The notes under the pieces were generated by a model. It was not told the DNA's origin. It did no database searches and saw only the letters and a program-made list of their open reading frames with translations. Both the position numbers and the translations under genes were made by a program. This document shows positions 1 to 64,000 of a DNA stretch of 64,000 bases, piece by piece. Origin of the DNA: Kiritimatiellia bacterium (lineage in GTDB: Bacteria > Verrucomicrobiota > Kiritimatiellia > RFP12 > UBA1067). The stretch is taken from assembly GCA_050949565.1 (NCBI GenBank), contig JBMNFY010000017.1, forward strand, positions 1,760,001 to 1,824,000, in the 5' to 3' direction. Within the stretch, counting starts at the first letter, position 1. Every line of letters starts with the position of its first letter.

Positions 1-1003
1 TCCGGTCGTCTTCTTTCATGCGCACGGCTTGTTGTTGACGCTCCTGCTGGTACTGCTCGGCGGCATGCTGCTTAACCTCACGCCCTGTGTGTTGCCGATG
101 ATCCCGATCAATCTGGCGATCCTCGGTGCAGGCGCGGGGGCCGGCTCGCGCGGGCGCGGCTTCGGACTCGGCGCGGCTTATGGCGCGGGGATTGTACTGG
201 TCTATGGCGGTCTGGGCTGGATCATCCTGCGCAGCGGGCTCTTTTTCGGCGCGTTGCAGGCGTCGCCTTGGTTCAGTCTTGCGGTCGGTCTGATTTTCGC
301 GGCACTGACGCTGGCGCTCTTCGATGTGTTCGTGATCGATTTCGCGCGCTTTGTAACGCCGAAGCACGACAGCGGTGGACGGAAGGGCGCATTGGCGGCT
401 TTCTCTGCGGGCGCGCTCTCGGCATTGCTGGCCGGTGCATGCGTCGCGCCGGTGGTGCTGGCGGTGTTGCTGCTGGCCGGTTCGCTCTATGCCGGCGGGG
501 CGCGCGGCGCTCAGTTCCTGCCGTTCGTGCTGGGCCTGGGCATGGCGCTGCCTTGGCCGTTCGCAGGTGCGGGGCTTTCGGTGCTGCCCAAGCCCGGCAT
601 GTGGATGGTGCGCGTGAAGCAGGCATTCGGTGTGTTGCTGGCGCTGCTGGCCGTCTACTACTTCTATCTGGCGGCGGTAGGGTTCATGTCGGCCAAGCAG
701 GCGGCGCGTGACGGCTCGATCGTAGCGGGTGATCGCGCGGCGTGGGAGGCCAAGGTCGCGCAGGCACGGCGCGAGGGCAAGCCGCTCTTTGTCGATTTCT
801 GGGCGACATGGTGCAAGAACTGCGCGGTCATGGAACGCACCACGTTTCAGGACGAGCAGGTCAAGCAGCGGCTCGCGCGCTACGTGGTGGTCAAGGTGCA
901 AGCCGAACGACCGGAGCGGAGCCCGGCCAAAGAAATGCTCGCGGCTTTCGGTATTCGCGGACTGCCGGGCTTCGTTGTGCTGCGCCCGGATGATGGGCGC
1001 TAG
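1..1003 (+). CDS. dsbD: Thiol:disulfide interchange protein DsbD, 5' part outside the window; copy of 3083..4738
   Basis: LTPCVLP and GACVAP transmembrane Cys motifs, C-terminal thioredoxin WCKNC; matches 3736..4738 at offset 3735. Confidence 0.85.
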   Translation, partial: PVVFFHAHGLLLTLLLVLLGGMLLNLTPCVLPMIPINLAILGAGAGAGSRGRGFGLGAAYGAGIVLVYGGLGWIILRSGLFFGALQASPWFSLAVGLIFAALTLALFDVFVIDFARFVTPKHDSGGRKGALAAFSAGALSALLAGACVAPVVLAVLLLAGSLYAGGARGAQFLPFVLGLGMALPWPFAGAGLSVLPKPGMWMVRVKQAFGVLLALLAVYYFYLAAVGFMSAKQAARDGSIVAGDRAAWEAKVAQARREGKPLFVDFWATWCKNCAVMERTTFQDEQVKQRLARYVVVKVQAERPERSPAKEMLAAFGIRGLPGFVVLRPDDGR

Positions 1004-1023
1004 CCCGCGCGGTTTTGTTTTAG

Positions 1024-1230
1024 CCTAAAAAGAGCAGTTGAATCTTCAACTCTCATTGGTTTCAAGGTTTCTGGTTTCAAGGTTTCATCCAAATCGGGAT
1101 CGGGATCGCTATCGGGATCGGGATCGATTGTTTAACCGCCGCCGGATAGAAGGCCGGTGCATAGGGCACCGGCAGTGCTCGTAGTACCGGCAGTAACGGG
1201 AAACCCTCCGCAATTCCCAACCCCAACTGC
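1024..1230. repeat. Intergenic mosaic repeat between convergent genes
   Basis: AGTTGAA-TC-TTCAACT hairpin, 4 GGTTTC units, (ATCGGG)n, 9-mer GCAGTACCG-like units; same start as 42414..42640. Confidence 0.8.
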
Positions 1231-1233
1231 CTA

Positions 1234-2532
1234 TTACACCTGCTCCAGCTCGCGGAGGGTTGGGAGCAGGTGGTCGTACACGGTGGCGGTTGCGGGGCGG
1301 GGCTGGCACACGTCGGTCACGAGGCAGAAGCGCTCCGTTGTCTCCGTCAGCGGCACGCCGTCCGCGTGTGCGGCCAGCAGGGCGCCGCCCAGCGCCGCTG
1401 AATCGGCCACCGCGCTGTTCTCCACGCGTGCCTGGAAGACATCGGCCAGCGTCTGGCGGATGCCTGCGCTGCGCGATGCGCCGCCCGTGACGCGCAGCAC
1501 ATCGAAGCGCCCGATCCACTCCGCATGGCTGCGCAGAGCCAGGGCTTGCGCCTCGACCACCGCCCGGATGCGAACCTCCGGCGCGGCTTCGGCGAATGGG
1601 AAGTTCGCGCGCAGACCGGGCGACATCACCGGTGGCGTGATCTCCGGAACAAACCAAGGGAGCGCCAGCCGCCCGTCATTGCCGGGCGGCGTGAGTTCGA
1701 ACGCTGTGTTGTCGAAGAAGTCCCACGACACGTCCGCCTCGTGCCGGATGCGGTCGCGCGCCAGCGAGCCGTTTTTGAAACAGGTGAGGCTCATGAAGCC
1801 GCCCGCCGGGTTGCCGAAGACATGCCCGCAGCCGTCAGGGTCGGTGCGGAAGGTATCGAGTGCCGCGAAAAAGGTATCGCTTGTACCTAGGCTCACAACC
1901 GCGCGGCCCGCGCGCCAACATCCCGTTCCGATCAGGCTCGCGGGGTTGTCGCCGGTCCAGACGGCCACCGGAATGCCGGGTCTCAAGCCGTACTTGGCGA
2001 AATAGGCGTGCAGACCACCCGCGACGCCGCTGCCGATTTGCGGCAGCTTAGAGATGAGGTCCGGCGCTGTGAACGCAGCAATCTCCTCATCCCACGCCAG
2101 CGTACGCAGGTTGAGCAGATTCATGCCCGCGCCGTCGCCGGTGTCGATCGGCGCATCGCGTCCGATCAGCACGGAGCAGAGAAAGGAACTCACCAGATGG
2201 ATGCGCGCGGTCTGCGCATAGCGTTCGGGCTCCGACAATGCGAAGGTGCGGATCTGCGGTCCTGTGAAACGTTCGATGGCGGGCGAGCCGGTGTCGGCCT
2301 GAAGGCGGTCGCCGAACTGTTCGGTCAGTTCGCGGCAGGCGGCGCTGGTCGAGCTGTCCATCCAGATGGGGCTTGTCGGGCGGGACAGCGTGGACGCGAG
2401 TTGCCCGGCCAATTCGCCGTCGGGCGAGAGCGCGTCCAGCGTGGGTGCGAAGCGGTCGTTCAGATAGACTGAACCGTGCTGCTGGCCGTCGCCGCCGATC
2501 GCGGCGATTCGTTCCATTTCCACGCCGGCGGC
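1234..2532 (-). pseudogene. xylB: 5'-truncated xylulokinase copy
   Basis: Matches 4969..6267 but lacks the N-terminal ~75 codons including the GIDSSTQS phosphate-binding motif. Confidence 0.85.
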
Positions 2533-3059
2533 CGCCGAGCCACGGCGTGATCTGGCGCAGTCACTTTGACAAGATTCTCGCGGCGTATCAGGACTGGATG
2601 GTTTGCAAGCCCGCCCGTAAAGTTGTGATCGCCTATTGCACCATGTGGGGCAGCACGCGCCTGATGGCCGAAGCTGTGGCCGAGGGTGCCCGAACGTTGC
2701 CGGTCGAGGTCAAGCTGCTCAATGTGGACGTCACGCACGATACGCAGATCATTACCGAGGTGATGGACTGCGCGGCCTTTGCAGCGGGTACCGCTACGCT
2801 CAACATGGGGATCATGCCGCGCATGGCTGCGACGTTGACCTATCTGCGCGGACTTAAGCCGCTGGGCAAGGCGGGTTTCGCCTTCGGTTCGTACGGCTGG
2901 GCCGCGAAGGGCGTGGATGAGGCGGCGTGTTTCCTGGCGACCATGCAGATGGCACCGGTGTGCGAGCCGCTTATCTGCCGCTACGCGCCGGACGCCGAGA
3001 CGCTGGAAGCCTGCCGCGCCGCCGGCCGCGCGCTGGCAGAGGTCGCGCAACGTGCGTAG
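2533..3059 (+). pseudogene. fprA: 3' fragment of a flavodiiron protein (FprA/NorV-like), flavodoxin domain only
   Basis: PSHGVIWR, YCTMWGST and AFGSYGW motifs; begins exactly at the duplication junction. Confidence 0.85.
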
Positions 3060-3082
3060 GGTGAGGAGGGCGGTTTTTGGAC

Positions 3083-4738
3083 ATGATTGACAAGATTGAC
3101 ATGATTGACGCGCCGTGCGCGGCGTGGCGGCGAGTGTGGCGTGCGGTGACAAGCGCCGCGCTGTTGGTGTGTGCGTCCGCTTCTGCGGTGTTCGGCGCGC
3201 AATCGCCGTTCGGCCTGAAGGTCGAGCGTCTGGAGTCTGCGGATGACGCGCAGACCGAGGTGCGGATCACGCTGAGCGTACCCTCCAATCACCTGATTTA
3301 CGCTGAAACCTTCAAGGTCTCGGCATCGCCGGTGCAGGTGCCCAAGCCTGAGAACAAGCCGGATCCGATCAACCCCTCGCAGCAGGTCGGCGTCTATACG
3401 GGTACCTTCGAATCGCGTTGGCGCATCGCGCCGTTGCGTGACGGTGCCGCACTGACGGTCGCCTACCAAGGGTGCGACGACACCGTGTGCTTTATGCCGG
3501 AAAGCCATGCGTTCCGCTACGACGCCGCGTCCGGCCGCTTTGTCATCGCGCCTGACGAGGCGGACACCGCCCCATCAACGGCGGAGGGGGCCGATACATG
3601 GACGCACGGCTTCGCGATGGTTTCCGGCGGCGGCTACATGAAGACGGGTGAGTTTCTCGCGTTTCTGGATCAGGCCGAAGGCCAGACGCCCGCTGCTGAT
3701 ACGTCGCGTACCGGACTGGCTGGTTTTCTGAACGATCCGGTCGTCTTCTTTCATGCGCACGGCTTGTTGTTGACGCTCCTGCTGGTACTGCTCGGCGGCA
3801 TGCTGCTTAACCTCACGCCCTGTGTGTTGCCGATGATCCCGATCAATCTGGCGATCCTCGGTGCAGGCGCGGGGGCCGGCTCGCGCGGGCGCGGCTTCGG
3901 ACTCGGCGCGGCTTATGGCGCGGGGATTGTACTGGTCTATGGCGGTCTGGGCTGGATCATCCTGCGCAGCGGGCTCTTTTTCGGCGCGTTGCAGGCGTCG
4001 CCTTGGTTCAGTCTTGCGGTCGGTCTGATTTTCGCGGCACTGACGCTGGCGCTCTTCGATGTGTTCGTGATCGATTTCGCGCGCTTTGTAACGCCGAAGC
4101 ACGACAGCGGTGGACGGAAGGGCGCATTGGCGGCTTTCTCTGCGGGCGCGCTCTCGGCATTGCTGGCCGGTGCATGCGTCGCGCCGGTGGTGCTGGCGGT
4201 GTTGCTGCTGGCCGGTTCGCTCTATGCCGGCGGGGCGCGCGGCGCTCAGTTCCTGCCGTTCGTGCTGGGCCTGGGCATGGCGCTGCCTTGGCCGTTCGCA
4301 GGTGCGGGGCTTTCGGTGCTGCCCAAGCCCGGCATGTGGATGGTGCGCGTGAAGCAGGCATTCGGTGTGTTGCTGGCGCTGCTGGCCGTCTACTACTTCT
4401 ATCTGGCGGCGGTAGGGTTCATGTCGGCCAAGCAGGCGGCGCGTGACGGCTCGATCGTAGCGGGTGATCGCGCGGCGTGGGAGGCCAAGGTCGCGCAGGC
4501 ACGGCGCGAGGGCAAGCCGCTCTTTGTCGATTTCTGGGCGACATGGTGCAAGAACTGCGCGGTCATGGAACGCACCACGTTTCAGGACGAGCAGGTCAAG
4601 CAGCGGCTCGCGCGCTACGTGGTGGTCAAGGTGCAAGCCGAACGACCGGAGCGGAGCCCGGCCAAAGAAATGCTCGCGGCTTTCGGTATTCGCGGACTGC
4701 CGGGCTTCGTTGTGCTGCGCCCGGATGATGGGCGCTAG
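3083..4738 (+). CDS. dsbD: Thiol:disulfide interchange protein DsbD, full three-domain form; start uncertain
   Basis: Signal-like N-terminus, N-domain GCDDTVC, TM domain LTPCVLP/GACVAP, thioredoxin DFWATWCKNC. Confidence 0.9.
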   Translation: MIDKIDMIDAPCAAWRRVWRAVTSAALLVCASASAVFGAQSPFGLKVERLESADDAQTEVRITLSVPSNHLIYAETFKVSASPVQVPKPENKPDPINPSQQVGVYTGTFESRWRIAPLRDGAALTVAYQGCDDTVCFMPESHAFRYDAASGRFVIAPDEADTAPSTAEGADTWTHGFAMVSGGGYMKTGEFLAFLDQAEGQTPAADTSRTGLAGFLNDPVVFFHAHGLLLTLLLVLLGGMLLNLTPCVLPMIPINLAILGAGAGAGSRGRGFGLGAAYGAGIVLVYGGLGWIILRSGLFFGALQASPWFSLAVGLIFAALTLALFDVFVIDFARFVTPKHDSGGRKGALAAFSAGALSALLAGACVAPVVLAVLLLAGSLYAGGARGAQFLPFVLGLGMALPWPFAGAGLSVLPKPGMWMVRVKQAFGVLLALLAVYYFYLAAVGFMSAKQAARDGSIVAGDRAAWEAKVAQARREGKPLFVDFWATWCKNCAVMERTTFQDEQVKQRLARYVVVKVQAERPERSPAKEMLAAFGIRGLPGFVVLRPDDGR

Positions 4739-4758
4739 CCCGCGCGGTTTTGTTTTAG

Positions 4759-4965
4759 CCTAAAAAGAGCAGTTGAATCTTCAACTCTCATTGGTTTCAA
4801 GGTTTCTGGTTTCAAGGTTTCATCCAAATCGGGATCGGGATCGCTATCGGGATCGGGATCGATTGTTTAACCGCCGCCGGATAGAAGGCCGGTGCATAGG
4901 GCACCGGCAGTGCTCGTAGTACCGGCAGTAACGGGAAACCCTCCGCAATTCCCAACCCCAACTGC
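4759..4965. repeat. Intergenic mosaic repeat, duplicate of 1024..1230
   Basis: Same sequence at offset 3735. Confidence 0.8.
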
Positions 4966-4968
4966 CTA

Positions 4969-6492
4969 TTACACCTGCTCCAGCTCGCGGAGGGTTGGGA
5001 GCAGGTGGTCGTACACGGTGGCGGTTGCGGGGCGGGGCTGGCACACGTCGGTCACGAGGCAGAAGCGCTCCGTTGTCTCCGTCAGCGGCACGCCGTCCGC
5101 GTGTGCGGCCAGCAGGGCGCCGCCCAGCGCCGCTGAATCGGCCACCGCGCTGTTCTCCACGCGTGCCTGGAAGACATCGGCCAGCGTCTGGCGGATGCCT
5201 GCGCTGCGCGATGCGCCGCCCGTGACGCGCAGCACATCGAAGCGCCCGATCCACTCCGCATGGCTGCGCAGAGCCAGGGCTTGCGCCTCGACCACCGCCC
5301 GGATGCGAACCTCCGGCGCGGCTTCGGCGAATGGGAAGTTCGCGCGCAGACCGGGCGACATCACCGGTGGCGTGATCTCCGGAACAAACCAAGGGAGCGC
5401 CAGCCGCCCGTCATTGCCGGGCGGCGTGAGTTCGAACGCTGTGTTGTCGAAGAAGTCCCACGACACGTCCGCCTCGTGCCGGATGCGGTCGCGTGCCAGC
5501 GAGCCGTTTTTGAAACAGGTGAGGCTCATGAAGCCGCCCGCCGGGTTGCCGAAGACATGCCCGCAGCCGTCAGGATCAGTGCGGAAGGTATCGAGTGCCG
5601 CGAAAAAGGTATCGCTTGTACCTAGGCTCACAACCGCGCGGCCCGCGCGCCAACATCCCGTTCCGATCAAGCTTGCGGGGTTGTCGCCGGTCCAGACGGC
5701 CACCGGAATGCCGGGCTTCAAGCCGTACTTGGCGAAATAGGCGTGCAGACCACCCGCGACGCCGCTGCCGATCTGTGGCAGCTTAGAGATGAGGTCCGGC
5801 GCTGTGAACGCAGCAATCTCCTCATCCCACGCCAGCGTACGCAGGTTGAGCAGATTCATGCCCGCGCCGTCGCCGGTGTCGATCGGCGCATCGCGTCCGA
5901 TCAGCACGGAGCAGAGAAAGGAACTCACCAGATGGATGCGCGCGGTCTGCGCATAGCGTTCGGGCTCCGACAATGCGAAGGTGCGGATCTGCGGTCCTGT
6001 GAAACGTTCGATGGCGGGCGAGCCGGTGTCGGCCTGAAGGCGGTCGCCGAACTGTTCGGTCAGTTCGCGGCAGGCGGCGCTGGTCGAGCTGTCCATCCAG
6101 ATGGGGCTTGTCGGGCGGGACAGCGTGGACGCGAGTTGCCCGGCCAATTCGCCGTCGGGCGAGAGCGCGTCCAGCGTGGGTGCGAAGCGGTCGTTCAGAT
6201 AGACTGAACCGTGCTGCTGGCCGTCGCCGCCGATCGCGGCGATTCGTTCCATTTCCACGCCGGCGGCTTGCAAACGCGCCAACAGCAGATCCAGCGCGGC
6301 CAGCCACATCAACGGGTCGGCGTGTTTGACCAACGGGTCGTCATTCGGCAAAACCCCGTCCGGGCAACGGTAGTGCGGCAAGTCCGTGGAGAACGAGACA
6401 CTCGCGCTACCCGCCACGCGTGCGGCCGCCGGATCGATGACCAGCGCCTTCATGCTCTGCGTACTGCTGTCTATACCCAGATAAAGTGCCAT
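4969..6492 (-). CDS. xylB: Xylulokinase, FGGY carbohydrate kinase family
   Basis: LGIDSSTQS, GQQHGSVY, SPIWMDSST, ERFTGPQI, TGDNPASL, SLGTSDT and VTGGAS motifs. Confidence 0.85.
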   Translation of the reverse strand: MALYLGIDSSTQSMKALVIDPAAARVAGSASVSFSTDLPHYRCPDGVLPNDDPLVKHADPLMWLAALDLLLARLQAAGVEMERIAAIGGDGQQHGSVYLNDRFAPTLDALSPDGELAGQLASTLSRPTSPIWMDSSTSAACRELTEQFGDRLQADTGSPAIERFTGPQIRTFALSEPERYAQTARIHLVSSFLCSVLIGRDAPIDTGDGAGMNLLNLRTLAWDEEIAAFTAPDLISKLPQIGSGVAGGLHAYFAKYGLKPGIPVAVWTGDNPASLIGTGCWRAGRAVVSLGTSDTFFAALDTFRTDPDGCGHVFGNPAGGFMSLTCFKNGSLARDRIRHEADVSWDFFDNTAFELTPPGNDGRLALPWFVPEITPPVMSPGLRANFPFAEAAPEVRIRAVVEAQALALRSHAEWIGRFDVLRVTGGASRSAGIRQTLADVFQARVENSAVADSAALGGALLAAHADGVPLTETTERFCLVTDVCQPRPATATVYDHLLPTLRELEQV

Positions 6493-6497
6493 TTTCG

Positions 6498-7730
6498 TTA
6501 CTTGCTTTTCAGTCGCGTAGGTGTGTTGGTGTTTGTGTTCGGATCAGCGAACAATTTGAGCGGCGTCTCGATCTTTGCCTCTTTGACGAGCTTGACCCTG
6601 AGGTCGGCAACGGTTTGTTGCGCACGATTGTTGATCAGTTCGTTACGGGCTTCTTCGGCGGTCAGTTCCGGCTTCAGCTCTTTCTTTTCCAACATGATAT
6701 GCGCGAGATTGACCGAAATCACGGGGGGCGGTCCTTTTTCGCCATCTCTCAGAAAACCGGTGTTCTTTTTGTTCAGCTTGAGAATGTGAAAAGAGTAGGG
6801 AGTTTCGACCACATCGCTCAGCGTCCCCTCCTTCATGTTGAAGGCGACCTCCGCCAACTCAGGCCGGAGTTGTTCACGCTTGATGATACCCCACTCTCCG
6901 TAGTCAAGGCTCGAGTCGCAGTCGGACTCCCGGAAGGCGACCTCGGCGAACGTGGCCTCACCGGATTTGATTGAGGCGAGAAGCTTCTTTGCCTTGGGCC
7001 GCAGCGATTTGTTGTAAGCGACAATCTCGGCATTCTCCTTTTTCCGATCCTGCCGATACTGCTTCACTTCGGCGTCAGTGATTTTCACAGCCGGACGGAT
7101 AACCTCCTGCGTCAAGCGCGACACGAGTAAGGCGTGTTTCACCTCATACCACAGGAACGAACCGGGACGGGTGATTTCTTTGACATACGCCTCTTTCCCG
7201 GAGCCACTCTCCCGGATCTGCGCGGCCAGTTGTTTCTGCTTGTCCGCGAGCGCACCGTCTTCCACCTTGATACCGTGGCGCACCGCTTCTTGGGCCAGCA
7301 CCGTTTTGGCGATAAAGCTGGATGCCAGCTTGTAGACATGGCGCATCAAAATGTTGTCGCGCTGCGCCTCAAAGTCGGCGGCCGTGACACCGGCAGGCAA
7401 TTCAAAATCGCTCGTCAGCAACTCGGCATACCGGCGCATGCTGTCCCAGCTTATCGAGGTGCCGTTGACCGTGATCAGAGGATCGTCGGGTTTCAGGTCC
7501 GGCAGGGCCACCTTGGGCACTTCTGGCCTTTTGATGGGCACCTCCATACGGTTCGCGCCGGTGCGGGTCAGGTTGGTGGCGAGGCCGGCCGGCATGGTAA
7601 CATTCCGCGGGGTCCGCGCCGCCGCAGACGGCGCGTTGGTAGCGGGTTGCGCGCAGAGCGCCACGGATGACGCGAGCATCAAACCCGCAGACACGCACAC
7701 TGATCGAACCGATTGTCGGGTACCTACCAT
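6498..7730 (-). CDS. Exported parvulin-type peptidyl-prolyl isomerase (SurA/PrsA-like)
   Basis: Signal peptide; FAEVAFRESDC..GEWG..AFNMKEGTLSDVVETPYSFHILK rotamase signature; AGGAG SD before ATG 7730. The longer ORF call runs into the IS. Confidence 0.8.
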   Translation of the reverse strand: MVGTRQSVRSVCVSAGLMLASSVALCAQPATNAPSAAARTPRNVTMPAGLATNLTRTGANRMEVPIKRPEVPKVALPDLKPDDPLITVNGTSISWDSMRRYAELLTSDFELPAGVTAADFEAQRDNILMRHVYKLASSFIAKTVLAQEAVRHGIKVEDGALADKQKQLAAQIRESGSGKEAYVKEITRPGSFLWYEVKHALLVSRLTQEVIRPAVKITDAEVKQYRQDRKKENAEIVAYNKSLRPKAKKLLASIKSGEATFAEVAFRESDCDSSLDYGEWGIIKREQLRPELAEVAFNMKEGTLSDVVETPYSFHILKLNKKNTGFLRDGEKGPPPVISVNLAHIMLEKKELKPELTAEEARNELINNRAQQTVADLRVKLVKEAKIETPLKLFADPNTNTNTPTRLKSK

Positions 7731-7754
7731 GAAAAAATCTCCTTTTGATGCGCG

Positions 7755-7783
7755 ATTATAGCGAAGCCCCTTTGCTTTCGCAA
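7755..7783 (-). promoter_or_regulatory. Sigma70-type promoter of the PPIase gene
   Basis: TTGCGA-N17-TATAAT on the minus strand. Confidence 0.65.
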
Positions 7784-7827
7784 TCACACCCCGCACGTAA
7801 TCGGAAGACGCAAAGAGTTGACCTGAA

Positions 7828-9265
7828 GGACTTTCCCCAAAAAACCGGGGGCAATTATATCTAAGTCCTTGAAAACAAAGGGGATGCGTCTCTGACGGGC
7901 GTGCCTGAAAGTGAAAAAGTGGTTTTCCTCCGCCGGTTCTGCCAAAATGGCGGTTCAACCAAAAACCGGAAAGGAAAACCGACGTGAATCATAGCGCAAC
8001 GGCGTTCAAAGCGCGAGAGCAACTCAAGAATTTTTTGGGGGAACTTTCCCCCCGGTTTTCCAAGCCGCTCGGCAAGTTCGTGGGCGACATGGTCTACGGG
8101 ATACAGGCGTCGCAGGACGTGAAGCTCAGCCGGATCGCCCGCGCGCTCGACGAGCCGATATCGATGAAGAAACTGGAGGACAGGCTGAGCCGGATGCTCG
8201 GGAGCGAGGGCATCGAGCAGGGGATTTCCGACGCTGTCGCCCGTCTGGGCTCGCGTCACGTCCATCAGGACACGCTGATCGTCATCGACCCGACCGACAT
8301 CCGTAAGCTGTACGCGAAGAAGATGGAATATCTCGCCCGCGTCCGGGACGGGAGCACGGGGGAGATCGGCAACGGATACAGCGCCTGCCTGGCGGTCGCC
8401 TGCGAGAGCGGCGGCCGCCGGATCACGCCGTTGCACATGCGGCTGTGGTCGAGCGAGGCGGAGGGCTTCATCAGCCAGAACGACGAGGTGCTCGGCGTCA
8501 TCGACCAGATCAGCTCCCGCGCGAAGAAGCGCGGCATCTACGTCATCGACCGCGGAGGCGACGGAGACTGGCTGTTCGACGGCCTGGACCGGCGCAAACT
8601 GGACTACATCGTGCGCCTCGTGGGCAACCGCAACCTGCTCCACGGCCGGCGGACCGCGCTGGCCGAAGAACTGGCGGCATCCTGCCCCATGAAGCACATC
8701 GAGATCGTCACGAGGGAGACGGGGGACGGGGTGAAAAGCTATAAGCTGGAGTTCGGCGCCATGACCGTCGCCCTGCCGCAGAGGCCCGACAAGCCCCTGC
8801 GCATGGTCGTGGTGAAGGGGTTCGGCGAGCGGCCGATGCTCCTGCTGACCACGCTGGCCGGGACGACGTCGCGCAAGTCCCTGTGGCAGGTCGTCGAGGG
8901 CTATCTGACGCGGTGGCGCGTCGAGGACGCGATCCGCTTCGTCAAGCAGAGCTACAACCTCGAGGACATCCGGGTCCTGACGTACCGGCGCCTGAAAAAC
9001 ATGGTCGCTCTGCTGCTGGCCGTCATCTACTTCAACTGCGTCTGGCTGGCCGGACGGCTGCGCTGCGAGATCCTGACGACCAACATCACCCACGCCGCCA
9101 AGCGCATCTACGGCGTGGCCGAGTTCCTCCACTACGCCGTCGCCGACGGCCTCGGGAGGCTCTTCACGCGCCACGGGAAATGGTACGGCTACAAGCCGCC
9201 AGACCCCGAATCAAACCCGCTCGGACTGGTCTTTCTGGAATGACCAGATTTTTTGGGGAAAGTCC
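7828..9265 (+). mobile_element. Insertion sequence, IS4-like, about 1.44 kb
   Basis: Perfect 17-bp inverted repeats GGACTTTCCCCAAAAAA (7828..7844) and TTTTTTGGGGAAAGTCC (9249..9265) around one transposase; exact ends uncertain by a few bp. Confidence 0.85.
7984..9243 (+). CDS. DDE transposase, IS4-like
   Basis: VIDPTD, VIDRGGD and Y..RWRVEDAIRFVKQ (YREK-type) motifs. Confidence 0.9.
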   Translation: MNHSATAFKAREQLKNFLGELSPRFSKPLGKFVGDMVYGIQASQDVKLSRIARALDEPISMKKLEDRLSRMLGSEGIEQGISDAVARLGSRHVHQDTLIVIDPTDIRKLYAKKMEYLARVRDGSTGEIGNGYSACLAVACESGGRRITPLHMRLWSSEAEGFISQNDEVLGVIDQISSRAKKRGIYVIDRGGDGDWLFDGLDRRKLDYIVRLVGNRNLLHGRRTALAEELAASCPMKHIEIVTRETGDGVKSYKLEFGAMTVALPQRPDKPLRMVVVKGFGERPMLLLTTLAGTTSRKSLWQVVEGYLTRWRVEDAIRFVKQSYNLEDIRVLTYRRLKNMVALLLAVIYFNCVWLAGRLRCEILTTNITHAAKRIYGVAEFLHYAVADGLGRLFTRHGKWYGYKPPDPESNPLGLVFLE

Positions 9266-9267
9266 AC

Positions 9268-9297
9268 TTGACCTTTCGACGTAGAAGCCTTTATTAT
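9268..9297 (+). promoter_or_regulatory. Candidate promoter abutting the IS right end
   Basis: TTGACC-N18-TATTAT upstream of the AAGGAGG SD and ATG 9367. Confidence 0.5.
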
Positions 9298-9366
9298 TCC
9301 GAATTCTGAACGTGAGTTTGATTCCGCGGTCGTGCGGGCTATGTGGCAAGGTCATAAGGAGGCGTC

Positions 9367-12300
9367 ATGAATACGAGACTGGCTGGATTGATGGCTATCT
9401 GTGTGGGTGCGCTGTCGCTTCACGCGCAAACATTGCGCACGGCGGGATCGCTTGCGGTGGACTTGGATGCCGCCACGATTACGGCGGCGGATGGCGACGC
9501 AGTGACTACATGGGCGAACAACGGCACGCTAGGCGCATCGTTTGACGCGCTCGCGGGCACGACCGGTGCGGCGTTCACCAACAACCTGCATGGCCGGAAA
9601 GCGATCCTCTTCGACGGCACCGCGCAGAGCGTGCTGGTCGGTCCGACGGCCCCCTCCTCCTTGACCGGCGGAAGTGTGTGGTCGATTGAGGCATGGGTGT
9701 GGGTTCCGTCGCTGCCGCCCGCGAAATCGGTCTACCTCTCGTGGACTGAGGACGAGACGGTGGGGACCGGCTGGCAGGGTTGGGTTAGGCTGATGATGCG
9801 CTACGATGTCCACGGTGTGCAGATTGATTTTCGCGGCGGTGCGCTGGGTTCGCTTTACGGCACGCCCGCGCCCGGTCACTGGCATCACATTGCCGTGACC
9901 CGGCCGCTCCTGCGATGATACATACCTTTTATGTGGATGGCGCATGCTGCGGCCGGCTCGGACAGAGTAGTGATATCAAGCTGCAGGCAGACAAGCCGCT
10001 GGCGCTTGGCGGCGTGCTGCGGGCCGGAACGATGGCCACCTACACGAACTTCTTTGCGGGCGCGCTCTCGCGGGTGCGCGTCCACACCGGCCCGCTGAGC
10101 GAGGACGACGTGCGCCACAACTACCTGGCCGATGTCCCGTCCTACCGCGCGGGCGAGCTACGCGGTCTGGAACGGCGGCGCCGGCGACTGGAACGATTCC
10201 TGCTTTCTGGCAGGACGGCCGGGTCGGCGCGGGCCTCGACGCGGTGCGCATCCAGAGGCGGCTCGCTGACCGTGACCAATGACGATGTGATCGGCCAGCA
10301 GTCTGGCGATGTTGGATCTGCGTACTGGAACGATCGAGTTGACCACCTCCGCCGCGCGTATCGACAGCCGCACGCCTTTCCTCGTGGGCCGCGAAAGCGG
10401 TCAGGCGGCCGCGATCAACGTGTCGAGCGGCGTGCTCCACGTTGTGTCGAGCGGCAATCCTGCGCATACCTCGACCTCGGCGTGAACGGCGCGCTGTCGA
10501 CGCTGGAAGTGGGCGGCTCGGGTACTGCGGCCACGCTCTACACCGCGCAGCTCCGCGCATTCGCGGAGGGCACCAGCGACATCCGCGTCATGAAAGGCGG
10601 CGTGATCGAAATGGACGCGCTGTTCGCGGACGCGCTGAGCGTCCCCTCGGTGAGCGTGGCGGGCGGCACCTTCCGCAACCGGACGGGCGGCACCATGGGG
10701 TACTTCTTCAATGTGCCGCAGGTGAACGTCTCCACGGACGGCGTGACCTTCGACACCCCCGCCGGAGCTGTCATGGCCGTTTCCGCGCCGCTGCTGCACG
10801 ATGCGTCCGGGCCTGATGCAGGCGGTGGCCTGCGCAAAATCGGGGGCGGGACGCTGGTCCTCAGCGGCACGAACACCTACGCCGGCGCGACCTCGGTCGA
10901 GGCTGGTACCTTGGTGCTTGCGCCCCGGCTGCTGGACGGACTGGTCTACCGGCTGGACACCTCCGCCGACGCGCTCGATACCCTCACGCTCGATGCCTCG
11001 TCCAACGTGCTCGCATGGGCCGATTGCAGCGGCGCGGGCTTTGTCTTCACGACCAACAAAACCACGATATGTCCGGTCTACGACCCCGCGCTCTTCGGCG
11101 GTCGCGGCGGCCTGCGTTTCAGTCGCGATGCCACCTGCTGCCGGCTGGCAACCGACCGGGCGGCCAAGATCCAGACGGTCTTCGCGGTGGTCGCGCCGGC
11201 GGCCGGCAACGACATCGGCGGCCTCTGGGGGCTCTCAGGGGACGATTACGGCATCCGCTTCAACGCGACCTCCGTGCAATACACCGGTAACAACAACGAC
11301 TTCTCCGCCTCTGGCGCGGTCTATACGAACGGAGCATTCGGCAACGGCTTCACCGTTGGTCAGCCGTTTGTACTGACCGCTGTCGCTGATCGCCCTCAGA
11401 CCTGGGTCACGGCGATCGGCGATTACTGGGGCAATCTTGAACACCGGCGCGCCTACCGCGGCGACATCGCCGAGATCCTGACGTACGACCGGCGACTGGA
11501 TGACCGCGAGCGCCAGGAGATCGCGCAGTATCTCATGGCGAAGTGGCTGGGCACGGTGTCGGCACCCGCGCTTTCCGATCAACTCCTGCCGCACGCCAAT
11601 GCGTTGACGGTCGGCGCGGGTGCGTCGGTGGATCTGCACGGATCCTCCGCGACGCTCTCCATGCTCCAAGGTGCCGGCGTGATCGGCAACGGGCAGCCCG
11701 CGACCTCGTTGCTGACGATCGGTGCGGATGATGCCGAATTCGCGTTCGCCGGTTCTATCACTGGTAACGTGGCCGTCAGCAAGATCGGCGCGGGGAACGC
11801 TGTCTTCGCCGGACAGAACACGCTCAGCGGTCCGCTCACGATCGAGGCCGGCACGCTCTCGCTCGCTCCGGCGTCTCGTCGGTCACGGGCTTGGTCTACC
11901 GGCTGGACGCCTCGGAACCTGAGACGCTGACCTTCCTCGCCGACGGCTCGAACGTGACCGCCTGGGCGGATGCCGAGGGCTCCGGCTTTGTGTTCGCGAC
12001 CACCAACGATCTCAACTGCCCGGTCTATGACGCCGCGCTCTTCGGCGGTCGTGGCGGACTCCACTTCGGTCGCGGCGGCGCGCGCGGACGCATGCTCGGT
12101 TCGGGCGTGACCAACGCCCAGACGGTTTTCGTGGTCAACATGATCCGCGACCAAAGCAATAGCGACAGCGGCCTATGGGGCTCGGAAGGGCAGGACAGCG
12201 GACTCCGCATCGGCAACACCACGTGGTACTGGCCCGGCAACAAAGACGATTTCCACTTCCGTGACAACGGCGGACTGGTTGCCGTCAACGGTATTGTCTC

Positions 12301-12976
12301 TAATGCCACGGTGACGGTCGGCCAGATCCATCTCGTCACCTCGGTCAACGGTGCGCGCCAAAGTTTCCGGCCCGCGATCGGCGATTATTGGGGTTCTTCT
12401 CAGTATACGTCCCGCTATTATCGCGGCGACGTGGCCGAGATCTTGGTGTTCGACCGTGTCCTCACCACGTTGGAACGCCAGACCGTCGAGGCTGCGTTAA
12501 TGGCTAAATGGTTCCCGACCGACAGCGGTAGCGTACTGCCGTCGAGCGCGGCGGTTACGGTGCGGGCGGGCGGAACGCTGGACTTGGCCGGCGGCGCGTT
12601 CACCGTAACTTCGCTGGCCGGCGGCGGTTGCGTCTCGAACGGCACACTGACGGTGACCGGAACCGTCGCACCGGATGGCGTGTTGAGTGTCACGGCTGCA
12701 GTGCAGTTTACCGGGACTTTGGAGCTGAATGTCAGGGCGGACGGCACTTGCGACAGTCTGGCGGTGGCAGGTGCGCTGGACCTCTCAGGTCTGACGCTGA
12801 CCCTGAACCTGCCGGCTGAGCCGCCGACCGTCGGGTCGTACACGCTGATCTCCGCTGCGGGCGGGATTCAGGGCACTTTCGAGCAGGCGTCGGTTCCCAA
12901 GCCTTGGGGCTTGATCATGGAACCGACCGCCGTACGTCTCACCTATGCGAGCGGAACGTTCATGTTACTGAAGTGA
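9367..12976 (+). CDS. Large secreted protein with a LamG/concanavalin-like domain, autotransporter-associated beta-strand repeats and two internal repeat domains; split by several frameshifts
   Basis: Signal peptide; WSIEAWV..WHHIAVT; GGLRKIGGGTLVLSGTNTYAGATSVEAGTL and SKIGAGNAVFAGQNTLSGPLTIEAGTL; repeated LVYRLD..CPVYD.ALFGGRGGL..IGDYWG..YRGD.AEIL; continuous across ORFs 9367..9918, 9915..11930 and 11891..12976. Confidence 0.75.
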
Positions 12977-13003
12977 TGTTGGCTGGAGATGTAATGGGAG
13001 AAA

Positions 13004-14227
13004 ATGATGAGAGTGAACAGACGGCAATTTATGGAAGGGGCGGCGGCGTTCGGGCTGGCCGCAGGGATGGGCCGGGTGGCCGAAGGGGCAACGCCTACGG
13101 CATTCTCGGATTGGCGCGAGGGCCTGCTCGACATCCATCACATCAGCACGGGGCGGGGCGAATCGACGTTTGTCATCTGTCCAGACGGAACGACCATGCT
13201 GATTGATGCGGGCGACATGAGCGATGGACGCCCGGACGAGACGGTGCTGCCGCGCCTCCCGAACGCGAGCCGGACACCGGGCGAATGGATCGCCGCCTAT
13301 GTGGAACGTTTTTCCCGTCCGTTGAACCACAAAACGCCCCGTTTGGATTACGTGACATTGACTCACTTCCATTCGGACCATATCGGTTGTCGCCAGAACG
13401 AGGTCCGGGAGAAGAACGGTTATGCGCTTTCCGGCATCACGGAGGTCGCGGAGCATGTGGCCATCGGGACGCTCGTTGACCGCGCTTACCCTGATTACGC
13501 GTTTCCTACCCGCGAGGCGGTTGCGGCGAGCAATCCGAAATTCTTCAAGGACTATCTCGCGTTCGTCGAGCACCAGCGGACCAAGCGCGGAACGGTCATG
13601 GAGGCGTTCGACGTGGGCAGCCGCAAACAGTTCGCGTTGAAGCGCGCGCCGGACCGCTTCCCCAGCTTTATCGTGCGCAACATTGCCGCGAACGGCAAGG
13701 TGGGCGAGAAGACAGTTTTCACGCATGAGCAGCGTCCGGACGAGAACATGTGTTGTTCCGTGGTGACACTGTCCTACGGCGCGTTCACCTATTATACGGG
13801 CGGCGACTGCAGTGGTTCGCCTGCCAGACGCGATGTGGAGACACCCATAGGGGAAGCGGTCGGTCGCGTGAATGCCATGAGCTTGAACCATCACGGGTGT
13901 GATGACGGTACGAATGCCGCTATTCTTGCGGCGTTGCGTCCGCAAATCATGGTGATTCCGGTCTGGGACATGTGGCATCCGCAAACGAATGCCTTCACCC
14001 GGATGACAGACAAGACGATTTATCCCGACGACCGGATGATCTTTGCGACAGGGCTACACGAAAAGGCCAAGGCTCGTCTCGGTGAAGCGGCAGCGCTGAT
14101 CCGGCCTCAAGGGCATGTCGTCATCCGCGTGAGCGAAGGCGGCGCACGCTTCCGCGTGTTTGTGCTGGATCCGGGAGACTTTTCCGTGGTCGACGCTACA
14201 GACGAGTTGCACGCATCGAAGAAGTGA
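13004..14227 (+). CDS. Tat-exported metallo-beta-lactamase-fold hydrolase (ComEC/Rec2-like)
   Basis: NRRQFMEG twin-arginine signal; MLIDAG, THFHSDHIG (HxHxDH), TGGD and NHHG motifs. Confidence 0.8.
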   Translation: MMRVNRRQFMEGAAAFGLAAGMGRVAEGATPTAFSDWREGLLDIHHISTGRGESTFVICPDGTTMLIDAGDMSDGRPDETVLPRLPNASRTPGEWIAAYVERFSRPLNHKTPRLDYVTLTHFHSDHIGCRQNEVREKNGYALSGITEVAEHVAIGTLVDRAYPDYAFPTREAVAASNPKFFKDYLAFVEHQRTKRGTVMEAFDVGSRKQFALKRAPDRFPSFIVRNIAANGKVGEKTVFTHEQRPDENMCCSVVTLSYGAFTYYTGGDCSGSPARRDVETPIGEAVGRVNAMSLNHHGCDDGTNAAILAALRPQIMVIPVWDMWHPQTNAFTRMTDKTIYPDDRMIFATGLHEKAKARLGEAAALIRPQGHVVIRVSEGGARFRVFVLDPGDFSVVDATDELHASKK

Positions 14228-14254
14228 GTGGCGAGTAGAGGAGGGGGCCAGGAC

Positions 14255-16516
14255 ATGCGTTTGAAAAGAGCTTGGATGCGATGGATTGCCGCAATTCCCG
14301 TTGCGGTGTGCTGCCTTGACGCGCAAGGTCGGGGCGAGTCGTGGGTGCCCAAACCTCCGCCACCGCCGCCGGTTGAGACGTTGACGAACGCGGCGCGTTA
14401 TATCGAGTGGAAGTGGCGGATGGATGTCACCGACCCGCAGACGGGCGTGAACGCCAAGACGGCCACGGCATCTGTGCGTGAAATGGCGCAACGGCTGGAG
14501 CCGACGGAGCCTTGGTGCTGTGTCAAGGCCAAGCTGTACGCCTATCTGTGCGACAATCTGGCGATCGGTATGTCCGAGCATGATTGGTTCCCGGCCTTTG
14601 CGGTCTGGAACCGGTATGCGCGTCCGGTAAGTCCGGTCGTCGGACGGCGCAACCAGAAGATTTTCGCGCGCTACAATGCGGACGAGCAAGCCCGTATGAA
14701 TGCGGGTAACGCATCCGGCAAGTGGACGTTCTGGAAGGACTTCGACCATTCAGTGCCGGAATGGGAAAAGAATCTCGCCCTCGGCTTTCCCGGCATGGAC
14801 CGTCGCCTACGGGACAACTGGCGTGACGAACCGCGCTATCACGCGGTCTCGGAGGTCTCGCAGGCGACACTGCGGCTGATCGACCGCCTTATCGCCTACG
14901 GCGAGGCGCATGCGAACAAAGACGCTCTGCGGGTGCGGCGTCAAGTCGCGTCTCTGCGCCGCTTGCGCGCCGGTCCGCCGCAGACGGCACACGACGCGAT
15001 GATGTTCATCTACCTGTATTTCTTCTGCAGCGAACATCTCGACGTCATCCAGTGTCGCAGCCTGTCGATCATCGATGTCGTCCTGTGGCCCTACTATCAG
15101 GCCGACCTCGCGGCGGGCCGGACGACTGAGGCCGAGTTCCGCGAGCAGTTCAAGCATTTCCTCTGGCAGTGGGGGTCGATCGATAACTACTGGGGGCAGC
15201 CGGTCACGATGGGCGGCACGAAGGCCGACGGCACAACCGAGTACAATCCGCTCTCTTACATTATCCTTGATGTCATGGACGAATGTGCGCTGCCGACGCC
15301 AAAGTTTCACCTCAAGATCGCGGACAACACGCCGCGGGGGATCTTGCTGAAGGCGCTCGATATGGTGCGCCGTCACCGTCCGATCTCCTTCTGCGGCGAA
15401 GGGCCGATCCGACGCATCCTGACACACTACGGCTACACCGAGGACGAGGCTCGTCGCTTCTATACCAAGGGGTGCTACGAGTTCTGCCCCCCAGAAGGGG
15501 CGAACGGCACGGGGGTCGGTTACGTGAGCCTGGTGAAGCCAATTGAGGAACTGTTGGCGGCGGCAGCGCGTAACGAATTTTCGGCAGAGACCTATGAAGA
15601 TTTCGAAAAGGCCTACTTGCAGGCTGTTGTCGCCAACATGGTGGAGGCGACCGAAATCGCCAAGGCCTTTGAGTGCCATCTCGACGACGTGAATCCGGCG
15701 AACCTGACGACTTTAGCGGTCGAGAATGCCGTCAAGACGGGCAAGGACGCGTTTGCCAACGGTGCTTCGCGCGGCAACAACACGTCGATCCTGACGGTCG
15801 GGCTGGGAACGGCGGTCGATGCGTTGATGGCCGTACGGTCGATCGTTTACGAGCGCCGTGAAATGTCTTTGGTCAAACTGGGCGCGGTCATGCGTGACAA
15901 TTGGGCGGGTCATGAGGAACTCCGGCTGAGGATGCTGCGTTCGAAATGCAAGTGGGGGACGAACGATCCCCTCGCGAATGCGGCGGCGGGACGCATTTCC
16001 AAGGCACTCTCCCGGGCTGTGAATGGCAAGCCGAATTCCCGCGACGGACGGTTTTTCGTCAGCGGGCACTGCGCCCGTCAGTTCGTGCTGCAGGGCGAGC
16101 GTATAGGCGCAACGCCGGATGGCCGCAAGGCCGGGGAGGAGGTTTCCAAGAACCTCTCACCCACCATGGGGGCCGACACGGAGGGCGTCACGGCACTGGT
16201 TCTCTCCTTGGGTTCGCTTGATTCAATCGATTGGCCCGGCGATTTTCCGTTGGATGTGATGATGCTCCCCTACACCGTTTCCGGCGACGAGGGGTTGGAG
16301 GCGATGGCCGTCATTGTCCACGAGTTCTTTAACCGCGGCGGAGCCATGATTCAGTTCAATATCGTCGATGCGGAAGAGCTTTTGGACGCGCAGGCTCATC
16401 CAGAGAAATACGAGAACCTCCAGATTCGCGTATGCGGGTGGAACGTCCGCTGGAACGATTTGTCCAAGTCCGAGCAGGATGCCTATATCCTGCGTGCGCG
16501 TGCGCTGGCATTTTAA
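14255..16516 (+). CDS. Glycyl radical enzyme (PFL-like superfamily, not true PFL) with a signal-peptide-like N-terminus
   Basis: Cys loop KGCYEF (single Cys), GATPDGRKAGE, C-terminal glycyl loop LQIRVCGWNV; GAGGGGG SD before ATG 14255. Confidence 0.9.
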   Translation: MRLKRAWMRWIAAIPVAVCCLDAQGRGESWVPKPPPPPPVETLTNAARYIEWKWRMDVTDPQTGVNAKTATASVREMAQRLEPTEPWCCVKAKLYAYLCDNLAIGMSEHDWFPAFAVWNRYARPVSPVVGRRNQKIFARYNADEQARMNAGNASGKWTFWKDFDHSVPEWEKNLALGFPGMDRRLRDNWRDEPRYHAVSEVSQATLRLIDRLIAYGEAHANKDALRVRRQVASLRRLRAGPPQTAHDAMMFIYLYFFCSEHLDVIQCRSLSIIDVVLWPYYQADLAAGRTTEAEFREQFKHFLWQWGSIDNYWGQPVTMGGTKADGTTEYNPLSYIILDVMDECALPTPKFHLKIADNTPRGILLKALDMVRRHRPISFCGEGPIRRILTHYGYTEDEARRFYTKGCYEFCPPEGANGTGVGYVSLVKPIEELLAAAARNEFSAETYEDFEKAYLQAVVANMVEATEIAKAFECHLDDVNPANLTTLAVENAVKTGKDAFANGASRGNNTSILTVGLGTAVDALMAVRSIVYERREMSLVKLGAVMRDNWAGHEELRLRMLRSKCKWGTNDPLANAAAGRISKALSRAVNGKPNSRDGRFFVSGHCARQFVLQGERIGATPDGRKAGEEVSKNLSPTMGADTEGVTALVLSLGSLDSIDWPGDFPLDVMMLPYTVSGDEGLEAMAVIVHEFFNRGGAMIQFNIVDAEELLDAQAHPEKYENLQIRVCGWNVRWNDLSKSEQDAYILRARALAF

Positions 16517-16528
16517 AAGGGGGAAACA

Positions 16529-17371
16529 ATGAATAGACGTGCGTTTTGCATGGGAGCGGGAGTCGTCGCGGCGATGCCGTTCTATTCTTGGGCGAAGGTT
16601 GGCGGACGTCCGATGAAGGTACCGCTGATGCTGGATACGAAGCGGATGTCGATTCATGACGGACCGGGCATCCGCACGACGTTCTTCGTGAAGGGGTGCC
16701 CCTTGAAGTGTATCTGGTGCCATAATCCGGAATCGATCAGCACAAAGCCACAGTGGGCGCGTTTTCAGCATCTTTGCCGGAAATGCCCGAAGGGCTGCAC
16801 GATGGACGAGGCGACATGTCCGACCCGTGCGTTGAAGCACTATGGCACGGAGATGTCAATGGACGAGATAGTTGCCAAGGCACTCGAGGATAAGCCATTT
16901 TACGAGGCGTCGGGCGGAGGCGTGACGCTCTCGGGCGGCGAACCTCTTTTCTTCTGGGAGTGGACGGCCGAGCTTTTTAAACGCCTCAAGGCGGCGGGAC
17001 TCCACACCAGCCTCGACACTTCGCTCTATGCGCCGCCTGCTGCGATTGAGGCCATGCTGCCGGTCGTGGATATGTGGCTTCCCGATTACAAGGCAGACGA
17101 TGATGCGCTGCACCGGAAGTACACGGGCGTCCCGAACAAGCTCATCAAGGCAAATCTCGAAAGCCTCGTTGCGGCGAAGGCCAAGCTTGAGGTGCGCTGC
17201 CTCGTCGTGCCAGGCTGTACGGACGGCGAAGACATCCGATCGCGCCATCGGTACCTGAACTCGATTGGCATCACGGATAATCGCATCGTTGACCTTGAGT
17301 ACCATGATTACGCGCGCTCGAAATACCTCGCGCTTGGGCTTGAGGACACGATGCCCCCCATGTCCAAATGA
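16529..17371 (+). CDS. Glycyl-radical activating enzyme (radical SAM) with a twin-arginine N-terminus
   Basis: SIHDGPGIRTTFFVKGCPLKCIWCHNPES (CxxxCxxC), short Cys-rich insert CRKCPKGC..CP, GGVTLSGGEP; N-terminus MNRRAFCMGAGVVAAMPFYSWA. Confidence 0.92.
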   Translation: MNRRAFCMGAGVVAAMPFYSWAKVGGRPMKVPLMLDTKRMSIHDGPGIRTTFFVKGCPLKCIWCHNPESISTKPQWARFQHLCRKCPKGCTMDEATCPTRALKHYGTEMSMDEIVAKALEDKPFYEASGGGVTLSGGEPLFFWEWTAELFKRLKAAGLHTSLDTSLYAPPAAIEAMLPVVDMWLPDYKADDDALHRKYTGVPNKLIKANLESLVAAKAKLEVRCLVVPGCTDGEDIRSRHRYLNSIGITDNRIVDLEYHDYARSKYLALGLEDTMPPMSK

Positions 17372-17393
17372 CCGGTTGCGGACGGAGCCCGCA

Positions 17394-17530
17394 ACCCTCA
17401 CCCCGGCCCTCTCCCAGCGGGAGAGGGTGAAACAACCGAGCGGTGCTTTTACTCTCACGATTGCGAGCCACTGCGTGGTCGCAATAAGAGAGGTTGACTC
17501 GCGACCCACGACTTGCGACTTGCGGCTAGA
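17394..17530. repeat. Mosaic of REP-like palindromes
   Basis: CCCTCACCCCGGCCCTCTCCCAGCGGGAGAGGG hairpin, an 80-bp element (17427..17506) repeated at 37533..37611, and GACTTGC heptamers. Confidence 0.8.
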
Positions 17531-17590
17531 ACCCTACCCTCAGGCAACTAAGGGACAGGTGTTTAGACGACCCAACGCTGACAGATTGTA

Positions 17591-17619
17591 TTGACATTTC
17601 TAAACCGGCACTTTATAAA
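17591..17619 (+). promoter_or_regulatory. Sigma70 promoter, predicted leaderless transcript
   Basis: TTGACA-N17-TATAAA, with ATG 17626 six nt after the -10 box and no SD. Confidence 0.7.
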
Positions 17620-17625
17620 TGTCAC

Positions 17626-18801
17626 ATGAAATACCGGAATAGGACACTGGAAGCGGAGGTATTGCGGGCGGTCGCGCACTTTCCCGCTGTGCTGGTGACG
17701 GGGCCTCGGCGCTCCGGAAAAACCACGCTGTTGCGCCATCTGTTCCCCTCTTGCCAGCACGTACTGCTGGAAGATCCGGATGTCGTGGCGCGGGTGCGGG
17801 CTGATCCGCGCTCGTTTCTGGACAGCCTCACGCTTCCTGTCATTCTCGACGAGATGCAGAACACGCCCGAGTTGTTCGCCTACGTGCGCACCCGCATCGA
17901 CCGGCAGCCGGATCGCAAAGGGCTGTGGCTGCTCACCGGCTCGCAGGAGGCTCAGCTGATGCAGGGTGTTACCGAGTCTATGGCGGGGCGCGCGGCGGTC
18001 TTCTCGCTGCTACCGTTCTCTGCCGAGGAAACGCCGGACATGACGTTACGGCTCGGCGGCTTCCCCGAAGTGCAGGCCGCGCCCGAAGTGGCGGACATCT
18101 GGTTCCGCTCGTACGTACAGACCTATCTTGAACGCGATGTACGCGCCGTCGCCTCGATCCGCGACCTCGCGACCTTCCGCCGTTTTATGGCGCTGCTGGC
18201 CAGCCGTTGCGGCCAGATGCTCAACAAGACGGCCCTGGCCGCGCCGCTGGGGGTGAGCGTGCCCACCCTCACCCAATGGCTGAGTATCCTGGAGGTCACC
18301 GGACAGATCATCCTGACGCCGCCCTATTACGAAAATTTCGGCAAGCGGATCGTCAAAACTCCCAAGGTCTATTTCGTGGACTCGGGTTTGGCGGCCGCAT
18401 TGCTGGGAATCCGAAATGACGAGGATCTGGCCGTTTCGCCCTTCCGCGGCCCGCTGTTCGAGGGACTGGTCGCCTCGGAGATCGTCAAGCACCGTTTGAA
18501 CCGGGGACAGGAACGGGGACTGTACATTTTCCGCGACCGCCAAGGGCTGGAGGTCGATTTCGTGGTGGACGAGGGCAACCGCCGCCTGCTGCTGGTCGAA
18601 GCCAAGGCTACCCGCACGCCGATGCCCGACGATGGACGTTCCCTGACGCGTCTGGCAACGGCGATGGGGAACAGCGCCATGACGCGCGCGGTGGTCGTGC
18701 ATGCCGGCACGGCGGATCGTGCCGCGCCCATGCCGCTGTGCCCCGGTGTGCGGGCGGTCGGCTGGCGCGCGTTGCATGCGTTGCTTGATGAGAAAGTCTG
18801 A
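17626..18801 (+). CDS. AAA_14-type ATPase with C-terminal DUF4143-like domain
   Basis: GPRRSGKTT Walker A, ILDEMQ Walker B, LLTGS, GGFPE, KTPKVYFVDSG, EVDFVV..LVEAK nuclease-like motif. Confidence 0.85.
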   Translation: MKYRNRTLEAEVLRAVAHFPAVLVTGPRRSGKTTLLRHLFPSCQHVLLEDPDVVARVRADPRSFLDSLTLPVILDEMQNTPELFAYVRTRIDRQPDRKGLWLLTGSQEAQLMQGVTESMAGRAAVFSLLPFSAEETPDMTLRLGGFPEVQAAPEVADIWFRSYVQTYLERDVRAVASIRDLATFRRFMALLASRCGQMLNKTALAAPLGVSVPTLTQWLSILEVTGQIILTPPYYENFGKRIVKTPKVYFVDSGLAAALLGIRNDEDLAVSPFRGPLFEGLVASEIVKHRLNRGQERGLYIFRDRQGLEVDFVVDEGNRRLLLVEAKATRTPMPDDGRSLTRLATAMGNSAMTRAVVVHAGTADRAAPMPLCPGVRAVGWRALHALLDEKV

Positions 18802-18854
18802 CACCGCCCCTGCGGGGCTGTGACTCCGCGCTCAGCGCGGCACCCCTCACAGTC

Positions 18855-19895
18855 TTAACACCTCATAGCCTGATCGCGGGCTCCGCCCGCGTTGCGTCTT
18901 CGCGTCAGCAGCGGAATCGCACCCAGCATGCTCACGGCCGTGACTAACGCATGGCCCGCTAGGCTGAGCGCGACCAGGTGCGTGTTGTCGAGCCCCAATG
19001 GTCCGGACACCGCCTGCGCCGTCAGTTCACGCACGCCCAGACCGCCGATTGAAATCGGCAGGGCTGAAACCACGCCGAATAGTGGAATCACCATCCACAT
19101 GGTGAGCGACGGAATCGCAAGGCCGAGTGCGCGGATGATGAAGAGGTTGCTCCAGGTCTTGAGCACCTGTGAGGCGAGTGCCGCCAACAGCAGCGGCACC
19201 AGACGACGCGGCGCACCCGCGAACGCGCAGGCCGCGCGGAACAATGCGCGCACAGCATCCCGCCAGCCGGTCTCGTCCGACCCTTCAGACACATCGTGCG
19301 CGGGCACCGCGCACCGTCGCGCTGCCATACTGACGAGCGGCAGCGCCACGAGCACGGCGCCCGCAGCCGTCACAGCCATACCCCATCCATGGCGGTCGAT
19401 CAACAGCGCGAACCCGCCGATGCCGAGCAGCATCGCGAGATTGAGCGCGCGGTCCAATAATAGGCTCATCACCACCACGCGCCACGTCGGCGCGGTGGAG
19501 GTTTCACCGCTCGGGGCGGGCGCACCGTTGCGCATCACGAGATAGCCCTTGACCACATCACCGCCGACATTGGAGGGCAGGAAGCTGTTGAAAAACATGC
19601 CGCTCCAGTGACAGGCCGCCGCATCGCGGAAACGCATCGACGGCAGGCGCGCGCGCAAGATGCAGAACCATGAGGCGGCACCCGCGAATCCGCCCAGTAC
19701 CAGCATCAGCGCGGCGACCAGCAGCGGACCGGGGCGCGCCTGGCGCAGACTGGCGGCGAGCACATCAAGGCGTACCCAGCGCAGACTTACCACAAGCAAC
19801 ACCAATGTGACGGCGACCTTTATCAACAGGGATGAGCGTTTGCGGGCGGCTTCTGCCGCACCAAAGCCCGGTAATCGGTTAGTGACAGGAGTCAT
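18855..19895 (-). CDS. Lysylphosphatidylglycerol synthase TM / flippase-like membrane protein (UPF0104)
   Basis: GMFFNSFLPSNVGGDVVK, LLLDR and LPISIGGLGVRE motifs; multiple TM segments. Confidence 0.8.
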   Translation of the reverse strand: MTPVTNRLPGFGAAEAARKRSSLLIKVAVTLVLLVVSLRWVRLDVLAASLRQARPGPLLVAALMLVLGGFAGAASWFCILRARLPSMRFRDAAACHWSGMFFNSFLPSNVGGDVVKGYLVMRNGAPAPSGETSTAPTWRVVVMSLLLDRALNLAMLLGIGGFALLIDRHGWGMAVTAAGAVLVALPLVSMAARRCAVPAHDVSEGSDETGWRDAVRALFRAACAFAGAPRRLVPLLLAALASQVLKTWSNLFIIRALGLAIPSLTMWMVIPLFGVVSALPISIGGLGVRELTAQAVSGPLGLDNTHLVALSLAGHALVTAVSMLGAIPLLTRRRNAGGARDQAMRC

Positions 19896-19928
19896 GCGAG
19901 TTGAGTGCGTGTTTTGTGTGTGCGCAGT

Positions 19929-20345
19929 CGGGAGCGCGGGCGTCCCCGCCCGCAGAAAGTTGAAAGATTTTAACGCAGAGACGCAGAGGCGCAGAGATTT
20001 TTACGGGATGGCGTCGTGACCGCCGCCGAGGGGGGAGGGACGAGCGTCTGCTCGTCCACGGGCAAGCAGACGCTTGCCCCTCCCTGTGCTCCGCGATAGA
20101 ACCTGAAACCATCCTTCCGCACAGCGGAAGGCGGCTCGTGGGGACACTCGCCCTCCATTGCTTGCTCCGGCGGCTCGTGGGGACACTCGCCCTCCATTGC
20201 TTGCTCCGGCGGCTCGTGGGGACACTCGCCCTCCATTGCTTGCTCCGGCGGCTCGTGGGGACACTCGCCCTCCATTGCTTGCTCCGGCGGCTCGTGGGGA
20301 CACTCGCCCTCCAAATCATGTCAATCATGTCAATCATGTCAAAAA
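19929..20345. repeat. Intergenic mosaic of REP-like modules
   Basis: GGGAGCGCGGGCGTCCCCGCCCGC, GCAGAGACGCAGAGGCGCAGAG, GGAGGGACGAGCGTCTGCTCGTCC (also at ~50933), (ATCATGTCA)x3 (related reverse complement at ~3078). Confidence 0.8.
20130..20313. repeat. 39-bp perfect tandem repeat, 4.7 copies
   Basis: GGCGGCTCGTGGGGACACTCGCCCTCCATTGCTTGCTCC at 20130, 20169, 20208, 20247 and partial at 20286; core also single at ~37490. Confidence 0.95.
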
Positions 20346-20391
20346 TAAATCTGACTCATTCCGGCTAAAAAACCAAGGCTGCACGTCCCTG

Positions 20392-22884
20392 TCAAAAGAG
20401 CATGAGCTGCCCCGGCGCATCGGTGCTCTTACGACTGCTGCGCCGTGCGAGTTTCGGCATGCCTGCCTCCAGATCGTTCTCTTCGAGATTGGCGAGGATC
20501 TCACGCGAACGCTCCACCACTTCATCCGGCATACCGGCCAAGCGCGCCACGTGAATACCGTAGCTTTTGTCCGCCGTGCCAGGCGCGATACGCCGCAAGA
20601 AGATGATCGACTCCCCGTGTTCGCGCACCTGCACCGTGTAGTTTTTGACACCGTTCAGCGTGATGGCCAAGTCGGTGAGTTCGTGGTAATGGGTGGCGAA
20701 AAGGGTCTTGGCCTTGACAGAGGGCGTGTTGTGCAGATATTCGGCGACCGCCCACGCGATGCTGATGCCGTCGAAGGTGCTGGTGCCGCGTCCGATCTCA
20801 TCCAGTACGATCAAACTTTTGGCGGTGGCGTTGTTGAGGATGTTGGCGGTCTCCTGCATCTCGACCATGAAAGTACTGCGGCCGCGCGCGAGATCGTCGC
20901 CCGCGCCGACACGCGTGAAAACGCGGTCCAGCAGACTGATACGCGCGGCGCTCGCCGGCACGAATGAGCCGATATGCGCCATGATCGCGATCAGCGCGAC
21001 CTGCCGGATGAAGGTGGACTTGCCCGCCATGTTCGGCCCTGTGATCAGCATGATCTGGTTGCGTTGGCAGTCGAGCAGGACATCGTTGGGCACGAACTGC
21101 TCGGCGTCGGGCAGTTGCTCGATCACCGGGTGGCGGCCGTCGCGGATTTCCAGTGTGTTGTCCTCGGTGATTTCCGGACGCACATAACCAAGGGCGAGGG
21201 CGCGGTCGGCCAGCGAGCCTAACACATCCGCTTGCGCCAGTGCGTCGGCGGTCTCCTGCACGGCTGCGGTGTGCGCCACGACCTCTTCGCGTAGCGCGCA
21301 GAACAGCTCGAACTCCATCGCGGTGGAGCGCTCCTGCGCACCAAAAATCTTCTGCTCGTAGGTCTTTAGTTCCGGCGTAATGAAGCGCTCGGCATTGACC
21401 AGCGTTTGGCGTCGCTCGTACTCCGGCGGCACGGCACCGGCCTGGCCTTTGGAGACCTCAATGAAGAAGCCGAAAACTTTGTTGTGGCGCACCTTGAGAG
21501 TCTTGATGCCGGTACGCTCTTGCTCGCTGGCTTGATATTTGGCGAGCCAGTCGTGGCCTTCCGAAGCCAGCGCGCGCAACTCGTCCAATTCCGCGTTGTA
21601 GCCGGCGCGGATGATACCGCCGTCCTTGAGACTGACCGGCGGCTCGTCGGCAATAGCACGCTCAATCAGCGTGACCAGATCGGGCAGGGGGTGGAGTTGC
21701 GCGGCGGTCTCGCGCAGCAGGGCGTCGGTCGTTTGCTCCAAGCGCTCGCGCAGTGCGGGTACTGGCAACAGCGATGCCGCCAGTGCTCTTACGTCGCGCG
21801 CGTTGCCGCGTCCCGAGTCGATACGCGCGATGAGCCGTTCGAGATCGCGTATCTGCGCGAGCTTTTCGCGCAGGTCGTTCAAGACCAGACGCTGGCAGGT
21901 CAGGCATTCGACCGCATCAAGCCGCGCCTTGATGGCGGGTGCCTGACGAAGCGGTCGGATCATCCACGTGCGCAGCAGACGCGCGCCCATTGGCGTTTGC
22001 GTGTTGTTGAGTACACCGAGCAGCGTTGTCTCCTGTGGCTTACCACGCTGGGGGATCAGGTCGAGGTTGACGCAGGTGTTTTCATCGAGCGTCAGGAAAG
22101 CATCGGCGTGACGCACATGCAGGGCGCGGACGTGACTGACCGCGTGCCGTAACTCTTCGTTGACGTAACGGAGCAGCGCACCGGCCGGACCGACCAGTTC
22201 GGCCACGCCCTCGCAACCGTAGCCTTCGAGCGAGTGCACTTGAAAGTGACGTAGCAGGCGGTCGCAGGCGCAGTCATACTCGAACGTCCAGTCGTCGATA
22301 TCGGTGACAGTGCTGAGTGCGCCTGCAGCACGGACACGCTGTATACGCGGGTCGGCGAGCGCCTCGCGTCCGATCAGGCACTCGCTGGGCGCGTAGCGCT
22401 TGAGCAGATCGGCCAGCGCGTCGTCATCGGGCACGGCTTCCACCGTGAAGGCACCGGTCGAGAGATCCAGCAAGGCCAGTCCCAGCTTTTTGCCGACATA
22501 GATCGCGGCAATGTAATTGTTGCGAGCCGCGTCGAGTATCTCATCCTCGGTGACGGTTCCGGGGGTGACCACGCGGGTGACTTCGCGGCGCACGAGCCCT
22601 TTGGCCTTGGAAGGGTCTTCCATCTGGTCGCAGATTGCGGCCTTCTTGCCAGCGCGGATCAACTTAGCGAGGTAGGCATCGATGGCGTGGTAGGGCACGC
22701 CGCACATCGGGGTTCCAGAGCGTTGAGTCAGGGCCACGCCCAAGATCGGCGCTGCCGTACACGCATCCTCAAAAAACATCTCATAGAAATCCCCGAGGCG
22801 GAACAGCAAGATCACGCCGTCCGGCAACTCCGCTTTGATGCGTCGATACTGACGCATCATCGGGGTCAACTCTTCACCAGCCAT
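20392..22884 (-). CDS. mutS: DNA mismatch repair protein MutS
   Basis: TPMMRQY, FRLGDFYEMF, TGPNMAGKST, STFMVEM, LDEIGRGTST, FATHYHEL. Confidence 0.97.
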   Translation of the reverse strand: MAGEELTPMMRQYRRIKAELPDGVILLFRLGDFYEMFFEDACTAAPILGVALTQRSGTPMCGVPYHAIDAYLAKLIRAGKKAAICDQMEDPSKAKGLVRREVTRVVTPGTVTEDEILDAARNNYIAAIYVGKKLGLALLDLSTGAFTVEAVPDDDALADLLKRYAPSECLIGREALADPRIQRVRAAGALSTVTDIDDWTFEYDCACDRLLRHFQVHSLEGYGCEGVAELVGPAGALLRYVNEELRHAVSHVRALHVRHADAFLTLDENTCVNLDLIPQRGKPQETTLLGVLNNTQTPMGARLLRTWMIRPLRQAPAIKARLDAVECLTCQRLVLNDLREKLAQIRDLERLIARIDSGRGNARDVRALAASLLPVPALRERLEQTTDALLRETAAQLHPLPDLVTLIERAIADEPPVSLKDGGIIRAGYNAELDELRALASEGHDWLAKYQASEQERTGIKTLKVRHNKVFGFFIEVSKGQAGAVPPEYERRQTLVNAERFITPELKTYEQKIFGAQERSTAMEFELFCALREEVVAHTAAVQETADALAQADVLGSLADRALALGYVRPEITEDNTLEIRDGRHPVIEQLPDAEQFVPNDVLLDCQRNQIMLITGPNMAGKSTFIRQVALIAIMAHIGSFVPASAARISLLDRVFTRVGAGDDLARGRSTFMVEMQETANILNNATAKSLIVLDEIGRGTSTFDGISIAWAVAEYLHNTPSVKAKTLFATHYHELTDLAITLNGVKNYTVQVREHGESIIFLRRIAPGTADKSYGIHVARLAGMPDEVVERSREILANLEENDLEAGMPKLARRSSRKSTDAPGQLMLF

Positions 22885-22995
22885 CGAACAAACTCCTCCG
22901 GGTCGGCGATCTCCGACCCCATTGATAGTCAGTTTCGCATGTTCACGCGCCTTCCGTCAATCCGGTAACGCGCGGATGCGGTAACAGAGTGCTGG

Positions 22996-23024
22996 TTGAC
23001 ACCCTCTAGCGGAAGCGATAAGCT
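22996..23024 (+). promoter_or_regulatory. Sigma70 promoter of cstA
   Basis: TTGACA-N17-TAAGCT, followed by AAAGGA SD and ATG 23056. Confidence 0.6.
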
Positions 23025-23055
23025 CAAATACAAATCGCTACGAAAGGAAAAAACC

Positions 23056-24789
23056 ATGAACGGGGCTTTGCTGCTTGTCGGTTCTTGTGTGCTGTTTTAT
23101 CTCGCGTATCATTTTTACGGGCGCATCGTTGAACGGGTGCTCGGAGTTGATCCCGCGCGACCGACGCCCGCGCATACGCTGCGCGATGGTGTGGACTATG
23201 TGCCGACACATCCCGCGATCTTGTTCGGCCACCATTTCGCCAGTATCGCCGGTGCCGGGCCGATCGTCGGGCCGGTGCTGGCGGCGCAGTTCGGCTGGGT
23301 GGCGGTGGCGCTCTGGGTTGTGTTTGGTTGTATCCTCATCGGGTCGGTGCATGATCTGGCCGCGATGTTCCTGTCGATCCGCCATCAGGGGCGTTCGATC
23401 GGCACGGTGATCGAGTCGCTGATGGGCTATTGGGGGCGGATGCTCTTCCTCTTTTTCTGTTGGTTCACGCTGGTGCTTGTTGTGGCGGAGTTTCTGCGCA
23501 TCGCGGCCGAAACCTTTGTCGAGATTCCGGCGGTCGGCACGGCCTCGATGTTGTTCATTGTGCTGGCGATCGGCTTTGGCCGTATGGTCTGTCGAGGCGG
23601 CATGAGTGTGCTGGTCGGATCGCTGATCTTTGTGCCGCTGACCTTTGCCTGCGTCTATTTCGGCACGTTGATTCCGATCGACTTTGTGAAATTGCTGGGG
23701 TGCGATGCGGCGACCGCCCGGCAGATCTGGGTGATCGTGCTACTGGCCTACTGCTTCGCGGCCTCGGTGCTGCCGGTGTGGCTGCTGCTACAGCCGCGCG
23801 ACTACCTCAACTCCTATCTGCTCTACGCCATGATGGCGCTCGGCTTTGTCGGTATCTTGGTGGCGCGGCCGATGATGAATCTGGACGCCTTCACCGGCTG
23901 GCATGCGGTGAATCCGTTGAGCGGTGGCACCGAGCCCTTGATTCCGTTGCTGTTTGTGACGGTGGCGTGCGGCGCTTGTTCCGGCTTCCACGCGCTGGTG
24001 GCCTCGGGCACGACCGCCAAGCAGATAGACAGCGAACGCCACCTCCGGCCGGTGGCTTACGGTAGCATGTTGATCGAAGGGGTGCTGGCGATCATTGCGC
24101 TGGTCGCGGTTGGTGTGATGACGCAGGGCGAGTACGCGGCAGCGCTGAAAGAGCAGGGCGCGGTCAAGCTGTTCGCAGGCGGCGTCGCGAGTTTCACCGA
24201 CAAACTGGGACTGCCACACGAGGCGGGCATCGTCTTCATCTCGCTGGTGCTGGCGGCTTTTCTGATGACGACGCTCGATACGGCCACGCGTCTGGCGCGC
24301 TTCACCTGGCAGGAGCTTTTCCTGCCGCGCGGGCAATCGGATGAAAACGCATCTCCGGCCGCTGCCGCGCCGGCGTTGCCTGCGGTTCAGGCGTTCTTCT
24401 CTAACCGTTATATCGCCACACTGATTGCGGTGGTCGCCGCCGGTTGGTTGTTGCTCGGCGGCGGGGCGAAGAGCATCTGGCCGGTCTTTGCCTCGTCCAA
24501 TCAATTGCTCGCCGCGCTGACGCTGCTCGGGTGCAGTCTGTGGCTGCTGCGCCACAAGCGCCCGCTCGCTCTCACGCTGCTGCCGATGCTCTTTATGATG
24601 ATCACCAGCGGCTCGGCGGTCATCACCCTCTTCTTGCGCAACGCGCGGGCTTGGCAGGCGGACGGCTTTAAGGCCGGGGGCGTCATGACGCTGACGACCG
24701 GCATCCTGATCGTGATGTCGATCGCGTTGATCGTCATGGGAACGATCAGCATCCTGCAGACCATGAAACAGAGTGAAAGGAAAGCGTAG
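23056..24789 (+). CDS. cstA: Carbon starvation protein A family peptide/pyruvate transporter
   Basis: DGVDYVPT, GHHFASIAGAGPIVGP, LLLQPRDY, ACGACSGFHAL, TTLDTATRLAR, IWPVFASSNQLLA. Confidence 0.93.
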   Translation: MNGALLLVGSCVLFYLAYHFYGRIVERVLGVDPARPTPAHTLRDGVDYVPTHPAILFGHHFASIAGAGPIVGPVLAAQFGWVAVALWVVFGCILIGSVHDLAAMFLSIRHQGRSIGTVIESLMGYWGRMLFLFFCWFTLVLVVAEFLRIAAETFVEIPAVGTASMLFIVLAIGFGRMVCRGGMSVLVGSLIFVPLTFACVYFGTLIPIDFVKLLGCDAATARQIWVIVLLAYCFAASVLPVWLLLQPRDYLNSYLLYAMMALGFVGILVARPMMNLDAFTGWHAVNPLSGGTEPLIPLLFVTVACGACSGFHALVASGTTAKQIDSERHLRPVAYGSMLIEGVLAIIALVAVGVMTQGEYAAALKEQGAVKLFAGGVASFTDKLGLPHEAGIVFISLVLAAFLMTTLDTATRLARFTWQELFLPRGQSDENASPAAAAPALPAVQAFFSNRYIATLIAVVAAGWLLLGGGAKSIWPVFASSNQLLAALTLLGCSLWLLRHKRPLALTLLPMLFMMITSGSAVITLFLRNARAWQADGFKAGGVMTLTTGILIVMSIALIVMGTISILQTMKQSERKA

Positions 24790-24791
24790 CC

Positions 24792-25964
24792 ATGGCGAAG
24801 GAACTGGCGTTTGTCCTCATCAACCCGTATCCGATCCGCAAATCGCGTACCGGCGGTATTATCGCGCGCTATCTCGTGCGTACCGATCTCAAGCTGGTCG
24901 GCGCGCGTGTTGTTGGGGCGTCGGCTGAACTGGTCAACGAGTTCGCCACCTATCTGGAGACCTACGATCCGGACGACCCGGAAAAGTGCGCGCTTCTTTC
25001 GAACTATGTGCGGCGTTTCTACACGCCGGACGCCGCGACCGGCCGTCCGCACCGCTCGATGCTGCTGCTCTTCGAGGGCGACGATGCGATTCGCAAGATT
25101 TTCGATGTCACCGGCTCCATCCATCAGCAGTGGGGTAGCGGGCAGAGCGTGCGTGACACCTACGGTGACTTGGTGCGTAATCCGACGACCGGCGAGGTCG
25201 AATATTTTGAGCCGGCGGTGATGGTCGGTCCTTCCCAGAAGGTCGTGGGCGACATCCTGCGTATGTGGCTACCGCATCTCGCGTCGCAAGCCGGCATCGT
25301 ACGCGGTGCGCTGGACGTGCCGGGCGGCGCTGACGTGCAGGAGACGCTGGTGATGCTCAAGCCGGACAACTGGCGTCAGCCGTCGTTGCGCGCCGGCAAC
25401 ATCATGGATTTGCTCTCGAACTCAGGTCTGCGCATCGTGGGCGTGAAAAAGTTCTCTATGTCGGTGGCGCAAGCCGAAGAGTTTTACGGGCCGGTGCGTG
25501 AGGGGCTGAAGAAGGTCTTCAAGAAATTCGCGGCGGACCGCGCCGCGCAGGCGTTGTCGCGTGAGTTCGGTTTCCCGGTGGATGCCGCGCCGCTCGATGA
25601 CCTGTGCGACATGCTGGCGCCCTCCTTTGCCGAGCGCGAGTTCGAGAGTATCGTGGAGTTCATGACCGGGCGCCGTCCTTCGAACTGTCTGCCCGAGGAG
25701 CGCACCCTGCCCGGCACCGAAGAGTGCCTGGCGATCGTGTACGAGGGCCCCGATGCGGTGGCCAAGATTCGCGACATTCTGGGCGCTACGGATCCGACCA
25801 AGGCGCGTCCCGGCTCGATCCGCCGCGAGTTCGGTACCAACATCATGGTCAACGCCGCGCATGCCTCCGACTCAGTGGAGAACGCACGGCGCGAAATGCG
25901 CATCCTCGACGTGGCAAACGATCCGCACTTTGAGACGCTGATCAAGAAGTACTATGTAGACTGA
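24792..25964 (+). CDS. ndk: Nucleoside-diphosphate kinase, tandem two-domain form
   Basis: C-domain TLVMLKPD..LGATDPTKARPGSIRREFG..NAAHASDS; N-domain is a degenerate NDK repeat. Confidence 0.8.
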   Translation: MAKELAFVLINPYPIRKSRTGGIIARYLVRTDLKLVGARVVGASAELVNEFATYLETYDPDDPEKCALLSNYVRRFYTPDAATGRPHRSMLLLFEGDDAIRKIFDVTGSIHQQWGSGQSVRDTYGDLVRNPTTGEVEYFEPAVMVGPSQKVVGDILRMWLPHLASQAGIVRGALDVPGGADVQETLVMLKPDNWRQPSLRAGNIMDLLSNSGLRIVGVKKFSMSVAQAEEFYGPVREGLKKVFKKFAADRAAQALSREFGFPVDAAPLDDLCDMLAPSFAEREFESIVEFMTGRRPSNCLPEERTLPGTEECLAIVYEGPDAVAKIRDILGATDPTKARPGSIRREFGTNIMVNAAHASDSVENARREMRILDVANDPHFETLIKKYYVD

Positions 25965-26002
25965 CCCCATCGAATTTTGTATAAAGGGGCGCAACACATT
26001 AC

Positions 26003-26087
26003 GGGCGCGTGGTGAAATTGGCATACACGCAGGATTTAGGTTCCTGTGCCGCGAGGCGTGAGGGTTCGACTCCCTCCGCGCCCACCA
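26003..26087 (+). tRNA. tRNA-Leu(TAG)
   Basis: GGGCGCG/CGCGCCC acceptor stem, CAGGA-TTTAGGT-TCCTG anticodon arm, long variable arm, GGTTCGACTCC, encoded CCA. Confidence 0.95.
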
Positions 26088-26370
26088 TTCTTTCGCGCAC
26101 AGCGCGAAAGAATGGTGATTTAGGAGTTAGCATTTAGGATTTAGGAGTTAGCGCTGCTCGGGTTTTTCATCCACAGATGGCACAGATTAGCACAGATTTT
26201 TTGGGGGCAGCCGGAACTGCCGTTCCTGCGGGGACTGCGGGCGAGGGCGGCGTGGAACGCCGCCAAATGACAGCCTGGTGCGGAGCAGCACCCGCAGCAC
26301 CCGCAGTGCCGGAAGCCCGGCGGCGTTCGCGCCGCCCACAAAACTCCTAACTCCTAAATCCTAAATCCTC
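26084..26370. repeat. Hairpin plus mosaic repeat bracketed by inverted TTAGGAG/CTCCTAA arrays
   Basis: ACCATTCTTTCGCGC-ACA-GCGCGAAAGAATGGT stem, CACAGAT repeats, inverted 9-mer modules, GGCGGCG..CGCCGCC palindromes. Confidence 0.75.
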
Positions 26371-26551
26371 CTTCCAGAGGGCGTTACTTTCCTGTCGCCA
26401 CGGGTCGGGGGCGTGTGATAAGCTAGCGTTTGTTTCTTGAGGTCAGGGGTTTTCAATTTGACAATTTTCCGAAATATGTCAAACTGCGCGACCTCAAACG
26501 ACGCCGGAGGGTGGCTTTGGTTGATTGGATGGCGTCAAGAGGAGCAGTAGC

Positions 26552-27478
26552 ATGAGTAAAAAAGCGTGCATATTTGCAGGTCAGGGGGCGCAGGTTCCCG
26601 GCATGGGCAGCGACTTCGCGGCGGATGCCGGGATCGCAGAACTCTTCACCCGCGCCAACGCGGTGCTGGGGTTTGATCTCACCAAGATCTGTTTCGAAGG
26701 CCCCGCAGAAGAGTTGACGAAATCGAATGTCTGCCAGCCTGCGATCTTTACGGTCAGCGTGGCCGCCTTCAAGGCGTTTCGCGCGCGTTATCCGCAAGTG
26801 GAGTTCGCGATGGCCGCTGGTCTCAGCCTCGGCGAGTGGACCGCACTGCATATCGCGGGGGTGCTGGATTTTGAGTCGACGCTGACGGTGCTTGAGGCGC
26901 GCGGGCGTTTTATGCAGCAGGCGTGCGAAGAGCAGGCCACCGGCATGATCAGCATCATGGGTGCCTCGGATGAGCAGTTGCAAACGATTTGTGATAGGGC
27001 TGGCCTTACGGTGGCCAACATCAACTCCGACTCGCAGATCGTGCTCTCCGGTCTCAAGACCGGTGTCGCCACGGCCGCCACGGTCGCCGCCGAGCTAGGC
27101 GTCAAGGCGATCCCGCTGAATGTCGCGGGTGCCTTCCACTCCCCGTTCATGGCCTCAGCCCGCACCAAACTCGCGGATGTCATTGCGGACATCACGTTCA
27201 GTGCGCCGACGCTGCCGGTGCTCGCCAATGTCAGTGGTGCGCCGCACAGCAATGATCCGGCCGCCATCAAAGAGGCGATGCTGCGGCAGGTGACCGAGTC
27301 CGTGCGCTGGTACGACTGCGTGCGCCACGCCATCGCGGACGGCGTCACGACATTCGTTGAGTTCGGCCCCGGCAAAGTGCTCTCTGGACTCATCCGGCGC
27401 ATCGACAAGAGCGTGACCACACAGAACGTGGCCGACACGGCATCGCTTGACGCGGCGGCCGCAGTTTGCGAAGCTTAA
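26552..27478 (+). CDS. fabD: Malonyl-CoA:ACP transacylase
   Basis: [46 protein letters not shown]. Confidence 0.95.
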
Positions 27479-27501
27479 CACTTTGCACGAAGGAAATTAT
27501 C

Positions 27502-28245
27502 ATGGCAGTATTTGAAGGAAAAGTGGCGGTCGTGACCGGCGCTGCGCGCGGTATTGGTCAGGAGATCTCCAAACGATTGGCGCAGGAAGGCGCCGACGTG
27601 GCGCTTTGTGATTTGCAGGCGGAGTGGCTCGCCGAGACTGCGGGCATCGTCGAAGGGCTTGGCCGCAAGGCCTTGTCGTTGGCGGTGGACGTGGGCGACA
27701 GCGAAGCGGTCAACGCCTGCATCAATGAGGTGATCAAGGTATTCGGCAAGGTTGACATTATGGTCAACAACGCCGGGATCACCAAAGACACGCTCTTGGT
27801 GCGTATGTCGGATGACGATTGGGATGCGGTTCTGCGCGTGAACCTGAAGGGTACCTTTCTGTTCTCGCGTGCCGTGGCCAAGCACATGATGAAGCAGCGG
27901 AGCGGGGCGATCATCAACATCGCTTCGATCAGCGGCGTCATCGGCACCGCCGGACAAGCGAACTACGCGGCCTCCAAGGCCGGCGTGATCGCCCTGACGA
28001 AGTCCACCGCCAATGAACTGGCGTCGCGTGGCGTCCGGGCGAATGCGATCGCCCCGGGATTCATTTCGTCGAAAATGACCGACGCGCTGTCAGAGGACGT
28101 GCGCAAACAGTACCTGTCGCGGATCCCGCTGGGCCGTTTCGGGACCGTCGAAGACATCGCGAACGCGGTGGTCTTCCTCGCCTCGGAACAGTCGAGCTAC
28201 ATGACCGGACAGACGCTGCACGTCAACGGCGGCATGGTCATGTGA
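27502..28245 (+). CDS. fabG: 3-oxoacyl-ACP reductase
   Basis: [21 protein letters not shown]; lies between fabD and acpP. Confidence 0.95.
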
Positions 28246-28311
28246 TGAATTGGCGCGGCATGTGCCGCAACTGTGTAAACAAGCAAGAGAAACTAGGTCA
28301 AGGAGAAACAA

Positions 28312-28560
28312 ATGGCTAGCAAACTCGAAGAGCGGGTCAAAGAGATTATCGTAGAGCAACTGGGCGTCAACGCCGAGCAGGTCACACCGGAGGCTTCGTT
28401 CATTGACGATCTGGGCGCGGACTCGCTGGACACTGTCGAGCTGATTATGGCGTTCGAAGAGGAATTCGGTGCCGAGATCCCGGACGAGGACGCCGAGAAG
28501 CTGACGTCAGTCGGCAAGGTGCTTGAGTACCTGGCGGGCAAGGGCTTCGATAAGGAGTAG
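28312..28560 (+). CDS. acpP: Acyl carrier protein
   Basis: [20 protein letters not shown]. Confidence 0.97.
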
Positions 28561-28612
28561 CCTTAGCTAGTGCATTAGTTCGTTAGTGCATTAGTTTAGC
28601 CCATATCGCTAC

Positions 28613-28648
28613 GAGCCGCCTTTCGCGCGTTGCGCGGAAGGCGGTCTC
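28613..28648 (+). terminator. Hairpin terminator after acpP
   Basis: CCGCCTTTCGCGC-GTT-GCGCGGAAGGCGG stem followed by TCTCTGTTT. Confidence 0.6.
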
Positions 28649-28686
28649 TGTTTCAGGCCGCAGCGGCGTAAACGCCGCCCACAGAA

Positions 28687-31242
28687 CTACTCCCGGTAGG
28701 GCTTCATCTGCACGAAGTTCAGCATCAGCGTTTCGCCGGGAGTGGCCGACGCATCGTGGAAAACGAGCGTGAGTGTCGGTGCCGTGGCCCGGAACACGAT
28801 GCGGTGCAGGTTGACCTTGGCCACGTTGTCATTGTGCGCGTATCGCCCGCCTTTGCGCCGGTCGATATGCACGAAGCTGCGTGCCGCATCGCGCTCGACG
28901 CCCGGCATCTCCACCTCAATCCCGTAGCGGCGCGGATTGAAGTGCTTCTTCACGACGTCGGTGTGGTCGGCGGTGACAAACTGTAGGCAATAGAGCTTGC
29001 CCGGCGTCAGGCCGCGTGCCGTCTGGCTGACGCGGTTGGTGCCGTTCGGCTGGCGCGTCAACAGACAGAAGGTGTCGCCCGCCTTGCCCGCTCCCCAACG
29101 CCCTTGGCTGTTCTTGCCGTAACCTGCCAGTGTCTCGGCGCGCACCGCCCCTTCGGCGGCGGGTGCCACCTCCCAGCCGGTCAGCCCGTCGGTGAAATCG
29201 CCATTCACCACCAGTTCTGGTCGATAGCGGAAACCGTAGCGCTCCGACAGCCGGTCGCGACGCCCCTCGACCGCGTAGTGGCGCATCAATTCAAACGACC
29301 AGCGCGCCATCTCTTCGTCGCCGTAATAGGTGCCCCAGTAACCGATCGTCGCCAAGCCCTCGAATACCGGATCGTTTGCCACCAGATTGACCTGCATGTC
29401 GAGAAAAACCTTGAAGTCCACGGCGGGGTTGTGTTCCAGCGACAACACGGGAAGCTGGTTGAAGTTCCCGAAGATGATCCCGCTGCCTGCGGCGGCTCCC
29501 GGCAGATAGACGTTGAAGCGACGCATGGTTTCGGCAATCATGTTGTCGAGGTACGCAGCGGCGGCGCGCTCGTCTTCCTGCGGGTGGCAGTACGCCTCAT
29601 ACAACAACCGGCCGCGACTGTGCGAGGCGTTCAGACAGGCCGACATGAAATCGGTGTGCAGCGAGGAGGTGCCGGGCTTGCCGACGATCCACGTATAAAC
29701 CCGGCGGTTTTCTGGGTTGGGCAAGCTCCAGAGTGCCTGAGTGTAGTGGTCGATCGTGATGCGTCCGAAGAAGAGTTCGTCGCTGGTGATACCGTCGTAA
29801 CGCGGCTGCGTCATGCCGGCATGCGCCGCCATCCGTTCCCGCAGGGCGACCGGATCATCCACCGGCGCGACATTGAAATTGGCCAGCCAGAGCAGGCCGC
29901 GCGCCTTAGCCTCGGACAGCGCCTCGCCCGGCAGGTTGCCGCCGTTGAGCGTCGTCACAGCATGCAGCACATGGCGTTTCATGAAGGCCCAGTCGTAAGC
30001 GCCGTTTTCCGGCACCACCGGATTTACACACGGCGGATAGTTGAAAATCTCCGGAATCGCATTCACGCGCAGCCGCATGCCGGGGCGCGCGCCGTTGACG
30101 GTGAGTTGATGCGCACCGCGCGTGACCAGGCGGAACGCCTCGCGACAACCTTGGTGCGACCACAACGGCAACGCAGCGCCGTCGAGCGTCGCCGTCACCT
30201 CGGCGGCCGGCTGCTCCGCACTGCCCGAGACCGACACGAAAATCCAGCCGTCGCGCGGCCGCACGAAGGTAAAGTGCTGCGGCGCGGCTTCCGGCGCGAG
30301 CGGGCGCTCCAGCAGCTCCGCAACCAGCGTGTTGAGCGGTTTGATTCCGCTGAGATCGAGCTCCGGCTGATCCACCACGCTGATCGGGAAAACGCGCTCC
30401 ATAACGGTCTCGCCGCCCTGCTTGCGGCGCAACAAAGCCCGCAACTGGTAATCCCCGCACGCCAGCCCCGTCAGCGGCACGCTCAACCGTTTGGCCGTGG
30501 CCGCCAGCCGTTGGACGGGAATCGGACGCCCCTTGATCTCCATCTCCCATTCGTATGCCTCGGTTGATTCAGGCAGCACACCGTAAAAGGTTAGGGTCAA
30601 CTCCGGCCGTTGGAGCGGGATCTGATTCAGCAGCGGCTCGATCGGCACCAAGCGCGGCTCATTGACCCACGCCATCTGCGATTTGGAACCTGCGCGCGCC
30701 TCCGCGCTGAGCGCTTCCAGCCGCACGTCCGCTATTGCCAACTCGCCGGTTGGACTCTGCGCGAAGCAGGCCACGCCGTACTCGTTATTTTCCGACGGAA
30801 ACAGCGTGAACTCGACTTGGTGCCGCGTCCACTCCGAATCGGCGGGCAGGGCCTTGATCCCGTTATCGCGGAACCAGCCTCTGTTATGGATGACCAAGCC
30901 CGCGTGCCGGCTTTTGAAGCCCTTGGTGCGGATGTTGGCGCTGAGCCGGTAGGTCCCTCCGGGCACCAGTTGTAGACCCTGCTGGCGCACACTCAGCGAA
31001 TCACTGCCTTCCGTTCCGGCATCGAGCACCACGGCGGCCATTTTCCCTTCGGGGCCACCAGTCCGCAGAAAACGCACCTGCTTCATGTTGCTCGGTGTCC
31101 AGAACTCAGGAAACTCGACCTGCTCGGCCTCGAACGTCCCGTTGATCAGCAGGTTTTCGCCTTCGGCTACGGCCGCATGCGCACGACCGGAATAGACGGC
31201 CGCCGCGACCACGGCAAGCATCAACATGTTGCGTGTTCTCAT
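28687..31242 (-). CDS. Secreted hypothetical protein with two carbohydrate-binding-like (NLLINGTFE-type) domains flanking a possible catalytic core
   Basis: Signal peptide ending AHA; ENLLINGTFE and ELVVNGDFTDGLTGW domain starts; 851-aa ORF. Confidence 0.6.
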   Translation of the reverse strand: MRTRNMLMLAVVAAAVYSGRAHAAVAEGENLLINGTFEAEQVEFPEFWTPSNMKQVRFLRTGGPEGKMAAVVLDAGTEGSDSLSVRQQGLQLVPGGTYRLSANIRTKGFKSRHAGLVIHNRGWFRDNGIKALPADSEWTRHQVEFTLFPSENNEYGVACFAQSPTGELAIADVRLEALSAEARAGSKSQMAWVNEPRLVPIEPLLNQIPLQRPELTLTFYGVLPESTEAYEWEMEIKGRPIPVQRLAATAKRLSVPLTGLACGDYQLRALLRRKQGGETVMERVFPISVVDQPELDLSGIKPLNTLVAELLERPLAPEAAPQHFTFVRPRDGWIFVSVSGSAEQPAAEVTATLDGAALPLWSHQGCREAFRLVTRGAHQLTVNGARPGMRLRVNAIPEIFNYPPCVNPVVPENGAYDWAFMKRHVLHAVTTLNGGNLPGEALSEAKARGLLWLANFNVAPVDDPVALRERMAAHAGMTQPRYDGITSDELFFGRITIDHYTQALWSLPNPENRRVYTWIVGKPGTSSLHTDFMSACLNASHSRGRLLYEAYCHPQEDERAAAAYLDNMIAETMRRFNVYLPGAAAGSGIIFGNFNQLPVLSLEHNPAVDFKVFLDMQVNLVANDPVFEGLATIGYWGTYYGDEEMARWSFELMRHYAVEGRRDRLSERYGFRYRPELVVNGDFTDGLTGWEVAPAAEGAVRAETLAGYGKNSQGRWGAGKAGDTFCLLTRQPNGTNRVSQTARGLTPGKLYCLQFVTADHTDVVKKHFNPRRYGIEVEMPGVERDAARSFVHIDRRKGGRYAHNDNVAKVNLHRIVFRATAPTLTLVFHDASATPGETLMLNFVQMKPYRE

Positions 31243-31268
31243 GGATACTCCAGTGGGTTAGTATAGGT

Positions 31269-32225
31269 TTACGCGCGGATCTTCAAAAAGATCACCAGCG
31301 CGGTCAACAGATAGCCAACGATCGTCGCGATCAAGACGCGATCGGTCAGCAAAACCTTTTCTGGACTTCCGCCTTCATTCTTGCGGTAGACCAGTTCCAG
31401 ATAGCGGAACAGGCCGAAAACAACGAACGGGATCGTCAAGCCGAGGCGGTCGGTACCGAAGCGGCGGACCGTCTCCTCGGAGAGCGTGTACATCGCATAG
31501 CAAACCAGCGTGGCGGCGGCGGTGATGCCGATCTGCAAATCGAGCAGATGACGGTCGTAGCCTGCCAAGGCCTCACGGTGTTGCGTTCCTTCGTCCTCCA
31601 GCAACACCTTCTCGTGGCGTCGCTTGCAGAGCGCAAGGAAGAGGGCCAGCAGGAAGGTGCAGAGTAGTAGCCATGGCGAAATACGTACCTCCAGCACGCT
31701 CGCTCCGGCGATTGCCCGCAACACAAAACCGAGTGCGATCACAAACACGTCAACATACGGGATACGCTTCAGTGCGAAGGTATAGACGATCTGCATCAAG
31801 AGGTAGCTGCCCAATACTGCACTGAACGCGCCCGGCAAGGCCAGTGCCCCGGCCATACCCGCCGCCAGCAGCAGCGCGGCGACCACCCCGGCGGGAAGCG
31901 CTTGAATCTCGCCTGCCGCCAACGGGCGTAACCGTTTTACCGGATGCATGCGGTCCGCCTCGCGGTCGCGCAAATCATTGACCAGATAGATGCCGCTGGA
32001 GACCGCGCAAAAACAGGCCACCGCCGCCGCCTCGAGCAACAGCGGCCGCACACCCTGTACGTGCGTACTTTGGCTGGGATCCCACCTGGCGAAGAAATAA
32101 GCCGCCGGCACGATCCCGTTCTTCATCCACTGCGCGGGACGGAGCGCACGCAACCACGGCCATTTCGATCGGGTTTTCAATCGCGGGGTTTCCTCGGAGA
32201 GCGCCGGAACCCGCAGCGTGCCCAC
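31269..32225 (-). CDS. UbiA-family prenyltransferase (decaprenyl-phosphate phosphoribosyltransferase-like); true start may be downstream
   Basis: LRPAQWMKN, YLVNDLRDREADRMHPVKRLRPLAAG, KRRHE, FGLFRYL. Confidence 0.85.
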   Translation of the reverse strand: MGTLRVPALSEETPRLKTRSKWPWLRALRPAQWMKNGIVPAAYFFARWDPSQSTHVQGVRPLLLEAAAVACFCAVSSGIYLVNDLRDREADRMHPVKRLRPLAAGEIQALPAGVVAALLLAAGMAGALALPGAFSAVLGSYLLMQIVYTFALKRIPYVDVFVIALGFVLRAIAGASVLEVRISPWLLLCTFLLALFLALCKRRHEKVLLEDEGTQHREALAGYDRHLLDLQIGITAAATLVCYAMYTLSEETVRRFGTDRLGLTIPFVVFGLFRYLELVYRKNEGGSPEKVLLTDRVLIATIVGYLLTALVIFLKIRA

Positions 32226-32917
32226 AGCCGCAGCACCATCAGCATGGCCTCAGTCGCGATGTTGGCCCGCATCTTAGAGTATCCCGCGCGTCGGTCTTCG
32301 AACACGATCGGGATTTCCTGCACCTTGAAGCCCTTCATCCATGCGGAGTGCGTCATCTCGATCTGGAAAGAGTAGCCGTTAGAGGTGATTCTGTCCAAGT
32401 CGATCGCCTCCAGCACCGCGCGCCGGAAACATTTAAAGCCGCCGGTCGGGTCGGTGATCGGCATGCCGGTCACAATCCTTACGTAGTGCCCCGCGCCGGT
32501 CGAGAGCAACAGCCGGTGCATCGGCCAGTTCATGATGCGGATGCCGCCGATGTAGCGCGAGCCGAGCACGAGGTCGGCACCGTCGCGCGCGGTCTGGAGC
32601 AGGCGCGGCAACACCACCGGATCATGCGAGAAGTCACAATCCATCTCGCAGATCAGGCCATAGTCCCGTTCCAGCGCCCACTTAAAGCCCGCGATATAGG
32701 CGCGGCCGAGGCCCTCCTTGCCTGCTCGGTGCAGCACGAAAACTCGCGGCTCGCGCGCCGCGATCTCATCCAGCAGCGCACCTGTGCCATCGGGCGAGTT
32801 ATCATCCACAAACAAGATATTAGCCTCAGGCACCTGCTTCAACACAGCCTCGGCCATCGGTTCCACGTTTTCCCGTTCGTCGTAGGTAGGAATGATAATT
32901 AATGCTTTGTCGTTCAT
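32177..32917 (-). CDS. Polyprenol monophosphomannose synthase (GT2, DPM1-like)
   Basis: IIPTYDE, VDDNSPDGT, GLGRAY, EMDCDFSHDP, GYSFQIE. Confidence 0.9.
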   Translation of the reverse strand: MNDKALIIIPTYDERENVEPMAEAVLKQVPEANILFVDDNSPDGTGALLDEIAAREPRVFVLHRAGKEGLGRAYIAGFKWALERDYGLICEMDCDFSHDPVVLPRLLQTARDGADLVLGSRYIGGIRIMNWPMHRLLLSTGAGHYVRIVTGMPITDPTGGFKCFRRAVLEAIDLDRITSNGYSFQIEMTHSAWMKGFKVQEIPIVFEDRRAGYSKMRANIATEAMLMVLRLWARCGFRRSPRKPRD

Positions 32918-33026
32918 TTGACCGCAGTATACCTATTTCAGCTGACGTCCGCCACACCATTTTGCAGATTTTATGTTTGAGTGATATCCCCGGCTGTGGT
33001 TGAATACGGGATAGGGAAAGAGAACT

Positions 33027-34271
33027 ATGAAGAATTTTCGATGGAACGTGTTGGTTGCCTGTCTGACCGCAGCAGTGGCGACGATACAGAATGCGCGCGC
33101 TACGACGGAAGCTGAAGGCTTGGCCGCGATCCGTGCGCAAGCAACACAAGGGGTGATTGCGGTTCAGCCCTGGGCGCAACTCATGGGGGCGGGGCGCTTG
33201 GGTGTGGGGTGGATGACATCACAACCGGCTGATGGCGTCGTCGAGTGGACGCAAACTTTCGAGACCGGCCAACCGGTCGTCTGGCAAGAAGCCTGGTTTT
33301 CCGAAGACGGTCTGCGGCAGGCCAACGGCACTGCACAGCGCGCGGTCATCGAAGGTTACGATCCGACGCGCCCGATCCGCTTTCGCGCTCGCTCACGTGC
33401 GATTTCCTCGTTCAAGCCATACAAGGTGATCTTCGATGAGCCCGTGCGTTCACAGGAGCGTTTTCTGCCGGCGATGGCCCGCCCGAACGGTGCGGTGTCG
33501 TTTATCGTCTTCAATGACATTCACAATCGCACGTCACTCTATCAGCCGTTGCTGAACCAAGCTGGCGCACCGATCGATTTCGCTATTCTGAACGGCGACG
33601 TGCTGCAGGACCCGCAGAGCGAGGCGGAGATCGTCCAACATCTTTTGCAACCGATGGCTTGGTTCACGGCGCGCGGGATTCCCTGTTTTTTCCTGCGCGG
33701 CAACCACGAGACGCGGGGGGCTGCGGCACGCATGCTGAAGAGCTATCTGACTCTGCCGGACAACCGCTACTACACGGCCATGACCTTCGGTGCCGCACGT
33801 GTGGTGCTGCTCGATTGCGGCGAGGACAAACCTGATGCCAACGTGGAGTACAGCGGACTGGTGGACTTCGACCGCTACATGGAGGAGCAGATCGACTGGT
33901 TTGCGCGCGAGATCGAGACGCCGGCCTTCCGTAAGGCAGCGTGGCGGCTCGTGGTTGTACACATCCCGCCGGACTGGCGCGTGCCGCAAGAGAAGCTCTG
34001 GCACGGGGCGCGACGCATGCGCGAGCGTTTCGCGCCGCTGTTTGACAAAGGCCGCGTCGATGCCGTTATCAGTGGACACAACCACAGACCTGAACTGGTC
34101 GAGCCTTGCCCGGATACCGCGCGCGGTTTCCGCTGGCCGGTCTTCATCGGCGGTGCCCATCCGCTGGAGAAGGCGACCGTCATCCGCGTTGATGCCGATG
34201 CACGTAGTTTGGCGATCCGTTGTATCCGCTCTGATGGCACGATTCACGCTGAGCGGCAGTGGTCGCGTTGA
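33027..34271 (+). CDS. Secreted calcineurin-like metallophosphoesterase
   Basis: Signal peptide; NDIH, NGD, RGNHE and SGHNH motifs. Confidence 0.85.
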   Translation: MKNFRWNVLVACLTAAVATIQNARATTEAEGLAAIRAQATQGVIAVQPWAQLMGAGRLGVGWMTSQPADGVVEWTQTFETGQPVVWQEAWFSEDGLRQANGTAQRAVIEGYDPTRPIRFRARSRAISSFKPYKVIFDEPVRSQERFLPAMARPNGAVSFIVFNDIHNRTSLYQPLLNQAGAPIDFAILNGDVLQDPQSEAEIVQHLLQPMAWFTARGIPCFFLRGNHETRGAAARMLKSYLTLPDNRYYTAMTFGAARVVLLDCGEDKPDANVEYSGLVDFDRYMEEQIDWFAREIETPAFRKAAWRLVVVHIPPDWRVPQEKLWHGARRMRERFAPLFDKGRVDAVISGHNHRPELVEPCPDTARGFRWPVFIGGAHPLEKATVIRVDADARSLAIRCIRSDGTIHAERQWSR

Positions 34272-34330
34272 ACATGAAGTTAACGGGTAGGATTTAGTCG
34301 AAAACAGGAATCATGAAGGAGAAACACCGA

Positions 34331-35842
34331 ATGAAGAAACATGCAGTTGTCATGGGATGGGGCGTGCTGGCGGCGACGTTGACGTTGGCGCAAGATCAAA
34401 ACCCGGCGATGAGTGATGCCTACTGGAAGATCTGGAACCCAGAGGCTCAACGCGAGATCGACCGCCGCATCGACCAGCATCGCAAGGCGGATGCAACCCT
34501 CACGCTACCCGGCGTGCCGGCCGGTGCAGAGGTCAAGGTCGAGCAGATATCGCACGCGTTTATCTTCGGTGCGCATATCTTCAACTTTGACCAACTCGGT
34601 TCGGACGAATGCAACCGCAAATACAAAGAGCTATACGGCACGCTGTTCAACTCGGCGACGCTCGCATTCTACTGGAAAAAATTTGAGCTAGAGCCCGGTA
34701 AACCCCGTTTCCAAGCGGAGGAGCGCGACTCTGCGGCCTATTGGAGCGCCAGCAAAGATCCGAAGAATGAGACCCACTGGCGTCGTCCGGCGGCCGAGCC
34801 CGTGATCGCATTCTGCGAGAGCAAAGGCATCCGTATGCACGGCCACCCGATCATCTGGGGCAACCGCAGATGGCACCACCCGGAGTGGCTGTTCGAAAAA
34901 TTCTGCCCGGCTGACGAAAAGGAGAAAATCCAGAAGCTCGGAAAAGAAGGACTGGCCAAGCTGACCCCCGCGCAGATCGCCGAGCAGATCCCGGTCTACA
35001 CGCGTGAGATGAAGCGCCTGTTCGAAAAGCGTGCGGCAGAACTAGCGCAGCGCTATCAGGGCCGCATCCACAGTTGGGACGTGGTCAATGAAAGCGCGAC
35101 CGATTTCAGCCGGGGCCTGATGGTGCCGGGCGATGCGATCTGCAAAAGCCATTACGGGTTGATGCCGGGGGATTACACATGGCAGGCGTTCCAGACCGTC
35201 GGCGCGATCTTCCCGAAAAACGTGATGCTCAACATCAACGACTATCTGAACAACGAGGCCTACACGCGCCAAGTCAACGATCTGCGCGCGCGCGGCTGTC
35301 GGATCGACATCATGGGTACGCAGATGCACCTGTTCAATCCAGAGGCCTGTCTGAAACTGGCCGACGGCCAGCCCATCGGCATGCCGATCAACACACCGCA
35401 ACAGATCTGGGACACGATGGGTACGCTGGCCAAGGCCGGTCTGCCGCTGCACTTGAGTGAGATCACCATCACCTCGCCCAATAACGACGCGCGCGGCATG
35501 CAGATCCAAGCGGTGCTTACGCGCAACCTTTACCGCACCTGGTTCAGCGTGGAACCGATGATGGGGATTACTTGGTGGAACGTGGTGGATGATTGCGGCG
35601 CACCGGGCGAGCCCTCGGTTTCCGGCCTGTTCACGCGCAACATGGAGCCCAAGCCGGCCTTCCACGCGCTGAACAAGCTGATCAACGACGAATGGAAGAC
35701 GCGCCTGACGCTCAAGGCCGACGCGAATGGCAAGGTCGCCTTCCGCGGCTTCAAAGGCACCTATCGCGTGAGTTGGAAAGATGCCGCCGGCGCCGCAAAG
35801 CAAGCCGAATTCAAGCTCACAAAAGACGGCGACGGCCTCTGA
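34331..35842 (+). CDS. Glycoside hydrolase family 10 (endo-xylanase-like), secreted
   Basis: HGHPIIW, WDVVNE (acid/base), INDY, QMH, LHLSEITI (nucleophile). Confidence 0.8.
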   Translation: MKKHAVVMGWGVLAATLTLAQDQNPAMSDAYWKIWNPEAQREIDRRIDQHRKADATLTLPGVPAGAEVKVEQISHAFIFGAHIFNFDQLGSDECNRKYKELYGTLFNSATLAFYWKKFELEPGKPRFQAEERDSAAYWSASKDPKNETHWRRPAAEPVIAFCESKGIRMHGHPIIWGNRRWHHPEWLFEKFCPADEKEKIQKLGKEGLAKLTPAQIAEQIPVYTREMKRLFEKRAAELAQRYQGRIHSWDVVNESATDFSRGLMVPGDAICKSHYGLMPGDYTWQAFQTVGAIFPKNVMLNINDYLNNEAYTRQVNDLRARGCRIDIMGTQMHLFNPEACLKLADGQPIGMPINTPQQIWDTMGTLAKAGLPLHLSEITITSPNNDARGMQIQAVLTRNLYRTWFSVEPMMGITWWNVVDDCGAPGEPSVSGLFTRNMEPKPAFHALNKLINDEWKTRLTLKADANGKVAFRGFKGTYRVSWKDAAGAAKQAEFKLTKDGDGL

Positions 35843-35856
35843 GTGGAGTTGACAGG

Positions 35857-35914
35857 TAGGATTTAGGAGTTAAGAATTAGGAAAACTCCTAAATCCTAAA
35901 TCCCAAATCCTAAA
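35857..35914. repeat. Inverted heptamer/octamer arrays between convergent genes
   Basis: TAGGATTTAGGAGTT facing AACTCCTAAATCCTA. Confidence 0.75.
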
Positions 35915-36662
35915 TGCTTTCCGCGCGTAGCGCGGAAGCGGAATCGCTGTCCAGATAGAGCGCGCATCCCTGGTGGCGTTGCAGGATCGAGGCCGGACAG
36001 AGCGGCGTGATTGGCCCTTCCACGGCCCCTTTGACGGCTGCGGCCTTGCGCGCATCCGGCACGGTGCAGACGATGCGGTGGCTCTTCATGATCTGCGGGA
36101 TGGACATCGAGATCGCCTGTGTGGGCACCTCATCCAGCGTCGCGAACCAGCCCTCGCCCACCTGTTGGCGGCGGCAGGCTTCGTCCAGTGTTACAACCAG
36201 ATACGCCGCATCGGTCTCGAAATCGGCCGGCGGGTCATTGAAGGCCAGATGGCCGTTCTCGCCGATTCCTATGCACGCGACATCAATCGGCGCGGCGTCG
36301 ACCAACTGTCTCAGTCGCTCGCACTCCGCCTCAAGATCCGCCGCCTCGCCATCGACCTCGACAAAGGCACGCAACGGGGTCGGTAGCGCGCCGACAAGGC
36401 GCTCACGCAGATAAGCGCGGAAACTGGCGCGATGCGTAACCGGCAGTCCCGCGTACTCATCCAAATGAAACGCCGTGACCTGCGACCAATCGATATCAGG
36501 CGTCTGCGTCAATGCTTGCAGGAAGCCGAATTGACTGGCACCGGTTGCCACGATTAAGCGCGCCTCACCGCGCTCGGCCAGTGCCTGTCTGAGCACTGCC
36601 GCCGCATCGGCGGCGGCAGCGCGTGCCATCTCTTCAGAACTCTTTAAAACATGAACTCTCAT
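35910..36662 (-). CDS. nagB: Glucosamine-6-phosphate deaminase family protein
   Basis: [35 protein letters not shown]. Confidence 0.8.
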
Positions 36663-37157
36663 TCAATCGTCCTTGCGACCACCCAAGGTCTTGTCGGCCA
36701 TGAAGAGAGCACCCTTTGATCCAGCACTCATCTCAAGCATCCAGATCACATCCGACGCGCTAGCCTCTTCCTCCACCTGCTCGTCGATGAACCAGCGCAG
36801 CATGCTTTGTGTGGCATAGTCCTTCTCGGCGATTGCGAGGGCATTGATCTCATTGATCCAAGCGGTGACCTGCTTCTCGTGGTCGAGCACCTCCTTGAAA
36901 ATCGCCAGCAGGTCTTTCCATTCGGTCTTCGGCATATCCATCGCGGCCAACTTGACCTTGGCACCCCGGTCCTGCAGGTATGCAGAGAACTTCATCGCAT
37001 GCTCCTGCTCCTCCTCGAACTGCAAGGTGAGCCAGTGTGCCGCACCCTTAAATCCTTTGTCCATCGCGTCATTCGCCATGGCGAGATAGAGGAAGGCTGA
37101 GTAAAATTCACGGTTGATCTGGTCGTTGATTGCCTGGGTCATTTTTTCACTGATCAT
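36663..37157 (-). CDS. ftnA: Non-heme ferritin
   Basis: QINREFYSAFLYLAM, EEQEHAMK, HEKQVT, WFIDEQVEEE ferroxidase residues. Confidence 0.92.
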   Translation of the reverse strand: MISEKMTQAINDQINREFYSAFLYLAMANDAMDKGFKGAAHWLTLQFEEEQEHAMKFSAYLQDRGAKVKLAAMDMPKTEWKDLLAIFKEVLDHEKQVTAWINEINALAIAEKDYATQSMLRWFIDEQVEEEASASDVIWMLEMSAGSKGALFMADKTLGGRKDD

Positions 37158-37302
37158 GGTCGTTTCTCCTTTTCACAATTTTCTCGGGCACTCCCCGCAG
37201 AAGTCCCACGAGTACTTCCGAGTACTTCCAAGGTACCAAGTTCCTGATGGGCTGTCACTCCGCAATTGTTTTCTCTCACAGAGGGGGCGCGCTGTGCGCG
37301 AA

Positions 37303-37652
37303 GTAGGATTTAGGATTTAGGAGTTGCACTGCTCGGTTTTTTAATCCACAGATGGCACAACAGATTACACAGATTTTTTTGGGGGAGGGCTGCGGTCCTG
37401 CCACAGCGCCAGATGCCAGGCATTCATCAGGCGGCGTGTCACTCCGCCCACGGGCAAGATGCCCGTGCCACACCTGCGGGATCGGCAGCGCGGCTCGTGG
37501 GGACACTCGCCCTCCAGGCTTCGCGCCTTCGCGTGAAACAACCGAGCAGCGCTTTTACTCTCACGGTTGCGAGCCACTGCGTGGTCGCAACAAAGAGGTT
37601 GACTCGCGACCAGCGCCCAAATCCCAAATCTAAAATCACAAATCTAAAATTC
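37303..37652. repeat. Intergenic mosaic repeat
   Basis: TTAGGA array, CACAGAT repeats (as ~26163), CACGGGCAAGATGCCCGTG palindrome (reverse complement at ~51008), 39-mer core, 80-bp element (as 17427), AAATC arrays. Confidence 0.8.
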
Positions 37653-37687
37653 TCCCCCCCCCCCGCGCTCCGCGCAACACTCATGAA

Positions 37688-38177
37688 CTACAGGTACTCT
37701 TCCGGCGTTTCGGCGACGAGGCCGTAGAGCGCATGCTGGTCGGCCAGCGTTGGGTTCGCGCCGCCCGGCGCGGGTGAAAGAAAATCGGCGAGAATGGCGC
37801 GCAACTGCGCGGCGTCGTGCGTTTCACACTCCCACACCACCAGCACGCGCCAACCGGCCTGCCAGAGCTGACGCAACACGGCGCGGTCGCGCGCGGCGTT
37901 GCGCGCGAACTTCTTTTTCCAGAAACTGCGTGCGCGTGGAAGGCATACGGCGTGCTGCGGCGCAACCGTGCGCATGCCAGAAACAGCCGTGCACCAGAAT
38001 GATCTTGCGATGGCGCGGCAGCACGATGTCTGGACGCCCCGGCAAGTGCTTGACATGCAGCCGGTAGCGGAAGCCCATCGCATGCACCATCCGGCGCACC
38101 CGCCACTCTGGGGCGGTGTCTTTGCTACGGATGCGCGACATGCAGCGGCGACGCTGCTCTGGCGTCATCGTGTCCAT
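37688..38177 (-). CDS. vsr: Very short patch repair endonuclease Vsr, one frameshift near 37923
   Basis: MSRIRSKDTAPE, LPGRPDIV, VHGCFWHAH in one frame; FWKKKF..RD..GWRVLVVWECE in the next. Confidence 0.85.
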
Positions 38178-38180
38178 AAC

Positions 38181-38723
38181 CTAAACCAGAATCAACCCGA
38201 CATAAGAAACGGTGCCGGGACCATTGTTGTAACGGAGCCCCGCTGCCTCCAACAGCGCGGCCACATCGATGCAGTACGCCTCCAGCGACGCGATCGCCTG
38301 GTCGGGCATGCGGCAAGGCTCGCCGCGCGTGTAGGCGCAGGTTTCGCACAGTTCGCAGGCACCCGCGCTTAAGGCCAGCATCGGTGTCTGCTGTGCGGCC
38401 ATATGTGCTACTACGCGACGGAACAGGTCGTTGTGGCGCGCGGCACTATCCATCATGCTCTCAAAATCAAAACTGTCCACTAGCGGCCAGACGGTTTGGA
38501 TCACCAGTCCGCGCGTGAAGCGGCGCACCCGGTCGGCCAGTTCTTCCGGCGTGCCGACACCGGGCGGACAGGCCCAGTTGGTGCCGTATTTGCCGCACTG
38601 ATTGGCGACGCATGCCGCACGGAACGCAGGATTGAAGACGATGGCCTCGACTGCGATTTCACCGAAGTGCGTCACGCCGAGCTCAATCAACATCTCTCTT
38701 AAAGCTTGTGTCATCACTCTCAT
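38181..38723 (-). CDS. DUF2284-like Cys-rich metal-binding protein
   Basis: C..N.CGKYGTNWACPP, AGACELCETC, SLEAYCIDV. Confidence 0.75.
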   Translation of the reverse strand: MRVMTQALREMLIELGVTHFGEIAVEAIVFNPAFRAACVANQCGKYGTNWACPPGVGTPEELADRVRRFTRGLVIQTVWPLVDSFDFESMMDSAARHNDLFRRVVAHMAAQQTPMLALSAGACELCETCAYTRGEPCRMPDQAIASLEAYCIDVAALLEAAGLRYNNGPGTVSYVGLILV

Positions 38724-38744
38724 GCGGGCGAAGCCCGCAATAGG

Positions 38745-38910
38745 CAGTAAGGCAGTGAGGTTGTAAGGTTGATCAGACGGATCAAAACAATGCCCTAAAA
38801 AACCTCCGCGCCTCCGTGCACCGCGCGGCAGCGTGGCACCCCTTACAGTCTTAACACCTGAACAACTCCTAACTCCTAACTCCTAAATCCTAAATCCTAA
38901 CTCCTAAATG
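38745..38910. repeat. Intergenic mosaic repeat
   Basis: AGGCAGT(A/G) repeats, GGCACCCCTTACAGTCTTAACACCT (near-identical at ~18839), (AACTCCT)n. Confidence 0.7.
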
Positions 38911-38920
38911 CGCTACCGCG

Positions 38921-40102
38921 CTAAAGTTCGATGATCGCCTGATCGCAGAGGGTGAGGCACTGCATACCGTTCGGTGTAACCAGAAAGGTGTCTTCTACAC
39001 CGACCGCGCCGCTACCGGGGATCACAAATTTGGGTTCAAGCGCGATGCACATGCCGGCGGCCAATGTGTCGGTTGAACGTGCACCTAGCACGGGCTGTTC
39101 GTTGATTACGATGCCGGTGCCGTGGCCTACGAAGCGGGCTTTTTGCGAGAGGCCCATGAAGCAGTCAGCGAGACCAGCTTCAGCGGCCTGCGCCAACGCA
39201 AGGGCATAGAGGTCTTCACAGCGCGCGCCGGGCACGCCGGCGGCGGCGATGGCGTGCTGGATGTCGATCGCCACTTGATGTGCGTCGCGCGCTTGGGGCG
39301 CTAGTGGGCCGATCGAGAAGGTGCGCGTGCAGTCGGTCAGGTAACCATAGAAATTGGCAGCGATATCAACCATTACAGCCATGCCGTCAGTCAGGCGCAC
39401 ACCGCTTTGACCGATCGGTATCGAGGGGTGCAGGCCCGCGCCGCCGAGCGCGAAGTCATAGGGCGAGGCAGCGCCGCCGTTGTCCCCGGCCAGTACGGTG
39501 CCCATAAACACCTCCATGCTACTTCCAGCAATACGGAAAAGACCCAAGCTGCCGGCCTTGAGCATCAGGTGAAACATTTCTACCGACCACTCTTGATCGG
39601 TCATGCCCGGCTCGTAGACGGCGGCATACTGCGGGATGATGGCTGCGTGGCGACTGCCGGTCTTTTTCATGATCCCGATTTCATACGGCGTCTTGATAGC
39701 GCGGCAACGGCGTAGCAGCGCCGAACCATCGGCGCACTCGGCATCGCCGAACACCGCCGACAGCCGTAGCCATTCGCTGTGGGTCAGGTCGTCGGATTCG
39801 AGTAAGATGCGTTGGGGCAGGGGCACGCCGGCGTCACGCAACAGTTCCGGGATCTGCTCGGGCTTGCGAACGTTGATCACGGTGTCGCCCTGCAGACCAA
39901 CGGGGCGACGCACAAAAAACCAGGGCGTACCTTCCACGGGCAGATAGACAAAGCCCATAAAGACACGGCCGGAGGTGTAAAAAAGATTTACGTTGGTGGC
40001 GACCAGCAGCGCATCCGCGCCATCGACGCGCATCGCTTCCTGTATGCGCGCCCACCGCAGATGGAGATCGGAGGTCAGTTCATTCGTGTATCCTGTAAAC
40101 AT
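38921..40102 (-). CDS. M24 family (Xaa-Pro) peptidase
   Basis: RAIKTPYEI, GYLTDCTRTF, FVGHGTG..INEQP, ALEPK, GVEDTFLV. Confidence 0.85.
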   Translation of the reverse strand: MFTGYTNELTSDLHLRWARIQEAMRVDGADALLVATNVNLFYTSGRVFMGFVYLPVEGTPWFFVRRPVGLQGDTVINVRKPEQIPELLRDAGVPLPQRILLESDDLTHSEWLRLSAVFGDAECADGSALLRRCRAIKTPYEIGIMKKTGSRHAAIIPQYAAVYEPGMTDQEWSVEMFHLMLKAGSLGLFRIAGSSMEVFMGTVLAGDNGGAASPYDFALGGAGLHPSIPIGQSGVRLTDGMAVMVDIAANFYGYLTDCTRTFSIGPLAPQARDAHQVAIDIQHAIAAAGVPGARCEDLYALALAQAAEAGLADCFMGLSQKARFVGHGTGIVINEQPVLGARSTDTLAAGMCIALEPKFVIPGSGAVGVEDTFLVTPNGMQCLTLCDQAIIEL

Positions 40103-40141
40103 GGTGCGATGATACCCAATGCGGGCAGGGCCCGCAACCCA

Positions 40142-40232
40142 AGTTCATTAGTTAATTAGTGCATTAGTGCATTAGTTCATTAGTGCATGAGTTCATTAGT
40201 GCATGAGTTCATTAGTGCATGAGTTCATGAGT
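40142..40232. repeat. Octamer microsatellite (GTGCATTA/GTTCATTA/GTGCATGA)n
   Basis: About 11 degenerate 8-mers; related short array at ~28563. Confidence 0.85.
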
Positions 40233-40270
40233 TTGTCTGGGGATGTGCTACTGCGCTTCACAGTGCCCCC

Positions 40271-40915
40271 AAAAAACCTCTGTGCCCCTGTGCCTCTGTG
40301 GTGAGAAAATAGGCAGTGAGGTGTTAAGGCTGTGAGGCTGTGAGGTAACTCAGAACGCCGAACGTTGAACCCTTGAACCAGCGACGAAGTCGCGATTGAA
40401 CTTCTTGAACCCTTGAACCAACTCCTAACTCCTAAAAAACCTCTGTGCCCCTGGCCTCTGTGGTGAGAAAATAGGCAGTGAGGTGTTAAGGCTGTAAGGC
40501 TGTGAGGTAACTCAGAACGCCGAACGTTGAACCCTTGAACCAGCGACGAAGTCGCGATTGAACTTCTTGAACCCTTGAACCAACTCCTAACTCCTAAAAA
40601 ACCTCTGTGCCCCTGTGCCTCTGTGGTGAGAATATAGGCAGTGAGGTGTTAAGGCTGTGAGGCTGTGAGGTAACTCAGAACGCCGAACGTTGAACCCTTG
40701 AACCAGCGACGAAGTCGCGATTGAACTTCTTGAACCCTTGAACCAACTCCTAACTCCTAAAAAACCTCTGTGCCCCTGGCCTCTGTGGTGAGAATATAGG
40801 CAGTGAGGTGTTAAGGCTGTAAGGCTGTGAGGTAACTCAGAACGCAGAACGTCGAACTCAGAACGTTGAACCAGCGACAAAGTCGCGATTGAACCTTTGA
40901 ACCTCTTGAACCCCT
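40271..40915. repeat. 162/163-bp tandem repeat, 4 copies
   Basis: Units start at 40271, 40434, 40596 and 40759; the fourth diverges at its 3' end. Confidence 0.95.
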
Positions 40916-40926
40916 GGATGGGCAAC

Positions 40927-40955
40927 AAAAAAAGGCACCCGTCGCCGGGTGCCTT
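40927..40955 (-). terminator. Rho-independent terminator of 40992..42068
   Basis: GGCACCC/GGGTGCC stem followed by a 7-T tract on the minus strand. Confidence 0.85.
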
Positions 40956-40991
40956 CCGTTCGTTAAACACGAATCAGCTCGTAGAACCTAT

Positions 40992-42068
40992 TCACCAATC
41001 AAAGACGTAGCTGACCTTGAACTTGCGATAGATCGCAGCCTCAGGATCGGCCGCCGCCGACAGCTTCTTGTTCAGCTTCGCCGACCACGTGCCACCAGCA
41101 ACCGCGACGCACTCGGCATCGCAGTTTAGGTCGTGGGAGTCAGCAGTCTCAGGCCCGAAGAAGCCCGTGAACCAGCCGCTCCAGCTCGGCCAATCATAGG
41201 AAGGCTCGCACGGCGCGTTCTCGATCGGATCGCAGACAGTGCCCGAGGTACCACCCTTCGACACTCTGTACTTGGCCTTGCCGAAACCGACGAACTGCAG
41301 ATCAATGTCCTCTTCGCCCTCCTCCAGCTTCCACATCACGTCGGACTCCAACGTGGCGCGACCGCCGGGCTTCATGGCCTTTGCCAGACCCTTGCCGAAC
41401 ACGCTCATCTTGTTGACTCCCTGATCCTCGAAGACCCAGAGGTCCTTGCTCGCCTTGTCGTACAGATAGACCGTGAAGGTCTCAAGGCAGCACTCGCCCG
41501 TGCCCACGCCAGGAACGGTGACCGTCTTCTCGACAGCCGTACGCCAGTAGGTCTCGGTGATGCTGGTGAGAGTGCGAGTGGCAAACGTACTTTGACCCAG
41601 AGCATTCGTGTACGTGATCTGCTCTTCGGTCACCACCGTGCGCGTGTACGGAGCGATTCCCGCACCGACCTTCGGCGTAGGAAGATTCGTCGGCGTGTAC
41701 GTCAAAACGGGGGCCAGCGCATTGGTGGCGGTCGGAAGCCAGTTCGTTCCAACACCAACAGCGACAGGATCCGTAAACACGGGGACCACGTTCGTGACCG
41801 TCGCCTTCAGCTCGTCGACATACTCAACGCTCGTCGACGTCGAACCACCCTCCTTGATCTCCGACAGGTTGCCAACGATGGCACCCTTGTAGCTGATCGA
41901 ATAGACAGCCTTGTAACCCTTCGCGATTCCGTTAGCGGTTTTACCCTTCATAACGAAATCCCAAACAGGCGTGTCGCACGGGGAAGCTTCGCTTCCCGGA
42001 GCGCAAACGCTTGCGTATGCGCTACCCACGATCGTCATCGCGGCAGCAAACATCATTAACTTCTTCAT
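40992..42068 (-). CDS. Secreted Cys-containing hypothetical protein, possibly an abundant surface protein
   Basis: Signal MKKLMMFAAAMTIVGSAYA, AAGGAG SD, 8 Cys, Thr/Pro-rich middle, ends YVFDW. Confidence 0.75.
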   Translation of the reverse strand: MKKLMMFAAAMTIVGSAYASVCAPGSEASPCDTPVWDFVMKGKTANGIAKGYKAVYSISYKGAIVGNLSEIKEGGSTSTSVEYVDELKATVTNVVPVFTDPVAVGVGTNWLPTATNALAPVLTYTPTNLPTPKVGAGIAPYTRTVVTEEQITYTNALGQSTFATRTLTSITETYWRTAVEKTVTVPGVGTGECCLETFTVYLYDKASKDLWVFEDQGVNKMSVFGKGLAKAMKPGGRATLESDVMWKLEEGEEDIDLQFVGFGKAKYRVSKGGTSGTVCDPIENAPCEPSYDWPSWSGWFTGFFGPETADSHDLNCDAECVAVAGGTWSAKLNKKLSAAADPEAAIYRKFKVSYVFDW

Positions 42069-42146
42069 GAGTACTCCTTTGTTGTTTCTCCTTTTGTCGT
42101 CACCACACGATTCCTAAACATCGCTAGTGACTCCAAAAACGTTCAG

Positions 42147-42283
42147 ACTTTACCATTCTGACTTGGACGTGTCAACGGGGATTTTAAAAAAAAATCGTCT
42201 CGTCAAACCGAACCCCCATTGGCCTCAACCGACCAAGTCCCTTAGATGGCGGCAACTGTAGCATTTACGGTGCGTCTCTGCAA
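42147..42283 (-). promoter_or_regulatory. Tandem sigma70 promoters with A/T tracts
   Basis: TTGACA-N17-TAAAGT (42175..42147) and TTGCAG-N17-TACAGT (42283..42255). Confidence 0.65.
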
Positions 42284-42413
42284 GCGCGTTTTTTGCGTTT
42301 TACGTTTTTTTCAATTGATCGGCACTGGGAGATATGCCGAGGTCATGCGTTTCTATAGAGAGTAACGGTGAATGGCGAAGAGTGAATAACAGGGTATGGC
42401 CGTGGGGATTTAC

Positions 42414-42779
42414 CCTAAAAAGAACAGTTGAACCTTCAACTCTCTTTGGTTTCTGGTTTCAAGGTTTCATGGTTTCAAGGTTTCTGGTTTCTGGTTTCAA
42501 GGTTTCAAGGTTTCAAGGTTTCTGGTTTCTGGTTTCAAGGTTTCAAGGTTTCTGGTTTCTGGTTTCTGGTTTCATGGTTTCATGGTTTCATGGTTTCATC
42601 CAAATCGGGATCGGGATCGCTATCGGGATCGAAATCGACTGTTGCGCCCACGCAGTGGCTCGCAGCGGCAAGTGTAATGATGGCGGCGATACCGATCCCG
42701 ATACCGATAGCGATATCGATGGTGGCGCAATGGAACCTTGAAACGCATGACCTTCGCACTCCCCTGTCACTAACCGATT
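42414..42779. repeat. Composite dispersed element: hairpin, 20 GGTTTC units, and a ~180-bp element shared with 53766..53934
   Basis: Direct comparison with 1024..1130 and 53766..53934. Confidence 0.9.
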
Positions 42780-42802
42780 GCGTCAGAAAAACCAACTTCC
42801 GG

Positions 42803-42831
42803 TTGACAGTCGCGGGGGGCTTTGATAAATT
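42803..42831 (+). promoter_or_regulatory. Sigma70 promoter for the small ORF and tRNA-Cys
   Basis: TTGACA-N17-TAAATT. Confidence 0.65.
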
Positions 42832-42842
42832 GCGCCCTCGTT

Positions 42843-42938
42843 ATGGGACAACAACTAAGAAAGCGTGCGAAGCGCCAGCGTCGTATCGCTCGCAAAAAGC
42901 GAATCAAAGAGCGTTTGCGCGCCGGGATGAAGAAGTAG
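42843..42938 (+). CDS. 31-aa Lys/Arg-rich small protein MGQQLRKRAKRQRRIARKKRIKERLRAGMKK
   Basis: Translated by hand, below the ORF-track cutoff; fills the gap between the promoter and tRNA-Cys. Confidence 0.65.
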   Translation: MGQQLRKRAKRQRRIARKKRIKERLRAGMKK

Positions 42939-42951
42939 CCTTTTATCCAAA

Positions 42952-43025
42952 GGTGCGATGGCCGAGTGGTTAGGCAGAGGTCTGCAAAACCTCGAACAGC
43001 GGTTCAATTCCGCTTCGCACCTCCA
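42952..43025 (+). tRNA. tRNA-Cys(GCA)
   Basis: GGTGCGA/TCGCACC acceptor stem, GAGGT-CTGCAAA-ACCTC anticodon arm, GGTTCAATTCC, encoded CCA. Confidence 0.95.
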
Positions 43026-43031
43026 TTTTTG

Positions 43032-43073
43032 AACCGCTGACTTTCGCCTTGGCGTGAAGTGAGCGGTTTTTTT
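43032..43073 (+). terminator. Rho-independent terminator after tRNA-Cys
   Basis: AACCGCT..AGCGGTT stem followed by a T tract. Confidence 0.7.
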
Positions 43074-43223
43074 ATTCGCGGGTGCGGCCCGCGACGAAAT
43101 TCTCACACGAAGGCATGAAGGACACGGAAGGGGTTTCTGGTTTCTGGTGTGGCTGTGCCACTCGCGGGATGAAACCTCGCAGCCTTAACACCCAATCGCG
43201 GGCGCTGTCCGCGAAGGAGTAGC

Positions 43224-44606
43224 ATGATCGACGCGGCGTTTGTTAACCATTATTTTGAAACCCACCGGCAGGCGATCCTCGACGACTGGTTTGCATTGCT
43301 GCGTATTCCGACGGTCGGTGCAGACCCCAAGCGGCTGGGCGACTGCGCACGTGCGGCGGCGTGGCTGAAGCAGTTTCTGAAACCGCTGGGTTTTGAAGCG
43401 GAGATCCTGACGCCGGGACGCGGTCTGCCGGTGCCGGTGTTGATCGCGGAGCGGCCGGGACGCGAGGATGCGCCGACAGTGCTCTTTTACGGCCACTATG
43501 ATGTGCAGCCGGAGGATCCGTTGAATGAGTGGCAGACCCCGCCGTTCGAGCCAACACTGATCGATGGCCGTGTCTACGCGCGCGGCGCGCAAGATAACAA
43601 GGGGCAGGTGTTCGGTTTTCTGCAGGGCGTGAAGGCGCTGATCGAAGCGGGCGAGAGCCTGCCGACGATCAAGCTGGTGCTGGAGGGGCAAGAGGAGAGC
43701 GGCAGCTCGGCGCTGAATGACCTCGCGCCGATCTTGAAGCAGCGCCTGAAGGCCGATGTAATGATGGTAAGCGATACGGCATGCGGTCCGGATAATCAGC
43801 CTGCGATCGTAGCAGGTCTGCGCGGAGTGCAGCACTTTACCGTGACGCTGACCGGCCCCGCCTACGATCTGCACTCGGGGGAGCACGGTGGCGTGGCACC
43901 CAATCCGGCACAGGGCATGGCGGCGTTGCTCGCCTCGTTGCATACGGCGGAGGGAGCGATTGCCGTGGAGGGATTCCGCGACCGTGTGCACCATCCCTCG
44001 GAGGAGGAGATGGCGATCGCGCGGCAAGGCATGCTGACGGACGAGCAGTACGCGAGCATAGTCGGCTGTCCGCCTGCAGGTGGCGAACAGGGGCTGGATG
44101 CGGTGGTGCGCGGCTGTTTCGAGCCGACGATTGAGATCAACGGCATCCACTCGGGCTACGGTGGACCGGGCTCGAAGACGGTGATTCCGGCGAAGGCGGT
44201 GGCGAAGCTCAGTACGCGGCTGGTGCCGGATCAGCGGCCGGAGGAGACATTCGCGGCGGTGCGTAAGCATCTCGAAGCGCATTGTCCGCGCGGCATGACG
44301 GTGACGATTTCGGAGGCGTGCGCGGGTGCGCAGGGGTTCCGGTTGCCGCTCAATTCGCCGGTCTTCCGATTGGCGGCGGATGTGTTGGGGCAGATGGACG
44401 CACGTGGCGCGACCTTCCGTTGGGCGGGTGCGTCGATCCCTGTGGTAGCGCGTCTGCATCAGATCACAGGTGCAGCGCCGCTGTTAGTGGGCTTCGGCCG
44501 TGAAGAGGATAAGATTCACTGCCCGAACGAGTCGTTTGGGCTGGATCAGTTCGTGAATGTGATGACATGGTCAGCGTTGATGTTGAAGGCGTTAGCGGAA
44601 TGCTAG
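43224..44606 (+). CDS. M20 family dipeptidase (ArgE/DapE-like)
   Basis: YGHYDVQP, ARGAQDNKGQ, EGQEESGS, DLHSG, IHCPNE. Confidence 0.9.
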   Translation: MIDAAFVNHYFETHRQAILDDWFALLRIPTVGADPKRLGDCARAAAWLKQFLKPLGFEAEILTPGRGLPVPVLIAERPGREDAPTVLFYGHYDVQPEDPLNEWQTPPFEPTLIDGRVYARGAQDNKGQVFGFLQGVKALIEAGESLPTIKLVLEGQEESGSSALNDLAPILKQRLKADVMMVSDTACGPDNQPAIVAGLRGVQHFTVTLTGPAYDLHSGEHGGVAPNPAQGMAALLASLHTAEGAIAVEGFRDRVHHPSEEEMAIARQGMLTDEQYASIVGCPPAGGEQGLDAVVRGCFEPTIEINGIHSGYGGPGSKTVIPAKAVAKLSTRLVPDQRPEETFAAVRKHLEAHCPRGMTVTISEACAGAQGFRLPLNSPVFRLAADVLGQMDARGATFRWAGASIPVVARLHQITGAAPLLVGFGREEDKIHCPNESFGLDQFVNVMTWSALMLKALAEC

Positions 44607-44613
44607 CGCGCCC

Positions 44614-44810
44614 CACGCACACGGAGGTGCGTGGGCACGAGAGGGAGCCTGGTGCAAGGCGGGCGCAGAGCAGCACCCGCAGTACCGGCAGGATCGGCAG
44701 TGCCGGGACCACGCCACGAGAGGGAGCGGTGTAAACGCCGCCTACAGGACAAGCGACGATAACGATGAAAACTAAAACTAAAACTCTGCGTCTCTGCGTC
44801 TCTGCGTCAA
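44614..44810. repeat. Mosaic repeat; modules shared with 45979..46068
   Basis: CACGCACACGGAGGTGCGTGGGCACGAGAG, GAGCAGCACCCGCAGTACCGGCAGGATCGGCAGTGCCGGG, GCGGTGTAAACGCCGC. Confidence 0.85.
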
Positions 44811-45974
44811 AAAAACCGCGCACCGTGCGCTTGGCGTTGGTGCTCGGTGTTGTGCTGAGTGTTTGCGCTAGTGCTGTCGGCGCTGGCAGCGCTGATCAGG
44901 TGCGGCTGGATCTGTTTTTCTCGACGGGCTGCACGGAATGTGAGCGGGTAGAGCAGGAAGTGCTGCCGGAGCTGGAAGAGCTGTTCGATGGGATGTATGA
45001 ACTGGTCCGGCATGATATGTTGCAGGCGGAAACGATCCCGCTGCTGGTGGCCTATCAGGAACGGTGCGACAATCACGATAACGGACGGGTGTCGATCGTG
45101 GTGGATCACACGGTGTTTCTCTCGGGGTATGAGGCGATCGCCGCCGAATTGCTGGAGCGCGTGAATGCGGCGTTAGAGGCGCGACAGGATCCGGCATGGC
45201 GCATGCCGCAAGCACCAGATCTCTCAGAAGACGAGGCGGATGAGGTGGTGCGCCGTAAGGCGAGTGGACTGACCTTTTCGGTGGTGGCCTTGGGAGGTTT
45301 GCTAGACGGTTTCAATCCATGCGCGATCTCGACGCTGATCTTTTTTATGAGCGTTTTGGCGGTGGCGCGTGCGGCACCGCGTACGCGGCTGCTGGTGGGG
45401 ATTTCGTTCATCTCCGCCTCGTTTCTGGTCTACATGGGGCTCGGACTGGGCTTCCTCTATGTGTTCCGTCAGGCGCCGAGTTTCACGACGGTGAAACGGG
45501 TGGTGGAGACCGTGCTGGGGCTCTGCATGATCCCGCTGGCGCTGTTCTCGTTCCGCGATGCCTTCCGGTTCCGTAAGTCGCAGCGGGCGGATGATGTGAC
45601 GTTGCAGATACCCAAGGCGTTCAAGACGCGTATCCACAGACATCATGCGCAGCCGCCTGGGTACGGGCGGATCGATCCTGGGCGGGTTGGTGACAGGCGC
45701 GGGGGTGACGGTGCTGGAGAGCGTCTGCACGGGCCAGAGCTATGTGCCGGTGCTGATGTACATGCTCAAGAAGGACTGTTCCAATTTTTGCGTCTGGCTG
45801 CTGCTGATCGTCTACAATCTGCTCTTTGTGCTGCCGCTGGCGGTGGTCTTTGTCTGTTTTCATCGTGGTATGCAGCTCACGGCGTTGATCGAGTGGAGCA
45901 AGCGCAACCTGGTGGTTGTGAAGATTCTGCTGGGGCTCTTTTTCAGCGCCATGGCAGTGCTGCTGCTCGTATAG
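44765..45974 (+). CDS. Thioredoxin-like domain fused to a CcdA/DsbD-beta-type membrane domain; frameshift near 45640; start uncertain
   Basis: FFSTGCTEC and LLDGFNPCAISTL, then LESVCTGQSYVP in the shifted frame (45645..45974). Confidence 0.7.
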
Positions 45975-45978
45975 CGCG

Positions 45979-46068
45979 GAGCAGCACCCGTAGTACCGGC
46001 AGGATCGGCAGTGCCGGGGATCACGCACACGGAGGTGCGTGGGCACGAGAGGAGCGGCGTAAATGCCG
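45979..46068. repeat. Mosaic repeat; permuted copy of the 44614..44742 modules
   Basis: Same three modules in a different order. Confidence 0.85.
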
Positions 46069-46101
46069 CTCGCAGAACCAGAAGGTGAGGCGAGACCAAA
46101 A

Positions 46102-46960
46102 ATGAACGACGATGAGTACGCCCTGCTGGATAGCGGCGACGGCCGTAAACTGGAGCGGTTCGGGCGCGTGGTACTGTCGCGACCATGCGCGCAGGCGGTG
46201 TGGAAGCCAACATTGTCGGTCGAGGCGTGGGCGCGCGCGGATGCGACTTTTGACCGAACCGAGGGCAATCAGTGGCACAACCGCGGTGCGCTGCCCGACG
46301 AGTGGACGATCCGCGTGAGCGGAATCACCTTCCGGCTTTCGGGAACTGATTTCGGACATCTGGGAATCTTTCCAGAACAGCGTGCGCAATGGCAGTGGAT
46401 CCGCGACATAGTGCAGCGGGCTTGCGCGGCGCGCGGACGGGCGGTGCGCGTGCTGAATCTCTTTGCCTATTCAGGCGGTTCGACGTTGGCGGCGGCGTTG
46501 GGCGGCGCGGAGGTGTGTCATCTGGATGCCTCGAAGGGCATGGTGCAGTGGGCGCGCGACAACGCCCGGCTGAATGGCTTGGAGGCGCACCCGATCCGTT
46601 GGATCACCGATGACGCGCACAAGTTCCTCTGCCGCGAGGTGCGGCGCGAGCGGCGCTACGATGCGGTGATCTCTGGATCCGCCGACCTTCGGACGCGGCC
46701 AGAGCAACGAACTGTACAAGATCGAGAAGGATCTGCCGGAGACGCTGCGACTCTGTCGCGAGTTGTTATCAGACGCGCCGCTCTTCATGCTGCTCAGTGC
46801 ACACACGCCGGGTTATACGCCGGTGGTGCTGGGCAATGTCTTGGGGCAGGCGGTCGAAGGGCTAGGCGGCGGGATCGAGAGCGGTGAGATGGTGTTGAGC
46901 GGCGCGGAAGGGCGGGTGCTGCCGACGCCGAGCGGCGCGTACGCGCGGTGGCGCGCCTGA
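46102..46960 (+). CDS. Class I SAM-dependent methyltransferase (RlmI/RlmK-related); frameshift near 46672
   Basis: [38 protein letters not shown]; LDPPTFGRG restored by removing one base. Confidence 0.8.
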
Positions 46961-47096
46961 ACGCGCGCCACCGCGATTTAGGAGTTAGGAGTTAGGATTT
47001 AGGAGTTAGGAGTTGGCACTCACGTCTCATGTCCCTTGTCTCGTGTCGCCCGGCGGCGTAAACGCCGCCTACAGAACTTGAAAGGAAACATAAAGC

Positions 47097-48632
47097 ATGC
47101 TGTCACGGGTTTATTCGGGTGCGGTCTATGGCGTCAATGCCTACGCCGTGGAGATCGAGGTCAATGCGGTTAGCGGTGAGCCGCAATTCGTGATCGTCGG
47201 GCTGCCGGATGCCGCTGTGCGCGAAAGCAAGGATCGCGTCTGGACGGCGATCCACAACGCTGGTTTCCGTCCGATTCCCGGCCGCAATACGGTCAACCTC
47301 GCGCCAGCGGACATCAAGAAGGAGGGCCCCGTCTACGATCTGCCGATCGCGGTGGGGCTGATCGCCGCCACCGGTCAGGCCGAAATGCCGCAGATCGAGC
47401 AGTACGCGATGATCGGCGAATTGGCGTTGAGCGGCGAAGTGCGTCGCGTGCGCGGCGTATTGCCGGTGACGCTGGAGATGCGTCGCCAAGGGATGCGCGG
47501 CATTCTCGTGCCCGCAGACAACGCCGAAGAGGCGGCGGTGGCCGAGGGTATCGATGTCTTTGCGGTGCGTCACCTGCGCGAGGCGGTCGATTTCCTCGCA
47601 GGCAACCTGAAACTGGAGCCCTTCCGTGTGGACATCACTGAGTTGATGGAGCGCGAGCGGCGGCATGTCGAAGACTTTGCAGATGTCAAAGGACAGGAGA
47701 GTGCCAAGCGCGCGATTGAGGTGGCTGTCAGCGGCGGTCATAACATCCTGATGATTGGTTCGCCAGGTACTGGCAAAACGATGCTTGCGCGGCGCATCGC
47801 CTCAATCCTGCCGGAGATGACGTTGGATGAGGCGCTGGAGGCGACGCGCATCCACAGCGTGGCGGGCACCCTCAAGAGCCATCAGGCGCTGGTGCTGCAC
47901 CGGCCTTTTCGCGCGCCGCACCACACGATTTCAGACGCGGGGCTGCTGGGCGGCGGTACGCATCCGCTACCGGGCGAGGTGAGTCTGGCGCATCGCGGTG
48001 TGCTCTTTCTCGACGAACTGCCGGAGTTTCACCGCAATGTGCTGGAGGTGCTACGTCAGCCGCTTGAAGACGGGCGCGTCACGATCGCGCGCGCGGCAGC
48101 CACGCTCGATTTTCCCTCGCGCTTTATTTTGGTCGCGGCGATGAACCCCTGCCCGTGCGGTTATGCCGGCGATCCCAAGCGCGAGTGCCGTTGCAGTTCA
48201 CAGAAAATCCAAGCCTACCGCAACAAGATTTCTGGGCCGCTGCTTGATCGCATCGATATTCACATCGAAGTGCCGCCGGTGCGCTATCACGACCTCAGCT
48301 CGCTGGCGCGCGGCGAATCTTCCGAGGTTATTCGCGCACGTGTGGCGGCCTGCCGCGCGGTGCAGCGCGAGCGTTTCGCGCGTTCGCCGCATGCCGCCTG
48401 CAACGCCGCGATGACGCCACGCGATGTGCAGAACTTCTGCCGACTCGATGGCGATGCCGCCGACCTGCTGAAGATGGCGATGAGCGAGTTGAACTTCAGC
48501 GCGCGCGCCTACGACCGGATCATCAAGGTGGCGCGTACCATCGCTGACATGGCCGGCGCTGAATCGATCGGTGCCGTCCATATATCTGAAGCGATCCAAT
48601 ACCGGTCGCTGGATAGGATGATGTGGACTTAA
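47097..48632 (+). CDS. comM: YifB/ComM family Mg-chelatase-like AAA+ ATPase
   Basis: [65 protein letters not shown]. Confidence 0.93.
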
Positions 48633-48671
48633 AGACGTACATCTCATCTCTTTATTATTTTTTTGTGGAGG

Positions 48672-48700
48672 TTGACAGGGACGCGCTTTGAGCGTACACT
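48672..48700 (+). promoter_or_regulatory. Near-consensus sigma70 promoter
   Basis: TTGACA-N17-TACACT preceded by an AT-rich tract. Confidence 0.75.
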
Positions 48701-48731
48701 CATGGGCAGATTCTTTTCAGAGAGGTGGACT

Positions 48732-48881
48732 ATGGGCAAGAAAAAATCAGACGCATTTGTGAAAACATCGAAAAAGCGGTTTGAAGTGGCGGACGCCAGC
48801 GAGGTCAGGCTGGGCGTTGGCGGCAACTTTAGAGCTGAGCAGATCGGTACGCTTGGTGGTACTGGCGGAAACATCGAATAG
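48732..48881 (+). CDS. 49-aa peptide, candidate RiPP-like precursor
   Basis: GAGGTGG SD then ATG; MGKKKSDAFVKTSKKRFEVADASEVRLGVGGNFRAEQIGTLGGTGGNIE. Confidence 0.65.
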   Translation: MGKKKSDAFVKTSKKRFEVADASEVRLGVGGNFRAEQIGTLGGTGGNIE

Positions 48882-48916
48882 TTTCTCCCGTGCCGGGCGC
48901 GTGACACGGTCCGCTC

Positions 48917-49795
48917 ATGTCGTACACCTCGTCTACCTTTGACCTGGCGGGTATCCGTTTTATATTTGAAGGTCTGGTTCCGGGCGATTTCAACGTCCAC
49001 TTCCATCAATTTCTCCCCGAGATATCATCCGCGGCGACTGGTCTCAATTGTACTGTCGTGTGCAGCGGTGTGAATCCCGATCTCTGTCGGTTGCGTTCCA
49101 ACGTCGCATGGAATTTTCAAGAGCAAGACGGCGAGGCCTGTCTGACGGGGGCTAATCCTGCCGGTGAGGTGATGTGGCGCATGACTGGTCACGTGCCGTT
49201 TGAGCAGCTCTGTTTCGAGTGGCACCCCACCGCTTTCGATGCGATGTACCGCGATAATAAGAACTGCGGGACTTTCGATGTTGTGGCCGTTCTGGCGCTG
49301 GTGTTGCGCCTGCTGCCGCTCGGCGGGCTGGTCTTGCACGGCTCGGCGCAGGTGATCGACGGTTCGGGCATCCTCTGCACGGGGCCCTCGGGGCGGGGCA
49401 AGAGTACGATCTCGCGACTGTTCCATCAATGCGGCCGGACAGTCTTGACGGATGAGCGCCCGTTCCTGCGTCGCGACGGGGAGGGGTTCAGGGTTTACGG
49501 TTCACCGTGGCCTAGCTCCGGCGGTTTTGTCGCGACCGGGTCTGCCCCGCTGAAAAAAATCTACTTCATTGAGCACGGTCCCGAGCAGGAGATCCTGCCC
49601 CTGACCAGCCGCGAGGCGGTGCTGCGGCTGCTCGACGTGGCGATGGTGCCGTGGATGAACCCGGCGTTCTTCGATCCGATGATTCCGACGTTGGAAGCGG
49701 TGATCCGCGAGGTGCCGTACGCCCTGTTGCGCTTCCGTCCCGACACCTCGGTGGTCGATACCATCTGCCGCGACTTGGCGGGAGAGAGCGAATAA
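48917..49795 (+). CDS. HPr kinase-related P-loop protein
   Basis: LVLHGSA, TGPSGRGKST, LTDE and VYGSPW motifs. Confidence 0.75.
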   Translation: MSYTSSTFDLAGIRFIFEGLVPGDFNVHFHQFLPEISSAATGLNCTVVCSGVNPDLCRLRSNVAWNFQEQDGEACLTGANPAGEVMWRMTGHVPFEQLCFEWHPTAFDAMYRDNKNCGTFDVVAVLALVLRLLPLGGLVLHGSAQVIDGSGILCTGPSGRGKSTISRLFHQCGRTVLTDERPFLRRDGEGFRVYGSPWPSSGGFVATGSAPLKKIYFIEHGPEQEILPLTSREAVLRLLDVAMVPWMNPAFFDPMIPTLEAVIREVPYALLRFRPDTSVVDTICRDLAGESE

Positions 49796-49860
49796 CGAAT
49801 AATGAATAGCGAATAGCTGGGCAGGGGTTAACTATTCATTATTCGTTATTCACTATTCGT
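49790..49860. repeat. Inverted heptamer arrays (GAATAAC / GTTATTC type)
   Basis: GAATAACGAATAATGAATAG facing CTATTCATTATTCGTTATTC; related units at ~60150 and ~63670. Confidence 0.75.
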
Positions 49861-49882
49861 TCTCTTTGCTATACTTGGCTGC

Positions 49883-50861
49883 ATGAACGGTGCGGGAACT
49901 TTCTGGCGAGTTTGGTTGTGTGCGTGGGGGGCGGTCCTGATAGGCTACGCCGACACACGCGTGGCTGCCGTCTATGAGCCTGCGCCGTTTTCGCATTATC
50001 AGCCTATCCTCGACCGCATGCCTTTTGGTGCGCCGCCGCCGGTTGCCGGTTCCATGAACCCGGAGCAGCTTGAGCAGCAGCGGAGCGAAGAATTGCTTCA
50101 GGCGGAACAACAACAGGTCGCCAAGCAGATCGCGTTCACCGCGCTGAATGTCACGCCCCGGGGACGGACGACGGTGGGATTCGTTGATCGTTCGGTCAAT
50201 CCGCCCGAAAGCTATTATCTGGAGGTCGGTGCCTCGGCGCAGGGCTGGACCGTTGTGGACGCGGATTACAACGCGAACTGGGCGCAGTTTGAAAAAGACG
50301 GCGTGACCATCACCATGCACCTCCACAAAGGGCTGATCGACGGACCGCCTTCGGAAGGCACGAACAACGCTTCGGCATCGCCGCAGGCCTCCGCCAGCCA
50401 CACCGGCGGTGGCCGCATCCGAATCCCCGGCTGTACCGCCGCCGATGGCAGCGAAGCGGCCTTCGGTGCCTGGCCTTGTGCGCCTGCCGAAATCTGCGCG
50501 GACGGCCCCGCAGACCGTGCCGACGCAGACCGCAGCCGCTACGGCCGACGCCGCCGCTGATTCAACGTCTGCTCCCGCCAAGTCCTACCTCGAACGTCTG
50601 CGTGAACGCAAAGCGCAGGAGGCGGCAGACAAGAAGGCAGCCGAAAAAGCTGCGCGTGAAAGCCTTCAGGAACTGGCGCGCAAGGTGGCACAGGATGAAC
50701 TCGCCAAGCGTGAGAAGGAGCAGGCTGAAGCCTTGGAGCAGTTGCGCATACAGCAAGAGCTGCTCCAGGTACAGCAAGAACTTGAAGCCCAAGCGCAACA
50801 GGTGGAACAACCGCCCGACGATGCGCATGCGCAGGAAGCCGAGCCGGAGCACGAGAGATAA
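49883..50861 (+). CDS. Hypothetical exported protein with a C-terminal coiled coil; frameshift near 50390
   Basis: Signal-like N-terminus; the plausible frame switches from ORF 49883..50560 to 50409..50861 (Pro/Ala linker, E/K/Q-rich tail). Confidence 0.55.
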
Positions 50862-50867
50862 GAGATA

Positions 50868-51032
50868 ATTTAGGATTTGGGATTTGGGATTTAGGATTTG
50901 GGATTTGGGATTTTCGGCTCGCGAAGCACTGGGAGGGACGAGCGTCTGCTCGTCCGGCAGCGGTCACGCCGTCACTGCCGATCCTGCGGGTACTGCGGGT
51001 GAGGGCGGTGTGGCACGGGCATCTTGCCCGTG
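50868..51032. repeat. Mosaic repeat overlapping the 5' end of the ABC fusion ORF
   Basis: (GGATTTG)n, GGAGGGACGAGCGTCTGCTCGTCC, inverted 9-mer module, GGCACGGGCATCTTGCCCGTG. Confidence 0.8.
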
Positions 51033-53670
51033 GGCGCGGACGGCGACGCGTGCGCTGCTCACTCTCCTGCTGACGGCTGCTGGTCATGTAACGGCGACCA
51101 CCGATCCGGTCACCGTCACCTTTCTGCAGGGCTACGATCCCGATCTGCCGGAAAGCCCTATTACGCGCCAGATTCTCTCTCTCGCACGCGAGGAGCCGCG
51201 CCTCAATCCTCAGAAGTGGGGCGGATTGAGTCTGCCCGGTGCCGGTGGCCGTGCCCCGTTCATGCTTTCGCTCGCTGGTGGCACTGCGCCGGACATCTAC
51301 TTCTGCTGGTTCCACATCATCCGACACGACATCGAGCAGGGCTTCTGTTACCCACTCAACGAGTGGCTCGGTGACGATACCGATGGCGACGGCCAGATCA
51401 GCGACGCCGAGGCGCGCTGGCCCGGCTGGCGGCACGTGCCGCCGCTCTGGCGTCAGGTCGCCACGCGCGACGGCAAGGTCTACGGCCTGCCGATGGCCGG
51501 TATCTGGTATTACGGCATCGTCTACCGCAAAGACTTGGTGCGGCAAGCTGGGGTCGATCCCGAATACATCCCCGCAACCTGGGACGAGTTTTTCCGCTGG
51601 TGCCAGCGTCTCACCTTCCCGGGCAAGCAAGTGGCTGGTGCCAAGGTGCAGCGCGGTCAACGCGCCTTCGGTCTTGAGAACCGGCCGTGGAGCTGGTTGC
51701 CGTGGATGCAGGCTGCGGGCGGCTCGCCGATCGTCTCCGTGCGCATCTCGCCTACCACGGGACGCAGTCACCGTTTCGCCATGGAGGAGACACGCTTCGT
51801 CGTGTCCGAAACCGGCGAAGACCTATCGGAAGTAGCAGCCGTCTGGCAGGCGAATTTCGACTCGCCCGAAGCCATCGAAGCGGCAGCCTTCACTCACCGT
51901 TTGGCCTGGGCCCCCTGGTTACGCGACCCGCAGAGCGGCGAACCGGTTGATCTCACGCCCGACGATTTGGCCGCCGGGCGCGTGACATTGGCCGACGGAC
52001 GCGAGGTCGCCTTTGCCGAAAGCGACGTGATCAAGGGCGTGGCGCGCGCGTTGCCGCGCCTGACGCAAGACCTGCCGCAGCTCTTCGCGCAAGGCGAGGT
52101 GGTGGCGCTCTTCTCCGGTGCCGAGTTGGTCGAGCAGCTCACGCGCGACCTCAACCTGCCGCCCGACATGGTCGGCATCATGCCCTTTCCCGCCGCGCGG
52201 CCGGGAATGAAGCCGGTCTTTCAGGCACACAAGCACTTCTACAGCATGACCGAGGGCGTGGGACGCCGCTCCAAAGCCGAGCGCGATCTGGTGTGGCGCT
52301 GCATCGAACAACTCGCCAGCGAGGCGGTCAACGACGAGACGGTCAAACAGAAGGTACTGGAAGGCCACGCGCGCTGGTGTACGCCTGCCGACCTCGAACG
52401 TCTGGGCTTTACCGAGTATCTGGACGAAGTACCGCCCGGCATCCGGCGCAATTATGAGCGTATCGCCAACGGTGAGATTCTGGCGCGCACCGAACCCTTC
52501 GCCGGCTTCTGGCAGGCGGTGTCGGACCTGATCGACCGCCGCCTGCTCGGCGTGCTGCTGGCCGACACCGGCGAGAACTTCGACTACGCCGCCGCGCTGC
52601 GGAGCATCAATGACGACGCCAACCGCGGACTGATGTTCCGCGCACCCGAGGAGGTGCTCGCGCGCCAACGTCCGCTCGCCCGCGTACTCCTCGGCATCGT
52701 TGCGATCACCGCGCTCATCTGTTTCGGCTTGGCCTTCAAGCGGAAGTCCGGCGTTGCCGGGACTGCCGGGGCACCCGTCTCCCGTCTCCCGTTCCCCGCT
52801 TCCCTGTCTCCGTGGCTGATGCTCGCGCCCGCGCTGCTCTCGATTGCACTCTGGAGTTACTATCCCCTGATCCGCGGCGCGGTCATGGCTTTTCAGGAGT
52901 ACCGCATCGTGGGCGAGACCACATGGGCCGGGCTCGACAATTTCATTCTTGTAGCCACCGACAAGGGCTTCTGGGCCGCGTGGGGACGCACCTTTCAGTA
53001 TGTGGGTTTGACGTTGCTGCTGGGCTTTCTCACGCCGGTGCTGTTGGCGTTGATGCTGTCCGAAATCCCGCGCGGCAAAATCTTTTACCGCACGCTCTAC
53101 TTCCTGCCGCACCTCACCAGCGCACTGGTGATCGCGTTGCTCTGGAAGCTGATGTACGACCCGACCGAGAATGGCATGTTGAATCAGATCCTCGGGTTTT
53201 TCGGCGTGGCGCGGCAGACCTGGTTGCAGGATCCCTCACTGGCGATGCTCTGCTGCATCTTGCCGGGTGTGTGGGCCGGTGCGGGCATGGCCAGTCTGAT
53301 CTACGTGGCGGCGTTGCAGGCGCTGCCGCCCGACTACTATGAGGCGGCGGCCATCGACGGCGCCGGCATTCTGAGCCGCTTCCGCCACATCACCTATCCG
53401 CAACTGCTACCGTTGATGGTGATCAACTTCGTCGGCGCGTTCATCGCCGCATTCCAAGGGATGGGCAGCATCTTCCTGCTGACCTTCGGTGGTCCCGGCG
53501 ATGCCACCAACGTGCTGAGTCTCGCGATCTGGAAAGAGGCCTACAACAACCTGCGCTTCAGTACCGCCACCACGATGGCGTGGTTCCTCGGTGTCGCACT
53601 GATCGGCTTCACCTACCTCCAGATCCGCATCCTGCGCAAGGTCGAGTTCCGGCGCGTCAGCACCAACTGA
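51009..53670 (+). CDS. Fused ABC sugar transporter solute-binding protein and MalF-type permease; start uncertain
   Basis: AGGTAPDI, DGKVYGLP, IVYRKDL, PATWDEF in the SBP part; YYEAAAIDGA..FRHITYPQL EAA loop in the permease. Confidence 0.85.
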
Positions 53671-53699
53671 ATAATTCGGCGTATCGGTTAGCGACAGGG

Positions 53700-53934
53700 G
53701 GAAGAGTTATCGTATACGGGTATGTGAACGAGTACGTGCACGGGGTATGGCCAACGTCCACGTTCTCCAAATCGGTATCGCTATCGGGTTCGAAATCGAC
53801 TATTGCGCCCACGCGGTGGCTCGCAGCGACAAGTGTAATGATGGCGGCGATCCCGATCCCGATGGCGATAGCGATGGCGCCGCAATGGAACCCTGAAACG
53901 CACGATCATCGCACTCCCCTGTCACTAACCGATT
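53700..53934. repeat. Dispersed element, second copy of 42599..42779 preceded by hexamer repeats
   Basis: TCCAAATCGG..GCGCCCACGCGGTGGCTCGCAGCG..CGCACTCCCCTGTCACTAACCGATT. Confidence 0.85.
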
Positions 53935-54031
53935 ACCGTTCGAGTCACACTCTCTCTAGCCGATAGTTGCCAGGTGTGGTATCCTAGTGCACATGTTTGC
54001 TTATGGAACTCACTGATATAGGAGGAAAAAC

Positions 54032-54286
54032 ATGAGTGTGAAGCAGTTGTTCTTGGTGTCTCTGGCCGCATGTGTGGCAAGCCTGATCACAGGCTGTGGA
54101 ACGCTGGAAGGTCACGAAGGTGCGGCGGTTGGCGCTGCGGCTGGCGCGACCGGCGGCGCGTTGATCGGTGCGGCTGCGGCCGGTAGCGGTAATCGCGCCA
54201 CTGGCGCAGTGATTGGCGGTGCGGTCGGTGGCGTTGCGGGCGGCGTCGCGGGCGATCAACTGTACGACAAGAAAAAAGATAAATAG
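54032..54286 (+). CDS. Glycine-zipper lipoprotein
   Basis: AGGAGG SD, lipobox ITGC, GAAVGAAAGATGGALIG..GAVIGGAVGGVAGG. Confidence 0.85.
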   Translation: MSVKQLFLVSLAACVASLITGCGTLEGHEGAAVGAAAGATGGALIGAAAAGSGNRATGAVIGGAVGGVAGGVAGDQLYDKKKDK

Positions 54287-54298
54287 CGGCATCCGCGC

Positions 54299-55060
54299 AT
54301 GGATTGCCCAAGTCCGTTGCGCGCGCACGATGAGAGTTTTTGCGTGCGTGCGTATGAGTCCGGCGTGAACAATCAGGTCACGTTACCGGCTCTTTGTAAC
54401 TATTTACAGGAAGCGGCTGGCAACCATGCGCGTGCGTTGGGGCTCGGTATCCACGAATTGCAGGACGCAGGTTTTACGTGGATGCTCGCGCGGCTACACC
54501 TTGTGATCCGTCGCTATGCCGCATGGCGCGAAACGGTACACCTGCGTACGTGGCCGTCCGGCGTGCGCGGTCGGTTGACGGCATTGCGCGATTTCTGCAT
54601 GACGGACAGCGCGGGCGAAACCGTGTTGTTGGGCGTCAGTGAATGGCTCTATGTGGATCTGGCCGCCCAGCGGATCGCGCGTCTGCCGCAGGCCTTCGCG
54701 GCGCTCACGCCGGAGGGTACGCCGCGGGCGCCCATTCCCGAACCTCCCACGAAACTGCCGGATATCACGGAGCCTGAGTGGTCGGCTGTCGTGACGGTGC
54801 GCCACAGTGACCATGACTTCAATGACCACGTCAACAACGCGCATTATGTGGAATGGGCGCTGGAGTGCCTGCCGGATGCATGGCGCGAACAGCGTCGCGT
54901 GCGCGAGATGGATATCGCATTCCGTGTGGCCGCGCATCGAGGCGACACGGTGATTACCGAAGCCGCGCACGACGCGGTGGACGGCGACGCGCTGCTCCAT
55001 CGCATCCGGCGCGACTCAGACGGCGCACTGCTGGCGCAGGCCCGCACCGTCTGGGACTAA
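54299..55060 (+). CDS. Acyl-ACP thioesterase
   Basis: NYLQEAAGNHA, WMLARL, LRTWPSG, DHDFNDHVNNAHYVEW. Confidence 0.88.
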   Translation: MDCPSPLRAHDESFCVRAYESGVNNQVTLPALCNYLQEAAGNHARALGLGIHELQDAGFTWMLARLHLVIRRYAAWRETVHLRTWPSGVRGRLTALRDFCMTDSAGETVLLGVSEWLYVDLAAQRIARLPQAFAALTPEGTPRAPIPEPPTKLPDITEPEWSAVVTVRHSDHDFNDHVNNAHYVEWALECLPDAWREQRRVREMDIAFRVAAHRGDTVITEAAHDAVDGDALLHRIRRDSDGALLAQARTVWD

Positions 55061-55125
55061 CCCCCTTTTTTGAGGCGGCTGGTTCTTGCGGCCGGTCGCA
55101 CGGATTGAGCACAAGGAGAAATGAC

Positions 55126-56487
55126 ATGAAGCGAATGATGATCCCGTTCCTGATGGCGGCGCTTTCGGCTTGCGCCCTGTTTGCACAACAGCTTTCAACC
55201 ACCCCGACGCCGCGTGACGCCGGTTGGATCAAGCGTGTCGAACGCGACGCCGCCCAAGCGCGTAAAGGCGGCTGGGATGTCGTCTTTATCGGCGACTCGA
55301 TTACCGATTTCTGGCAGAGCCACGGCAAGGCCGAATGGGCCAAGGCATTCGCGCCGTTCAAGGCGCTGAACCTCGGCATCAGTGCTGACCGCACGGAGCA
55401 TGTGTTGTGGCGTCTCGACAACGGCCAGCTTGAGAACAACCAACCCAAGCTCTTCGTGGTCATGATCGGCACCAATAACACCGGCCACCGTCCGGCGGAC
55501 AAGGAGAGCACCGCCGACACCGTCGCCGGCATCAAGGCGATCCTTGATCGGCTGGCGCAGAAGGCGCCGAATTCCAAGGTGCTGTTGCACGCCATCTTCC
55601 CGCGTGGTGCCACGCCGCAAGACGCTTACCGTCAGCGAAACGAAGCGATCAACGCCGAGATCCAGAAGTTCGCTGATAACAAACGCGTCTTCTGGATGAA
55701 CATCAACGACAAGTTTCTTCAGTCCGATGGCACGCTCTCCAAAGAGGTCATGCCCGACCTGTTGCACCCGAACGCCAAAGGCTATGCGATCTGGGCCGAG
55801 GCGATCCTGCCGTTCATCCAGAAGAGCGTCAAGACTTCGGTCACGCCCGACCACCGCATGGATCAGGCGTGGTGGAAGCAGCGTTTTGAACAGAAGGTGG
55901 CACTCGCCAAACAGGGCGGCTGGGATGTCGTTTTCTTAGGCGACTCCATCACCCACGGCTGGGAGGGGGCCGGCCGAAAGGTTTGGGACGAACATTTCGG
56001 CGCGTACAAGGCGTTGAATTTGGGCTACGGCGGCGACCGCACTGAGCATGTGTTGTGGCGGCTTGAGAATGGCGAGTTGGACGGTTACCAACCCAAACTG
56101 CTGATCCTGATGATCGGCACCAATAACACCGGCCACCGCCCGGCTGTGCAGGAAACACCGCAGGATACCGCCGATGGCATCAAGGCGATTCTTGAGTTGA
56201 TTGCCCGTAAATCACCGTCCACCAAGGTGTTGCTGCTTGGCATCTTCCCGCGTGGTGCCGGACCGTCCGACGCAGCGCGCATACGCAACAGTCAGGTCAA
56301 CGACCTCATCAAGGCGTATGCCGACGGTACGCGCGTTACCTACATGGATCTCGGTCCGCAGATGCTGGAGTCGGACGGTACGCTTTCTCGGGAGATGATG
56401 CCGGACTTGCTTCACCCCAAAGAGAAAGGCTATGGTATCTGGGCGCGGGCCGTGTTGCCCGTGATCAAAGAGACGCTGGGGAAATGA
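55126..56487 (+). CDS. Secreted tandem SGNH/GDSL esterase, two complete domains
   Basis: Two sets of GDSIT / G..DRTEHVLWRL / IGTNN / MPDLLHP; AAGGAG SD. Confidence 0.88.
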   Translation: MKRMMIPFLMAALSACALFAQQLSTTPTPRDAGWIKRVERDAAQARKGGWDVVFIGDSITDFWQSHGKAEWAKAFAPFKALNLGISADRTEHVLWRLDNGQLENNQPKLFVVMIGTNNTGHRPADKESTADTVAGIKAILDRLAQKAPNSKVLLHAIFPRGATPQDAYRQRNEAINAEIQKFADNKRVFWMNINDKFLQSDGTLSKEVMPDLLHPNAKGYAIWAEAILPFIQKSVKTSVTPDHRMDQAWWKQRFEQKVALAKQGGWDVVFLGDSITHGWEGAGRKVWDEHFGAYKALNLGYGGDRTEHVLWRLENGELDGYQPKLLILMIGTNNTGHRPAVQETPQDTADGIKAILELIARKSPSTKVLLLGIFPRGAGPSDAARIRNSQVNDLIKAYADGTRVTYMDLGPQMLESDGTLSREMMPDLLHPKEKGYGIWARAVLPVIKETLGK

Positions 56488-56528
56488 CGCGCGACACGCG
56501 GTACAAACGGGCAGATGGATAAGTATTT

Positions 56529-58196
56529 ATGACACTTCGATCCTTACTCGATGATGCGGCAGCACGCGACCCGCGCGCGGTCGCGCTCCGTTATCGTCGT
56601 GATAATGCTTGGCAACGCCGTTCGTACGCCGAATTGGTTGAAGGCGTCGGTCAAATGGCCGAAGCCTTCAGCCGTTTCGATCTCAAACCGGGCAGTGAGC
56701 CGGTTGCGATCATTCTGGACAACGGGCCGGAGTGGATTGAAATCTATCTCGCAAATGCCGCCACCGGCGTGGCGGTCGTGCCGCTCGATCCCAAACTGCG
56801 CGCCAGCGAAGTGACCTATATCCTGAACGATTCTGAAGCCGTCGCGGTCTTTACCGATACGCGCCACTTAGCCCTTTTGGAGAACATTCTGCCCGATCTT
56901 CCCACTGTCCGTGCAATCGTCGTTACCGATGGCGGCAGCGAGCCGCTGGCCCCCATCGCCGGCCGTCCCTGTTACGACTACGAGACCTTGCGTGAGAGCG
57001 TACGCGGGCAACCGCCGGCCTGGTATGCCTCCCACATCCCCGCGCCACAGGATGTCGCCTCGATCATCTATACCTCGGGCACGACCGGCAAGCCCAAGGG
57101 CGCGATGCTCACCCACCTCAACTTCTGCAGCGATGCGCTCGGCAGTCTCGAGGCTATCAGCGACATCGTCACGTCCAAGGATGATTTCTTGGTTGTGTTG
57201 CCGCTCTTCCACGCCTTCTCATTCACGGCCAATTTCGTGGTGCCGCTGGTAAAAGGCTGCGGCATGTACTTCGTCGAAAGCCTGCGCACCATCGGCGACG
57301 ACATCAAGACGCTGCGCCCCTCGGTTTTCATCGCCGTGCCGCTGCTGGCGGAAAAGTTGTTCGACAAGATTGATGACAAGATCAAGCGCAGCGTCGTCGC
57401 CCGATGTCTGGTAAAGGTCGGCCTCGGTCGGCTAGTCGGCAAGAAGGTGCTCAGAAGCCTCGGAGGGCGGCTGCGTTTCCTGATTGTCGGCGGCGCACCG
57501 TGCCCGCTCCACGTGCTGGAGGGATTCAGCAGGCTGGGCGTACCGATTGTCGAAGGCTATGGCCTGACCGAGTGTTCGCCGGTCGTCTCCATCACCAACA
57601 TCCGTCAAGCGCGCATCGGCACTATCGGCAAAAAGTTGCCGAATATCGAAATCCGGCTGGCGGATGCCGACGAGATGGGCGTCGGCGAGCTGCAGGTCCG
57701 CGGTCCGATCGTCATGAAAGGGTACCTCAAAAACATTGCCGCCACCCGCGAGGCCTTTGACGGCGAATGGTTGCGTACCGGAGACCTTGCCTCGATAGAT
57801 GCAGATGGTTTCCTCACCATCCGTGGCCGCAAAAAAGCGCTTATCGTCAATCGCGAGGGGAAAAACATCTACCCCGAAGAGGTCGAAAACGTTATCGCGC
57901 GCGACCCGTTGATTGCGGATGTCATTGTGCTTGGTTATACCGTTGGCCAAGTGCCCGGTGAACGTGTGGGTACCATCATCTCGCCCGATTGGGAGGCTCT
58001 CGCCGCTGCCCACAACGGCACGGAGCCGCCGCTGCAGGAGGTCGAGGTCCTTGTCCGTGAGCGCGTCCGCAAGCAGTGCGCAAGCCTTGCGGATTACAAG
58101 CACCCGCGTAAGATCATCGTGCAGCGCGAGCCGCTAGAGCGGACCTCCATTCAGAAGGTGCGTCGCTGCGCCTATCAGGACAAGCTCAACGAGTGA
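56529..58196 (+). CDS. Long-chain acyl-CoA synthetase (AMP-binding)
   Basis: IYTSGTTGKPKG, EGYGLTE, WLRTGDL, GKNIYPEEVE. Confidence 0.88.
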   Translation: MTLRSLLDDAAARDPRAVALRYRRDNAWQRRSYAELVEGVGQMAEAFSRFDLKPGSEPVAIILDNGPEWIEIYLANAATGVAVVPLDPKLRASEVTYILNDSEAVAVFTDTRHLALLENILPDLPTVRAIVVTDGGSEPLAPIAGRPCYDYETLRESVRGQPPAWYASHIPAPQDVASIIYTSGTTGKPKGAMLTHLNFCSDALGSLEAISDIVTSKDDFLVVLPLFHAFSFTANFVVPLVKGCGMYFVESLRTIGDDIKTLRPSVFIAVPLLAEKLFDKIDDKIKRSVVARCLVKVGLGRLVGKKVLRSLGGRLRFLIVGGAPCPLHVLEGFSRLGVPIVEGYGLTECSPVVSITNIRQARIGTIGKKLPNIEIRLADADEMGVGELQVRGPIVMKGYLKNIAATREAFDGEWLRTGDLASIDADGFLTIRGRKKALIVNREGKNIYPEEVENVIARDPLIADVIVLGYTVGQVPGERVGTIISPDWEALAAAHNGTEPPLQEVEVLVRERVRKQCASLADYKHPRKIIVQREPLERTSIQKVRRCAYQDKLNE

Positions 58197-58205
58197 GCAC
58201 GGCGC

Positions 58206-60092
58206 TCATTCGCTCTTGAACCATTCGCGCAGCAAACGGCCGATGATCTGACAGCCGCGCTCGTTGGCGTGGACGGCGTCGCCCATGAACCAGCCATAGC
58301 ATTTGCCGCTCTCCTGGATGTAGCTCCACCAAGGGCCGGTCATATCGAAAAACGCGCAGCGCTCTTCGGCGGCCACCTTCATCAGGTTGTGCCGGAAATT
58401 GTTGGTCGATGTATCGATCTCACGCGTGAAGCTCTTGATGTGTTCGTCGCGCATAGCGCCGAAGACCGGCGTCAACAGCAGGAACTCGGTGTCGGGGCGT
58501 GCAGCGCGGACCTGCCGCACCACGTCGCGTATGGCCTCGGCGTCGCCGCGATTGGAGATGCCGCCGATCAACACGAGGTCGGGCTCGTGACGTAGCACAT
58601 ACTCCTGCACGCGGTTCTCTTCGCGGTAGTAGGTGCAGCCGGTGGAACTGCGCAGTGACGCGATCTTGATGATCTTCGCGCTGGGATAGTCGCGCATCAG
58701 CAGCAGTTCGAAAGAGGAGGCGGAGGTGTTGCCCATGATGCTGTCGCCAAGCAACACCATGCGCAATGTGCCGCCGCCGCGCAGGGTGGCGAGAGTTTTG
58801 GGCAGATGCTCGAAACGCTTCGGCGGCGGTGTGTAGGTGATCGGGTCCATCGCAGCGTAGATGGCGTCGATGCGCTGCAGCGTGTTCAAACCGGCGAAGG
58901 CATCCTTGACCGTGCCGTTGAGCAGGAAGCCGCCGATGCGCGCAATGCCGGGCGAAGCGGTCTTGAGTGTCAGCGTGTGCTCGGCATTACGGTCGAGACC
59001 GCTGGCCAGCGCGATTGGGCGCATGGCGGGTGCCGTCGCGTCCCGAGGCGACGCGAGTGTCTGAAACGGAGCGCCGTCCACGGCATAGGCCAGCGCCGCT
59101 CCGTCTGGCGCGGCCACGTCGATCAGGCCGATCTCCGAGCCTTTGAAGGCGAGCGTCAAGGTGTCGCCGACGCGCTCCGAAACCAGCACGTGGCGGAACG
59201 GCGGCACTGGACTGGTCTGCCCCGGCCGCCAAGAACCTTCGCGTTGCACCGCCGGATGTTCATAGGCCACGATGCGTCCGTTGTCATCGCTTTCCGCAAA
59301 GAGCGGCGCGGGCAACTTGACGGGCGTCGGTTTTTCGGGAACCGTCTTGGCCGCGATCAATGCGTCGACGAACGCCGTGACAGCCTCGGCATAGAGCCGC
59401 GCGCCGGCGTCGGTAGGGCGGATGCCATCGGTGGAGAAAGCCTCGAAACTGATTTGACCGGCCTTGATCTTGTCGGCGGCATAGCGTGCGAGGTTCAGGC
59501 TGGGCACGTCGTAGTGGTCGGCGAGTTGCTCACAGATGCGGATATACTCCGGAACACGGTCGGCACGATAATCGGCGAGCAGTTCGGGGGTCAGGGTGTA
59601 GACGAGGATCCGGCTGTGGGTGGCGCGGTAGAGCGTGATCTGGCGCAGCAGACCTTCGAGCGCGAGCGCGGCCTGCGCGGGCTTCGTCTCTCGGTCACCC
59701 GCTGCGAAATCGAGAATCGCCAGATGGCCGCTGCAGATCACCTCACCGAAGACCGCTTGCCCGCGGCTACAGCGGTAAAGGCCGAACCAGCTTCCACCGG
59801 GCTGCATGTGACGCGTCTCGATTGGGTTGGCGTTAGGGTAGTGGCGTTTGAAGGCTTGCGTCATCTGTGTCGAGTAACGCAGGCTCTGATCCTTAAGACC
59901 CGCGCCCGACAAAACCTCATTGCCGATGAAAAAGAGATACTGGTTGCCGACCTTGTCATTCTTGAAAAAGTACTGGCTGTTAGGAATGCCGCCGCGTATC
60001 TTGAAATAGTCCGCCGCCTCCACCCCGCCGCACATACCCAGCAGACATCCCGCTACACACATGCGTATCAACTTCATCATTCTGTCGTTCAT
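58206..60092 (-). CDS. Secreted two-domain SGNH/GDSL hydrolase with a degenerate N-terminal domain
   Basis: C-domain LLGDSI..GGISN..DAVHAN; N-domain has FIGNEV and DGIRP in place of GDS and DxxH. Confidence 0.7.
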   Translation of the reverse strand: MNDRMMKLIRMCVAGCLLGMCGGVEAADYFKIRGGIPNSQYFFKNDKVGNQYLFFIGNEVLSGAGLKDQSLRYSTQMTQAFKRHYPNANPIETRHMQPGGSWFGLYRCSRGQAVFGEVICSGHLAILDFAAGDRETKPAQAALALEGLLRQITLYRATHSRILVYTLTPELLADYRADRVPEYIRICEQLADHYDVPSLNLARYAADKIKAGQISFEAFSTDGIRPTDAGARLYAEAVTAFVDALIAAKTVPEKPTPVKLPAPLFAESDDNGRIVAYEHPAVQREGSWRPGQTSPVPPFRHVLVSERVGDTLTLAFKGSEIGLIDVAAPDGAALAYAVDGAPFQTLASPRDATAPAMRPIALASGLDRNAEHTLTLKTASPGIARIGGFLLNGTVKDAFAGLNTLQRIDAIYAAMDPITYTPPPKRFEHLPKTLATLRGGGTLRMVLLGDSIMGNTSASSFELLLMRDYPSAKIIKIASLRSSTGCTYYREENRVQEYVLRHEPDLVLIGGISNRGDAEAIRDVVRQVRAARPDTEFLLLTPVFGAMRDEHIKSFTREIDTSTNNFRHNLMKVAAEERCAFFDMTGPWWSYIQESGKCYGWFMGDAVHANERGCQIIGRLLREWFKSE

Positions 60093-60158
60093 ACTCCTTC
60101 CTCCAAACCTTTTCGCACAATTCGCGGTTAAAACCAAATCTCGGCTCCCCGTTATTAG

Positions 60159-60611
60159 TTATTCACTATTCGTTATTAACTCAACCGTGACCGGCCCGTC
60201 GTTGAGTAGGCGCACTTTCATCTCCGCGCCGAAGACGCCGGTGCCGACGCGTGACGCGCCGAGTGCGTCGCGCAGGTGGCGCACGAGTGCTTCGTAGAGC
60301 GGCTCGGCATGCTCTGGACGCGCCGCCGCCACGAAACTGGGGCGGTTGCCTTTGTGTGTATCCGCATACAGCGTGAACTGCGAGACCACGAGAACCGAAC
60401 CGCCGATGTCCTGAACGGAGCGATTCATCAATCCCGCTTCATCCTCGAAGATCCGCAGCGCGGGAATCTTGCGTCCCAGCCACGCCACGTCGTCCATGCC
60501 GTCGCTGTGTGTGATGCCGAGCAACACCAACAGCCCTTGGCCGATTTCTGCCACACGCTGTCCATCCACTTCGACGGACGCCTCGGAAACACGCTGGATC
60601 AATGCTTTCAT
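60159..60611 (-). CDS. dtd: D-aminoacyl-tRNA deacylase
   Basis: [31 protein letters not shown]. Confidence 0.95.
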
Positions 60612-63600
60612 CAGAGCACCGTGACCTTCAGCCCTTGCCGGTCGACATCAAAATCGAAGAAGCGTGCATGCTCGTTCGGCGGATGGGCTTCAAAACGCGC
60701 ACGGATGCGTTCCGCCGCCGCTGCGTTCTTGGCGATCATGAAGATAAAGCCTCCGCCGCCTGCTCCGGGCAGGAGCGCCGCCAGCGTCTCACGCGAGACC
60801 GAGGCGAGAAGCGCTTCGATTGATGTGTTGGTTGATCCCGGATCAATGCGTTTTTTCAATTCCCAGTAGTGCGCCACGCCAGCCGCGAAACCGTCGATAT
60901 TCCGCGCATCGAGCGCTTCTTTGGTTGCCAGCGCCGACACCTTGAGTGCCTCCACGGTTTGTAGGATCACGGGATCACGCGCGAGATAGCCGGAGACCAC
61001 GTTCTGCAGGATGTTGCGCGCCATGCGCTTCTGTCCGGTGAAGTAGAGCAGACAACGCTGCTTCAACTCGCTGCCTTCCGACATGTCGAAAACCGTCCAG
61101 CGCAGCGAGACCGTCTGATCCGGCCCCGGCTGCGTGCGGATCAATTTCACGCCCGGCACGATACCGCCGACTTGATCCTGCCAGCCACCGCCCGTACACA
61201 TCCGCTGTTCGAGAATCGACGTCATACGGATCAGGCGGTCGGTGTTGAATGGCACGCCCAACACACGGTCGAGGCAGGCAATGACCGCCGCGCCCAAGAC
61301 CGAACTCGTGCCCATGCCCGAGCCTTTTGGCAGCGCTGAGAAGATCGTGAGGTCCAGACCGCCGCCCAGTGTCTTGAGCCATTTGGCCAGAGGCTCCTCG
61401 CGCTGTGACGGACCGATGCCGGCCAGAATCAATGCGGCCTTGGCTAACGCCGCCCAGTCGTGCGGATCGTGGTGGTCGAGCAACTCGCCCGTGGTGCGGA
61501 TTTCCTTGCGTTCGCCCAGATCAATGCTCGACAGGCGGATACATCCCACCGTATTGAGTTTGGCCATGACTTGGATCGGATAGAGTCCGTTGAGCGTGAC
61601 CGCTGCATTGAGTACCGTGCCGCCGCGTTCAGTGCAGATCGGCGGCGTATCAGACCAGCCTCCCGCGAAATCGATGCGCACCGGTGTGGTGACCCATACC
61701 ACCTGATCGTGCAGGATTGCCGCTGGCCGCGGCTGCCGACAGGGCTCGAAACGCACCGCCACCGACGTCGCCACCTCAGACAGGTAAGAGGGCAGGGCGG
61801 GTACGGTGATTTGTCCGGCAAACGCCTCGCTGATCATCGTCATCAGTCGCAAGATACGCGCGCGCAACAGTGGTTCGCCCCGTGCCGCGCCGTCCAATAG
61901 GTCGGCAAGCTGCCGCAATGCGCACATCGCCTCTTCAGCGGTGTGGATCTCGTCACACACTTTAGCCGCCGGTAGCGCATCGTTCTCCAGCACACGCGTA
62001 GCCACGTTCATCAGATTCACCTGACGCCGGATCTCAGCGCGCATGGCCAACAGACGCGCGTGGTTCACGCGGGGTAGCAGCTCGGCCAAGCTGTAACGCT
62101 TCCCGCGGCCGACGATCCGGTCCGACGGCTCGACGGTATCCTCCTCCGCTGCGGCGATCCGCGCCAGCGCCACAGCTTCGGTCAGCACATCGTCCAATGC
62201 TCCCACGCGCCACAGACGCGCACGCCAGAGACCGTCGTGTTCGTCGTCGCACCACACGCGCGCGGGTTTCATGCCCACGCGCATCAGTACCTGTTCGATC
62301 GGCACGTTGAGAAAGCGACAGGGTGCCGCGCCGCCGAACGGTGTTTTGAAATCGTCGTCAAGTCCGTACGCCACTGCCGCCCAGTGGCGTGCGCCGATTG
62401 GCAGCACCACCAGCCCCGTACCCGGCGGTAACCGTATCGCCACACTCGCTTCTGGGGGCAGACCAGTCAGGATGTTCTCGCCTTCCAGTTCCAGTCCCGC
62501 GCATGCTATGGCGTGTACCGACTCCACCAGTGCATTGCCCGTCGTGAACGGGCACGCGATCCGCGCGTTGAACACAAATGCTCGGCCAGTCTCGCCGCTA
62601 CTGGTCACGCACGCGCCGCTACCGTTGGCGAATCCGTAAGTCTGTGCCGTGCGCGACAACCCCGAAAATCCCGCCAGTAGCTCACGACTGCTACCGATAT
62701 GGAAGAAATCACAGTACGGCACGATGTTGACCTGAAACGGCACCCCGCGCAACGCGCGGTAAAAAGCACGCAATCGCCGCCGGTGAGCCGCATCGTGTCC
62801 GCGCGCCGTCACAAACCGATCCAGATAACGCGCCTCGTCAAAGTGCGGCGCGGCCGCCATGGTCAGCTCTTCGTAAAGGTCCAGCGGCGGACAGTCGCCG
62901 CCGGTGATCGCATCCAACAGCGTGGGTGCCGTCCGCTTTGCACCGCTCTGTCGCCCGACGCTCAGCGCGACCAGCCGCGCGCAGACTTCGGGCGTCAGAC
63001 TGATGAGCCCGGTGTCCACTGCCACATGGCCGAGTGGATCCACCGCCCCGCATGCACGCGCCTCTGTCTCGGAGGGCTTTTGCAGAAAGTCGACGACCGG
63101 CACGCACTCCGTACGTTGCGGGTTCGCACCGAAACCAGACGGCACATACACGCCGTGCCGCGAACCACGCTCGACCGGCCCGAAGTAGGCGACGCCCGTG
63201 ATACCCGGCTGCGAAAAATCCACCGACGCATGATCGAAGGTGAGCAGCACGTCGCCGGAGGTGATCAGCACATGGCCACCCGCAGGCGCGGGCAGAGCCG
63301 ACACAGTGCGCAGGATCAAATCAAACAGCGCGAGCGGTTGCCCCGCAGGGCCTGTTGTCGGTACCGGCGTAAACACCTTGCCTTGCGCCGCGTAGGCCGG
63401 CGTACGCCGACTGTCGCCTCCCGAGTGGCAGATGAGGATGCGCCGACCGGCAAAGGCTACTTCGCCCCGGCCGTCCGCCACCTGCGCCAGCACATTCAGC
63501 GTGGCACCAAGCGAACCCACGCGGCGGCCGCCGGGATCGGTGATCACCCGCGTTTCGGTTCCCGGCGGGATCAACCCGTTCGCGCACCGCCAGGCAAGCT

Positions 63601-63673
63601 GTGCACGATATCCCTCGGCCTGCGCCTCGTTGGCTGCCGTCAAAATCAGAATGTCAAAGTTCTGCATGGTCAC
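60611..63673 (-). CDS. fkp: Bifunctional L-fucokinase / fucose-1-phosphate guanylyltransferase
   Basis: [25 protein letters not shown]; GHMP kinase [39 protein letters not shown]. Confidence 0.85.
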
Positions 63674-63676
63674 TCG

Positions 63677-64000
63677 CTATTCGTTAACGATCTCGTAAAG
63701 CAGCCGTGCACCTTCCGGATGGGCGACATCGGCGGTGAAGCACAGCGCACCGTCGACCACGCGGGCAGGTACTCGGTCCAGGCGGCGTCCACTGGTCGCG
63801 AGCGCATAGACGGTGCAGGCTTCGGGATGCTGTACCTTGAGCGCGATCTCCGCCTGTCCCACGCGCACGAGATGCGGCGTCTTGCCCCACACCAGCAGGG
63901 TCTTGCGCGCTTGATCCGCATATTTGACGTGGGTGTTCTGCACATCGGTCAAGTGCGTGAGCAGCAACCGCCGGCTGCAGGTCACCGGCTGGTCGTCAAG
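63677..64000 (-). CDS. C-terminal end of a protein continuing beyond the window
   Basis: Open frame reading RRLLLTHLTDVQNT..VYALATSGRR..LLYEIVNE, stop just upstream of fkp. Confidence 0.6.
   Translation of the reverse strand, partial: LDDQPVTCSRRLLLTHLTDVQNTHVKYADQARKTLLVWGKTPHLVRVGQAEIALKVQHPEACTVYALATSGRRLDRVPARVVDGALCFTADVAHPEGARLLYEIVNE

Follow-up and report, generated by a model that had tools for sequence, protein, structure and literature searches.

A glycyl radical enzyme and its activase with predicted export leaders in a Kiritimatiellia bacterium

Introduction

Glycyl radical enzymes (GREs) are oxygen-sensitive, and the binding of a GRE by its activase is textbook knowledge. To our knowledge, all GREs and radical SAM activases characterised so far operate in the cytoplasm or in a microcompartment, where SAM and low-potential reductants are at hand, and we know of no extracytoplasmic source of SAM or of low-potential electrons. 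As far as we know, current accounts of anaerobic glycan breakdown rely almost entirely on hydrolases, lyases and sulfatases. A June 2026 review describes GREs as cytoplasmic or as enclosed in microcompartments (‘GRE Cellular Compartments’, PMC13450708), in agreement with a sequence-only reading of the locus studied here; in a term search of that review, periplasm, signal peptide, ‘secret-’, export and extracellular each occurred 0 times. Literature searches, with subscription journals and supplementary files outside their scope, found no published exported GRE or activase.

Among solved structures, the best sequence match to the GRE described here is PflD (8id0; 184 bits), and the PflD/YbiW structures 8id0 and 8yjo resemble its model at a TM of 0.82–0.83 with 21–22% identity. 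PflD/YbiW (8ID0/8YJO, 8ID7) share its Cys-x-Glu loop, a motif of eliminase/isomerase GREs defined in the review (PMC13450708), which also describes their cleavage of a sugar-ring C–O bond with this CXE loop, by hydrogen abstraction beside a hydroxyl followed by heterolytic cleavage. Their sugar substrates, 1,5-anhydromannitol-6-phosphate and 1,5-anhydroglucitol-6-phosphate, are phosphorylated and cytoplasmic, and PflD/YbiW have no leader, whereas the GRE studied here has a predicted signal peptide and proline linker, with exported glycan enzymes alongside. The 1,2-eliminases HypD (6vxc), the B12-independent glycerol/1,2-propanediol dehydratases (1r8w, 5i2g) and CutC have the Gly loop and CXE Cys loop in common with it at a whole-chain TM of about 0.8, yet its equivalog scores fall far under their cut-offs.

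Activases of the TIGR02494, or non-PflA, type have a ferredoxin-like insert with eight Cys and two auxiliary [4Fe-4S] clusters. The activase described here scores above the cut-off of this group (PflC/CutD/HypD-activase type) and shares its CX3CX2C and GGEP motifs, but differs in a 28-residue Tat-type leader and a shorter ferredoxin-like insert.

Results

Gene pair and catalytic cores

The window, the whole stretch of 64,000 nucleotides that was analysed, holds a GRE gene with a radical SAM activase directly 3′ of it, the activase start following the GRE stop at 13 nt (Table 1). Reading the window sequence confirmed both open reading frames and both N-termini as they had been described from sequence alone. 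RNA-library contigs from four runs covered both leader-coding regions and bridged the GRE/activase junction, although these are assembled contigs in which DNA carry-over is possible.

Table 1. Positions of the GRE, the activase and their features in the window.
Feature	Position	Strand	Reading
Metallo-beta-lactamase-fold protein, upstream neighbour	13004..14227	+	Weak Lactamase_B match
GRE ribosome-binding site GGAGGGGG	14240..14247	+	7 nt before start codon; direct reading
GRE gene	14255..16516	+	753 aa; ATG at 14255; stop TAA 16514-16516
GRE leader, residues 1-25, MRLKRAWMRWIAAIPVAVCCLDAQG	14255..14329	+	Sec-type signal peptide, predicted
Mature start and proline linker RGESWVPKPPPPPPV, residues 26-40	14330..14374	+	Conserved; coil in model
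Cys loop, Cys407-Tyr408-Glu409 (tgc tac gag)	15473..15481	+	Predicted thiyl-radical Cys and general-base Glu
Glycyl radical loop RVCGW, Gly728 at 16436-16438	16427..16441	+	C-terminal, Gly_radical domain
Activase ribosome-binding site AAGGGGGA	16517..16524	+	4 nt before start codon
Activase gene	16529..17371	+	GRE-activating radical SAM enzyme, 280 aa; ATG at 16529
Activase leader, residues 1-28	16529..16612	+	Twin-arginine type, predicted: N-R-R-A-F, CMGAGVVAAMPFYSWA, KVGGRP
CX3CX2C (Cys57, Cys61, Cys64)	16697..16720	+	Predicted SAM-binding [4Fe-4S] cluster site

Pfam assigned GRE residues 133–601 to a PFL-like domain and residues 631–734 to Gly_radical (PF01228, E 2.6e-20). Cys407 was present in 119/119 homologues and Glu409 in 118/119, the GCYE of the window GRE aligning with the GCvE of PflD 8id0 and HypD; Gly728 was found in all 118 homologues covering the site, and R725, G728 and W729 were invariant among 60 diverse sequences. 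The AF2 model (pLDDT 95) gave Foldseek matches at a TM of about 0.8 to 5i2g, 6vxc, 8id0 and 1r8w, in keeping with a Cys loop set in the ten-stranded barrel of the superfamily. The protein missed the NCBIfam cut-offs for TIGR01774 (221.9 versus 678.2), HypD (214.2 versus 1100) and CutC (146.4 versus 1050), and belongs to no named NCBIfam equivalog among those compared (HypD, CutC, HpsG/HpfG). By sequence, it belongs to the Cys-x-Glu (eliminase/isomerase) GREs, among which it is divergent.

The activase scored 240.5 bits against NCBIfam TIGR02494 (cut-off 174.35), with Pfam matches to Radical_SAM and Fer4_12. Each of Cys57, Cys61 and Cys64 was kept in 120/120 homologues, bearing out the CxxxCxxC core seen in the sequence-only reading, and the SAM-binding motif GGEP (G136 G137 E138 P139) was invariant. 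The ferredoxin-like insert is short, its only conserved ligands being C83, C/H86, C90 and C97; C224 and C230 are likewise conserved.

Upstream lies a metallo-beta-lactamase-fold protein with a Tat leader of its own, MMRVNRRQFMEGAAAFGLAAG (Pfam TAT_signal, E 0.0038, 17.6 bits). It was rejected as a conserved GRE partner, being present only in the near-identical L002.

The GRE leader

The GRE leader combines a basic n-region, a hydrophobic core of 12 residues, and A and G at positions −3 and −1. We scored such leaders by a home-made four-point rule, which includes a basic n-region, a hydrophobic h-region and small residues at −3/−1. This rule was passed by 115/120 of the closest homologues, in line with the earlier description of the N-terminus as signal-peptide-like with a proline linker. 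Small residues at −3/−1 ahead of a conserved RGExW were found in 118/120 of these homologues (57–80% identity), residue −1 being G in 96, A in 21 and S in 1. Mean pairwise identity was 0.27 in the leader versus 0.70 after it, and in the AF2 model the leader forms a lone detached helix (pLDDT 58–69; residues 20–25 below 50). Reading AVCC in the leader as a lipoprotein signal was rejected, since the Cys varies among homologues and its −1 residue is Val.

In the exported clade most GRE leaders were short (median 20 aa) and Sec-type, with no twin arginine; the GREs of L007, L040 (L018), L019, P0242 and P0249 have a Tat leader, a presumed switch of export route. In a second exported GRE family, 54/120 leaders were Tat-like in appearance. 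The same hydrophobicity test detected a leader in 0/65 unfused database representatives of more distant relatives, at ≤42% identity.

Arg occupies position +1 of the predicted cleavage site, after the hydrophobic stretch, and this residue is unusual there among Sec substrates. The GRE leader may be an uncleaved anchor.

The activase leader

The activase N-terminus reads MNRRAFCMGAGVVAAMPFYSWA-KVGGRP-MKVPLMLDTKRMSIHDGPGIRT, then CPLKCIWC. Its leader has the features of a Tat motif, with N-R-R-A-F, the hydrophobic CMGAGVVAAMPFYSWA and S-W-A at the end. The twin-arginine motif and hydrophobic stretch that had been noticed behind a Shine–Dalgarno site recur across the family: RR (37) or RK (75) with a hydrophobic stretch was kept in 112/120 of the closest homologues, with a hydrophobic residue two positions beyond the pair in 112/120. 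The question raised earlier, whether homologues keep both extensions, can thus be answered yes for GRE and activase alike. Mean pairwise identity was 0.42 in the activase leader versus 0.91 after it. Both extensions have the sequence pattern of export signals, that is, a variable leader ahead of a conserved mature start.

The source genome encodes TatC and two TatA genes and has dozens of canonical Tat leaders. From 42 leaders of this genome we built a Tat profile, padded to accommodate leaders in which RR is preceded by fewer than three residues. On this profile the window activase leader scored 13.8, the 97.8th percentile of 3,940 ORF N-termini. Across the family, 113/120 activase N-termini exceeded the 95th percentile and only 1/120 the 99th, and the family median was 15.8 versus a leave-one-out training median of 26.9. 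Two thirds of the activase leaders have R-K instead of R-R. At E ≤ 1, Pfam TAT_signal (PF10518) matched 4/120 activase homologues (best E 0.0013) and did not match the window activase.

Distribution of the leaders

The three other GRE/activase pairs of the source genome have no leaders. Together with the recurrence of leaders in the closest homologues and their absence from the distant representatives, this goes beyond coincidence. We built a FastTree phylogeny with midpoint root from 78 core sequences with the leaders cut off. One clade of 49 had a leader in 46 (Sec, 34; fusion plus signal peptide, 8; Tat, 4), and outside it 28/29 rows were without a leader. Leader state agreed between GRE and activase in 15/16 genomes: both proteins had a leader in 8, and both were without one in 3 inside the exported clade and 4 outside. 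The one mismatch, G228 (genome ~94% complete), has a GRE with a Sec leader, and the sole activase found there is leaderless behind its own ribosome-binding site. In an independent-pairs test of the match, 3/3 pairs agreed in direction, but the independent events were too few to support a statistical claim (sign test, p 0.25). The GRE/activase pair was found in 10/162 sampled genera.

Fusions and neighbours

In some family members, other domains stand N-terminal to the GRE, behind a signal peptide: a SASA esterase, an AXE1 esterase (two cases), GH2, GH78 and a 3-keto-disaccharide-hydrolase domain. One GRE fusion was confirmed as a 956-aa ORF on a 328-kb contig. Neighbours at related loci are exported glycan enzymes, including GH88, GH20-like, GH5+SASA, SASA and GDSL enzymes, and one neighbour protein matches MGH1-like, GH65 C-terminal and GH130 models. 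The esterase and glycosidase fusions suggest that the radical step lies within anaerobic glycan breakdown. Two conserved neighbours gave protein atlas leads only, as GH5/apiosidase-like (0.93) and LamG-like (0.89).

Discussion

For the predicted export of GRE and activase together we found no published precedent. Since both proteins carry a conserved predicted export signal, the chemistry is probably periplasmic and on sugars; we judge it likely that a two-gene GRE system has moved out of the cytoplasm and cleaves sugar C–O bonds in the periplasm. The earlier proposal of radical chemistry outside the cytoplasm is supported, at the level of sequence comparison, by the match of leader states, by the interchange of Sec and Tat leaders and by the signal-peptide-bearing fusions.

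The extensions might instead be start-codon artefacts, with translation from internal codons (Met29 of the activase). The sequence-only reading had itself pointed to an internal start at MKVPLML, and this stood in part: truly leaderless relatives begin at exactly this site (MKTPLLLD), and 5/120 activase database entries start at or near MKTPL. A mis-called start in the window did not stand; the long forms lie behind strong ribosome-binding sites, more than 110 homologues of either protein keep the extension at the amino-acid level, and leader presence agrees between both genes within a genome. As truly leaderless relatives begin at MKTPLLLD, the activase leader is a discrete add-on module, and the artefact reading is close to refuted. 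Relic status of the exported GRE, or a non-radical role for it, for example in sugar binding, is also highly improbable; the activase leader would then be a neutral accident of this lineage. Although G228 couples a leader-bearing GRE with a leaderless activase, and no periplasmic cofactor source is known to us, the radical Gly, Cys-x-Glu, CX3CX2C and GGEP are kept almost without exception in 119–120 homologues, the pair recurs across the genera given above, and RNA-library contigs cover both genes.

Two further readings keep radical installation inside the cell, and we consider each quite unlikely. The leaders might act without export, by holding both proteins at the cytoplasmic side of the membrane or at an internal compartment, or by binding a chaperone, with the chemistry remaining cytoplasmic. 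This would avoid the cofactor problem and would suit the rejection of most activase leaders by the Pfam Tat model, R-K as the commonest pair and the Arg behind the GRE hydrophobic stretch. Under the established positive-inside rule, however, a hydrophobic stretch behind a basic n-region predicts an N-in, C-out topology, so the catalytic domain would lie outside even with an uncleaved leader. In addition, the proteins fused to or encoded near family members are glycan enzymes of typical secreted kinds and have their own signal peptides. Targeting to a microcompartment was rejected, as a search of the genome (92% complete) gave no shell gene (PF00936); the tags used for such targeting are amphipathic helices, unlike RR with a hydrophobic stretch. 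Alternatively, both proteins might be exported after the radical has been installed in the cytoplasm, with activated, folded GRE and activase leaving by Tat, together or successively, and the activase leader serving co-export or quality control, not work outside. It is established that SAM and reduced flavodoxin/ferredoxin are found only in the cytoplasm and that Tat carries folded proteins, and some GREs of the family do have a Tat leader, as 54/120 in the second exported family seem to. Yet the window GRE and 34/49 exported-clade rows have short Sec-type leaders, and a pre-installed buried radical is hard to square with Sec, which needs an unfolded chain. As Sec and Tat leaders interchange among close relatives, the system must work by either route.

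In the mechanism that we favour, with activation after export, the GRE would cross the membrane by Sec (in sister lineages it would use Tat instead, or be carried out at the C-terminus of a secreted carbohydrate esterase or glycosidase), and the activase would fold with its Fe–S clusters in the cytoplasm before Tat translocation. Because Sec delivers unfolded protein, activation must be possible post-export: the activase would install the radical on Gly728 in the periplasm or, with uncleaved leaders, at the periplasmic side of the inner membrane. Cys407 would then take a hydrogen off a sugar carbinol carbon, its hydroxyl being deprotonated by Glu409, and a neighbouring C–O bond would be broken, in the manner of the 1,2-eliminases and of the sugar C–O lyases PflD/YbiW. 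A mono- or oligosaccharide unit, uncovered by the esterases and glycosidases fused to, or encoded beside, family members, is the probable substrate.

Regarding cofactors, our preferred guess is that the activase crosses preloaded with SAM and an electron and acts once or a few times; alternatively, SAM and electrons may be supplied inside the periplasm. A search among the Tat-leader proteins of the genome for a periplasmic electron donor with Fe–S or haem motifs gave no candidate, its only finds being an unlinked tri-haem cytochrome plus a polyferredoxin. Glucose-fructose oxidoreductase of Zymomonas is the textbook Tat-exported cofactor enzyme, and the Tat-exported Gfo/Idh/MocA-like oxidoreductases of the same genome and phylum are cofactor-loaded, folded in the cytoplasm and equipped with a twin-arginine leader, as proposed for the activase. 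They differ in that they regenerate a tightly bound redox cofactor each cycle, whereas a radical SAM activase spends SAM and one electron per activation. If both partners are exported, either there is an unknown route of SAM and electrons into the periplasm or a preloaded activase is used stoichiometrically, and either would be new biochemistry.

The fuller proposal, that periplasmic protein-radical chemistry in anaerobic glycan degraders achieves non-hydrolytic sugar C–O cleavage with a Tat-borne, single-shot, preloaded activase, is speculative and on balance unlikely. Its targets could be the glycosidic or ring oxygen, or a substituent beside a free hydroxyl just unmasked by fused or adjacent esterases. 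In the periplasmic 3-keto-glycoside route, likewise non-hydrolytic, a sugar C–O bond is weakened from the neighbouring carbon, and GREs of the exported clade include fusions with a domain of the 3-keto-disaccharide-hydrolase family; the 3-keto-glycoside route proceeds through an oxidation that depends on NAD or FAD and through a lyase/hydratase and, unlike the GRE system, has no protein radical. A periplasmic GRE would, if real, be an oxygen-free counterpart of the enzymes with which aerobes cleave glycans oxidatively. With short genes and a large family, the question lends itself to direct testing. Carriers of the pair come from anaerobic digesters, landfills and animal guts.

A divergent glycyl radical enzyme and its activase begin with leader-like extensions

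The sequence-only reading had described two adjacent open reading frames (ORFs), a glycyl radical enzyme (GRE) and the radical S-adenosylmethionine (SAM) enzyme that installs its glycyl radical (the activase), each beginning with an export-signal-like extension (hereafter, leader), and direct inspection bore this out. The GRE starts MRLKRAWMRWIAAIPVAVCCLDAQG, followed by RGESWVPKPPPPPPV, while the activase starts MNRRAFCMGAGVVAAMPFYSWAKVGGRP, followed by MKVPLMLDTKRMSIHDGPGIRT and then CPLKCIWC. Pfam placed PFL-like (residues 133–601) and Gly_radical (631–734) domains on the GRE, and Radical_SAM and Fer4_12 on the activase, which also passes NCBIfam TIGR02494 (240.5 versus a cut-off of 174.35). 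Because it scores far below the NCBIfam cut-off of every named GRE family (TIGR01774, 221.9 versus 678.2; HypD, 214 versus 1100; CutC, 146 versus 1050), the GRE is, judged by its sequence, genuine yet divergent.

Coordinates of the features discussed
Feature	Location	Details
GRE	window 14255–16516 (+)	ATG to stop; 753 aa; GGAGGGGG 7 nt 5′ of start
Activase	window 16529–17371 (+)	280 aa; starts 13 bases 3′ of GRE stop; preceded by AAGGGGGA
RNA-library contig, GRE start	window 14051–16158	
RNA-library contigs, GRE/activase junction and activase leader	window 16121–17167; 16455–17073	
Two big adjoining ORFs	window 9915–12976	671 and 361 aa
Metallo-beta-lactamase-fold protein	window 13004–14227	textbook Tat leader; directly 5′ of GRE
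AAA_14/DUF4143 ATPase	window 17626–18801; L005 1931–3133	
Tandem repeats	window 20130–20342	perfect 39 bp, 4.7 copies, then 9 bp, 3.2 copies
Secreted ~620-aa protein	L036 6730–8625; L041 4212–6098; L042 4025–5845	631, 628 and 606 aa
Polyketide/fatty-acid-synthase-like genes	L039 13142–17976; L043 1–4666	ketosynthase-like N-termini
Second-family GRE	L003 12193–14607	

Cys407 (119/119 sequences), Glu409 (118/119) and Gly728 (118/118) are conserved in the GRE, with the RVCGW loop retained; in the activase, Cys57, Cys61 and Cys64 are present in 120/120, the GGEP motif is invariant, and a short auxiliary-cluster insert has conserved C83, C/H86, C90 and C97. An AlphaFold2 model of the GRE built from 60 sequences (mean pLDDT 95, pTM 0.92) has a confident core from about residue 40, preceded by a lone helix at residues 1–21 (pLDDT 58–69; residues 20–25 below 50) and coil at residues 22–39. 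Foldseek gave whole-chain alignments to 1,2-propanediol dehydratase, HypD, PflD and glycerol dehydratase (TM ~0.8, 20–22% identity), and the best sequence relative among solved structures was PflD 8id0.

Leaders are conserved among close homologues

We read the N-termini of the best 120 homologues of each protein (57–80% identical for the GRE, 72–84% for the activase) from a collection of 5.8 billion proteins. A conserved block, [R/K]-G-[E/Q]-x-[W/F], occurred in 118/120 of these GREs, preceded at position −1 by G (96), A (21) or S (1) and at −3 by A (91), V (19), S (6), G (1) or T (1). Under a four-point rule of our own setting (leader ≥15 aa; 10-residue Kyte–Doolittle mean ≥2.0; one or more K/R ahead of the core; small residues at −3/−1), 115/120 passed on every point. 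Of the other five, P0169 had a hydrophobicity of 1.86, P0170 was called from MPKP, P0199 is a fusion, and K/R is lacking in P0211 and P0223. Activase leaders, with a median length of 28 aa, had RR (37) or RK (75), with a hydrophobic residue two positions on, in 112/120 of the best homologues. The rest are five entries that open with MKTPL or close to it, P0073 (R-Q), P0080 (an extension that is not hydrophobic) and P0117, whose TRKEF was overlooked by the anchor rule. Both extensions that the sequence-only reading had proposed checking are thus kept by homologues.

Mean pairwise identity was 0.27 in the GRE leader versus 0.70 just downstream, and 0.42 versus 0.91 for the activase. A variable leader ahead of a conserved downstream start is the signature expected of a targeting peptide, not of untranslated DNA.

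The same genome encodes three other GRE/activase pairs, one of them PflB/PflA-like, whose activases have no hydrophobic leader and start 10–20 residues ahead of the HDGPG-type motif; by the same rule, no leader was found in 65/65 unfused database representatives at ≤42% identity.

Activase leaders resemble Tat leaders of below-average strength

The genome has Tat machinery (TatC and two TatA genes) and, by a crude scan, dozens of canonical SRRxFLK-type leaders. We built a position profile from 42 strict Tat leaders of this genome, excluding the activase, against a background of 3,940 ORF N-termini. On this profile, 113/120 activase N-termini exceeded the 95th percentile, 50/120 the 98th and 1/120 the 99th; the family median was 15.8 versus 26.9 for the training leaders (leave-one-out), and RK leaders scored below RR leaders (13.5 versus 19.3). 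By these scores, and on mixed evidence, the activase leaders resemble Tat leaders that are weaker than average. The window activase leader scores 13.8, at the 97.8th percentile, and RR/RK prevails in the family; Pfam TAT_signal misses the window protein and, at E ≤ 1, matches just 4/120 of the best homologues. TAT_signal is a short model, on which the textbook leader encoded at 13004 reaches only 17.6 bits.

Leader state across the GRE tree

At E ≤ 1e-100, the GRE had matches in 16/401 sampled genomes of its class, spread over 10/162 genera. In a midpoint-rooted FastTree of 78 core sequences (leaders trimmed, 42 distant leaderless representatives thinned out beforehand, four leader-state labels hand-corrected from N-termini), one clade on a long stem held 49 rows, 46 of them leader-bearing (34 Sec-type, 8 with a signal peptide and fused domain, 4 Tat-type) and 3 leaderless. 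Outside this leader-rich clade 28/29 rows were leaderless, the exception being P0325, a separate fusion. Tat leaders on GREs within the clade include MTPKIDRRTFLGGAAALG in locus L007, YTRRGFLGLASG in L040 and SRRTFLRLAAL in L019, and others in P0242 and P0249. A second GRE family, 28% identical, adjoins the first in L003, and 109/120 of its closest homologues have a leader, Sec-like in 55 and Tat-like in 54 by a crude rule. The leader of the L003 second-family GRE is near-identical to the activase leader of a sister genome, at L036 (L009), MKKG..EVTRKSFIAGAAS.., and it looks as if activase and GRE have exchanged a leader.

For each genome in which the two genes were detected, we scored each gene for the presence of a leader. 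Both had leaders in eight genomes (G000, G391, G325, G095, G387, the L005 genome, G335 and G085), and both were leaderless in three genomes of two genera within the leader-rich clade (G049, G305 and G398, whose activases are 65–67% identical to that of the window and start MKTPLLLD) and in four outside it (G129, G222, G265 and G165). The single mismatch was G228, with a Sec-leader GRE and a sole detected activase (76% identical) that opens with MNRPLKTPLLLD and has a ribosome-binding site of its own in front; G246 yielded no activase. The G228 activase start (MNR-PLKTPLL) reads like precise leader loss (loci L056, G228:C16, and L037, G228:C8). On the tree the match comes down to only three contrasts that are independent of one another and agree in direction (sign test p 0.25); it is suggestive, short of statistical establishment.

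Fusions and neighbours link the GRE to exported glycan enzymes

Several of the closest 50%-identity cluster representatives are long proteins with a signal peptide, a carbohydrate-active domain and then the GRE. The fused domains are a SASA sialate-type acetylesterase (P0241), a 3-keto-disaccharide-hydrolase family domain (P0243), AXE1 acetyl esterases (P0245, P0246), a GH2 mannosidase-like domain (P0248) and a GH78 rhamnosidase (P0325); an 826-residue part of P0244 has no assignment. One such fusion was confirmed in a genome, at L039, as a stop-free 956-aa ORF on a 328-kb contig (signal peptide, 3keto-disac_hyd, PFL-like, Gly_radical).

Leader-bearing GREs in other genomes adjoin exported glycan enzymes: a protein matching MGH1-like, GH65 C-terminal and GH130 models; GH88 with DUF4861; a GH20-like protein; GH5+SASA, SASA and GDSL esterases; leader-bearing FAD oxidoreductases; and a Tat-leader protein near GH5/apiosidase-like families by language-model search (a lead only). 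At three loci, an AraC/PAS regulator and a secreted ~620-aa protein recur 5′ of the exported GRE, the secreted protein lying between the regulator and the GRE; it matched no Pfam family and gave a weak LamG-like protein-atlas lead.

A model for activation and reaction outside the cytoplasm

Sec delivers an unfolded chain. Since Sec and Tat leaders alternate on close GRE relatives, the radical would be installed after export, which would in turn explain why the Fe–S activase of the window, unlike the other three GRE activases encoded by the genome, has a Tat-type leader. Working there, the activase would need SAM and a low-potential electron outside the cytoplasm. By analogy with Tat substrates that hold bound cofactors, we favour an activase that would leave the cell interior carrying SAM and a reduced cluster, and act one time. 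Even with uncleaved leaders, the catalytic domains are predicted to face outward, because a basic n-region precedes the hydrophobic stretch.

A June 2026 review gives the bond that PflD and YbiW break as the ring C–O in 1,5-anhydrohexitol 6-phosphates, with H taken at C2 and the C2-OH deprotonated by the Glu of the Cys-x-Glu (CXE) loop (PMC13450708). C–O cleavage beside a free sugar hydroxyl is the GRE reaction to which the CXE loop, the closest relatives of characterised function and the esterase/glycosidase fusions point; esterases may unmask that hydroxyl. Full-text literature searches, subscription-journal and supplementary content excepted, turned up no publication that describes export of a GRE or activase. 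In the same review the terms periplasm, signal peptide, secret-, export and extracellular have 0 hits, and a passage from its section on cellular compartments is about microcompartments.

Habitat, expression and other features of the locus

The window stretch was present in 14 DNA runs labelled as metagenomes of biogas, sludge, landfill or anaerobic-digester origin, a few or more of which may be the assembly source, and in 6 RNA-library runs from 6 studies. Four RNA libraries yielded contigs over the locus, bridging the GRE start, the GRE/activase junction and the activase leader; being assembled contigs, these do not give transcript ends and may include DNA carry-over. One covers the metallo-beta-lactamase-fold gene and the GRE together; elsewhere, these two genes adjoin only in the near-identical locus L002.

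Polyketide/fatty-acid-synthase-like genes adjoin the GRE–activase pair at two loci, and occur with both exported and leaderless versions, a pattern that may reflect either preserved gene order or a functional association. The AAA_14/DUF4143 ATPase beside the pair in the window has a 23%-identical counterpart beside the pair in a ruminant-gut genome (L005). A ~60-residue segment (..VYRLD.S....LT..AD.SNV.AWAD..G.GFVF..) is repeated at the end of the 671-aa ORF and the start of the 361-aa ORF, the latter without a Pfam match, and may mark a duplicated domain or one gene that has been split. The tandem repeats sit between an LPG_synthase_TM gene and mutS; they may belong to a dispersed family, since a genome-wide scan found a closely similar translated repeat (..RRLVGTLALHC..) on contig C1.
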